Origin: Microcystis aeruginosa NIES-843
GTDB taxonomy: Bacteria > Cyanobacteriota > Cyanobacteriia > Cyanobacteriales > Microcystaceae
Direction: 5' to 3'
DNA: 32,000 nucleotides
Assembly (NCBI RefSeq): GCF_000010625.1
Contig: NC_010296.1
Span: 5,640,001 to 5,672,000, forward strand
Shown: in pieces, positions 1 through 32,000 of the stretch
How the letters are laid out: each line of letters starts with the position of its first letter
How positions within the stretch are numbered: the stretch's first letter is position 1
The notes under the pieces: model-generated
What the model saw: the letters and a program-made list of their open reading frames with translations, nothing else
What the model was told of the DNA's origin: nothing
Databases searched by the model: none
Program-made: the position numbers and the translations under genes

Positions 1-824
1 AAAATCTTGATGGCTTAAGACCAGAAGAAAGTGAATTCATTGATGCCAGTGTCAATTGGCAACAGCAACAAGAGCAGCAAAAGAAAAACCGACGACGAAA
101 TACCATTGTAAGCCTCGCTACTTTTTCAGTCATTTCTTTGGGGCTGGCCAGCTTTGCAGGAATTCAACTATTGAATGTTAAGAAGGCTAAACAAAGTACA
201 CAAGAAGGACTTATTCGCTCTGCTTGGATAAGTCTTAAGCCATCAAAATGTGATGAAAAAGAATCTATCCGTGGATTTCGCTATCTCTACTGTATTATCA
301 AAGAATTTGATGTTTATCGTCAATTAATTTTGAGTTCTGACTTACTTATTTTTAAAGAGGGTGGTCCCCATGATCGTAAAGCTTTGAATCTTGACAGTGC
401 TGACAAGTTTGGTTATTACAACCCAGAATTTTTAGAATGGATTCAAAAGAAAGCCATTAACCCTAATGACGGCAAATTTAAGGAGCCAATCCAACTAGCT
501 TACAATGATAAAATTAAAGTAGTAGCAAGATCTCTCTACCAAACACATAAAATTTTGTTCCCAACTCCTGAAGGATCTGATGAGTTTAAAGCAATCAAGA
601 AGAAATATCAAGATCACCTTATAAAACAGGATCTTCCAAAGTATTATTTCGAGTACAAGTTCTGGGAACTCGTACAGAAGGAGGATACCCCTAAACACAT
701 AACAGTGTCATCAGCAGGTTTTTGGGTTCGGCGCTCTATTGATGGAACAGAAAAACAGTTTTTTGATATCTTGACACAACTTCTGGAAATCTATGATTCA
801 GAGTGGCTGAGTGAACACGAGTGA
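1..824 (+). CDS. hypothetical membrane-anchored protein, C-terminal part (5' end off-window)
   Basis: The frame of ORF 138..824 stays open back to nt 3 (NLDGLRPEESEFIDASVNWQQQQEQQKKNRRR...). One hydrophobic helix follows (IVSLATFSVISLGLASFAGIQLL), then a ~200-aa Lys-rich soluble domain of no family I recognise. Stop TGA at 822-824. Confidence 0.55.
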   Translation, partial: NLDGLRPEESEFIDASVNWQQQQEQQKKNRRRNTIVSLATFSVISLGLASFAGIQLLNVKKAKQSTQEGLIRSAWISLKPSKCDEKESIRGFRYLYCIIKEFDVYRQLILSSDLLIFKEGGPHDRKALNLDSADKFGYYNPEFLEWIQKKAINPNDGKFKEPIQLAYNDKIKVVARSLYQTHKILFPTPEGSDEFKAIKKKYQDHLIKQDLPKYYFEYKFWELVQKEDTPKHITVSSAGFWVRRSIDGTEKQFFDILTQLLEIYDSEWLSEHE

Positions 825-827
825 ACA

Positions 828-1009
828 GGGAGCATCTCACTTACGCGATAAGTAATTATACTTAGCCTAAAAGCCACTCTTAATCGTGTCTTGGAACGAA
901 ATAGAGGCTTTTAAAGACTGCGTACATGGAGAATTAAAACAAGAATTACCCTCGAAAAGCCTATTTTTCCACTAAGTATTTATGCTCATTGCAAAGGTGA
1001 GATGCTCCC
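828..1009. mobile_element. MITE copy 1 (182 bp, non-coding, 13-bp terminal inverted repeats)
   Basis: TIRs are GGGAGCATCTCAC (828-840) and GTGAGATGCTCCC (997-1009). It is flanked by the direct repeat GAGTGAACA (819-827 and 1010-1018). By eye it is identical, in reverse orientation, to 26462..26643. Confidence 0.8.
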
Positions 1010-1046
1010 GAGTGAACAAAAGTTGCTGGATACCAATCCATCTCAA

Positions 1047-2051
1047 TTAAAACCGAGGAATATGATTAAAAAGATGACGCATGACGACAAACTCCCAACA
1101 AAATAACGAATAGCCATAACCCTGCTGCTCCACCGTCCTCACCTGAGCTTGTAAACCCTTTAAGGAAAAATCAGGATTCCAACCCGCATATAAACCCACC
1201 CCCACCGGCACATACCGGGAAGCTGTCGCCAGTCCCGATCCCGAAAGACTTGCCGCCACCTGATTGGGAGTTTTCCGATAGATCTGTAAGACCACCTCAT
1301 CCACAATCCCTTGACGCACCCAAGCCAACCAATTTTGATTATATTTATTCACCGCAAAAGAGTGAGGATTAGGCGAAAGACTCACCACCAACTTGGGATT
1401 AATCGCCTTGACATGATCGTGCAACTTGCGGGTTAAATTCGTTAAAGCCTGACTTTTATTACCAAAAACACGCGGAACTGCCCAATGATCATCTAACTGA
1501 ATCCCCGCCAAATCTTTTTCTTTTAAAATATCTTCCATATTCCCCAAAAGATAGGCTTGTACCTGCGGATTCGCCGGATCTAACCAGACATTGGTTTCCA
1601 CCACCGTCTTCCCTGCGGGCGTTTTTAATAGCCAATCCGGATGCTTTTTGGCAATAGGATCCTTAGGGGATAACATCAAACCATACTCAAACCAAGCAAA
1701 TGGTTTCAAACCCTGCCGTAAAGACTCCTTAACCGCTGCCCTCCAGGGATTGCTCAACGGCGGCACAAACAACCAATTCGTCGGACGTTGGGAAGTCGGA
1801 TAAAGCGTTCCCCTAAACCCATAAACACTAAAATACACCCGGTCATAACCCGATCGCGAAAGATGATTTAACACCTCATCTAAGGACGTAGTGTGATGTA
1901 ACAATATCGTGCCAATATTGGTTAACCAAACCCCCTTCATCTGCTCATTTTCCACTGCCTTTCGGGGAGCCGCTCGGTGAGTAACCAACAACAAAAAAGC
2001 CACTCCAGCAACAATCCCAAACCTCTTTAGGTACTTGCTAAACTTAACCAT
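1047..2051 (-). CDS. glycoside hydrolase-like family 10 (GHL10/DUF187) protein, N-terminal signal anchor
   Basis: 334-aa ORF with motifs typical of cyanobacterial GHL10 proteins: GVWLTN, HPDWL, VWLDP, GIQLDDH, SLSPNP, LQIYR. Confidence 0.75.
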   Translation of the reverse strand: MVKFSKYLKRFGIVAGVAFLLLVTHRAAPRKAVENEQMKGVWLTNIGTILLHHTTSLDEVLNHLSRSGYDRVYFSVYGFRGTLYPTSQRPTNWLFVPPLSNPWRAAVKESLRQGLKPFAWFEYGLMLSPKDPIAKKHPDWLLKTPAGKTVVETNVWLDPANPQVQAYLLGNMEDILKEKDLAGIQLDDHWAVPRVFGNKSQALTNLTRKLHDHVKAINPKLVVSLSPNPHSFAVNKYNQNWLAWVRQGIVDEVVLQIYRKTPNQVAASLSGSGLATASRYVPVGVGLYAGWNPDFSLKGLQAQVRTVEQQGYGYSLFCWEFVVMRHLFNHIPRF

Positions 2052-2114
2052 GATTCCCGATTAATCCCACCAAGATATTTGATAATAGTATTAAGTAGGG
2101 AGGCCAAATTATTT

Positions 2115-2180
2115 GTAGGATGGGTTAGCGGTAGCGTAACCCATGCAGGCGTTGGGTTTCATGCTTCAACCCAACCTACG
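2115..2180. repeat. double-hairpin intergenic repeat (GTAGG-[ATGGGTTA..TAACCCAT]-[GTTGGGTT..AACCCAAC]-CCTAC)
   Basis: Two adjacent 8-bp-stem hairpins are bracketed by GTAGG/CCTAC. A related core (GATAGCGTAAC) recurs at ~24080-24090. Confidence 0.6.
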
Positions 2181-2361
2181 TTCATCTTATATTTAATTCC
2201 ACCCACCCACTTATTTTAGTCCGATTTTTAATATTCAGTTCATCATCAGCAAGACCTATTTAGTTATACTAAATCCGTTTATTAAAAACTGATTATCAGT
2301 GAACTGGGGTATCGGGTGTATTAGGCTCCCCTAACACACCCAGAAAAGATTTTAGGGAAAA

Positions 2362-2796
2362 TTAACCGACTACGCAGAGAATATCCGATGCGTGACTAGC
2401 GGTATTCACTTTGTCATCCACATGGCTAATTTTGCCTTCTCCATCGATGATATAGGTGACGCGCTTAGAATAACCACCCCCATCGACATCATAAGCTTTG
2501 GTGATAGCACCATCGGTATCTACGAGCAATTGGAAGGGTAAACCGTATTTTTCTTTAAATTGTGCATGGGAACCCTGGTCATCCCTGCTCACCCCGAAGA
2601 CTACTATTTCCTTGTCTTGGTATTGTTCGTAGTTATCCCGGAAGCTTTGCGCTTGCTTGGTGCAGCCGGGGGTATCATCTTTGGGATAGAAGTATAAAAC
2701 TACGACTTTACCTTGAAAATCCGACAGGGAAACGGTTTTTCCAGTATCGTCGGTGGTGGTAAAGTTCGGTGCGATTGTTCCAACGGTTAAAGCCAT
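2362..2796 (-). CDS. bcp: thioredoxin-dependent peroxiredoxin (BCP/PrxQ type)
   Basis: 144 aa containing VVLYFYPKDDTPGCTKQA, the peroxidatic-Cys motif of the AhpC/TSA Bcp subfamily. Confidence 0.9.
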   Translation of the reverse strand: MALTVGTIAPNFTTTDDTGKTVSLSDFQGKVVVLYFYPKDDTPGCTKQAQSFRDNYEQYQDKEIVVFGVSRDDQGSHAQFKEKYGLPFQLLVDTDGAITKAYDVDGGGYSKRVTYIIDGEGKISHVDDKVNTASHASDILCVVG

Positions 2797-2865
2797 AACT
2801 CCGATTCCTTTACAAAAGTTAATCTATATTGATCATAAGGGATGAGGGTCACAAACAGGGTGTCG

Positions 2866-2934
2866 GAATTATGAATTATGAATTATGAATTAGGGTGATG
2901 GGGAAGTGGGGAAGTGGGGGGGTGGGGAAGTGGG
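2866..2934. repeat. tandem heptamer/octamer repeats (GAATTAT x4 then GGGGAAGT units)
   Basis: Direct reading of the divergent bcp/amidase intergenic region. The same GAATTATGAATT-GGGAAGTGGGG module recurs at 30391-30415. Confidence 0.85.
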
Positions 2935-3056
2935 AGCCAGAGCATTTGTACGACTATTTTCCACAGGCAGTTTAAATACAGTGCAACTGAGAAGACGAAC
3001 AACAAACCTCCAGAATTTGTCCTAGGATAATATTTGTCAGCTAAGAGGGGGATAAT

Positions 3057-4853
3057 ATGGGGACATTCTGGTTAAAAGTGAGAACTTTTGGGCAAAATAT
3101 CTTAATCGGTTTAGTTTTAGTGCTATTAATTGGTTTTTATCACAGCATCAGCGCTAAATCTGCCTCATTAATGATTGTTTATCCTCCCGATAATCATCAA
3201 ACCACGGCCTCGAGAATCTTTTTTATTGGTTCTGCTCCTCCATCCGGTCAAGTTTTGCTCAATAATCAACCGATTCAACGCAGTGCTAAAGGATATTTTG
3301 CCCCTAGTTTTCCCCTAGAAGTTGGCGAAAATAATTTCACTATTCGCTATCAAAACCAAACTATTAATCGTCAAATAATTCGTCGAGATACTCAAGCAAT
3401 TATTCCCCAAGAATTAGCTTTTGCTGATAACTCTCTCAGTCCTTCTGTCAATAAGACGAGGTTAGTGGGGGAATGGATTTGTTTTAGTGCGATTGCCACT
3501 CCCCAAGCTCAGGTTTCTGTGCAGTTAGGAGATAAAATCTTACCTCTTTTACCCCAACCTCAAACCACAAAACTGCCTAGTAATGCCGCAGTTTTAACTA
3601 ATCTTAATCAAGCGAATTCCGAGGATAAAACTGGTTACTATCGAGGTTGTCAGCAGTTTAAGCAAGAGGCTAACTTAGGAAAACCTATTTTTACAGCACA
3701 ATTAAATAATCGATCGATTAGTCAACAAGGTCAAGGAGAAATTAATATTATTAGCGATCAAAATTTACCAGTGATTGAAATTATAGTTGCGGAAGGGGTA
3801 GCGCGCACGGGGCCGGGTAGTGATTATTCCCGTTTAACTCCTTTACCCCAAGGTACGAAAGCGAGAGTCACTGGGAAAGAAGGGGATTGGTTACGGTTAG
3901 ATTATGGTGGTTGGATTTTAGAGCGAGAAACCCGTTTAATAGTTAATGAGGTCTTAGATAATGCTAATATTAGCGGTCTCTCTTCTCGAAGTATCAATCA
4001 AGCAACAGAAATTATTTTTCCCCTCTCCCATCCTGTACCGATCGCCGTGGCACAAGAGGATGATAAATTTATTTTGACCCTTTATAATACCATTGCCCAA
4101 ACCGATACAATTTTTCTAGTGGATAATCCTTTGGTCAGACGTTTAGATTGGCGACAAATTAACCCGACCACAATAGAATACACTTTTAATCTTAATCAAA
4201 AACAACAGTGGGGTTATAGTCTTCGTTACCAGGGGACAAATTTAATCTTAACCCTGCGTCATCCCCCGGAAAAAAGTGATAATTTACAGGGCAAAGTTAT
4301 TTTATTAGATCCCGGACACGGAGGTAAAGAAACCGGCGCTGTCGGTCCGACGGGTTACACAGAAAAAGAGATTAATTTGGTTATGTCTAAATTAATTAAA
4401 CGGGAGTTAGAAAAATTGGGAGCAACAGTTTATTTAACCAGAGAAACTGACATCGACTTATCTTTACCGGCACGAGTAGAGATGATTAATAATCTGCAAC
4501 CAACCCTAGCAATATCGGTTCACTATAATGCTTTACCTGATGATGGAGATGCCTTAAATACTCAAGGAATTGGCATATTTTGGTATCATCCCCAGGCAGC
4601 GGATTTATCAGTTTTTCTCCACGATTATTTAACCAAAAATCTTAACCGTCCTTCCTATGGAGTATTTTGGAATAATTTAGCTTTAACTCGTCCCTATAGT
4701 AGTCCTTCATTGTTATTAGAGTTAGGATTTATGAGTAATCCTCAAGAATTTGAATGGATTACCGATCCTCAGGCACAAAAACAATTAGCGCAAGTTTTAG
4801 CCGCCGGAATTAGCCAATGGTTTCAACAATCTGGGGTAATTGCTTCCAGTTAA
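3057..4853 (+). CDS. N-acetylmuramoyl-L-alanine amidase (Amidase_3, AmiC-like) with N-terminal anchor and SH3-like segment
   Basis: 598 aa. The C-terminal domain reads LLDPGHGGKETGAVGP...EINL...YLTRETD...R....N......ISVHYNA, which is the Amidase_3 signature. GDWLRLDYGGWI resembles an SH3b segment. Confidence 0.9.
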   Translation: MGTFWLKVRTFGQNILIGLVLVLLIGFYHSISAKSASLMIVYPPDNHQTTASRIFFIGSAPPSGQVLLNNQPIQRSAKGYFAPSFPLEVGENNFTIRYQNQTINRQIIRRDTQAIIPQELAFADNSLSPSVNKTRLVGEWICFSAIATPQAQVSVQLGDKILPLLPQPQTTKLPSNAAVLTNLNQANSEDKTGYYRGCQQFKQEANLGKPIFTAQLNNRSISQQGQGEINIISDQNLPVIEIIVAEGVARTGPGSDYSRLTPLPQGTKARVTGKEGDWLRLDYGGWILERETRLIVNEVLDNANISGLSSRSINQATEIIFPLSHPVPIAVAQEDDKFILTLYNTIAQTDTIFLVDNPLVRRLDWRQINPTTIEYTFNLNQKQQWGYSLRYQGTNLILTLRHPPEKSDNLQGKVILLDPGHGGKETGAVGPTGYTEKEINLVMSKLIKRELEKLGATVYLTRETDIDLSLPARVEMINNLQPTLAISVHYNALPDDGDALNTQGIGIFWYHPQAADLSVFLHDYLTKNLNRPSYGVFWNNLALTRPYSSPSLLLELGFMSNPQEFEWITDPQAQKQLAQVLAAGISQWFQQSGVIASS

Positions 4854-4942
4854 AATTTAATGGCAAGCGGAGGGAGATAAGCTTAAGTAGCTGGTTATAA
4901 TTAAATTAAAAATGGATTTTAGGTTCGATCCCCCCTGCCCCC

Positions 4943-6468
4943 TAGGGCTGTTTCATTCTCCCATCAGAATATCAAAAGTAAAAGCGATCACTGTCTTTGT
5001 AAAATGAGGAGTGACCGGCAACTTTTCAAATATATGTTGAGCTTAAGAGAAAAACTGAAACAAGTCAAGGACTTTCGGAAAGATAAAGGAAAAAGACACC
5101 CTTTATGGATAGTATTAGTAGTAATAATACTGGGAACAATGCTAGGATACTCAGGTTATAGAGAACTGGGAGAGTTCGCTAAAAATAATCGGCACAGGCT
5201 CAGTCAAGAATTTAACATAATTCCAGAAAGAGTCCCATCCTATTCAACAATTAGAAGGGTAATGATGGGAGTTGAATGGCAGATTTTGTTAAAAATATTT
5301 AAGGAATGGGCATTACAAGAATATGGACAAAGAAGTGATATAAATTGGCTAGGCATAGATGGAAAAAGTCTCAAAAATACTCTAAAGAATCCTAACAATG
5401 AACAACAAAATTTTATTATGTTTGTCTCATTGTTTAGTCAAGAAAGTGGCTTGGTATTACACTTAAAAAGAATTGAAAACAAAAAAGGGTCTGAAATCGA
5501 CGAAGGTCAAGCTATAATTGAAGATTGCTCTCTCCAAAATAAAGTTTTTACTGGCGATGCTTTACACTGTCAGAAAAAAACAATCAGCTTAATAGCCAAG
5601 AGTAAAAATGACTATGTTATCACCGTTAAAGGAAATCAGAAAAATCTTTATAAGCGAATACAAGACCTGAGTAATTCCTCAAAGCCAGAAAGTTGTTTTC
5701 TTGAACAAGACAATAGTCATGGACGAAAAATATCAAGAAAAATAGAAGTTTTTAAAGTGAGAAAAAATGAAAGACAAGGGTTTGAAAATCTGCGAAGAGT
5801 TATTAAAGTAGAAAGAAAGGGTAGTCGCGGGGATAAAACCTATGAAGAAACAGCTTACTATATCAGTAGCCTAACCGAATCCGCTCAAGTATTTGCTAAA
5901 ATTATTCGAGGACATTGGAAAATAGAAAATCAGTTACATTGGGTAAAAGATGTAATTTTTGAGGAAGATAAAAGCGAGATAAGTGATTTTCAAGCGGCCA
6001 GCAATTGGTCAATTCTCACAACTATAGGATTGAATCTTTTCAGAGGTTTGGGTTTTCTCTCAATAACAGAGGGACAGAGGTGGTTAGCTGAACGTTGGGA
6101 AAAACTGATAGTTTTATCGACGTAAGAAGCAGAAAAATTAGCTAAATTAACAGGATGTACTCTCAGACAATTTGAAGAGAGATAGGCTTTTAGTGGCTTG
6201 GGAACAAGCTTTATCAATTTATTCATAATCAATATTGGCAGAGGATTAAAGATTAGTTATTGTCACTAACTCTTTTGATTAGAAAAAGATAAACTTGAGA
6301 ATTTTCATTCAAATTTATTGACTCAAAATCCGCTGTACTTAATTTAAATGAATCAACCCTACCCTGCCCCCCTTGATAAGGGGGGTGCCGATAGGCGGGG
6401 GGATCTGAAAGTTTTTAATACCCACCTACTTAAATCTTTATGAAAAACCAAGCCCTAGCTGAACAGCC
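4943..6468 (+). mobile_element. ISAs1-family insertion sequence (boundaries approximate)
   Basis: It contains the transposase 5004..6125. Imperfect inverted ends are CTAGGGCTGTTTCAT (4943-) versus the reverse complement of ATGAAAAACCAAGCCCTAG (6440-6458), or GGCTGTT(T)CA at 4946 and 6460-6468. I could not identify a clean TSD. Confidence 0.4.
5004..6125 (+). CDS. ISAs1-family (H-repeat-associated) DDE transposase
   Basis: 373 aa with family-typical blocks: DFRKDKGKRHPL, GIDGKSLKNT, FTGDALHCQKKT, RGHWKIENQLHWVKDVIFEEDKS. Confidence 0.9.
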   Translation: MRSDRQLFKYMLSLREKLKQVKDFRKDKGKRHPLWIVLVVIILGTMLGYSGYRELGEFAKNNRHRLSQEFNIIPERVPSYSTIRRVMMGVEWQILLKIFKEWALQEYGQRSDINWLGIDGKSLKNTLKNPNNEQQNFIMFVSLFSQESGLVLHLKRIENKKGSEIDEGQAIIEDCSLQNKVFTGDALHCQKKTISLIAKSKNDYVITVKGNQKNLYKRIQDLSNSSKPESCFLEQDNSHGRKISRKIEVFKVRKNERQGFENLRRVIKVERKGSRGDKTYEETAYYISSLTESAQVFAKIIRGHWKIENQLHWVKDVIFEEDKSEISDFQAASNWSILTTIGLNLFRGLGFLSITEGQRWLAERWEKLIVLST

Positions 6469-6722
6469 AGTGATAGGATTGGATGGAGTCTTTATTTTAG
6501 TCCGAGGAAATTAAATCAAGTCGATGGAAAAAATGTTACCAGTGAACAGCAATCGGACAAAATAACTGCTAGATTACAAGGTATAGTCCATCACTCTCTG
6601 GTAGATATTCAAACAGCGATCGCTCTGTGAGAAAAATCTCTGGATTAGCCAACAAATAAAGATAGTTTACCTGAAAATTTCCCAACAATTCACGCCCTTA
6701 TAGACAACTTGCTCGCAGCCCC

Positions 6723-6789
6723 CCTTATTAAGGGGGGATTAAGGGGGGATCAAAACCACCTTATTAAGGGGGGATTAAGGGGGGATCAA
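6723..6789. repeat. 31-bp direct repeat x2 containing C6/G6 hairpins and GATC
   Basis: CCTTATTAAGGGGGGATTAAGGGGGGATCAA occurs at 6723-6753 and 6759-6789. Related CCCCCCTTGATAAGGGGGG and GGGGGGATC motifs occur at 6366-6405 and 4927-4939. Confidence 0.85.
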
Positions 6790-6853
6790 TTGCCCACCTC
6801 AAGGTTGGGGTGAGTGAATTAAATTCCACCCTCGTTATTATTCTTCTCTACCC

Positions 6854-8950
6854 ATGACTAACTCTTTATATATCAGCACGACGGCAACGGGAAGCGGTAA
6901 AGCGTTAGTAGCTTTAGGAATTATTGACTTAATTCTCCGCAAAACTAATAAAGTTGCTTTTTTCCAGCCAATTGTTCTCGACTGTTCCCAAGGTCATCGG
7001 GACGAAGACATTGACTTAATCCTCAATTATTTTAAATTAGAACAAACCTACGAAGAGGCCTTTGGTTTATGTTATGACGAAGTTAAGGATTTATTGGTAC
7101 AACAAAAATTTGATGAAATCATCGAAAGAATTATCAAAAAGTTTAAAAACTTAGAAAAAAAATATGATTTTATCCTCTGTGAAGGTTCCGATTACCTGCA
7201 AGAAAATTCCGCCTTTGAATTTGAACTAAATACAGAAATTGCCAAAAATCTCGGCCATCCCATCTTAATATTAGGTAATGCCCACAATCGCAGTATCGAA
7301 GATGCCCTTAGTCCGATCCTGATTTCCTGCGACACCTACCAAGATAAAGGTTGTACGGTGATTGGGATTATTATCAATCAAGCTGAAGAGGAAAAAATAG
7401 GGGAATTACGGAAAACCCTGACTAAAATTTTTCCCCCCCAAGAATATGCCCTAGGAGTGATTCCCCACAATGCCAAACTGAGCAGCCCGCGAGTGGCAGA
7501 AATCGCCCAACAATTACAGGCAAAAGTTCTCTACGGACAGCAGAGATTAGACAGTTTAGCTAGTAACTTTCTGGTGGTGGCCATGCAGATGCAAAATGCC
7601 CTAGAGCGGATAAAAGAAGATAGTTTAATTATCACTCCTTGGGATCGCGGCGATGTGATTATCGGGATGTTACAGGCCCACCAATCAGCCAATTATCCCC
7701 AATTAGCCGGTATAGTCTTAACAGCAGGTCATAACCTCAATCCTTCGATCGCCCGTTTAATTGAAGGTTTGCCCGATCCCTTACCGATTCTCTCCGTCAC
7801 CACCGATACCTACACCACGGCCGAACGCATCCACGATGTGCGGACCACCCTAACCTCGACGGACTACGATAAAATTAACCTCAGTCTGCAGCTTTTTCAC
7901 AGTAACATCAATCTCGATCGCCTAGAAGCGCAAATTCACACTTTGCGGACCCAGGGGATTACCCCGAAGATGTTCACCTATAATCTCGTACAACAGGCCA
8001 AAGCGCAAAAACGTCACATCGTTTTGGCCGAAGGGACCGAACCGCGCATCCTCCAGGCGGCCACAGTTTTAATCGAACAGGATATCGTCGATTTAACCCT
8101 TTTGGGACAACCGGACGAGATCGCAATGGTGATTAAAAAACATGGTATCACTCTCGATCTCGATCGCCTGCAAATTATTGACCCCGTGGCTAGTCCCCAT
8201 TTTGAAAGCTATGTGCAGACCCTCTACGAAGCGAGAAAAGCCAAGGGAATGAATCTCGACATGGCCCGGGATTATGCACAGGATGTCTCCTATTTTGGCA
8301 CTTTAATGGTGTATCAAGGCGATGCTGATGGTATGGTATCGGGGGCAGTGCATACCACTCAACACACGATTCGGCCTGCACTCCAGATTATCAAAACTAA
8401 GCCCGATTGTGCGATCGTCTCCTCGGTCTTTTTTATGTGTCTAGAGGATCGGGTCTTGGTCTATGGGGATTGTGCGGTCAATCCCGACCCCAGTGCCGAG
8501 GAATTAGCCGAAATCGCCCTATCTTCTGCCGAAACCGCCCAAAAATTCGGAATAGAGCCGCGAATCGCCCTGCTTTCCTATTCTTCGGGTCAATCGGGCC
8601 AGGGAGAAGACGTGGAAAAAGTACGACAAGCGACCAAAATCGCTAGGGAAAAACGCCCCGATTTGAAGCTAGAAGGGCCGATTCAGTACGATGCGGCCGT
8701 GGATAGGGAAGTAGCCGCCCAAAAAATGCCGGGGTCAGAGGTAGCGGGCCAAGCAACGGTGTTTATTTTTCCTGACCTGAATACAGGGAATAATACTTAT
8801 AAAGCCGTGCAGCGGGAAACAAAAGCTTTAGCGATTGGTCCAATCCTACAGGGATTAAAAAAACCCGTCAATGATCTCAGTCGCGGTTGTACCGTTCCCG
8901 ATATTATCAATACGGTGGTAATCACGGCAATTCAATCCCAATCTTTTTGA
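6854..8950 (+). CDS. pta: phosphate acetyltransferase, long form (AAA-like/DRTGG N-terminal region + PTA_PTB domain)
   Basis: 698 aa. The C-terminal third carries the canonical Pta blocks (VLAEGTEPRIL, MVSGAVHTTQHTIRP, DCAVNPDPSAEELAEIA, GPILQGL.KPVNDLSRG). Confidence 0.95.
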   Translation: MTNSLYISTTATGSGKALVALGIIDLILRKTNKVAFFQPIVLDCSQGHRDEDIDLILNYFKLEQTYEEAFGLCYDEVKDLLVQQKFDEIIERIIKKFKNLEKKYDFILCEGSDYLQENSAFEFELNTEIAKNLGHPILILGNAHNRSIEDALSPILISCDTYQDKGCTVIGIIINQAEEEKIGELRKTLTKIFPPQEYALGVIPHNAKLSSPRVAEIAQQLQAKVLYGQQRLDSLASNFLVVAMQMQNALERIKEDSLIITPWDRGDVIIGMLQAHQSANYPQLAGIVLTAGHNLNPSIARLIEGLPDPLPILSVTTDTYTTAERIHDVRTTLTSTDYDKINLSLQLFHSNINLDRLEAQIHTLRTQGITPKMFTYNLVQQAKAQKRHIVLAEGTEPRILQAATVLIEQDIVDLTLLGQPDEIAMVIKKHGITLDLDRLQIIDPVASPHFESYVQTLYEARKAKGMNLDMARDYAQDVSYFGTLMVYQGDADGMVSGAVHTTQHTIRPALQIIKTKPDCAIVSSVFFMCLEDRVLVYGDCAVNPDPSAEELAEIALSSAETAQKFGIEPRIALLSYSSGQSGQGEDVEKVRQATKIAREKRPDLKLEGPIQYDAAVDREVAAQKMPGSEVAGQATVFIFPDLNTGNNTYKAVQRETKALAIGPILQGLKKPVNDLSRGCTVPDIINTVVITAIQSQSF

Positions 8951-8959
8951 GTTATCAGT

Positions 8960-8994
8960 TAGAAAACGGGTTTCTTTGAGAAACCCGTTTTCTA
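8960..8994 (+). terminator. REP-like perfect palindrome immediately after pta (possible terminator hairpin, no U-tract)
   Basis: T-AGAAAACGGGTTTCT-TTG-AGAAACCCGTTTTCT-A gives a 15-16 bp stem and 3-nt loop, 10 nt after the pta stop. It belongs to the palindrome family also seen at 21153-21267, 24484-24542 and 25425-25548. Confidence 0.5.
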
Positions 8995-9110
8995 GAGCTT
9001 GTTATGCTTATTTCCTCCCGACCGGGCCGAAGCGGGAATCAAAACTATAATTAGAATCATTAAACCCCAACCATAACCCCGCCTCGATAGCCGATAACCG
9101 ATCGCTAAAC

Positions 9111-10979
9111 ATGGATCCATCTTTCACCCTTACCCTGCAAATTGTCATCACTGTGGTGGCGGGGATTACAGCCCAAGTCATTGCCGAATACCTGAAAGTT
9201 CCCAGTATTGTCTTCCTGCTCATTTTTGGGATTGCTTTAGGGTCCGATGGTTGGGAAATTTTACACCCCCAAAGTCTGGGAATTGGTTTAGAAGTCCTTG
9301 TTGCTCTCTCTGTGGCGATTATCCTATTTGAAGGCGGTTTAAGCTTAAGCGGACGGGAATTAGGGCGAGTTTCTGGCAGTTTACGCAATCTTGTCACCCT
9401 CGGTACTTCCATCACTCTCATCGGTGGCGGTATGGCAGCCCACTGGTTGGGGGAATTTCCCTGGCCGATCGCTTTTCTTTACGCTTCTTTAGTGGTGGTA
9501 ACTGGTCCGACGGTGATCGGGCCTTTGCTGAAGCAAGTAGCCGTAGATCGACGGGTGGCGACGCTTTTGGAAGGGGAAGGGGTATTAATCGACCCTGTGG
9601 GCGCAATTTTAGCCGTAGTGGTGCTAAATACGATTATTGATAGTCATGCCCGCCCCATGGAAATTATCACTGGTTTAACCCTACGTTTAGGCATCGGGGC
9701 GGCGATCGGCATTGCTGGAGGCGGATTGTTAAGTTTTATTATAAAAACTTGCAATTTTCTGACTTTTGAGTTAAAGAATCTCGTGGTTTTAGCGGGAGTC
9801 TGGGGGTTATTTGGTTTATCACAATTTAGTCGCAGTGAATCGGGGTTAATGGCGGTGGTAATGGCGGGAATTGTCCTAAAAGCGGCGGCAGTTCCCGATG
9901 AGCGGTTATTAAGGCGTTTTAAGGGTCAATTAACCACTCTTTGCGTGTCGGTACTGTTTATTTTACTAGCGGCGGATCTTTCGATCGCCAGTGTCATCGC
10001 TTTGGGTTGGGGCAGCGTCCTGACCGTGTTAGTCTTGATGCTGGTGGTACGTCCCCTGAGTGTGGCTCTGTGTACCCTAAAAAGTGACCTAAATTGGCGA
10101 CATAAGTTATTTATCGCTTGGGTTGCCCCTAGAGGAATCGTCTCTGCCTCCGTAGCTTCTTTATTTGCCATTTTACTCACCCGTGCCGGTATTAATGGCG
10201 GTGAAGCGATCAAAGCTTTAGTCTTTTTAACAATTTTAATGACCGTTTTTATTCAGGGATTAACGGCGCGTTGGGTGGCAAAAGGGCTAAAAATCACTTC
10301 TTCTGCGGCAACAGGGGCAGTAATCGTCGGTTGTAATCCCCTAGGTCGCTTAATCGGTTGTTTATTCCAAGAACAAGGGGAAAACGTGGTTTTAATCGAT
10401 ACGGATGCCAGGGCCTGTGAACAAGCAGAAGAAGACGGTTTGACGGTGCTGCAGAGTAGCGCACTTGATACAAAAATACTGCAAGAAGCCGGCATCGAAT
10501 CCATGGGGACTTTTCTGGTTTTGACTAATAATAGCGAGGTTAATCTGGTTTTAGCCCAAAGAGCCGGCGAGGAGTTTCATCCTCCCCGGTTGTTGGCTGC
10601 CTTTGCGGGAACCCCCAACCCGGATAAAAATAAGGTTAATCAGGTTTTTCTCCCTAGTTTTTCGGTCAAGGAATGGAATCAGTATTTAGACGATAATCAG
10701 ATTAAATTGGGTAAAACTATCTTTAAAGGCAATGATTTGAGCGAACAACAGACCAGATTAACTAAATTAATTGAAAATGGCGAACTGCTGCCCCTACTAT
10801 TGCGTCGCGATAATTCCCTACAGGTAGTAACAGAAAGGGAAGAATGGCGCACCGGAGACGAATTAATCTATATTCTGCGCGATTTACGCCCACAACTGCT
10901 TAAACGTCTTTCCGGCACTGTCAGAACTCGTTTATCTTTAGAAATCTTACCCGAAGTGGAAATTGTCACCAGTAGATAA
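9111..10979 (+). CDS. cation:proton antiporter (CPA1/NhaP type) with C-terminal TrkA-N/RCK-like domain
   Basis: 622 aa. About 400 aa form a polytopic membrane domain (FEGGLSL, ATGPTVIGPLL, PRGIVSASVA). A soluble Rossmann-like segment follows (AVIVGCNPLGRLIG...VVLIDTD). Confidence 0.85.
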   Translation: MDPSFTLTLQIVITVVAGITAQVIAEYLKVPSIVFLLIFGIALGSDGWEILHPQSLGIGLEVLVALSVAIILFEGGLSLSGRELGRVSGSLRNLVTLGTSITLIGGGMAAHWLGEFPWPIAFLYASLVVVTGPTVIGPLLKQVAVDRRVATLLEGEGVLIDPVGAILAVVVLNTIIDSHARPMEIITGLTLRLGIGAAIGIAGGGLLSFIIKTCNFLTFELKNLVVLAGVWGLFGLSQFSRSESGLMAVVMAGIVLKAAAVPDERLLRRFKGQLTTLCVSVLFILLAADLSIASVIALGWGSVLTVLVLMLVVRPLSVALCTLKSDLNWRHKLFIAWVAPRGIVSASVASLFAILLTRAGINGGEAIKALVFLTILMTVFIQGLTARWVAKGLKITSSAATGAVIVGCNPLGRLIGCLFQEQGENVVLIDTDARACEQAEEDGLTVLQSSALDTKILQEAGIESMGTFLVLTNNSEVNLVLAQRAGEEFHPPRLLAAFAGTPNPDKNKVNQVFLPSFSVKEWNQYLDDNQIKLGKTIFKGNDLSEQQTRLTKLIENGELLPLLLRRDNSLQVVTEREEWRTGDELIYILRDLRPQLLKRLSGTVRTRLSLEILPEVEIVTSR

Positions 10980-11053
10980 GTAATAGGACAAAATTAACTT
11001 CTTGGTGAGGATAGGCACTCTGGCAACTTAACTTAGCTAAAAAAAACGGTACA

Positions 11054-11084
11054 CTGATAACTGATAATTGATAACTGATAACTG
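11054..11084. repeat. CTGATAA heptamer tandem repeat (4.5 units) ending 3 nt before the start codon at 11088
   Basis: Direct reading gives CTGATAA CTGATAA TTGATAA CTGATAA CTG. The same heptamer array occurs at 21764-21798. Confidence 0.85.
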
Positions 11085-11087
11085 CTT

Positions 11088-11342
11088 ATGCCTCCCCGTT
11101 GGCCCCGTCAACCCGACCGCAAAAACGATCCCGCTTTCCGACGTTTAGATGATCGCATGAATTTCGCCGTTCATGTAGCGGGTTTTTTAGCGATTAATTC
11201 AGGGTTGTGGTTTTTTCATATCATTAAATTTTCCGATTGGACTTGGTTAAATCTGTTCACGGGAATTTGGGCTATTCTATTGGTGGGACATTTGATTTAT
11301 ATAGCGGCGATCGCTAACTACTCGGTAACATCCCATGGCTAA
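11088..11342 (+). CDS. small membrane protein, 2TM-domain-like
   Basis: 84 aa with two predicted hydrophobic helices after a basic N-terminus (FRRLDDRMNFAVHVAGFLAINSGLWFF...). The stop overlaps the next start (ATGGCTAA). Confidence 0.55.
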   Translation: MPPRWPRQPDRKNDPAFRRLDDRMNFAVHVAGFLAINSGLWFFHIIKFSDWTWLNLFTGIWAILLVGHLIYIAAIANYSVTSHG

Positions 11343-11637
11343 TACAACTCAGGACATCGAAAATCTGGCGGCCCAAATCGGCGACAATATCTACATTGAC
11401 GTGGCTAAATGGCATCTCTATCTCCGGGAAGCACATTTACACAGCGTCGTTGCCGAAAAAGTCTTCCCTTTGCTCGAAAACGACAGCTTAAGCGAGAATG
11501 CAGTCATGTCTATCCTGCGGGAGATAAAAGTCACCCTCGGAGGTGGTCATCTGCAAGTTTCCCTAGCGGATTTATTACCCAGCAAATGTCAGATAGATTT
11601 AATCGATTTGCTAGAAGAATACCAAAAAAGTCGCTAA
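11335..11637 (+). CDS. conserved cyanobacterial hypothetical protein (possibly DUF3181-like)
   Basis: 100-aa ORF, translationally coupled by an 8-nt overlap with 11088..11342. The family assignment is from memory only. Confidence 0.5.
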   Translation: MANTTQDIENLAAQIGDNIYIDVAKWHLYLREAHLHSVVAEKVFPLLENDSLSENAVMSILREIKVTLGGGHLQVSLADLLPSKCQIDLIDLLEEYQKSR

Positions 11638-11796
11638 AATTACCCAATAGTATGCCCGATAACTCGCAGACTAGGACTAACAGGCTAAAGTAGTTAGGGT
11701 TGGCTGAATAAATCTAAAAACATTGTCCGATAAGTACTGGTCATTGGAGTGATCCGGGGGAAAATTCAGGGACTTTTCCCCTGAAAATGGCTAAAA

Positions 11797-11837
11797 CCCT
11801 ACACCCCACACCCCACTTCCCCACTTCCCCACTTCCC
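11797..11837. repeat. heptamer/octamer repeats (ACACCCC x2, ACTTCCCC x3); 3' exon flank of the intron
   Basis: Direct reading gives CCCTACACCCCACACCCCACTTCCCCACTTCCCCACTTCCC. Confidence 0.85.
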
Positions 11838-11913
11838 GTTACAGTAGAGCAGGAAGTCGCCTTCCCACCCCCTGCTTCAAAACCGGACTTACGACTTTCG
11901 CCGTATCCGGCTC
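11838..11913 (-). ncRNA. group II catalytic intron domains V-VI (Rfam Intron_gpII-type region)
   Basis: GAGCCGGAUACGGC-GAAA-GUCGU-AA-GUCCGGUUU is 34 nt with the AGC triad, a GAAA loop and a 2-nt bulge, and every stem position pairs (Watson-Crick or G-U). The D6 hairpin GGGAAG-GCGA-CUUCCU follows. Confidence 0.85.
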
Positions 11914-12622
11914 CTGAGTAACTAGGCTACTGTCATTAGTAGAATAATAATGGGAATTATTATTTCCTTGTCTATTCAACCCTCTTGGCTGTATCCCCAC
12001 CAGACAAGATTGTTGGTTTTAGGGCGTATATGACCGTTGATTGTTGCTTAGACTTCCTAGTTACCCGTCCTTTGTCAGCATATCTTTGATATTACTCAAA
12101 GCCTTGGCTTTTAAGGACATCCTCTCCCTCTATTGACTTGCGGATGGTTTCCTACTGCCCCGAACGGGCAGAGTCAATCAGGGTTACTTCGTTCCCTATA
12201 ACCATTGGTTGAACCCTTAGGATGATACTGTCCACAACAGAGTAACGGGAATGCCTTACTGATAGTGGTATGAGCTATCAGCCCCAACTCTGTTAACTTT
12301 TGTTTCGAGCCTGTCAGCCTTTTGGCTCGTGGGTGTTGACGATGGTTAATTCGTATCTTCGCCCCAGGGCTATCCATAGGTTCTGGCTCAACGGGTTTCT
12401 GATTTAGGCTATCAGATACCGCTTTTTTTTCCTCGCTCACTACCTCAGATGTACCAAGTCTAAAGCAGCAGGAAATGCCGTCACTCTAGGCATCTAGAGG
12501 ACAGGACTAAGGTTATTACTAACCCGCACCTGTAGGGTTATAAAGTTATCAAGGTACTACATTTACCAAGCGGCTAATCCTCTAAACGTCTTACTGTCTA
12601 GTTTCTAGCCAACGAATCGCAC
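11838..12622 (-). mobile_element. group II intron, ORF-less (~785 nt)
   Basis: The minus strand starts GTGCGATTCG at 12622. Canonical domain V lies at 11913..11880. Domain VI carries a GCGA tetraloop and an unpaired A 7 nt before the terminal ...TAAC (11838). Domain IV is reduced to a short AT hairpin (11941-11968). No RT/maturase ORF is present. Confidence 0.85.
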
Positions 12623-12648
12623 CACACCCCACACCCTACCACCACCGA
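12623..12648. repeat. heptamer repeats (CACACCC/ACACCCT/ACCACC); 5' exon flank of the intron
   Basis: Direct reading gives CCACACCCCACACCCTACCACCACCG. Confidence 0.8.
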
Positions 12649-12698
12649 AAAACTTTTTCAGCATACCCTAGTTAGAAATAGTCCCCCAGAAGCAAACC

Positions 12699-13784
12699 AT
12701 GGAAATAGGTGTCCCCAAAGAGATTAAAGATCAGGAGTTTCGCGTCGGTTTGAGTCCTAGTAGTGTGCGTGTACTCAATGATCGCGGTCACAGGGTGTTT
12801 GTGGAAACGGCCGCCGGATTGGGTGCTGGATTCAGCGATGAAGATTACCAAAAATCCGGGGCCAAAATTGTGGAAAAAGCGGCCCAAGTTTGGGATAAAC
12901 CGCTAATTGTCAAGGTAAAAGAGCCGCTGAAGGCAGAATACGGCTTTTTAAATAAGGAAGCTCTCCTATTCACCTATTTACACCTAGCGGCCGAGCGCTA
13001 TTTAACGGAAGCATTAATCGAGTCGGGAACAACTGCGATCGCTTATGAAACGGTCGAGCTTGCCGATGGTCGTTTGCCTCTCTTGACTCCCATGAGTGTT
13101 ATTGCCGGTCGTCTTTCGGTACAATTTGGGGCCCGCTATCTGGAAAAACAACAGGGAGGTAGGGGAGTTTTACTGGGGGGTTTCCCCGGGGTGAGTCCTG
13201 GACAAGTGGTTATCCTTGGCGGTGGTGTGGTGGGTACGGAAGCGGCCAGAATTGCCATCGGTATGGGAGCAAAAGTAACTATTTTAGATATTAACGTCGA
13301 GCGCTTGGCCTATTTAGAGACTTTATTCGGTTCCAGGGTAGAATTGCTTTATAGTAGCCCGGCACAATTAGAAAATGTGGTTCCTAAGGCCGATTTATTG
13401 ATTGGGGCAGTGCTAGTCTTAGGAAAACGAGCGCCAACTCTAGTTTCTCGCTCTTTAGTCGCCAAAATGAACCCTGGTTCCGTAATTGTCGATGTGGCAG
13501 TGGACCAAGGGGGCTGCGTGGAAACTCTGCGGGCCACTTCCCACAGTCAACCGACTTACTTGGAGTCGGGAGTAGTACATTATGGAGTGCCTAATATGCC
13601 TGGAGCAGTACCCTGGACGGCAACCCAAGCTTTAAATAATAGTACCCTAGCCTACGTTATTAAATTAGCCGACCATGGGGTAAAAGCCTTGGATCAAGAT
13701 GTTTCCCTCGCTAAGGGGTTAAATGTCGCCAATCATCGGTTAATTCATCCAGCAGTGCGCGAAGTTTTTCCCGATTTGATTTGA
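12699..13784 (+). CDS. ald: alanine dehydrogenase
   Basis: 361 aa starting MEIGVPKEIKDQEFRVGLSPSSV, with the NAD fold VVILGGGVVGTEAARIA and the C-terminal blocks VIVDVAVDQGG and HYGVPNMPGAVP. Confidence 0.95.
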   Translation: MEIGVPKEIKDQEFRVGLSPSSVRVLNDRGHRVFVETAAGLGAGFSDEDYQKSGAKIVEKAAQVWDKPLIVKVKEPLKAEYGFLNKEALLFTYLHLAAERYLTEALIESGTTAIAYETVELADGRLPLLTPMSVIAGRLSVQFGARYLEKQQGGRGVLLGGFPGVSPGQVVILGGGVVGTEAARIAIGMGAKVTILDINVERLAYLETLFGSRVELLYSSPAQLENVVPKADLLIGAVLVLGKRAPTLVSRSLVAKMNPGSVIVDVAVDQGGCVETLRATSHSQPTYLESGVVHYGVPNMPGAVPWTATQALNNSTLAYVIKLADHGVKALDQDVSLAKGLNVANHRLIHPAVREVFPDLI

Positions 13785-13879
13785 ATGTCAAAAAGGTGCG
13801 ACTGAATTATTTTGGGCTGCTAGGAAAATCAGTCGTATCTATCTTAACAATTAACACAGGATTAAGGTGGTTAATTCAC

Positions 13880-13909
13880 TTGTACTTTAGCTATCTTGTT
13901 GGTTATAAT
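13880..13909 (+). promoter_or_regulatory. candidate sigma70-type promoter of the R-M operon
   Basis: TTGTAC (13880-13885), an 18-nt spacer, then TATAAT (13904-13909), ~37 nt upstream of the ATG at 13946. This is a pattern match only. Confidence 0.3.
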
Positions 13910-13945
13910 CAGGGAATATGATCCCTAGGAAAATATTAAGGTAAA

Positions 13946-14962
13946 ATGGTCAAATTTATCGATTTATTTGCCGGTATTGGAGGCTTTAGAATAGCTTTTG
14001 AAAATCTGGGTTGTCAGTGTGTTTTTTCATCGGAGTGGAATAAATTTTCTCGAAAAACCTACGAAGCTAATTTTAACGATAGTCCCGAAGGGGATATTAC
14101 TTTAATTCCCGCTTTAACAATACCAGATCATGATATATTGACGGCTGGGTTTCCCTGTCAGCCTTTTAGCATAGCTGGAGTAACTAAACACAATGCGTTA
14201 GGTACTCGCCATGGATTTGATCATCCCACTCAAGGAACACTTTTTTTCGAGGTTGTCAGAATTATTCGAGAAAAAAGACCGAAAGCATTCATTTTAGAAA
14301 ATGTCAAAAATTTACAGAGTCATGACAAGGGTAAAACATTTGAAGTGATTAAAAATACCCTATCAGAGGATTTAAATTATCATATTTGTTATCAGGTCAT
14401 AGATGCTCGTTCTCTTGTTCCCCAGAACAGAAAAAGAATTTTTATTGTTGGCTTTGAGAAACCTAGCCGATTTATGTTTCCAGAAATACCAGATATTCAT
14501 CCTAAAATTAAAGATATTCTTGAAGGGGAAGTTGATAGTAAATATACTTTAACAGATCATCTCTGGGATTACTTACAGAAGTATGCTGATAAACATAAAG
14601 AAAAAGGGAATGGTTTTGGTTATGGATTAGTTAATTTAGAGGGGATTGCCAGAACTTTGAGTGCTAGATATTATAAAGATGGTTCCGAAATTTTGATCCC
14701 TCAACAGGGAAAAAATCCCCGTCGTCTAACACCAAGAGAATGTGCAAGATTGATGGGATTTCCTGAAAAATTCATTATTCCTGTATCTGATAATCAAGCT
14801 TATAAACAGTTTGGTAATGCGGTTGTACCTCCTGTAGTAGAGGCAATAGGAAGGGAGATATTGCTAAGTCTTAATAATCCTATTTTAGATCAGAAAAATT
14901 TGCTTGATTCATCTCGCAAAAATCCAATTATCAAACAATTAGAACTTGCCCTAGTTTTTTAG
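13946..14962 (+). CDS. dcm: DNA (cytosine-5)-methyltransferase, type II R-M system
   Basis: 338 aa with the ordered m5C motifs [38 protein letters not shown] and X QFGNAV. The overall layout resembles HpaII-type MTases (from memory). Confidence 0.95.
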
Positions 14963-14974
14963 TCCTAAAGATTT

Positions 14975-15817
14975 ATGATTGATATCTATAGCTTTAATGC
15001 TCAGGAAAATGAATTAATCGAGACAATTAAGACTGCTTATTATATGCAACCGGTGATCTCGAAAATAGACGCTATTTTAGCAATTCAAGATGTGGAGATA
15101 TATCAAAATGCTTTCAATTATCTCTATGAATTTATTCAAGGCTCAAAAGATGAAGTAGAAAAAATTATTAAACAAAGAAAGCTTCAGGGATTGATTAAAG
15201 ATGAAAAACAAACTGCCAAAGCTGTGGTAGGAAACATATTTCCCTATGCGGTTATCTATATTTTTCTCAAAAATAAGGAGATCAAGAATATTGATCAACA
15301 TATTTATATAACTAATAAAAAATCTGCTGTTCGAGGATTTGAAAATATATCCACTATTAAATTGGGTGATGGAGAACAACAAAAACTAGATTGTGATTTG
15401 ATCATTTATTCTTACCATACTTCTGCAAAGATAAGTGATGGTAATAATCAAGAAATACCCTATCCTAAATGTATAATTTTATCCTTAAAAACTTCTTTGC
15501 GAGAAAGAGCATCGCAAACCTATAAATGGAAACTTTTGTTAGAAATAGCTAATGATCATGGCTCTAAAATTAAGGAAAAATACGGCATTAACTATAATGT
15601 TCCAGAAATTCCTCTTATCTGTTTTGTTACAGTTAATTTTTACAACGAAATTAACAATCCTCAACAACGAGGAATGTTAAAATTTTTTGATAAAGCATTT
15701 TTGGCCAAAAAATTAGATAATGAAAAAGAGACGGATTTAAACAGACAAAAATCCCAAGATTTTATTAGTCCATTATCAGAATTAGTAGATTTTGTTAGAG
15801 ACTTTTTTAAGCCATAA
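14975..15817 (+). CDS. type II restriction endonuclease, CC:GG-recognising PD..(S)xK superfamily (Cfr10I/NgoMIV/Ecl18kI/BsaWI-like)
   Basis: 280 aa, starting 12 nt after the MTase gene on the same strand and sharing its AT-rich composition. Candidate catalytic and recognition residues are LDCDL (D139/D141), S170-L-K172-T-S-L-R176-E-R178, and E190. Confidence 0.65.
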   Translation: MIDIYSFNAQENELIETIKTAYYMQPVISKIDAILAIQDVEIYQNAFNYLYEFIQGSKDEVEKIIKQRKLQGLIKDEKQTAKAVVGNIFPYAVIYIFLKNKEIKNIDQHIYITNKKSAVRGFENISTIKLGDGEQQKLDCDLIIYSYHTSAKISDGNNQEIPYPKCIILSLKTSLRERASQTYKWKLLLEIANDHGSKIKEKYGINYNVPEIPLICFVTVNFYNEINNPQQRGMLKFFDKAFLAKKLDNEKETDLNRQKSQDFISPLSELVDFVRDFFKP

Positions 15818-15917
15818 TTGGACAGAATTAGCCCTAGAAAGTATGGAATTTAATGACTATCATGTTCTCGTCAGCTTGTGTATAAAGTTTGATGTATAGA
15901 TTCAACATTTTTTGTCA

Positions 15918-16256
15918 CTAAGCCACAGCAAATCCCGTATATTTGCGTACTTTAGGATAACGAAAACCCAGAACTATATCTTCTTTGGGAATACCTGCTT
16001 CCATCAAATCAGTCGCTATGCCTTCCTCCGTTTCATCACATTGAATCCAGACTTTATCGACAACCAAGCTAAGGTGAATTGGTGTTGCATGGAGATACTT
16101 ATTACCACTCCAACCGAAATCTAAAACTAGATAATGTCCTCGTTCATCATCAAATATAACCTGAGAAGTGTAGCCATCAGGTAAGGTAGCACGATAGTTA
16201 GCATGATTCTGGAGAACAGTCTTAATAATACCTTGATATTTTAATCGGGTATCCAT
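15918..16256 (-). CDS. xisI: XisI-family protein (fdxN-element excision controlling factor-like)
   Basis: 112 aa with full-length XisI-family blocks (YQ..I..VL..HA, GHYLV...GW....R.H...IHL.....KVWIQ.D.TE.GIA..L...GIPKEDIVLGF). Confidence 0.9.
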   Translation of the reverse strand: MDTRLKYQGIIKTVLQNHANYRATLPDGYTSQVIFDDERGHYLVLDFGWSGNKYLHATPIHLSLVVDKVWIQCDETEEGIATDLMEAGIPKEDIVLGFRYPKVRKYTGFAVA

Positions 16257-16297
16257 TGCACGATTACCTCACTTTCATCATCAAAGACAATTAAAAG
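16241..16297 (-). pseudogene. xisH 3' remnant (last ~18 codons only)
   Basis: The minus-strand frame reads LLIVFDDESEVIVQWIPD* and overlaps the xisI ATG (CAATGGATA). This resembles XisH C-termini and the usual xisH-xisI overlap. The frame closes 7 codons further upstream (TGA), right next to the stop of the 1479-aa gene. Confidence 0.45.
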
Positions 16298-16313
16298 GGG
16301 AGAATTAATCCCC
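16293..16313 (-). terminator. candidate intrinsic terminator of the ELWxxDGT gene
   Basis: The minus strand reads GGGGA-TTAATTC-TCCCC followed by TTTTAATT, 10 nt after the TAA at 16324-16326. The stem is short (5 bp). Confidence 0.4.
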
Positions 16314-16323
16314 CCCCATCAAT

Positions 16324-19300
16324 TTAGACAAAGAAACTATTGACTGCAATAGTGCCGAGCGCCGGGAAAGTACCCGTTAACCCAGTCAGATTAATCACCA
16401 AATCATTAGCACTTTGGAAACCCGCCGTACCGTCGTTGATAATTAAGTAAGTAGAAGAACTATTGTCCCGCACTAAAGCAGCGCTGTTAATTCCGAGAGC
16501 TTGATTTCCGGCTGTTGCGCCATTAGCATCGGTAAAGACGTTAGTAACAATGGTGTTAATATTGGTCGTGGTGCTATCTGTTGCCCGGGTAAAAGCGAGA
16601 GGGGCATTAATGGCCGCACCAGCTTGACTAAGCAGGTCAATCTTATCAGTACCAATAGCAAAATCCGTAACTCGGTCTAGGGCTGCTGCGGTGGACTGAC
16701 CAAATCGGAAGATGAAGATGTCTGTCCCCGTCCCACCGGTTAAAGTATCGATTCCAGCAGCACCATTGAGGGTATCGTTACCAGCGCCACCGATTAGGGT
16801 ATCGGTTCCAGCAGCACCATTGAGGCTATTATTGCCACTATTCCCTGTAATCTGGTTATTTAAGCCATTACCCGTGCCATTAAGATTACCAGTACCAGTG
16901 AGAAGGAGATTTTCCACGTTGTTGGGAAGGGTATAGGAAATGGCAGCTTGCACGGTATCGGTTCCCTGGTTGAAAGCTTCAATCACCAAATCCCCGGCAT
17001 CATTTACCGTATAAGTATCGTTTCCGGCTAACCCAGTCATGGCATCTGCTCCAGAGGTTCCCGCAAGGGTGTCTGGACCAGAAGTACCGATAAAGTCATC
17101 ATTATTGATAGTTCCGGTGGCAGTAGCGGTGGTGATAGTAGCACCGTTGGTGGCATTGGAGAGGGTGACGGTAAAGTTTTCGTTCAGTTCTACCGTTGTA
17201 TCTCCCTGAACGTCAACAGTAATCACTTTTGAGGTTTCCCCGGCGGCAAAACTCAAGGTTCCTGACGGTAACACGGACCCGACAAAATCCGTGGCATTGG
17301 CAGGATTGGTTCCGCTGCCGGTAACTGCCCAGTTAACGTTATTGGTTCCCGTGGTATTAACCGCACGAGTGACGGTGAAGGTAAAGGCTTTACTGCCACT
17401 GTTGCCCTCGGTTTGATTGGCACTGGTGGCGGCAATAGCGAGGGTGGGAACTGCGGGACTACTCACGGCCCACAATTCCCGACCGTTCACGCCGTCATCG
17501 GCAGTGAAGTACAGGGTGCTGCCCACTACTCTCAGGTTTTGGGGGTTGGAGCCAGAGGAACCAGGGCGGATGTCCCCCACCAGAATCGTACCGGCCGCCG
17601 TGCCGTCGCTTTTCCATAACTCCCGACCGTTCACGCCGTCATCGGCAGTGAAGAACAGGGTATTGCCCACTGCCGTTAGATTTTGGGGGTAGTTGCCAGA
17701 GAAACCGGAACCGGGGTTGATATTCTTGACCAGAACCGTACCGGCCTCCGTGCCGTCGCTTTTCCATAATTCCCGACCGTTCACATTGTCACCGGCAGTG
17801 AAGAACAGGGTGTTGCCCACTGCCGTCAGATTGCGGGGGTTGGAGCTACTAAAGGAACCGGGGCGGATATCTTTGACCAGAACTGTACCGGCCGCCGTGC
17901 CGTCGCTTTTCCACAATTCCTCACCGTTAACGTTGTCATTAGCACTGAAAAAGAGGGTATTACCCACCGCCGTTAGATAGCGGGGGGGGACGCCATAGGA
18001 ACCGGGGTTGATATCTTTGACCAGAACCGTACCGGCCGCCGTGCCGTCGCTTTTCCATAATTCCAGACCGTTCACGCCGTCATTGGCATTGAAAAAGAGG
18101 GTATTGCCCACTGCCGTCAGATAGCGGGGGTCGGAGCTAGAGGAACCGGGGCGGATATTCTTGACCAGAACCGTACCGGCCGCCGTGCCGTCGCTCTTCC
18201 ATAATTCTCGACCGCTAACGCCTCTGGCACTGAAAAAGAGGGTATTGCCCACCGCCGTTAGATTGCTGGGTTCGGGGCCGATGTTCTTGACCAAAACCGT
18301 ACCGGCCGCCGTGCCGTCGCTTTTCCACAACTCCTCTGTACGGCCGATATCGACAGTGAAGAACAGGGTATTGCCCAGTGCCGTCAGATTGTAGAAGTAG
18401 GAGCTAGAGTCACCGGGGTTGATATCTTTGACCAGAACCGTACCGGCCGCCGTGCCGTCGCTTTTCCACAATTCAATACCGTTCACGCTGTCATAGGCCT
18501 GGAAGAACAGGGTACTGCCCACCACCGTCAGATTGCTCGGGTAGGAGCCATAGTCACCCGGGCTGATGTCGGCGACCCGAACTGTACCGGCCGCTGTGCC
18601 GTCGCTCCTCCACAATTCCTCACCGTTAACGCTGTCATAGGCAGTGAAGAACAGGGTATTGCCCCGGGCCGTCAGATTGCTGGGGTAGGGACCAAAGGAA
18701 CCGGGGTAGATATCTTTAACTAAAAAAGGAACGGAGTCCTCGTCAACAATAGTCACGGTTGCCGTAGATGGAGTGCCGAGAGTAGCTCCGTTGGTGGGAT
18801 TGGAGAGGGTGACAGTAAAGTTTTCGTTCGGTTCTACTGTTGTATCTCCCTGGACATTAACAGTAATCACCTTACTGCTTTCTCCCGGGGCAAAACTTAC
18901 TACCCCACTGGGTAACACTCCTCCGACAAAATCGGCAGCGTTAGCGGGAAAAGTGCCGGTGCCGGTAACTGCCCAGTTGACGTTATTGCTTCCGGTGGTG
19001 TTATCCGCACGAGTGACGGTGAAGGTAAAGGCCTTGCTGCCACTGTTGCCCTCGGTTTGACTGCTGCTGGTGGCGGCAATGGTGAGGATGGGGATTGCTA
19101 CATCATCATTTTCGATGGTTCCCGTGGCAGTAGCGGTGGTAATGTTAGCGCCGTTGGTGGGATTGGAGAGGATGACGGTAAAGTTTTCGTTCGGTTCAAA
19201 TGTGGTATCTCCCAGAACGTTAACGGTAATCACTTTACTGGTTTCTCCCGGGGCAAAACTCACGGTTCCTGACGGTAAGACTCCTCCGACAAAATCCGTG

Positions 19301-20763
19301 GCATTGGCGGCATTGCTGCCGCTGCTGATAACTGCCCAGTCAACGTTATTGCTTCCCGTGGTGATAACCGAACGAGTGACGGTGAAAGTGAAAGCTTTAC
19401 TGCCACTGTTGCCCTCGGTTTGGTTGGCATTGGTGGCGGCAATGGCGAGGGTGGGAATTGCGGGCGTACTCACGGCCCACAACTCCCAACCGTTAACGCC
19501 GTTATCGGCGCGGAAGAACAGGGTGTTGCCCACTGCCGTTAGATTACGGGGGTTGGAGCCATTGGAACCGGGGCGGATGTCCCCCACCAGAATCGTGCCG
19601 GCCGCCGTGCCGTCGCTTTTCCATAATTCCTCACCGTTCACGCCGTTATCGGCAGTGAAGAACAGGGTACTGCCCACTGCCGTCATCTGGGTGGAGAAGT
19701 CAAGGGAGCCACCGGGACCGGGGCTTATATCTTTGACCAGAATTGTACCAGCTGCCGTGCCGTCGCTTTTCCATAATTCCTCACCGTTAACGCCGTCATC
19801 GGCAGTGAAAAAGAGGGTACTGCCCACTGCCGTTAGATTGCGGGGGGAGCGACTAGAGGAACTGGGGGCGATATCTTTGACCAGAACCGTACCGGCCGCC
19901 GTGCCGTCGCTCTTCCACAATTCCTCACCGTTCGCGCCGTTATCGGCAGTGAAAAAGAGGGTATTGCCCACTGCCGTTAGATTGCGGGGGTGGGAGCCAC
20001 TAAAGGAACCGGGGCGGATATCCTTGACCAGAACCGTACCGGCCGCCGTGCCGTCGCTTTTCCACAATTCAGTACCGTTCACGCCGTCAAAGGCCTGGAA
20101 GTACAGGGTATTGCCCAGCGCCGTCAGATAGCGGGGGTGGGAGCCATAGGAACCGGGGCGGACGTCTCTGACCAAAACCGTACCGGCCGCCGTGCCGTCG
20201 CTTTTCCACAATTCCCGACCGTTCACGCCGTCATTGGCAGTGAAGAACAGGGTACTGCCCACTGCTGTTAGATTGCTGGGGTAGGGTTCCAAGTAACTGT
20301 AACCGGGAAAAATATCTTTGACCAAAACCGTACCGGCCGCCGTGCCGTCGCTTTTCCATAATTCATCACCGTTCACGCCGTCATCGACAGTGAAGAACAG
20401 GGTACTGCCCACTGCCGTTAGATAGCCGGGGGGGGAGTAACTGTAACCGGGAAAAATATCTTTGACCAAAACCGTACCGGCCGCCGTGCCGTCGCTTTTC
20501 CACAATTCCGGACCGTTCACGTTGTCACCGGCAGTGAAGTACAGGGTACTGCCCACTGCCGTTAGATAGCCGGGGTAGGAGCCACTAAAGGGGCGGATAT
20601 CCTTGACCAGAACCGTACCGGCCGCCGTGCCGTCGCTTTTCCACAACTCCCGACCGTTCACGCCGTTATCGGCCCCGAAGAACAGGGTGTTGCCCACCGC
20701 CGTTAGTTCGAGGGGCAAGGAGCCATAGGGGCTTATATCCTTAACTAAAAAAGGGATTGACAT
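16324..20763 (-). CDS. large secreted repeat protein: 2 x (8 ELWxSDGT repeats + terminal ELWAVS) with 3 Calx-beta domains, RTX Ca-binding nonapeptides and a cyanobacterial C-terminal tail domain
   Basis: 1479 aa with no signal peptide. It has 16 ELW(K/R)SDGT(A/E)AGT units of ~41-44 aa and three Calx-beta-like modules (NQTEGNSGSKAFTFTVTR...PGE(T/S)SKVITV.V.GDT..E.NE.FTV.LSN). GGAGNDTLNGAAGIDTLTGGTGTD repeats are followed by DRVTDFAIGTDKIDL. Confidence 0.9.
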   Translation of the reverse strand: MSIPFLVKDISPYGSLPLELTAVGNTLFFGADNGVNGRELWKSDGTAAGTVLVKDIRPFSGSYPGYLTAVGSTLYFTAGDNVNGPELWKSDGTAAGTVLVKDIFPGYSYSPPGYLTAVGSTLFFTVDDGVNGDELWKSDGTAAGTVLVKDIFPGYSYLEPYPSNLTAVGSTLFFTANDGVNGRELWKSDGTAAGTVLVRDVRPGSYGSHPRYLTALGNTLYFQAFDGVNGTELWKSDGTAAGTVLVKDIRPGSFSGSHPRNLTAVGNTLFFTADNGANGEELWKSDGTAAGTVLVKDIAPSSSSRSPRNLTAVGSTLFFTADDGVNGEELWKSDGTAAGTILVKDISPGPGGSLDFSTQMTAVGSTLFFTADNGVNGEELWKSDGTAAGTILVGDIRPGSNGSNPRNLTAVGNTLFFRADNGVNGWELWAVSTPAIPTLAIAATNANQTEGNSGSKAFTFTVTRSVITTGSNNVDWAVISSGSNAANATDFVGGVLPSGTVSFAPGETSKVITVNVLGDTTFEPNENFTVILSNPTNGANITTATATGTIENDDVAIPILTIAATSSSQTEGNSGSKAFTFTVTRADNTTGSNNVNWAVTGTGTFPANAADFVGGVLPSGVVSFAPGESSKVITVNVQGDTTVEPNENFTVTLSNPTNGATLGTPSTATVTIVDEDSVPFLVKDIYPGSFGPYPSNLTARGNTLFFTAYDSVNGEELWRSDGTAAGTVRVADISPGDYGSYPSNLTVVGSTLFFQAYDSVNGIELWKSDGTAAGTVLVKDINPGDSSSYFYNLTALGNTLFFTVDIGRTEELWKSDGTAAGTVLVKNIGPEPSNLTAVGNTLFFSARGVSGRELWKSDGTAAGTVLVKNIRPGSSSSDPRYLTAVGNTLFFNANDGVNGLELWKSDGTAAGTVLVKDINPGSYGVPPRYLTAVGNTLFFSANDNVNGEELWKSDGTAAGTVLVKDIRPGSFSSSNPRNLTAVGNTLFFTAGDNVNGRELWKSDGTEAGTVLVKNINPGSGFSGNYPQNLTAVGNTLFFTADDGVNGRELWKSDGTAAGTILVGDIRPGSSGSNPQNLRVVGSTLYFTADDGVNGRELWAVSSPAVPTLAIAATSANQTEGNSGSKAFTFTVTRAVNTTGTNNVNWAVTGSGTNPANATDFVGSVLPSGTLSFAAGETSKVITVDVQGDTTVELNENFTVTLSNATNGATITTATATGTINNDDFIGTSGPDTLAGTSGADAMTGLAGNDTYTVNDAGDLVIEAFNQGTDTVQAAISYTLPNNVENLLLTGTGNLNGTGNGLNNQITGNSGNNSLNGAAGTDTLIGGAGNDTLNGAAGIDTLTGGTGTDIFIFRFGQSTAAALDRVTDFAIGTDKIDLLSQAGAAINAPLAFTRATDSTTTNINTIVTNVFTDANGATAGNQALGINSAALVRDNSSSTYLIINDGTAGFQSANDLVINLTGLTGTFPALGTIAVNSFFV

Positions 20764-20958
20764 GATTTTTTCCTGAATAAAGGGTGAAAATTAAACAGTT
20801 AAGTAGTGGTGCAGAATAAATTTCCTAGTGAAGAAAGGCAAGAGGCAAGGGGGGGTTAGATTTGTGTCATTAATTTTGCTTAGGTACTTAAGCCGGCAAA
20901 GAAGGGTATATCTGGCTGAAAAACCCCAGATGTCTGCAACTCCGACAAATCTAAGGTT

Positions 20959-21069
20959 TCAACAAAGGTTTGATTCTCTCCCTTTCTCGCCAGAAAACTC
21001 ACCTCTAACTCCCAACTTCCTCGTAATATCGTCAATAGTAGGAAAAATCGACAAAAGAGCAGAAGTCAT
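20959..21069 (-). pseudogene. 5' remnant of a DUF4347-type large-protein gene
   Basis: The minus-strand ORF MTSALLSIFPTIDDITRKLG...* (36 aa) starts like ORF 24100..24402 (MTSTLLPGFPAVDD). The ~70 nt upstream (21070-21135) are ~85% identical by eye to 24403-24470. Confidence 0.5.
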
Positions 21070-21152
21070 GACGCTGACCTAGAAAGATTACTGCGGCTAT
21101 TTTATGCAAAGAATCCCGAATTTGTCAAGCTCTAGCAGAAATTAATATTGCA

Positions 21153-21267
21153 AGAAAACGGGTTTCTCAAAGACAAGAAAACGGGCTTCTAAATAGTTTC
21201 TTGAAGAAACCCGTTTTCTAGATATGCGTTTGCAGAAAACGGGTTTCTCAAAGAAACCCGTTTTCTA
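21153..21267. repeat. cluster of REP-like palindrome half-sites (AGAAAACGGGTTTCT / AGAAACCCGTTTTCT)
   Basis: Half-sites lie at 21153-67, 21176-90 (one mismatch), 21205-19, 21234-48 and 21252-66. The last pair forms a perfect 15-bp palindrome with a 3-nt loop. Confidence 0.85.
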
Positions 21268-21993
21268 GATATTGATTTTAGCCAAAGACTGCTTAAATTC
21301 TGCGAGAGAATTAGCAGTAGCTGCTAATTTAACAATCTCTTGTAATGTAGATAGTACCGAAACTTTATTCAGGTATTGTTCCACATCTAAAGGAACTTCA
21401 CCTAAGCGAGCTTGCAAAACTGTTTTGACAAAATCACGAGCATTTTCTAACGCTCCAATTTCCTTACCCTGTTCGATTCCTCGTAACTCCATATTACTTA
21501 CTAAAGGCATGGTTCTTTCCTTCTCAAATTGTTTGATTTTACTCTCTAAGCTTGACTGTAATTCAGGGGATAAAGTCATCATATTGTCGATGATTTCAAA
21601 CAGTTTAATTATCTGTTCTCTCTCGAACTCCTTTTCATATAATCCCCTGATTAACTTCCACTTCCACTGTTCCCGTTGTGGCAGCTTCCCGGTAGTCGCT
21701 TTTGTTTTCAGGTGTGCCATGACGATTATAGCAAAGGGATTGCTACTTGCTTCCAATTAGTCACTGATAACTGATAACTGGTAACTGATAACTGAATAGA
21801 GTTTGTCAGCGAAACGTTTTTTTGTCTTAGCTGAAGCGGTAATCCGTTTGAGTTCTTTTTCCAGAGATTCGGGAATTTTTGTCCAATCAATTAATTGGTA
21901 AACTTCAGGAAAGAAGAAATGTAAAAACGCTTCAAAATACTCGGTTAATGCTTCTTTCCAGGGTTCATCATAATTGGCGGTTGTTGGGTTCAT
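21265..21993 (-). pseudogene. Rpn/YhgA-like PD-(D/E)XK family gene, copy A, with the nuclease core deleted
   Basis: N-terminal 66 codons (21796-21993) and C-terminal ~160 codons (21265-~21750) match copies B and C. Codons ~67-163, including IHIEIQSQ, are replaced by CTGATAA heptamers. The last ~55 codons are highly diverged at nucleotide level. Confidence 0.8.
21764..21798. repeat. CTGATAA heptamer tandem repeat (5 units) filling the deletion in Rpn copy A
   Basis: Direct reading gives CTGATAA CTGATAA CTGGTAA CTGATAA CTGAATA. Confidence 0.85.
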
Positions 21994-22014
21994 TGGAGAA
22001 GAAAATTCCTGAGA

Positions 22015-22977
22015 CTATTGTTCTAAAAGTTGATGCAACTCATCAAAAGAATTAACGGTTAATGCCGATTTCAGTAACTCGTCTAAAATCGATAATACAG
22101 AAATTTTATCAACAGCTTGCTCAATTTCTATTGGAATGTCACCCAATCGCGTTTTCAGCACCGTTTTAATATAGTTACGAGCCTTTTCTAACGCTCCAAT
22201 TTCCTTACCAATTTCCTTACCGCGTTCTATCCCTCGTAACTCCATATTACTCATTAAAGGCATGGTTCTTTCCTCCTCAAATTGTTTGATTTTACTCTCT
22301 AAACTTGACTGTAATTCAGGGGATAAAGTCATCATATTGTCGATGATTTCAAACAGTTTAATTATCTGTTCTCTCTCGAACTCCTTTTCATATAATCCCC
22401 TGATTAACCTCCACTTCCACTGTTCCCGTTGTGGCAGCTTCCCAGTAGTCGCTTTTGTTTTCAGGTGTGCCATGACTATTATAGCAAAGGGATTACTACT
22501 TGCCTCTAGTTCTGACCAGTTTTCCTCATAGTCCAGTAATTTGACTGTTGGGAATTTGAGGCTGACTTCACAGCCAGCGATAGTATAATTATAGGAATCT
22601 GGTCGCCAATTTACTCGTTCATCTCCTAATATAGCGAGACTGATAACTGGTTTCTGATACAAATCAAAGGCCCGATAGTTATAAATATACATCCTCTGAG
22701 GGAAATTTTCTTCGTATTGACTTTGAATTTCAATATGAATCAAAATCCAGACTTCTTCACCCCTGAGTAACCAAACTTTATAGAGTTTGTCAGCGAAACG
22801 TTTTTTTGTCTTTGCTGAAGCGGTAATCCGTTTGAGTTCTTTTTCCAGGGATTCGGGAATTTTTGTCCAATCAATTAATTGGTGAACTTCAGGAAAGAAG
22901 AAATGTAAAAACGCTTCAAAATACTCGCTTAATGCTTCTTTCCAGGGTTCATCATAATTAGCGGTTGTTGGGTTCAT
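22015..22977 (-). CDS. Rpn-family recombination-promoting nuclease/putative transposase (PD-(D/E)XK N-domain + DUF4351-like C-domain), copy B
   Basis: 320 aa. DKLYKVWLL..EEVWILIHIEIQSQ is the YhgA/Rpn-type D...E.Q motif. The C-terminal end (RLGDIPIEIEQAVDKISVLSILDELL) resembles DUF4351. Confidence 0.8.
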   Translation of the reverse strand: MNPTTANYDEPWKEALSEYFEAFLHFFFPEVHQLIDWTKIPESLEKELKRITASAKTKKRFADKLYKVWLLRGEEVWILIHIEIQSQYEENFPQRMYIYNYRAFDLYQKPVISLAILGDERVNWRPDSYNYTIAGCEVSLKFPTVKLLDYEENWSELEASSNPFAIIVMAHLKTKATTGKLPQREQWKWRLIRGLYEKEFEREQIIKLFEIIDNMMTLSPELQSSLESKIKQFEEERTMPLMSNMELRGIERGKEIGKEIGALEKARNYIKTVLKTRLGDIPIEIEQAVDKISVLSILDELLKSALTVNSFDELHQLLEQ

Positions 22978-22998
22978 TGGAGAAGAAAATTCCTGAGA

Positions 22999-24045
22999 CT
23001 ATTGTTCTAAAAGTTGATGCAACTCATCAAAAGAATTAACGGTTAATGCCGATTTCAGTAACTCGTCTAAAATCGATAATACAGAAATTTTATCAACAGC
23101 TTGCTCAATTTCTATTGGAATATCACCCAATCGCGTTTTCAGCACCGTTTTAACATAGTTACGAGCATTTTCTAACGCTCCAATTTCCTTACCAATTTCC
23201 TTACCAATTTCCTTGCCTATTTCTTTACCGCGTTCTATCCCTCGTAACTCCCCAATTTCCTTGCCAATTTCCTTACCGATTTCCTTACCGCGTTCTATTC
23301 CTCGTAACTCCATATTACTCATTAAAGGCATGGTTCTTTCCTCCTCAAATTGTTTGATTTTACTCTCTAAGCTTGACTGCAATTCAGGGGATAAAGTCAT
23401 CATATTGTCGATGATTTCAAACAGTTTAATTATCTGTTCTCTCTCGAACTCCTTTTCATATAATCCCCTGATTAACTTCCACTTCCACTGTTCCCGTTGT
23501 GGCAGCTTCCCGGTAGTCGCTTTTGTTTTCAGGTGTGCCATGACGATTATAGCAAAGGGATTGCTACTTGCTTCTAGTTCTGACCAGCTTTCCTCATAGT
23601 CCAGTAATTTGACTGTTGGGAATTTCAGACTCACTTCACAACCAGCGATAGTATAATTATAGGAATCTGGTCGCCAATTTACTCTTTCATCTCCTAAAAT
23701 TGCGAGACTGATAACTGGTTTCTGATACAAATCAAAGGCCCGATAGTTATAAATATACATCCTCTGAGGGAAATTTTCTTCGTACTGGCTTTGAATTTCA
23801 ATATGAATCAAAATCCAGACTTCTTCACCCCTGAGTAACCAGACTTTATAGAGTTTGTCAGCGAAACGTTTTTTTGTCTTTGCTGAAGCGGTAATCCGTT
23901 TGAGTTCTTTTTCTAGGGATTCGGGAATTTTTGTCCAATCAATCAATTGGTGAACTTCGGGAAAAAAGAAGTATAAAAACGCTTCAAAATACTCGCTTAA
24001 TGCTTCTTTCCAGGGTTCATCATAATTGGCGGTTGTTTGGTTCAT
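22999..24045 (-). CDS. Rpn-family recombination-promoting nuclease/putative transposase, copy C (expanded GKEI repeat)
   Basis: 348 aa, near-identical to copy B except for 28 extra residues in the (GKEI)n/ELRGIERG repeat region. It is separated from copy B by the same 21-nt spacer seen at the other copy junctions. Confidence 0.8.
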   Translation of the reverse strand: MNQTTANYDEPWKEALSEYFEAFLYFFFPEVHQLIDWTKIPESLEKELKRITASAKTKKRFADKLYKVWLLRGEEVWILIHIEIQSQYEENFPQRMYIYNYRAFDLYQKPVISLAILGDERVNWRPDSYNYTIAGCEVSLKFPTVKLLDYEESWSELEASSNPFAIIVMAHLKTKATTGKLPQREQWKWKLIRGLYEKEFEREQIIKLFEIIDNMMTLSPELQSSLESKIKQFEEERTMPLMSNMELRGIERGKEIGKEIGKEIGELRGIERGKEIGKEIGKEIGKEIGALENARNYVKTVLKTRLGDIPIEIEQAVDKISVLSILDELLKSALTVNSFDELHQLLEQ

Positions 24046-24099
24046 TGGAGTTGTTTGCTTACTCGTAGGCTGTGAAGCGCGATAGCGTAACGCACCGAT

Positions 24100-24402
24100 T
24101 TAATAATAGAGGTGAATGGTGGTAATCTGGGGATTTTGTGGTAAAAAAGCGGATATTTGTTCGATTCCGTCTTGATTGGGAGAGAGAATAACGGTGGCGA
24201 CTTCTGGAATTACCCCAGCTTGTAGGGTTTGATAATCGGTAACACCAGCATCGAGGAAGACTACAGTATTTAATTCGGGTGCGGTTAAACGCTGATTTCT
24301 CACACTATCCACCCGATTAGCTTGACTCAAGCCATCAGATTGAGCAAAATTGAACAAAACATCGTCAACAGCAGGAAAGCCAGGCAAGAGGGTAGAAGTC
24401 AT
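24100..24402 (-). pseudogene. truncated N-terminal DUF4347 domain of a large secreted protein gene
   Basis: 100-aa ORF containing VVFLDAGVTDYQTLQAGV....VILSPNQDGIEQISAFL......TTIHL, which matches the DUF4347 N-domain and stops where family members continue (I.SHG). The breakpoint lies ~55 nt from the start of Rpn copy C. Confidence 0.6.
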
Positions 24403-24483
24403 GACGTTAACTGCAAAAGATTAATGCGACTATTTTATGCAAACAATCGCCAATTTTTCAAGGGGGATATAACATAAATTTAC

Positions 24484-24542
24484 AGAAAACGGGTTTCTAA
24501 ATAGGCGTTTTCTCATGGTTTCTTGAAAAAACCCGTTTTCTC
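24484..24542. repeat. REP-like palindrome (imperfect, long loop)
   Basis: AGAAAACGGGTTTCT-AAATAG...TTTCTTGAAAAAACCCGTTTTCTC parallels the central part of the 21176-21219 cluster. Confidence 0.75.
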
Positions 24543-24606
24543 AGTTTCGTGGGTTGTTGCAAGATATGCAATCTGAACGACGTTCATAAATTGTATTTTT
24601 ATTAGT

Positions 24607-25014
24607 TTATGGGACACAAACAATTCCTAATCCTGCCATTTGACGAATATGATCATCAAAAGCGAATACCTTAAATATTTGTAAACGATGAGCCATAACT
24701 AAAATAGAACAATCTGTGTAACTCCATTTTTTATCATTGTACTTACAGAAAGCTTCCCATATTGCCAGATCATCGCTATCTGACACATTGATATAACGAT
24801 GATCTTCTCTTAGTATTTGACCCACTTGGATTGAGGCTCGACTAGATACCTTGCTCCGAATCCAAGTCACAGTTTCATCGAATACCGATTCGAGAATAAT
24901 CCAATTATTATGAGGATTTTCTAAGTAATATTTTTGAGCGCTTTCGTGATGAGTTTCAGATTTGACAAAAAAGGCAATTAAAGCAGACGTATCAACAATA
25001 ATTTCTTTGTCCAC
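24607..25014 (-). CDS. vapC: PIN-domain ribonuclease toxin (VapC-like)
   Basis: 135 aa. It begins IIVDTSALIAFF (first acidic residue), followed by conserved acidic positions in ESVFDET, YTDCS and FAFDDH. It lies 5 nt downstream of a small antitoxin-like ORF. Confidence 0.8.
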   Translation of the reverse strand: MDKEIIVDTSALIAFFVKSETHHESAQKYYLENPHNNWIILESVFDETVTWIRSKVSSRASIQVGQILREDHRYINVSDSDDLAIWEAFCKYNDKKWSYTDCSILVMAHRLQIFKVFAFDDHIRQMAGLGIVCVP

Positions 25015-25019
25015 AATTT

Positions 25020-25280
25020 TTAATAAATAATTTCATCGATGTTTTCAGCGTAGTTAGTTACAACTTGACCCCGATTATCTTGTCCGATAATATATTTAGG
25101 CTCAGGTTGGACAATTTCTAAACTTCCACAAAGTTCCCAAGTACGAGTCTTAGTAATATCTGGTAATTCAGCTTGAACATAATTTTCCAAAGCTTTGATA
25201 ACAATCTCTTGAACCGAGGATTTTTGTTCTTGCAAACGAGATATTAATTCGTCGGGAATTTCGATCAATATTTGAGTCAT
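25020..25280 (-). CDS. antitoxin partner of the PIN toxin
   Basis: 86-aa ORF immediately upstream of the PIN gene on the same strand. The N-terminal part (ILIEIPDELISRLQEQ..SVQEIVIKALENYV) looks like a small DNA-binding antitoxin fold. Assignment rests on gene context. Confidence 0.65.
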   Translation of the reverse strand: MTQILIEIPDELISRLQEQKSSVQEIVIKALENYVQAELPDITKTRTWELCGSLEIVQPEPKYIIGQDNRGQVVTNYAENIDEIIY

Positions 25281-25424
25281 TGATAAACCTTAGAGATTAA
25301 CGTTGTTTTACTAACATTATAGCCTGTTTGTGAATTATAACCAAGAGACGCAAATGCAATTACCTGAATCAGTTACCAAAAGGCTAACAACTGTTCACTG
25401 ATTCAGGTGATTCGCCATAAGTCC

Positions 25425-25548
25425 AGAAAACGGGTTTCTGAAGATTGTCTCTCAATTACTCCCTCACAATGACAATTTTAGCGGGTCATGGCGAGAAGGC
25501 GATGGCCACAAGTCCAGAAAACGGGTTTCTTTAAGAAACCCGTTTTCT
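25425..25548. repeat. REP-like elements: one half-site (25425-39) and one perfect palindrome (25516-48), each preceded by GCCA(T/C)AAGTCC
   Basis: Direct reading. The palindrome AGAAAACGGGTTTCT-TTA-AGAAACCCGTTTTCT abuts the truncation point of Rpn fragment D. Confidence 0.85.
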
Positions 25549-25550
25549 AG

Positions 25551-25646
25551 GTGAACTTCGGGAAAGAAAAAGTATAAAAACGCTTCAAAATATTCGCTTA
25601 ATGCTTCTTTCTAGGGTTCATCATAATTGGCGGTTGTTGGGTTAAT
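25551..25646 (-). pseudogene. Rpn-family gene fragment D (first 32 codons only, start and Trp12 mutated)
   Basis: It aligns to codons 1-32 of copies B and C. ATG has become ATT (25644-46) and TGG has become TAG (25611-13). It is cut off at 25551 by the REP palindrome. The usual 21-nt spacer separates it from the stop of copy E. Confidence 0.8.
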
Positions 25647-25667
25647 TGGAGAAGAAAATTACTGAGA

Positions 25668-26869
25668 CTATTGTTCTAAAAGTTGATGCAACTCATCAAA
25701 AGAATTAACGGTTAATGCCGATTTCAGTAACTCGTCTAAAATCGATAATACAGAAATTTGATCAACAGCTTGCTCAATTCCTATTGGAATATCACCCAAT
25801 CGCGTTTTCAGCACCGTTTTAACATAGTTACGAGCATTTTCTAACGCTCCGATTTCCTTGCCGCGTTCTATACCTCGTAACTCCCCAATTTCCTTACCAA
25901 TTTCCTTACCGATTTCCTTACCGCGTTCTATTCCTCGTAACTCCATATTACTCATTAAAGGCATGGTTCTTTCCTCCTCAAATTGTTTGATTTTACTCTC
26001 TAAGCTTGACTGCAATTCAGGGGATAAAGTCATCATATTGTCGATGATTTCAAACAGTTTAATTATCTGTTCTCTCTCGAACTCCTTTTCATATAATCCC
26101 CTGATTAACTTCCACTTCCACTGTTCCCGTTGTGGCAGCTTCCCAGTAGTCGCTTTTGTTTTCAGGTGTGCCATGACTATTATAGCAAAGGGATTGCTAC
26201 TTGCTTCTAGTTCTGACCAGTTTTCCTCATAGTCCAGTAATTTGACTGTTGGGAATTTCAGACTCACTTCACAACCAGCGATAGTATAATTATAGGAATC
26301 TGGTCGCCAATTTACTCTTTCATCTCCTAATATAGCGAGACTGATAACTGGTTTCTGATACAAATCAAAGGCCCGATAGTTATAAATATACATCCTCTGA
26401 GGGAAATTTTCTTCGTACTGGCTTTGAATTTCAATATGAATCAAAATCCAGACTTCTTCACGGGAGCATCTCACCTTTGCAATGAGCATAAATACTTAGT
26501 GGAAAAATAGGCTTTTCGAGGGTAATTCTTGTTTTAATTCTCCATGTACGCAGTCTTTAAAAGCCTCTATTTCGTTCCAAGACACGATTAAGAGTGGCTT
26601 TTAGGCTAAGTATAATTACTTATCGCGTAAGTGAGATGCTCCCCTTCTTCACCCCTGAGTAACCAGACTTTATAGAGTTTGTCAGCGAAACGTTTTTTTG
26701 TCTTTGCTGAAGCGGTAATCCGTTTGAGTTCTTTTTCTAGGGATTCGGGAATTTTTGTCCAATCAATCAATTGGTGAACTTCGGGAAAAAAGAAGTATAA
26801 AAACGCTTCAAAATACTCGCTTAATGCTTCTTTCCAGGGTTCATCATAATTGGCAGTTGGTTGTTTCAT
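25668..26869 (-). pseudogene. Rpn-family gene copy E, disrupted by a MITE insertion
   Basis: ORFs 26606..26869 (N-terminal) and 25668..26489 (C-terminal) are the two halves. Removing 26462-26643 plus one TSD copy restores an in-frame 336-codon gene collinear with copies B and C. Confidence 0.9.
26462..26643. mobile_element. MITE copy 2 (182 bp), inserted in Rpn copy E
   Basis: It has the same TIRs as copy 1 and the 9-bp TSD CTTCTTCAC (26453-61 and 26644-52). Paralogues B and C carry a single CTTCTTCAC at the homologous position, i.e. empty sites. Confidence 0.9.
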
Positions 26870-27021
26870 GGCAAGTCGCTACCAATTGGAAAGTTAGGCA
26901 CTCATCTAAATCTATTATTCCCCATAAATATCATCAATACTACTTGTCGTCACAAAACTTCCCATTAGAGCAACCTACATCTACATCTTTGTTCTGACAT
27001 TTATTGGTAAAACTATATAAT

Positions 27022-27092
27022 GCCGTCGGATAGCCGGGGAAGGAACCAGATAAACCAGGGAAGATATCTTTAACCAAAAAAGGAGTTGACAT
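27022..27092 (-). pseudogene. 5' remnant of an ELWxxDGT-repeat protein gene
   Basis: The minus strand reads ATG..MSTPFLVKDIFPGLSGSFPGYPTA, compared with MSIPFLVKDISPYGSLPLELTA at 20763. The ~40 nt upstream (27093-27130) nearly match 20764-20802. Homology ends at ~27022. Confidence 0.7.
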
Positions 27093-27119
27093 GATTTTTT
27101 CCTGAATAAAGAGTAAAAA

Positions 27120-28313
27120 TTAAACAATTAAAGAAGGCACCATCCAGACGGATTGAGTGCCGTCGAGGTCGGTATCCGGTCCAATTAGCGCCGGGTTGCG
27201 GTAGCCCGGGAGGACGGAGACGGCGAAAACCTCCTCCACGCCGCTATTGAACCAAAAAGTGGCCCCCAGTTGACTGGTGGCCAGGTTGACAATAGCCAAC
27301 CCGCACCGCAATTGATTACGCCGCTCATCCAGGGGTAAACCGCCAAAAACCGCCGTTTCCCGCACTTGGGACAACCCGACAAAGGCGTGACCTTCCCAAC
27401 AGTCCAAACCCCGGGTAAAACCGGGCAATTCGGCGATGATTTCCGTGCTACCAGTTTGGGGATGCCAACGGTTCAAGGTTCCATAACCGGAATTGAGGAA
27501 ATAGAGATTACCCTGGTAAAGGCGGGGAGAATGGGGCATAGCTAAACCCCGCAGAATCACCTCTCCTCTAGCCACATCAATCAAGCATCCGCCCTGGGCC
27601 TTATTCTCTCGCCAGAGGCTTTCCTGGTTGGTTTCCCCCAATGCCGTTACATAGGCGGGAGTGCCGCTATTTTCAGCCATAGCCAAGCCATTGAGGTGGC
27701 AGCGGTCTCCGGGGACTAACTCGGTAATAAAAGGCGGTTTCCACTGGGGGAGAAAACTCCAATTTCCTTCGATGGTTGCCAGACAGTTAAATAGGGTATT
27801 GACCACCCAAAGGCGATTACTGCCAAAGGCCAAATCATGACCCATAATCGGGCCGGTGAGGTGAGAGGAGCGGGCCAAAAAGGCGATATCCTGTTCCCCT
27901 TCGGGTTTAATCTGGGGGGCAATCTCTCGATTAGCGGGTAAATTCCAAATTGCCTGACGAGCGCCCACAGCAATTCCGGTAGCAGTTCGGGTTAAACCCA
28001 TTGCTTGGTCAAAATGGGCGAAACTCACCCGCATTTGTCCTTGATAAGTGCCAATGCTGGCCACTCGTCCCGCTTGGTAGGTGGAAATCAACACCGACAA
28101 GTCAAACTGGTTGAGTAATTCCGGCAGATTGAGGCTGTACTCATAATTTACCGGCACTGCTTGGCGCTGAGATGGACTCGCTGCTGGCTCCTGAGTATCT
28201 GAAAACTGGTTAGTCTTGGGCGGCAAGCTGTCCATAGAGTTTCTTTGGTATAGATTAGAATCAATTTTAATAATTGATTTTTGTTTATGGTTTATTATGG
28301 TTTCAGTTGGCAT
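27120..28313 (-). CDS. TIGR03032-family protein (conserved, function unknown); start uncertain (28313 or 28235)
   Basis: 397 aa containing blocks I associate with TIGR03032/DUF4915: LISTYQAGR, RLWVVNT..NCL, GDRCHLNGLAM, GGCLIDV, MPHSPR...G.LY.LNSG.G. Confidence 0.75.
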   Translation of the reverse strand: MPTETIINHKQKSIIKIDSNLYQRNSMDSLPPKTNQFSDTQEPAASPSQRQAVPVNYEYSLNLPELLNQFDLSVLISTYQAGRVASIGTYQGQMRVSFAHFDQAMGLTRTATGIAVGARQAIWNLPANREIAPQIKPEGEQDIAFLARSSHLTGPIMGHDLAFGSNRLWVVNTLFNCLATIEGNWSFLPQWKPPFITELVPGDRCHLNGLAMAENSGTPAYVTALGETNQESLWRENKAQGGCLIDVARGEVILRGLAMPHSPRLYQGNLYFLNSGYGTLNRWHPQTGSTEIIAELPGFTRGLDCWEGHAFVGLSQVRETAVFGGLPLDERRNQLRCGLAIVNLATSQLGATFWFNSGVEEVFAVSVLPGYRNPALIGPDTDLDGTQSVWMVPSLIV

Positions 28314-28543
28314 TAATGGGCTTTATTATAGACAAATTAATCAATATTATTTATAAACTTTTCTTAACTTTTTTTGTATCAAATTTACTTGAACGGTAGT
28401 ATTAAATACTTATGATTGAGTTTGTGTAAAACACTTTTGCAATTATGGGATTTTAGGATTGACCAGATCTAGCTAAGAATTTAGCTTAAGCCTATTCTTT
28501 TGGATATAAACTTGATTCTAGAAAAACTATTGGTAATCAGAAA

Positions 28544-29701
28544 ATGCTGACTTCATCGCCTCCCAATCTCTCGCAACTTGCCCTTTTATTTCTCAAAATC
28601 GGCATTATCGGTTTTGGTGGTCCGGCTGCCCATATCGCTTTAATGGAGGAAGAAGTGGTTAAGCGTCGCGGTTGGATGACTAAGGAGCGATTTCTCGATT
28701 TGGTGGGGGCAACTAATCTGATTCCTGGTCCTAATTCCACGGAAATGGCCATTCATATCGGTTATATTTTTGGGGGTTTAGCGGGTTTAATAATCACGGG
28801 GGTTTGTTTTATTACTCCTGCGGTGTTAATTACGGGTTTTCTAGCTTGGATTTATACTACCTACGGGACTTTACCGGATGTGGCCCCGATTTTTGCGGGG
28901 ATTAAACCGGTAGTAATTGCGGTGATTTTTCAGGCACTCTGGCGCTTAGGCAAAAAGGCACTGAAAACCCGTCAATTACTCTTCATCGGATTGGGAGTTA
29001 TCGGATTATTAATCTTAGGTTTAAATGAAGTTATCGCTTTACTGTTAGGCGGAATTATCGGGATGTTTATCCTAAAAAAATTCGCTACCTTTCCCCTGAT
29101 TGTGGCAGGAATAGGCGGTGCGACGGCGGTTGCTACTCCTAGCAACATCCCACCGACATTAACAGGATTAGGGCTATTTTTTCTCAAGGTGGGTAGTGTT
29201 TTATTTGGTAGTGGTTATGTGTTAGTTGCCTTTTTAGAAGGGGATTTAGTGCAGGGGAAAGGATGGTTAACCCAGCAACAATTATTAGATGCTATTGCCG
29301 TGGGTCAATTTACCCCCGGTCCAGTGTTATCCACAGCCACTTTTATTGGTTATCAAATATTAGGAGTATCGGGGGCAATTGTGGCGACTCTAGCGATTTT
29401 CTTTCCCTCTTTTATCTTTGTTTTATTACTTAATCCCCTCATTCCTAAGCTGAGAGAATCGGTTTGGGCAGGGGCTTTTTTAGATGCGATTAATGCTAGT
29501 GCTGTGGCTTTAATGGTAGCAGTTATTTTTAATTTAGCTCTAGCTACTTGGTTACAACCCTACGGGAATTTGCCTTTTAATTTATTGGCTATCATTCTAT
29601 CTCTTATCTCCGCTATTCTTTTACTACGTTTTCAGGTTAATTCTACTTGGTTAATTCTTGCTGGCGCGCTTATTGGTTTGCTCTTAAAACAATTAGGTTA
29701 G
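28544..29701 (+). CDS. chrA: chromate transporter (CHR family, two-domain long form)
   Basis: 385 aa. FLKIGIIGFGGPAAHIALMEEEVV.RRGW is duplicated as FLKVGSVLFGSGYVLVAFLEGDLV.GKGW in the second half. About 10-12 TM helices are predicted. Confidence 0.9.
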   Translation: MLTSSPPNLSQLALLFLKIGIIGFGGPAAHIALMEEEVVKRRGWMTKERFLDLVGATNLIPGPNSTEMAIHIGYIFGGLAGLIITGVCFITPAVLITGFLAWIYTTYGTLPDVAPIFAGIKPVVIAVIFQALWRLGKKALKTRQLLFIGLGVIGLLILGLNEVIALLLGGIIGMFILKKFATFPLIVAGIGGATAVATPSNIPPTLTGLGLFFLKVGSVLFGSGYVLVAFLEGDLVQGKGWLTQQQLLDAIAVGQFTPGPVLSTATFIGYQILGVSGAIVATLAIFFPSFIFVLLLNPLIPKLRESVWAGAFLDAINASAVALMVAVIFNLALATWLQPYGNLPFNLLAIILSLISAILLLRFQVNSTWLILAGALIGLLLKQLG

Positions 29702-29736
29702 GGGGAAATAATGCCCCAAACTAACCTATATTTTCC

Positions 29737-30387
29737 TTAAACTTTTGCCATTGATGTAGTTGGTTCTCTGAGCTTTTCTACCCAGTTATAAATCTGATCG
29801 CGGTCTAGTCGATAGCTGAGGGGATGGGCGATTAATCGAGCGCTACTAGCAAATAATTCGTCAATTTCTACTAAACCATTTTCCCGTAAAGTTCGACCGG
29901 TGGAAACTAGGTCAACTATCGCTTCTGACATCCCCGTAATCGGGCCTAATTCTACGGAACCATAGAGAGGTATAATCTCGACGGGAATATCTAAACGACG
30001 AAAATAATCCTTAGCACAATTGACAAATTTTGAGGCAACTTTACCGTGATGGGGAATATCTAAGGGACTTTGATAGGGACTATCAGCAGGGACAGCTACC
30101 GACATCCGACAGTAACCAAATTTTAGGTCAATTAAATTAGCCACATCGGGAGATTTTTCTAATAAAACATCATAACCGGCGATGCCTAATTGTGCCTGAC
30201 CGTATTCTACATAAACTGGTACATCTGTTGCTCTTACTAATAACGCTTTCGCTTGGTTAGTGGGGTCGGTAATCTGTAATTGGCGATTTTTTGAGTCAAG
30301 AAAGGCACTAAAATCTAAGCCAATTTTCTGAAATATTTGGATACTTTCGTTTAGTAAAGCACCCTTCGGTAAGGCAATTGTTAGCAT
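29737..30387 (-). CDS. hisG: ATP phosphoribosyltransferase, short form
   Basis: The true start is [15 protein letters not shown] (ATG at 30387-30385). The 62 codons upstream in the track ORF translate heptamer repeats. Family blocks present: [27 protein letters not shown]. Confidence 0.9.
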
Positions 30388-30404
30388 AGAGGGAATTATG
30401 AATT

Positions 30405-30560
30405 GGGAAGTGGGGTGTGGGGTGTGGGGTGTAGGGTGTGGGGTGTAGGGTGTGGGGTGTAGGGTGTAGGGTGTAGGGTGTGGGGTGTGGGGAGAATAAA
30501 TAAAAAATAATCTCCTGACTCCTGAATCCTGAATCCTGAATCCTGAATCCTGTCTCCTAA
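30405..30560. repeat. composite repeat module: 12 x (G/A)GGGTGT heptamers, 19-nt AT spacer, 7 x (C/A)TCCTGA heptamers
   Basis: Heptamers were counted directly (30405-30492 and 30512-30560). The module is the inverted counterpart of 31350-31567. Confidence 0.9.
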
Positions 30561-31306
30561 CAGCTAAAATCATAACTGATAACCGAGATGGCAGTCAGTT
30601 CTCTAATGACCACATCAGCTAATTGTAAATCTTGATGGGTTTCCGGTTGCCAACTAATTGCGATCGCTGCTGCTGATTTTGCCTGTTTAGCCATTTCCCA
30701 ATCGGCCCTAGTGTCCCCCACCATCAGGGTTTTGTCCACTGCGATCCCCAAAGCTTGACAGGTTTCTTGCAATAATAGGGGATCGGGTTTACTTAAACCT
30801 CGATCGCAGCCCTGGGCAATTTTAATATAATTTAATAGGCCATTTTCCTTGACAAATTGCTCCACTCGTGCTGTGGTATCGGAGGAAAGAATCGCTAATT
30901 GTAACCCGGCCGCGTGCAGATAACGAATTACTTCTAAACATTGGGGATAGAGGGGATTGAAGCGGGGGGGAACCTTTTCATCGGCCGCTTGGAAGGCCGC
31001 TTTTGCGATCGCCATTGCCGTTAACCAATCCCGGCCGGTGGAAGCAATACAACCGGCAGCGGCGATATGATTATCTCTGCGGCTGCCCACTGCCATTAAA
31101 CCGGCAGGATTGAGACTATTTGCCCCAATACCGAAAGTTTTAGTTAATAAAGACTCTAAACCAGGGATTTGCGATTCAATGGCTTGTATCCGGGCTATAG
31201 CTCGATCGTACCAGAAAGCCCGCGAATCCTCTAGCGTACCGTCCTTATCAAAAACAATCCCTTGAATATCTCTAAATTCTCGATTACCACAGCGAATTAT
31301 CGACAA
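30557..31306 (-). CDS. HAD-superfamily hydrolase (subfamily IA, phosphatase-like); apparent TTG start
   Basis: 249 aa with motif I FDKDGTL, motif [10 protein letters not shown], and motif III K...[12 protein letters not shown]. No ATG lies upstream of motif I in frame, so the start is uncertain. Confidence 0.8.
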
Positions 31307-31349
31307 ATAAACCCCCTTATTTTTATTGAATGTCAGCCATCATTTTAGC

Positions 31350-31567
31350 TCTCAGGAGACAGGATTCAGGAGATAGGAGACAGGAGATTATTTCTATTTA
31401 TTCTCCCCATCCCCCCACTTCCCTACTTCCCACTTCCCTACACCCCACACCCCACTACCCCACACCCCACACCCCACTACCCCACACCCCACACCCCACT
31501 ACCCCACTACCCCACTACCCTACACCCCACACCCCACTACCCTACACCCCACACCCCACTTTCCTAT
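31350..31567. repeat. composite repeat module, inverted relative to 30405-30560 (TCAGGAG-type heptamers, AT spacer, ACTTCCC / ACACCCC / ACTACCCC units)
   Basis: Direct reading. The spacer CAGGAGATTATTTCTATTTATTCTCCCC is the near-exact reverse complement of GGGGAGAATAAATAAAAAATAATCTCCTG at 30489-30517. Confidence 0.9.
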
Positions 31568-31589
31568 ACCTTTTAAACAGGATTTAGTA

Positions 31590-32000
31590 TTATTCCTCAA
31601 AAGCGGCTTTTTGCTGACGGACTAAATCGACACCGCGGGAAGTTCCCAGACGGGTGGCCCCGGCCCGGATAAGAGCGATCGCTTGTTCTAGGGTGCGAAT
31701 TCCGCCGGATGCTTTAATTCCTACCCGGCCTTTGCTAATTTCCTTGAGAAACTTCACATCGCTAACCGTTGCACCTCCAAACCAGCCGGTACTGGTTTTT
31801 AGATAACTGACTCCTGCATCCATGCAAATTTCCGCCGCTAAGCGTTTCTCGGTGTCCGTCAGTTGCGAGGTTTCCAGAATCGCTTTTACCGTCTGGCCAG
31901 TTTCCTGACAAATACTAGCAATTTCTTGGAATAATTGCTCAGATTTCCCATCTTTTAGCCAACCGAGATTAATAACCACATCTAACTCCTTGGCACCATT
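31590..32000 (-). CDS. deoC: deoxyribose-phosphate aldolase (5' end off-window)
   Basis: The frame stays open to the window edge (..[16 protein letters not shown]). The Schiff-base Lys block YLKTSTGW and the IKASGGIRT block are present. Stop TAA at 31590-92. Confidence 0.9.

Follow-up and report, generated by a model that had tools for sequence, protein, structure and literature searches.

A probable ORF-less group IIB intron from Microcystis aeruginosa and its multi-copy family in heptamer microsatellites

Class C (IIC) and attC-associated group II introns home to repeated structural motifs, their targets—terminators and attC—being recognised largely as stem-loops. Closer to the element described below are cyanobacterial introns that lack an open reading frame (ORF). 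The ORF-less, multi-copy TeI3 introns of Thermosynechococcus elongatus (Mohr, Ghanem and Lambowitz 2010, PMC2882425), which belong to the chloroplast-like IIB lineage, have good EBS/IBS matches, reside mostly in intergenic regions or within mobile elements, and owe their mobility to TeI4 maturases encoded elsewhere, whose specificity is relaxed. TeI3 keeps N- and C-terminal ORF remnants, has close ORF-containing parents in the same genome, targets an IS element or an intron ORF, and was shown experimentally to be mobile. The ORF-less introns of Trichodesmium erythraeum interrupt protein-coding genes, splice in vivo and are likewise thought to rely on maturases supplied in trans from elsewhere in the genome (PMC4649490). 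In Microcystis aeruginosa NIES-843, seven group II reverse transcriptases (RTs) have been reported, six of which are near-identical and carry an HNH-type domain (PMC8934634); the same genome was described by Kaneko et al. to contain eight MITE families with a total of 517 copies (PMC2779907).

Here, we analysed a 32,000-nt stretch of the NIES-843 genome (NC_010296.1, positions 5,640,001 to 5,672,000), referred to as the window, to which all coordinates refer. Its segment 11838-12622 on the minus strand is very likely a group IIB intron from the chloroplast-like cyanobacterial lineage, intact in structure, ORF-less and non-autonomous, and belongs to a Microcystis family with many copies:

11838..12622, minus strand: predicted complete ORF-less group IIB intron of 785 nt, 5' GUGCG ... 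UAAC 3' (copy comparison, RF00029 and covariation)

The element resembles TeI3 in its lineage, its multiple copies, its lack of an ORF, its good EBS/IBS matches, its location and its presumed dependence on a maturase from elsewhere. Unlike TeI3, however, it contains no ORF remnant, its nearest ORF-containing introns are only 53-58% identical, it targets a heptamer microsatellite instead of an IS element or intron ORF, and it is known from sequence, whereas TeI3 mobility has been demonstrated. In contrast to the Trichodesmium introns, it is intergenic, lies in a MITE and is antisense to its neighbours. Its architecture is ordinary for a well-known class; noteworthy are the microsatellite target, the nesting within a MITE, with all the intermediate alleles surviving in present-day strains, and the absence of a cognate maturase lineage.

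Both intron ends were set by comparing copies instead of by motif alone. Every copy starts with GTGCGATTCG and ends with CTACTGTAAC, and the flanks diverge beyond these points. The ends conform to the group II consensus (5' GUGYG, 3' AY), with GUGCG at nt 1-5 and UAAC at the 3' terminus. A preliminary description of this DNA, made from the sequence alone, had read GUGCG at 12622-12618 of the minus strand, where it indeed lies, and had placed it in a ~1-kb gap between a gene for a 100-aa protein (DUF3181) and ald, which we measured at 1,061 nt.

The Rfam model RF00029, covering domains V and VI, matched 11838-11915 on the minus strand with 55.0 bits (gathering score 40; E 2.3e-8 for the whole window). 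This was the sole gathering-level RNA family match in the 32-kb window, and a degenerate domain V pattern occurred once in the window but in none of 100 shuffles. The two domains map as follows:

11880..11913, minus strand: domain V (nt 710-743), with AGC triad, 2-nt AA bulge and GAAA loop; stems covary in relatives
11841..11875, minus strand: domain VI (nt 748-782), with GCGA tetraloop (RF00029 alignment and sequence reading)

Domain V reads GAGCCGGAUACGGC-GAAA-GUCGU-AA-GUCCGGUUU, and every stem position is paired. Bulged A778 (window position 11845), with 7 nt 3' of it up to the intron end at 11838, is the candidate branch point in domain VI. The covariance model thereby upholds what had been read by eye, namely a 34-nt domain V with AGC triad, GAAA tetraloop, 2-nt bulge and fully paired stem, followed by a GCGA-capped domain VI whose unpaired A lies 7 nt before the terminal UAAC.

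The body of the intron was less amenable to existing models. None of the Rfam D1-D4 models reached its gathering score, the best being RF01999 with a partial match inside domain I (12409-12476; 26.7 bits as compared to a gathering score of 36, at permissive E-values), and we therefore resorted to a purpose-built comparative alignment. The comparison set consisted of cyanobacterial introns retrieved by a distant-mode plasmid search, which share with the Microcystis element the 5' 90 nt, nt 387-440 and domain V. All six introns used encode or partly retain a ~570-610-aa RVT_N/RVT_1/GIIM/HNH maturase, ~600 nt downstream of their GTGCGAYYCGTT start. Plasmid introns of Fremyella (L023), Oscillatoria (L035), Nostoc (L036), Planktothrix (L037) and Calothrix (L038) possess a homologous ribozyme (domains I-III and V-VI), with an almost identical 5' 22 nt, but encode such a maturase in domain IV and reside at different target sequences. 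A 1,129-nt Nostoc plasmid intron (L025), considered as a second ORF-less relative, turned out to be decayed, with most of domain I missing and maturase fragments kept, and was left out of the fold analysis.

Domains I-III of the Microcystis element aligned with the six relatives over their whole length, at a mean column identity of 59%. The RNAalifold consensus comprised 114 pairs, 79 of which showed changes on both sides, that is, compensatory ones. Consensus cells were paired in 93.7% of cases versus 74.1% after column shuffling (0/500 shuffles attained the observed values), and sliding the pair partners by 1-3 columns lowered the paired cells to 36-44%. Of the 114 consensus pairs, 103 are formed in the Microcystis RNA; at 30 of these, both of its bases differ from the commonest pair of the relatives. 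In a held-out test, the structure was built without the Microcystis sequence, from the six relatives; of its 130 pairs, 104 are formed by the Microcystis RNA, as opposed to 46±5 (maximum 61) in shuffles and 41-62 with slid partners. Domains IV(3')-V-VI likewise align and covary with the relatives. The following parts of the fold were assigned:

12188..12622, minus strand: domain I (nt 1-435), closing stem nt 7-12/430-435 (RNAalifold consensus with six ORF-containing relatives, helices 1-19)
12125..12183, minus strand: domain II (nt 440-498; consensus helix 20, projected structure)
12067..12118, minus strand: domain III (nt 505-556; consensus helices 21-23, 10/16 pairs compensatory)
11920..11972, minus strand: domain IV without ORF (nt 651-703, 53 nt), an AU hairpin plus a small conserved hairpin (MFE fold)
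12216..12221, minus strand: CCUAAG, which with UAUGG (12374-12378) makes up a candidate 11-nt GAAA-tetraloop receptor (internal loop between consensus helices 11 and 12)

All six group II domains are present in the element. The preliminary description had named the fold of domains I-III as a check on its reading, and the full-length alignment with maturase-encoding cyanobacterial introns, with its compensatory changes, speaks for that reading. Within domain I, UAUGG/CCUAAG constitutes a perfect 11-nt receptor, placed like the receptor-like motifs of the relatives and altered in one subfamily (L018); tentatively, it may be the zeta receptor that docks the domain V loop. As for the lineage, the nearest solved structure to the relatives' maturase is the T. 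elongatus T.el4h maturase (6ME0_C; E 1.8e-108), which places these introns with the cyanobacterial chloroplast-like IIB introns.

Where an intron-encoded RT would normally sit, the element harbours little. The AU hairpin noted there in the preliminary description is real; in the MFE fold it spans 9 bp (nt 659-667/672-680, window 11943-11964) with a UCCC loop, and is accompanied by a second small hairpin (nt 681-685/692-696) that is conserved and covarying in relatives. The same description had pointed to an 88-aa ORF (12174-12440) without RT motifs as the only ORF. The lack of RT motifs was confirmed, but a second ORF of 53 aa exists at 11839-12000; neither of the two had a Pfam match. Its expectation that ORF callers would leave the region blank proved true in some annotations, whereas in others a spurious ‘hypothetical protein’ of 60-95 aa is called across it. 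The spurious 88-aa ORF served as a handle for finding full-length copies elsewhere.

These copies define a family. Among GTDB representative genomes, the exact 32-nt domain V turned up in a single Microcystis aeruginosa metagenome-assembled genome (MAG), in which nine contigs carry it at an end, implying a copy number of at least nine in that MAG. Where short-read contigs encode the identical Ald protein, they invariably stop within the element, 78-143 nt upstream of ald. Together, these breaks and the nine contig ends reveal the behaviour of a dispersed repeat in assembly; short-read Microcystis assemblies are interrupted exactly at the element. Full copies were recovered at unrelated loci (L017, a tandem pair, as well as L018, L019, L020 and L026), with further copies on several MAG and metagenome contigs. 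Intron-only identity among copies amounts to ~97-99.7%, and the copies of the L017 tandem pair are 99.6-100% identical. In the tandem pair of M. viridis NIES-102, 21 nt lie between the copies; an IS4-type element interrupts one of them, and the uninterrupted one is 99.6% identical to the window copy. Two subfamilies can be distinguished, differing at nt 385-387 and 403-407.

We then asked what the element pairs with, and located the candidate exon-binding and target sequences:

12331..12336, minus strand: EBS2, ACACCC (nt 287-292), in an unpaired stretch that is variable among relatives
12267..12272, minus strand: EBS1, CAUACC (nt 351-356), in the loop of hairpin nt 341-347/357-363
12623..12636, minus strand: 5' exon target, with IBS2 at 12631-12636, a 2-nt spacer and IBS1 at 12623-12628, within a (GGGTGTR)n tract
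11796..11837, minus strand: 3' exon, with G at +1 (11837, candidate IBS3), followed by a (GGGAAGTG)3 (GGGGTGT)2 tract

EBS2 shows full Watson-Crick complementarity to GGGUGU, which occupies exon positions -14 to -9, and EBS1 pairs with GGUGUG at -6 to -1. Both thus complement the 5' flank from structurally expected positions, a point on which the preliminary description had let its case depend. A joint EBS1 and EBS2 match was attained by 5e-4 of random 16-mers drawn from the repeat-rich window. The loop homologous to that of EBS1 pairs with the end of the 5' exon in L023, L024 and the maturase-encoding intron of Microcystis discussed below, although their exons all differ (GAUAGA/UCUAUC in the Microcystis maturase intron, CCGCAAU/GUUGUGG and UUCUG/CAGAA in the other two). 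The sequence GGGTGT-R-GGGTGTG was present in 6/6 independent Microcystis 5' flanks, the sole variable 5' exon position being -8, in the unpaired spacer between IBS2 and IBS1. Distinct 3' flanks carried G at +1 in 21/21 cases, GG in 20/21 and GGG in 17/21. EBS3 was not found in the coordination loop; the fixed +1 G fits a fixed IBS3.

When the 5' and 3' flanks are joined, an unbroken (GGGTGTR)n heptamer tract results; the target of the intron is thus a heptamer microsatellite, matched by EBS1 and EBS2. The ‘intergenic repeat tract’ of the preliminary description accordingly holds as regards repeats, but its precise nature is that of a heptamer/octamer microsatellite inside a MITE. In using a recurrent, harmless intergenic landing motif, the family is reminiscent of IIC and attC introns; it differs from them in structural class and in that recognition involves EBS1/EBS2 pairing to a tandem repeat. 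The literature searched contained no account of this intron family or of microsatellite targeting by group II introns, while curated intron databases may list the family.

Suitable tracts are not scarce. The window itself contains two that are vacant:

30410..30492, plus strand: unoccupied (GTGGGGT)12 tract with five perfect target sites (tandem-repeat listing)
31436..31559, minus strand: unoccupied heptamer tract, G-rich on this strand, with perfect target sites (tandem-repeat listing)

In 331 kb of Microcystis DNA, a sample biased to intron-bearing loci, we counted 91 unoccupied 16-nt target matches in 37 tracts versus 13 occupied junctions. The 37 unoccupied tracts point to low activity.

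The tract that houses the window copy is itself part of a mobile element:

11695..12670, minus strand: host MITE with inverted ends TAGGGTATGCTGAA ... TTCAGCCAACCCTA, carrying the heptamer tract (~190 nt without the intron)

CTAACTA is duplicated at both MITE ends (11691-11697 and 12669-12675), and a MITE paralog exists at L002 (3277-3500). As the DUF3181 protein occurs in hundreds of Microcystis assemblies, the DUF3181-ald spacer could be compared among strains, and three states emerged. In state 0, the spacer is a bare 83 nt (L039, L040, L046, L047). In state 1, it holds a ~150-240-nt MITE without the intron, whose heptamer/octamer tract varies in length (L041, L042, L044, L045, L048). State 2, that of the window, consists of the same MITE plus the 785-nt intron in the tract. 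The three-level nesting of spacer, MITE and intron, with all states in extant strains, offers a clean natural example.

The joined exons of the window read GGGGTGTG|GGGAAGTG at the junction, and the 28 nt formed by joining 14 nt from either side of the intron are found exactly in the intron-less orthologous alleles L041 and L042. This implies a base-precise insertion with no target-site duplication, as expected for reverse splicing. Presence or absence of the intron at this locus is polymorphic among strains with an identical DUF3181 protein. The strains without it indicate that this copy arrived recently; alternatively, the intron-less alleles could reflect loss by recombination between the flanking direct repeats.

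Its residence in a MITE raises the question of whether the intron has merely been carried along, that is, inserted once into a MITE and then spread by a transposase-moved composite as opposed to retrohoming. About half of the copies share the right arm of the MITE and several share the left arm, as such a composite would. We nevertheless regard this account as highly improbable: other copies sit in heptamer tracts of unrelated context, either in a (TCCTGAA)n-associated repeat (L017, L020, L032) or in other, including unique, flanks (L010, L026, L028, L029, L030); between 0 and 6 repeat units separate the intron from the MITE arm, depending on the copy; intron-less versions of the orthologous MITE occur; and the flanks follow the EBS/IBS rules.

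An intact, ORF-less intron family calls for a protein from elsewhere, and we searched for its source. Domain IV contains no RT/maturase ORF and, by tblastn with three maturases, no remnant of one. A tblastn alignment of L023 maturase residues 571-598 with intron nt 665-748 (E 0.002) was rejected as an ORF remnant: the L023 ORF spans domain IV-3'/domain V, so that the match reflects RNA homology. The 32-kb window and the intron-bearing loci examined contained no maturase gene. Of the outcomes the preliminary description had hoped for in related genomes, other copies and orthologous empty sites were found, but a close ORF-containing parent was not. Matches to the domain V 32-mer in GTDB representative genomes were confined to one Microcystis MAG and ORF-less where visible; a domain IV/V 28-mer returned nine matches in JGI metagenomes, all of them ORF-less; the intron 5' 22-mer had no match in IMG/VR; and no close parent was found among the PLSDB plasmids, a set that contains no Microcystis record. 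Altogether, 18 copies were seen across the domain IV/V junction, all ORF-less where visible.

The host species nonetheless encodes a maturase of this broad type. A search with the Fremyella maturase returned no Microcystis protein among the best 120, whereas a Gloeothece maturase query retrieved the 586-aa Microcystis maturases P0165-P0167 and P0172 (P0165 being WP_052734211.1). Their intron (loci L050-L052) is 2,365 nt long, matches RF00029 with 46 bits as well as RF04357, and interrupts the N-terminus of an IS605-type tnpB in frame (KAFKYRIY|RQPTSEQ). It resembles the ORF-less element in species, broad class, 5' GUGCGAYUCGUU, the presence of EBS1 in the homologous loop and its location inside a mobile element. 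It differs in possessing an RVT_N/RVT_1/GIIM/HNH ORF and in its target, UCUAUC at the N-terminus of the IS605-type tnpB. Blastn detected no similarity between the two, and over domains I-III they are 55% identical, no closer than the Nostocales introns (53-58%). The ORF-less family hence forms an orphan lineage and did not arise recently from the resident intron by deletion. Nor does it follow the pattern of TeI3, as there are no remnants and the resident maturase intron is 55% identical. Having no close ORF-containing parent, the family lends itself well to testing the reach of a ‘driver’ maturase across intron lineages; mobilisation in trans by such a maturase would accord with precedent.

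How might copies have come about? By analogy with known introns, the excised intron RNA would have reverse-spliced into the G-rich DNA strand, guided by EBS2 and EBS1 (and EBS3), and an RT would then have copied the inserted RNA into DNA (retrohoming). As the intron encodes no protein, the RT/maturase would have to come in trans, and the sole candidate seen in the species is the 586-aa RT-X-HNH protein of the different intron in IS605 tnpB. With a heptamer tract that recurs throughout the genome, a single EBS specificity matched to the microsatellite could open up many harmless intergenic landing sites—dozens of neutral ones per genome.

Whether this process is ongoing is another matter. The element may be an inactive fossil, a true group II intron whose family no longer splices or moves and whose copies date from an earlier burst, the cognate maturase intron behind it having since been lost. 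This is a real possibility, albeit one short of an even chance. It would agree with the lack of a cognate parent in the representative genome, metagenome and plasmid searches, with the distant lineage of the resident maturase intron, with the many perfect target tracts left unoccupied, with the copy disrupted by an IS element and with the antisense orientation of the window copy relative to its neighbours. Set against this are the 97-99.7% identity of full-length copies at unrelated loci in different strains, the preservation of the fold through 30 Microcystis-specific double changes, the presence/absence polymorphism at the present locus despite an identical DUF3181 protein, and the 99.6-100% identity within the tandem pair.

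A further idea dispenses with the maturase: the RNA itself would integrate into, or cut, single-stranded G-rich repeat DNA, with a host or foreign RT needed only for cDNA synthesis, or it would have some other ribozyme function. The lack of a cognate maturase would be in line with this, and protein-free reverse splicing of a IIB intron into single-stranded DNA has been documented in vitro for P.li.LSUI2 (PMC11754743); in addition, the G-rich repetitive target strand may be single-stranded or structured during replication. We deem it highly improbable, since the sequence is indistinguishable from that of an ordinary maturase-dependent IIB intron and completing retrohoming would still require an RT.

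Returning to the intact, ORF-less IIB intron family, its boldest interpretation is that an orphan without a cognate maturase anywhere in the species is still actively proliferating by homing into a G-rich heptamer microsatellite, either by means of a maturase whose own intron RNA is only ~55% identical or partly through protein-free reverse splicing into repeats that, at replication forks, would be single-stranded or prone to form G-quadruplexes. We hold this to be rather doubtful. If true, and if a heterologous maturase drives the family, its specificity would be unusually relaxed; microsatellites would represent a previously unrecognised safe-haven niche for retroelements; and nature would have supplied, in this RNA, a compact ribozyme that can be retargeted through a simple 6+6+1 code.

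Activity from this locus would further depend on transcription of its own strand. The intron lies on the minus strand and both DUF3181 and ald on the plus strand, so it cannot be spliced from their transcripts and would require minus-strand transcription of its own; a scan of 11500-12900 for promoter and terminator consensus sequences yielded no more sites than in shuffles. In state 0, with 83 nt between them, DUF3181 and ald may be co-transcribed. The insertion places ~1 kb of DNA encoding structured antisense RNA upstream of ald, and may thereby alter ald expression in carrier strains.

The (GGGTGTR)n heptamer tract that hosts the ORF-less intron between the DUF3181 gene and ald lies inside a MITE-like element, in which the number of heptamer units ranges from 3 to >15 depending on the strain. 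A CTAACTA duplication is present at both sides of this element, which is probably a member of a MaeMITE family (PMC2779907). Its position is listed here together with those of several other features described in this section.

Features of the window and of the compared loci
Window 11695-12670 (span including the intron): MITE-like element (inverted ends TAGGGTATGCTGAA / TTCAGCCAACCCTA; length ~190 nt without the intron)
L002 3277-3500: paralog of the MITE-like element
Window 12236-12238 (intron nt 385-387) and 12216-12220 (intron nt 403-407): subfamily-defining positions
Window 30410-30560 and 31350-31560, also flanks in L017, L020 and L032: (GGGGTGT)n / (TCCTGAA)n repeat context
L041 spacer, L029 3' flank and L043 spacer: C7/G7 palindromic insert (CCCCCCCAACCCCCCCGACATCGGGGGGGCAGG type)
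Nt 2456-4820 in L050, L051 and L052: Microcystis maturase-encoding group II intron
Window 17470-18717 and 19477-20729: 144-nt tandem repeat arrays

Comparison of the intron copies revealed two subfamilies, set by two linked differences at intron nt 385-387 and 403-407. Copies of the window type possess a perfect candidate 11-nt tetraloop receptor and a mismatch in helix 14, while in the L018 type helix 14 matches the consensus and the candidate receptor is changed. M. viridis NIES-102 (AP019314.1, L017 9730-12838) harbors two ORF-less introns in tandem, separated by three heptamers, with the upstream copy split by an IS4-type transposase gene (DDE_Tnp_1, 10311-11432). A decayed relative maps to plasmid pn1 of Nostoc sp. 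UHCC 0926 (L025 3501-4629); it retains the 5' 96 nt intact, domains V/VI and fragments of a maturase pseudogene, with domain I mostly deleted. This locus exemplifies a degenerate copy in the lineage, whereas the Microcystis element is intact.

The maturase-encoding group II intron of Microcystis specifies a 586-aa RVT_N/RVT_1/GIIM/HNH protein and is inserted in frame at the N-terminus of an IS605-type tnpB (Cas12f-like TNB), at an identical site across the three genomes. This tnpB-borne intron is probably the counterpart of the six near-identical RTs of NIES-843 (PMC8934634).

Heptamer tracts also recur in a second repeat context, in which a (GGGGTGT)n tract is followed by GAGAATAAATA..AATAATC and then (TCCTGAA)n. 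Both window tracts of this kind (30410-30560 and 31350-31560) contain perfect intron target sites without an intron. Another recurrent insert within or adjoining heptamer tracts is a small palindrome of the C7/G7 type (CCCCCCCAACCCCCCCGACATCGGGGGGGCAGG or a variant of it), which looks like a further miniature mobile or hairpin element.

Downstream of ald, window 13946-15817 is a variable restriction-modification island adjoining a XisI gene: it carries a gene pair encoding a PF00145 DNA methylase together with a restriction enzyme of the BsaWI type, in place of which the other strains compared (L040, L041, L047 and L048) have a 259-aa HNH_2 gene. In each of the two long tandem arrays listed above, a 144-nt unit recurs ~8.6 times with 76-80% matches; both arrays presumably fall within a large repetitive protein gene.

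Follow-up and report, generated by a model that had tools for sequence, protein, structure and literature searches.

The 32,000-nt window, meaning the whole stretch of Microcystis DNA that was analysed, carries five Rpn-type copies (A to E) arranged head-to-tail, all on the minus strand and at the positions where they had first been placed. We consider this locus to be a tandem Rpn-family array of the RpnL/RpnS toxin-antitoxin type, with a probability of roughly 0.7. Rather than a new kind of system, it is a clear case, in a cyanobacterium, of one described in E. coli. By analogy with the E. coli work, the proteins may be toxic, may be neutralised by a short product and may play an anti-phage role. 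To our knowledge, studies of Rpn systems have been confined to E. coli and one Clostridioides gene. The framework of Kingston (2017) and Zhong (2023), which the original prediction had cited, fits the locus unusually well in its internal start, its tetrad repeats and its antitoxin-only derivatives.

According to the proposed mechanism, a full-length gene would give a long product, a PD-(D/E)XK DNA endonuclease acting as the toxin, while an internal ribosome-binding site and an ATG at codon 239 would give a short C-terminal protein of ~82 aa, which would bind and silence its own long product. In the short product, the first helix is long and would carry a run of GKEI tetrads; one of four old tail cassettes comes next, and tetrads and tail together would determine the matching of short products to the long products that they neutralise. 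The window would then hold intact long and short genes in B and C, the short product only in E, an antitoxin-only gene in A and a dead copy D.

Judged from their sequences, the window proteins belong to the Rpn/YhgA family (COG5464), within which they form a cyanobacterial branch. The assignment is due to catalytic residues, transitive homology and architecture rather than to an HMM test, and the same three lines support the earlier description of Rpn/YhgA-like PD-(D/E)XK paralogues with a DUF4351-type tail. The HMM check suggested at that time came out negative, as no window protein reaches a curated Pfam or NCBIfam threshold. For example, copy B reaches 17.7 bits against PF04754, where 21 are required, and 20.4 bits against TIGR01784, where the cut-off is 52.1, and its tail matches DUF4351 (PF14261) end to end, over positions 3-59 of 59, with E 8e-4 and 19.8 bits (cut-off 25). 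The copy A tail, of type T2, gives no DUF4351 match. Among 74 diverse homologues, PF04754 is matched by 21 (E <= 0.01) and DUF4351 is passed by 19, the best at 1e-19. The closest relatives are Microcystis proteins, some of which are named Rpn family or RpnC/YadD by NCBI, and plasmid homologues with 45-58% full-length identity carry the annotation DUF4351 or Rpn family. The PF14261/PF04754 proteins of filamentous cyanobacteria share this 45-58% full-length identity and the domain order, and some members of the same alignment have a canonical DUF4351 tail; the Microcystis tails T1-T4 differ from it, T1 lying below the Pfam cut-off and T2 beyond detection. The window proteins hence represent a diverged cyanobacterial branch which has the defining signals and is missed by standard HMM cut-offs, and because of this many such genes are still labelled hypothetical or transposase.

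The family alignment of the 74 homologues shows D9, D63, Q85 and R95 to be invariant and E83 to be conserved in more than 90%. Together, D9, D63, E83, Q85 and R95 correspond to D11, D63, E82, Q84 and R94 of RpnA, the last four placed by the core alignment and the first by matching the N-terminal hD..[FW]K motif by eye. All five RpnA residues are required for activity (Kingston 2017, PMC5350276). When the family profile is compared with RpnA alone in hhalign, the catalytic core is correctly aligned (28% identity over 72 columns) with a probability of only 3%. The AlphaFold (AF2) model (pLDDT 94) places strands 64-70 and 75-83, helix 92-107 and strand 111-117 around the motif. Foldseek of this full-length model against the PDB gives no match at E < 0.1, and the top matches above that value include the nucleases Cap4, EcoO109I, NucS/EndoMS and Kpn2I. 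Sequence searches of the PDB with B alone, with the 74-sequence profile and with a short-region profile give no meaningful match and do not recover 7TH0.

Copies B (22015-22977, minus strand, 320 aa) and C (22999-24045, minus strand, 348 aa) are both fully open and intact, just as claimed before. Copy B has all of the catalytic residues D9, D63, E83, Q85 and R95, and its internal ATG (22263-22261) is preceded by GAGGAGGA; the internal ATG of copy C lies at 23331-23329. Both end in tail T1. Two GKEI tetrads are found in B (22196-22221) and 3+4 in C (23180-23311), where a 60-nt duplication has occurred.

The internal start signal, GAGGAGGA followed by 7-8 nt and ATG, is retained by 16 of 18 homologues with identities down to 50%. 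The two exceptions have GAAGAGGA and a GTG start codon, respectively; GAGGAGGA with either ATG or GTG thus stands in 17 of the 18, and the GAGGAGG and ATG combination is conserved across genera. Weak Shine-Dalgarno signals are common in cyanobacteria, which counts against this reading. The two Glu codons within the signal are GAG in 34 cases and GAA in one, whereas elsewhere in the same genes GAG occurs 109 times and GAA 409 times (P ~3e-22, a statistic that ignores shared ancestry). The GKEI tetrads begin 14 residues after M239, within the range of 8-20 residues after the short-product Met given by Zhong (2023, PMC10400941). Their number varies from 0 to 8 over 55 Microcystis copies and in the window is one in A, two in B, 3+4 in C and 3+1 in E. 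Inside 11 of 12 arrays the combinations of repeat tract and tail are all different. The tract falls in a long helix, which spans 244-278 in the full model and 6-40 in the short one, and the short-product model consists of this one long helix plus three short helices. Neither Foldseek nor an HMM search links the short product to 7TH0, the solved RpnA short protein, and the AlphaFold model of the short product gives no Foldseek match in the PDB at E < 0.1; short helical proteins are hard to match.

Comparison with E. coli RpnA-E and the plasmid-borne RpnP2 (PMC5350276, PMC10400941) shows several shared features. In both groups the N-terminal PD-(D/E)XK domain has identical residues at the five critical positions, the C-terminal domain is helical and variable, and an internal ribosome-binding site and a Met lie just upstream of the tetrad tract. 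Likewise, each tetrad in both combines a single hydrophobic residue with charged residues or Gly, the number of tetrads varies by copy, and both groups form tandem arrays by direct duplication, with antitoxin-only derivatives beside full genes. In contrast, the sequence similarity of the Microcystis proteins to E. coli RpnA is limited to the catalytic core, and the short product of 47-60 aa in E. coli is predicted to be ~82 aa in Microcystis, with a DUF4351-type four-helix tail. Copy-specific tetrad numbers and a conserved internal start are both expected here, since a toxin-antitoxin specificity code predicts both. With two predicted toxins and four putative antitoxins, which vary in both tail and number of repeats, this single locus is a ready test set for repeat number as a specificity rule.

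An alternative is that these proteins are mainly recombination-promoting nucleases serving genome plasticity, for example by rearranging giant surface-protein genes, and not toxin-antitoxin or anti-phage systems. The RpnA protein does increase RecA-independent recombination (Kingston 2017, PMC5350276), and here, as in most loci, the arrays are flanked at both ends by 5' fragments of giant DUF4347/RTX genes. The whole region is further bracketed by duplicated giant-gene starts, namely the promoter and first ~24 codons of a giant RTX/Calx-beta gene at 27022..27131 (minus strand) and its partner at 20735-20802, a pair found around the array region in all five strains compared. However, this association could be mere segmental duplication, and a plain recombinase needs neither the conserved internal start nor the copy-specific tetrad numbers, which makes this alternative unlikely.

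The toxin-antitoxin reading also accounts for the antitoxin-only derivatives. Zhong (2023, PMC10400941) described fusions of N-terminus and antitoxin, antitoxin genes that stand separately downstream, and rpn genes in tandem arrays, and in E. coli rpnE-ypaA (rpnE_Ss) and rpnC_Ss are stand-alone antitoxin genes downstream of rpn genes. Copy A is such an old, putatively antitoxin-only derivative. Its N-terminal remnant (21796..21993, minus strand, codons 1-66) is followed by a variable heptamer tract, (TCAGTTA)n, at 21763..21795 (minus strand) in place of the nuclease core and next to an in-frame TAA, and by a 163-codon C-terminal ORF at 21265..21756 (minus strand) with an internal ATG at 21510-21508 and one GKEI. 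Residues 69-156 of the full protein are missing. The core deletion reported earlier is thus real, and yet it is not private to this copy, as the core-deleted A-form with the same right-hand junction occurs in at least 13 other copies from at least eight genomes. The heptamer tract has 2-7 units in other loci. We considered it as a phase-variation switch fusing the N- and C-terminal parts, and rejected this: no repeat number yields a fusion, because a fixed GTGACTAATTGG reads as TAA in the frame of the C-terminal part and as TGA in the second frame in every A-form.

Similar derivatives are the 131-144-aa 'VVWVIPTLL...' ORFs in the Microcystis arrays L001, L002 and L029. Like rpnE_Ss and rpnC_Ss, these ORFs and copy A arose by partial duplication, with the internal start and the entire short-product region preserved, and lie directly downstream of a full gene. 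Unlike them, the Microcystis derivatives retain far more upstream coding sequence, copy A keeps 66 N-terminal codons split off by the heptamer tract and the in-frame stop, and this derivative has become dispersed over many loci. In repeat number and tail, most of the Microcystis derivatives resemble no full gene of their own array. One 'VVWVIPTLL...' ORF in L029 has exactly the repeat tract and the tail of its upstream gene.

Copy E has suffered a different fate. Its 5' part (26644..26869, minus strand, codons 1-75) includes a 9-bp target duplication at 26644-26652, and its 3' part lies at 25668..26461 (minus strand). Between them is a true MITE of 182 bp (26462-26643), as had been proposed, with perfect 13-bp terminal inverted repeats GGGAGCATCTCAC, the 9-bp target duplication CTTCTTCAC, a second, 100% identical copy at 828-1009 which likewise has inverted ends and duplications, and an empty site in locus L003. 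The MITE is wider than the gap (~26490-26605) between the two E ORFs. Joining 26644-26869 to 25668-26452 restores an intact ORF of 336 aa. As it stands, the 3' part is predicted to be nuclease-dead because D9 and D63 are missing from it. The internal ATG (25964-25962) and the antitoxin-like region are intact, with a 3+1 tetrad tract, a 60-nt higher-order repeat and a tail of type T1. Copy E was intact until a very recent MITE hit and may still make its short product. Copy D (25551..25646, minus strand), on the other hand, is confirmed as a 32-codon stub with a mutated start (ATG>ATT) and a premature stop (W12, TGG>TAG), and it terminates exactly at a palindromic hairpin element.

These lesions raise the question of whether the array is a non-functional relic, in which duplicated pseudogenes without a current function drift to loss. 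Damage is seen in three of the five copies (A, D and E), the upstream array is almost completely lost in L010, and dN/dS within each tail type, calculated for constraint on the antitoxin-only ORFs, lacks power, as dS is only 0.03-0.10. The array had been called decaying, a term that is correct only in part and is wrong for B, C and E, whose differences are overwhelmingly synonymous; the ORF of E, moreover, is whole after removal of the MITE. For example, B and C differ by 22 synonymous and four non-synonymous changes over codons 1-238, and pN/pS is 0.04-0.14 over the three pairs among B, C and E and 0.04-0.16 between loci. Copies B, C and E have diverged under strong purifying selection. In addition, B and C are fully open, the only lesion of E is a MITE identical to its sister copy, and the internal start signal is conserved across genera. 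A relic is therefore quite improbable.

The growth of the array is recorded in its junctions. The copies are 93-99% identical to each other when tails are excluded, and three preserved junctions (21991-22017, 22975-23001 and 25644-25670) have the same stop, 21 nt and start, TAG-TCTCAG(G/T)AATTTTCTTCTCCA-AT(G/T), for which the chance expectation is none. The shared spacer was noticed before, though with two variable positions where there is only one. Such a fixed junction fits growth by unit duplication, as suggested, and it is old, being common to other strains and loci. It also bears on the idea that the units are copies of an insertion sequence with a YhgA-like transposase, copy A being a non-autonomous deletion derivative. 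The family has historically been annotated as 'transposase_31', is dispersed over at least six loci per genome with draft contigs often breaking within the gene, and has its core-deleted A-form at many loci, in the way that non-autonomous elements spread. Nevertheless, the units are joined by the fixed 21-nt spacer without inverted ends or target duplications, and their upstream contexts are of at least three kinds. Single-copy loci show no unit-specific terminal inverted repeats, only generic hairpin palindromes on one or both sides. Zhong (2023, PMC10400941) stated that no autonomous PD-(D/E)XK transposase is known and concluded likewise for the family. This idea is very improbable.

Mis-expansion of a single copy during assembly is hardly credible. 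Short-read assemblers struggle with ~1-kb repeats that are 93-99% identical, and many draft contigs break off in an Rpn-type gene. Against this, the copies differ from one another in substitutions, number of repeats and lesions, an independent metagenome contig encodes the exact C protein together with the junction on either side, and comparable arrays exist in two complete chromosomes (CP191408.1 and CP169647.1).

Copy-number variation across strains, which had been proposed as a check, is evident at the orthologous site of four other strains (L001, L003, L009 and L010), where the array contents differ in each. The array most likely turns over by unequal crossing-over between units, slippage of the 12-nt repeats and tail exchange just 3' of the repeat tract, and these processes would make the same chromosomal site differ among strains. 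The four tail cassettes T1-T4 are anciently diverged (dS about 1, compared with about 0.2 for the nuclease body), and every tail type is found on full, A-form and fragment copies. The T2 tail of copy A is 67-70% identical in nucleotides to B, C and E, the identity breaking ~20 nt 3' of the repeat tract. One may speculate, with considerable doubt, that the array is a specificity library in which the tail cassettes and antitoxin-only derivatives (A-form and 'VVWVIP' ORFs) serve as silent donors. It is equally doubtful that such donor cassettes are recombined at the tetrad tract into a homogenised nuclease body, resembling the cassette switching of antigenic variation; if true, new long/short pairings would be created continually. 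The distribution of tail types and the identity break in copy A do not indicate selected or programmed exchange. Copy gain and loss, MITE insertion and tail swapping show that a putative defence locus of this bloom-forming cyanobacterium turns over fast, which is relevant to Microcystis-cyanophage dynamics.

The neighbourhood gives a thinner case for defence. An R-M pair, consisting of a C5 methylase (13946-14962) and a BsaWI-like endonuclease (14975-15817), is real as claimed; the defence island built on it is weak, as the pair lies 5.4 kb off, beyond a giant RTX-type gene, and PADLOC finds no match for the Rpn or VapBC proteins. Searches of phages and viral contigs for relatives, such as a phage-borne antitoxin mimic, found none. 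The VapBC cassette reported within the array is clear in its PIN-domain (VapC-like) toxin gene (24607..25014, minus strand; PF01850, E 1.2e-12) and less so in the 86-aa ORF (25020..25280, minus strand) at the antitoxin position upstream, a putative VapB which matches no family and is 100% identical in L003. Next to the cassette lies a fragment of a DUF4347 giant-protein gene (24100..24462, minus strand), comprising a promoter-like element and the first 100 codons (Pfam E 3.5e-12 for 24100-24402), whose junction with the Rpn gene recurs in at least eight other loci. The arrangement of VapC, DUF4347 fragment and Rpn gene is old and shared with other strains and loci; that the cassette interrupted the array later is one possible order of events and is not demonstrated. 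Palindromic elements AGAAAACGGGTTTCT..AGAAACCCGTTTTCT at 25424..25550 mark the left edge of a segment shared with L003 and L010, and a cluster of palindromic hairpin elements (21152..21268) marks the 3' end of the array. A scan for Sigma-70-type promoters gives 21 sites against an expectation of 16 ± 4, which is no enrichment. Strong promoter sites are limited to the two of DUF4347 type, the second of which belongs to a 36-codon stub with promoter and start at 20959..21129 (minus strand), an element that follows the Rpn arrays in most Microcystis loci.

Membership of the five head-to-tail, minus-strand gene copies (A to E) in the Rpn family could not be settled by curated domain models alone. 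A window protein scored 17.7 bits against PF04754 (cut-off 21) and 20.4 bits against TIGR01784 (cut-off 52.1), and the tail of copy B alone scored 19.8 bits against DUF4351 (cut-off 25; E 8e-4, colinear over positions 3-59 of 59). As this HMM check for Rpn/YhgA and DUF4351 was borderline, with weak matches but all scores below the curated thresholds, other tests of membership were applied. The best protein matches, 85-98% identical, belong to M. aeruginosa, M. flos-aquae and M. panniformis and are mostly named hypothetical, with a few called Rpn family, RpnC/YadD family or YhgA-like transposase. An exhaustive homologue search gave 5889 representative clusters at E <= 0.001, of which 74, 35-57% identical to B, made up the family alignment; PF04754 is matched by 21 of the 74 and DUF4351 by 19 (best 1e-19). 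RefSeq labels the full-length homologues encoded on plasmids of cyanobacteria (45-58% identity) DUF4351 or Rpn family. The alignment columns D9, D63, Q85, R95 and K146 are invariant in all 74 sequences, and H81 and E83 exceed 90%. Profile alignment with E. coli RpnA pairs D63 with D63, E83 with E82, Q85 with Q84 and R95 with R94, while an N-terminal hD..(F/W)K motif sets D9 opposite D11. Mutation of these RpnA residues (D11, D63, E82, Q84, R94) abolishes RpnA phenotypes (Kingston et al., 2017, PMC5350276). The AlphaFold model (pLDDT 94) has the expected strand-strand-helix-strand core; Foldseek of this model against the PDB found no significant neighbour, and PDB searches retrieved no full-length Rpn. 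The window proteins form a diverged cyanobacterial Rpn branch, its homology secure at scores below the HMM thresholds. The original interpretation is borne out in part, its Rpn/YhgA-like family and Rpn framework being right, as the catalytic residues, homologue annotation and architecture indicate.

At 27022-27131, ahead of the minus-strand array, lies a second version of the promoter and opening ~24 codons belonging to the downstream giant gene. Copy E follows (26869-26644 and 26461-25668), split by an insert, and then copy D (25646-25551), a 32-codon stub with an ATT start and TAG at codon 12, which terminates at a palindromic hairpin element. Next come an 86-aa ORF in the antitoxin position (25280-25020), a PIN-domain gene (25014-24607), further hairpins (24543-24483) and a promoter-like element with the first 100 codons of a DUF4347 gene (24462-24100). 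Copies C (24045-22999, 348 aa), B (22977-22015, 320 aa) and A (21993-21265) lie beyond, followed by hairpins (21268-21152), a second DUF4347-type promoter and start, now a 36-codon stub (21129-20959), and the real start of the 1479-aa Calx-beta/RTX gene at 20763. The five-copy array with its repeated 21-nt spacer was confirmed, exactly three junctions being found, namely E-D (25647-25667), C-B (22978-22998) and B-A (21994-22014). The junction, TAG, TCTCAG(G/T)AATTTTCTTCTCCA and AT(G/T), occurs three times in the window against 0 expected by chance; the spacer had been described with two variable positions, of which only a single one varies. Successive copies are in frame, as the TAG is followed by a 21-nt spacer of seven codons and then ATG (21991-22017, 22975-23001), so that stop-codon read-through would putatively fuse neighbours. 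Plus-strand antisense ORFs of 124-162 aa also run across the copies (21272-21760, 23213-23599, 25858-26232); they are low-complexity, reading PISLPISLP... opposite the GKEI tract, recur solely because the underlying DNA is repeated, and are probably not genes.

The long genes carry the hallmarks of a toxin with an internal antitoxin. Known rpn genes encode a long nuclease toxin and an internally started short C-terminal antitoxin, with a 4-residue repeat tract beginning 8-20 residues past the internal Met in a long helix; strains differ in repeat number, and neutralisation is lost when the numbers do not match; the short protein can also be encoded by a gene of its own downstream (ypaA), in some cases annotated DUF4351, and rpn arrays originate through tandem direct duplication (Zhong et al., 2023, PMC10400941). 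All these sequence-level features recur in the window array. The predicted internal start is GAGGAGGA placed 7-8 nt ahead of an ATG at codon 239, and it is kept in 17 of 18 homologues, which come from many genera and reach down to 50% identity at the protein level, one having GTG for ATG. The two Glu codons of this signal are GAG 34 times and GAA once, against 109 GAG of 518 elsewhere in the same genes, a bias whose binomial P of ~3e-22 is overstated because the genes are related. The GKEI repeats start 14 residues past M239. Tetrad number ranges from 0 to 8 among 55 Microcystis copies, some with a 60-nt higher-order duplication, and in the window is 1 in A, 2 in B, 3+4 in C and 3+1 in E; distant homologues have GIEQ, GLEQ, GLQQ or GREE at this position. 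The tail is of type T2 in A and of type T1 in B, C and E. The combination of repeat tract and tail is unique to each copy in 11 of 12 arrays examined, while in the remaining one a full gene stands directly before the fragment cognate to it. Both AlphaFold models place the repeats within one long helix with three short helices after it, and no direct structural match to the RpnA short protein (7TH0) was obtained for the short region. The striking features of the locus are all already known, having been described for Rpn systems in 2023. As a putative cyanobacterial Rpn system below the HMM thresholds, it suggests that the internal-antitoxin design reaches cyanobacteria, and its naturally differing copies lend themselves to testing the repeat-number specificity rule.

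Putative antitoxin-only forms parallel the separate rpnSs genes of E. coli. The core-deleted structure of copy A (A-form) recurs 13 more times, at 12 loci spread over at least 8 genomes, with two in one array and some at two different loci of one chromosome. Its N-part of 66-68 codons, or 37 in a second variant, is followed by (TCAGTTA)n of 2-7 units, derived from the native core sequence TATCAGAAACCAGTTATCAGT, then by a fixed GTGACTAATTGG and the gene from codon 157. The C-terminal half is kept intact, including the internal start and the entire short-product region. Phase variation that would fuse the N- and C-parts was rejected, since a TAA always lies in the C-part frame and no repeat number can join them. 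The second recurrent form is a 131-144-aa ORF whose start, VVWVIPTLL, falls on the stop codon of the gene before it, forming the array end in L001, L002 and L029. Divergence within types was too low for a selection test on antitoxin-only forms to inform.

The full-length copies are under maintaining selection, as low pN/pS values and ratios attest. Over codons 1-238, B and C differ by 22 synonymous and 4 non-synonymous changes (pN/pS 0.04), B and E by 19 and 5 (0.06), and C and E by 5 and 3 (0.14). Across loci the nuclease part has a dS of 0.12-0.24 and a ratio of 0.04-0.16, against 0.8-1.5 and 0.26-0.42 among the four tail types; the tails long predate the bodies that carry them. Together these indicate a mosaic of homogenised nuclease bodies and ancient, exchangeable tail cassettes. 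For example, copy A is 97-98% identical until ~20 nt beyond the repeat tract and 67-70% thereafter. The array had been called decaying, which truly holds only for D and, since its MITE insertion, for E.

The split of E by a MITE stands, with the insert corrected to 26462-26643. A 9-bp target duplication CTTCTTCAC flanks this 182-bp element, whose 13-bp inverted ends are perfect; a sister copy, in inverted orientation at 828-1009, matches it at 100% identity and has a 9-bp duplication of its own GAGTGAACA, and L008, another Rpn locus, carries a 97% copy. Removal of the MITE and one duplication gives an uninterrupted 336-aa ORF, and the L003 orthologue of E has an empty site where the alignment overlap equals the 9 bp. 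The restored ORF, identical sister copy and empty site show that E was a good gene until very recently; the MITE in E is young, and the element appears currently active.

The corresponding chromosomal site, bounded by the DUF4915 gene and the giant RTX gene, was recovered from four other genomes, and the strains differ there in copy number and content. L003 has a full copy and a fragment, the VapBC-DUF4347 fragment, then a full copy and an A-form, i.e. the window layout with no MITE, one full copy fewer distally and a different proximal array. L010 (complete chromosome) has only a 120-nt tail remnant before the VapBC-DUF4347 fragment, then a full copy and a fragment. VapBC is missing from L001 (full, full, fragment) and L009 (complete chromosome; A-form, full, fragment, full). 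An independent metagenome contig encodes the exact 348-aa C protein, with the PIN gene and DUF4347 fragment ahead and the same 21-nt junction after it. Given the strain variation, this contig and the shared junction, an assembly artefact is unlikely. The junction also occurs in eight other loci, which implies that the founding duplication is old and later changes came through unequal exchange. The VapBC-DUF4347 fragment-Rpn order is shared with other strains and hence inherited, so the supposed later interruption of the array was not a recent private event. A 686-nt Nocardioides allogilvus contig (contig055, L022) holds a fragment 93% identical to a Microcystis protein, most likely contamination of that actinobacterial assembly.

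The palindromic element AGAAAACGGGTTTCT-N3-AGAAACCCGTTTTCT has 12 half-sites in the window against 0 expected (8961-8993, 21152-21268, 24483-24543, 25424-25550), mostly at gene 3' ends, and may act as a terminator or represent either a REP-like element or a mobile palindrome of small size. Three Rpn-array breakpoints coincide with such hairpins (the end of D, the L010 remnant and the L055/L058 N-parts), from which we infer that rearrangement occurs preferentially at the palindromes, as at hot spots. Around and inside the array lie duplicated giant-gene 5' ends (promoter and first codons) of the FLVKDI-type RTX/Calx-beta (20735-20802 vs 27064-27131) and DUF4347 types (21025-21129 vs 24358-24462), and most Microcystis Rpn arrays have such an element after them, often then a giant gene. 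The family is dispersed, with at least 6 loci in M. ichthyoblabe FBCC-A1114. That the Rpn unit is itself a transposon was rejected, as it has no inverted ends or target duplications, inverted repeats near it being generic hairpins only, and lies in at least three kinds of upstream context (a 24%-identical DUF4351 paralogue, a DUF4347 fragment or a giant-gene stub); the same was concluded for the Rpn family by Zhong et al. (2023, PMC10400941). Pieces from the 5' ends of giant-protein genes are usually part of the dispersed segments, suggesting that these spread through segmental duplication or through recombination among giant-gene paralogues. The upstream paralogue, absent from the window, lies 54-108 nt before the array in about half of Microcystis loci (L029, 6668-7693; also L004, L007, L008, L011-L013, L018, L042); it has 342 aa, DUF4351 at E 1e-21, PF04754 at 21.6 bits and a long (QGIE)n tetrad tract.

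A defence-island reading is suggestive at best. An R-M pair (C5 methylase, 13946-14962; BsaWI-like endonuclease, 14975-15817) and the PIN gene within the array region do lie nearby, but the pair is 5.4 kb from the array, with an XisI gene (15918-16256, minus strand) and the giant gene between, and PADLOC recognised the methylase and nothing else in the window. The XisI gene, a plus-strand DDE_Tnp_1 (IS4-like) transposase gene (5004-6125) and the MITEs point to a highly plastic region. A minus-strand Rfam group II intron match (RF00029, 55 bits, E 2e-8, model positions 1-77 of 77) is also found at 11838-11915.
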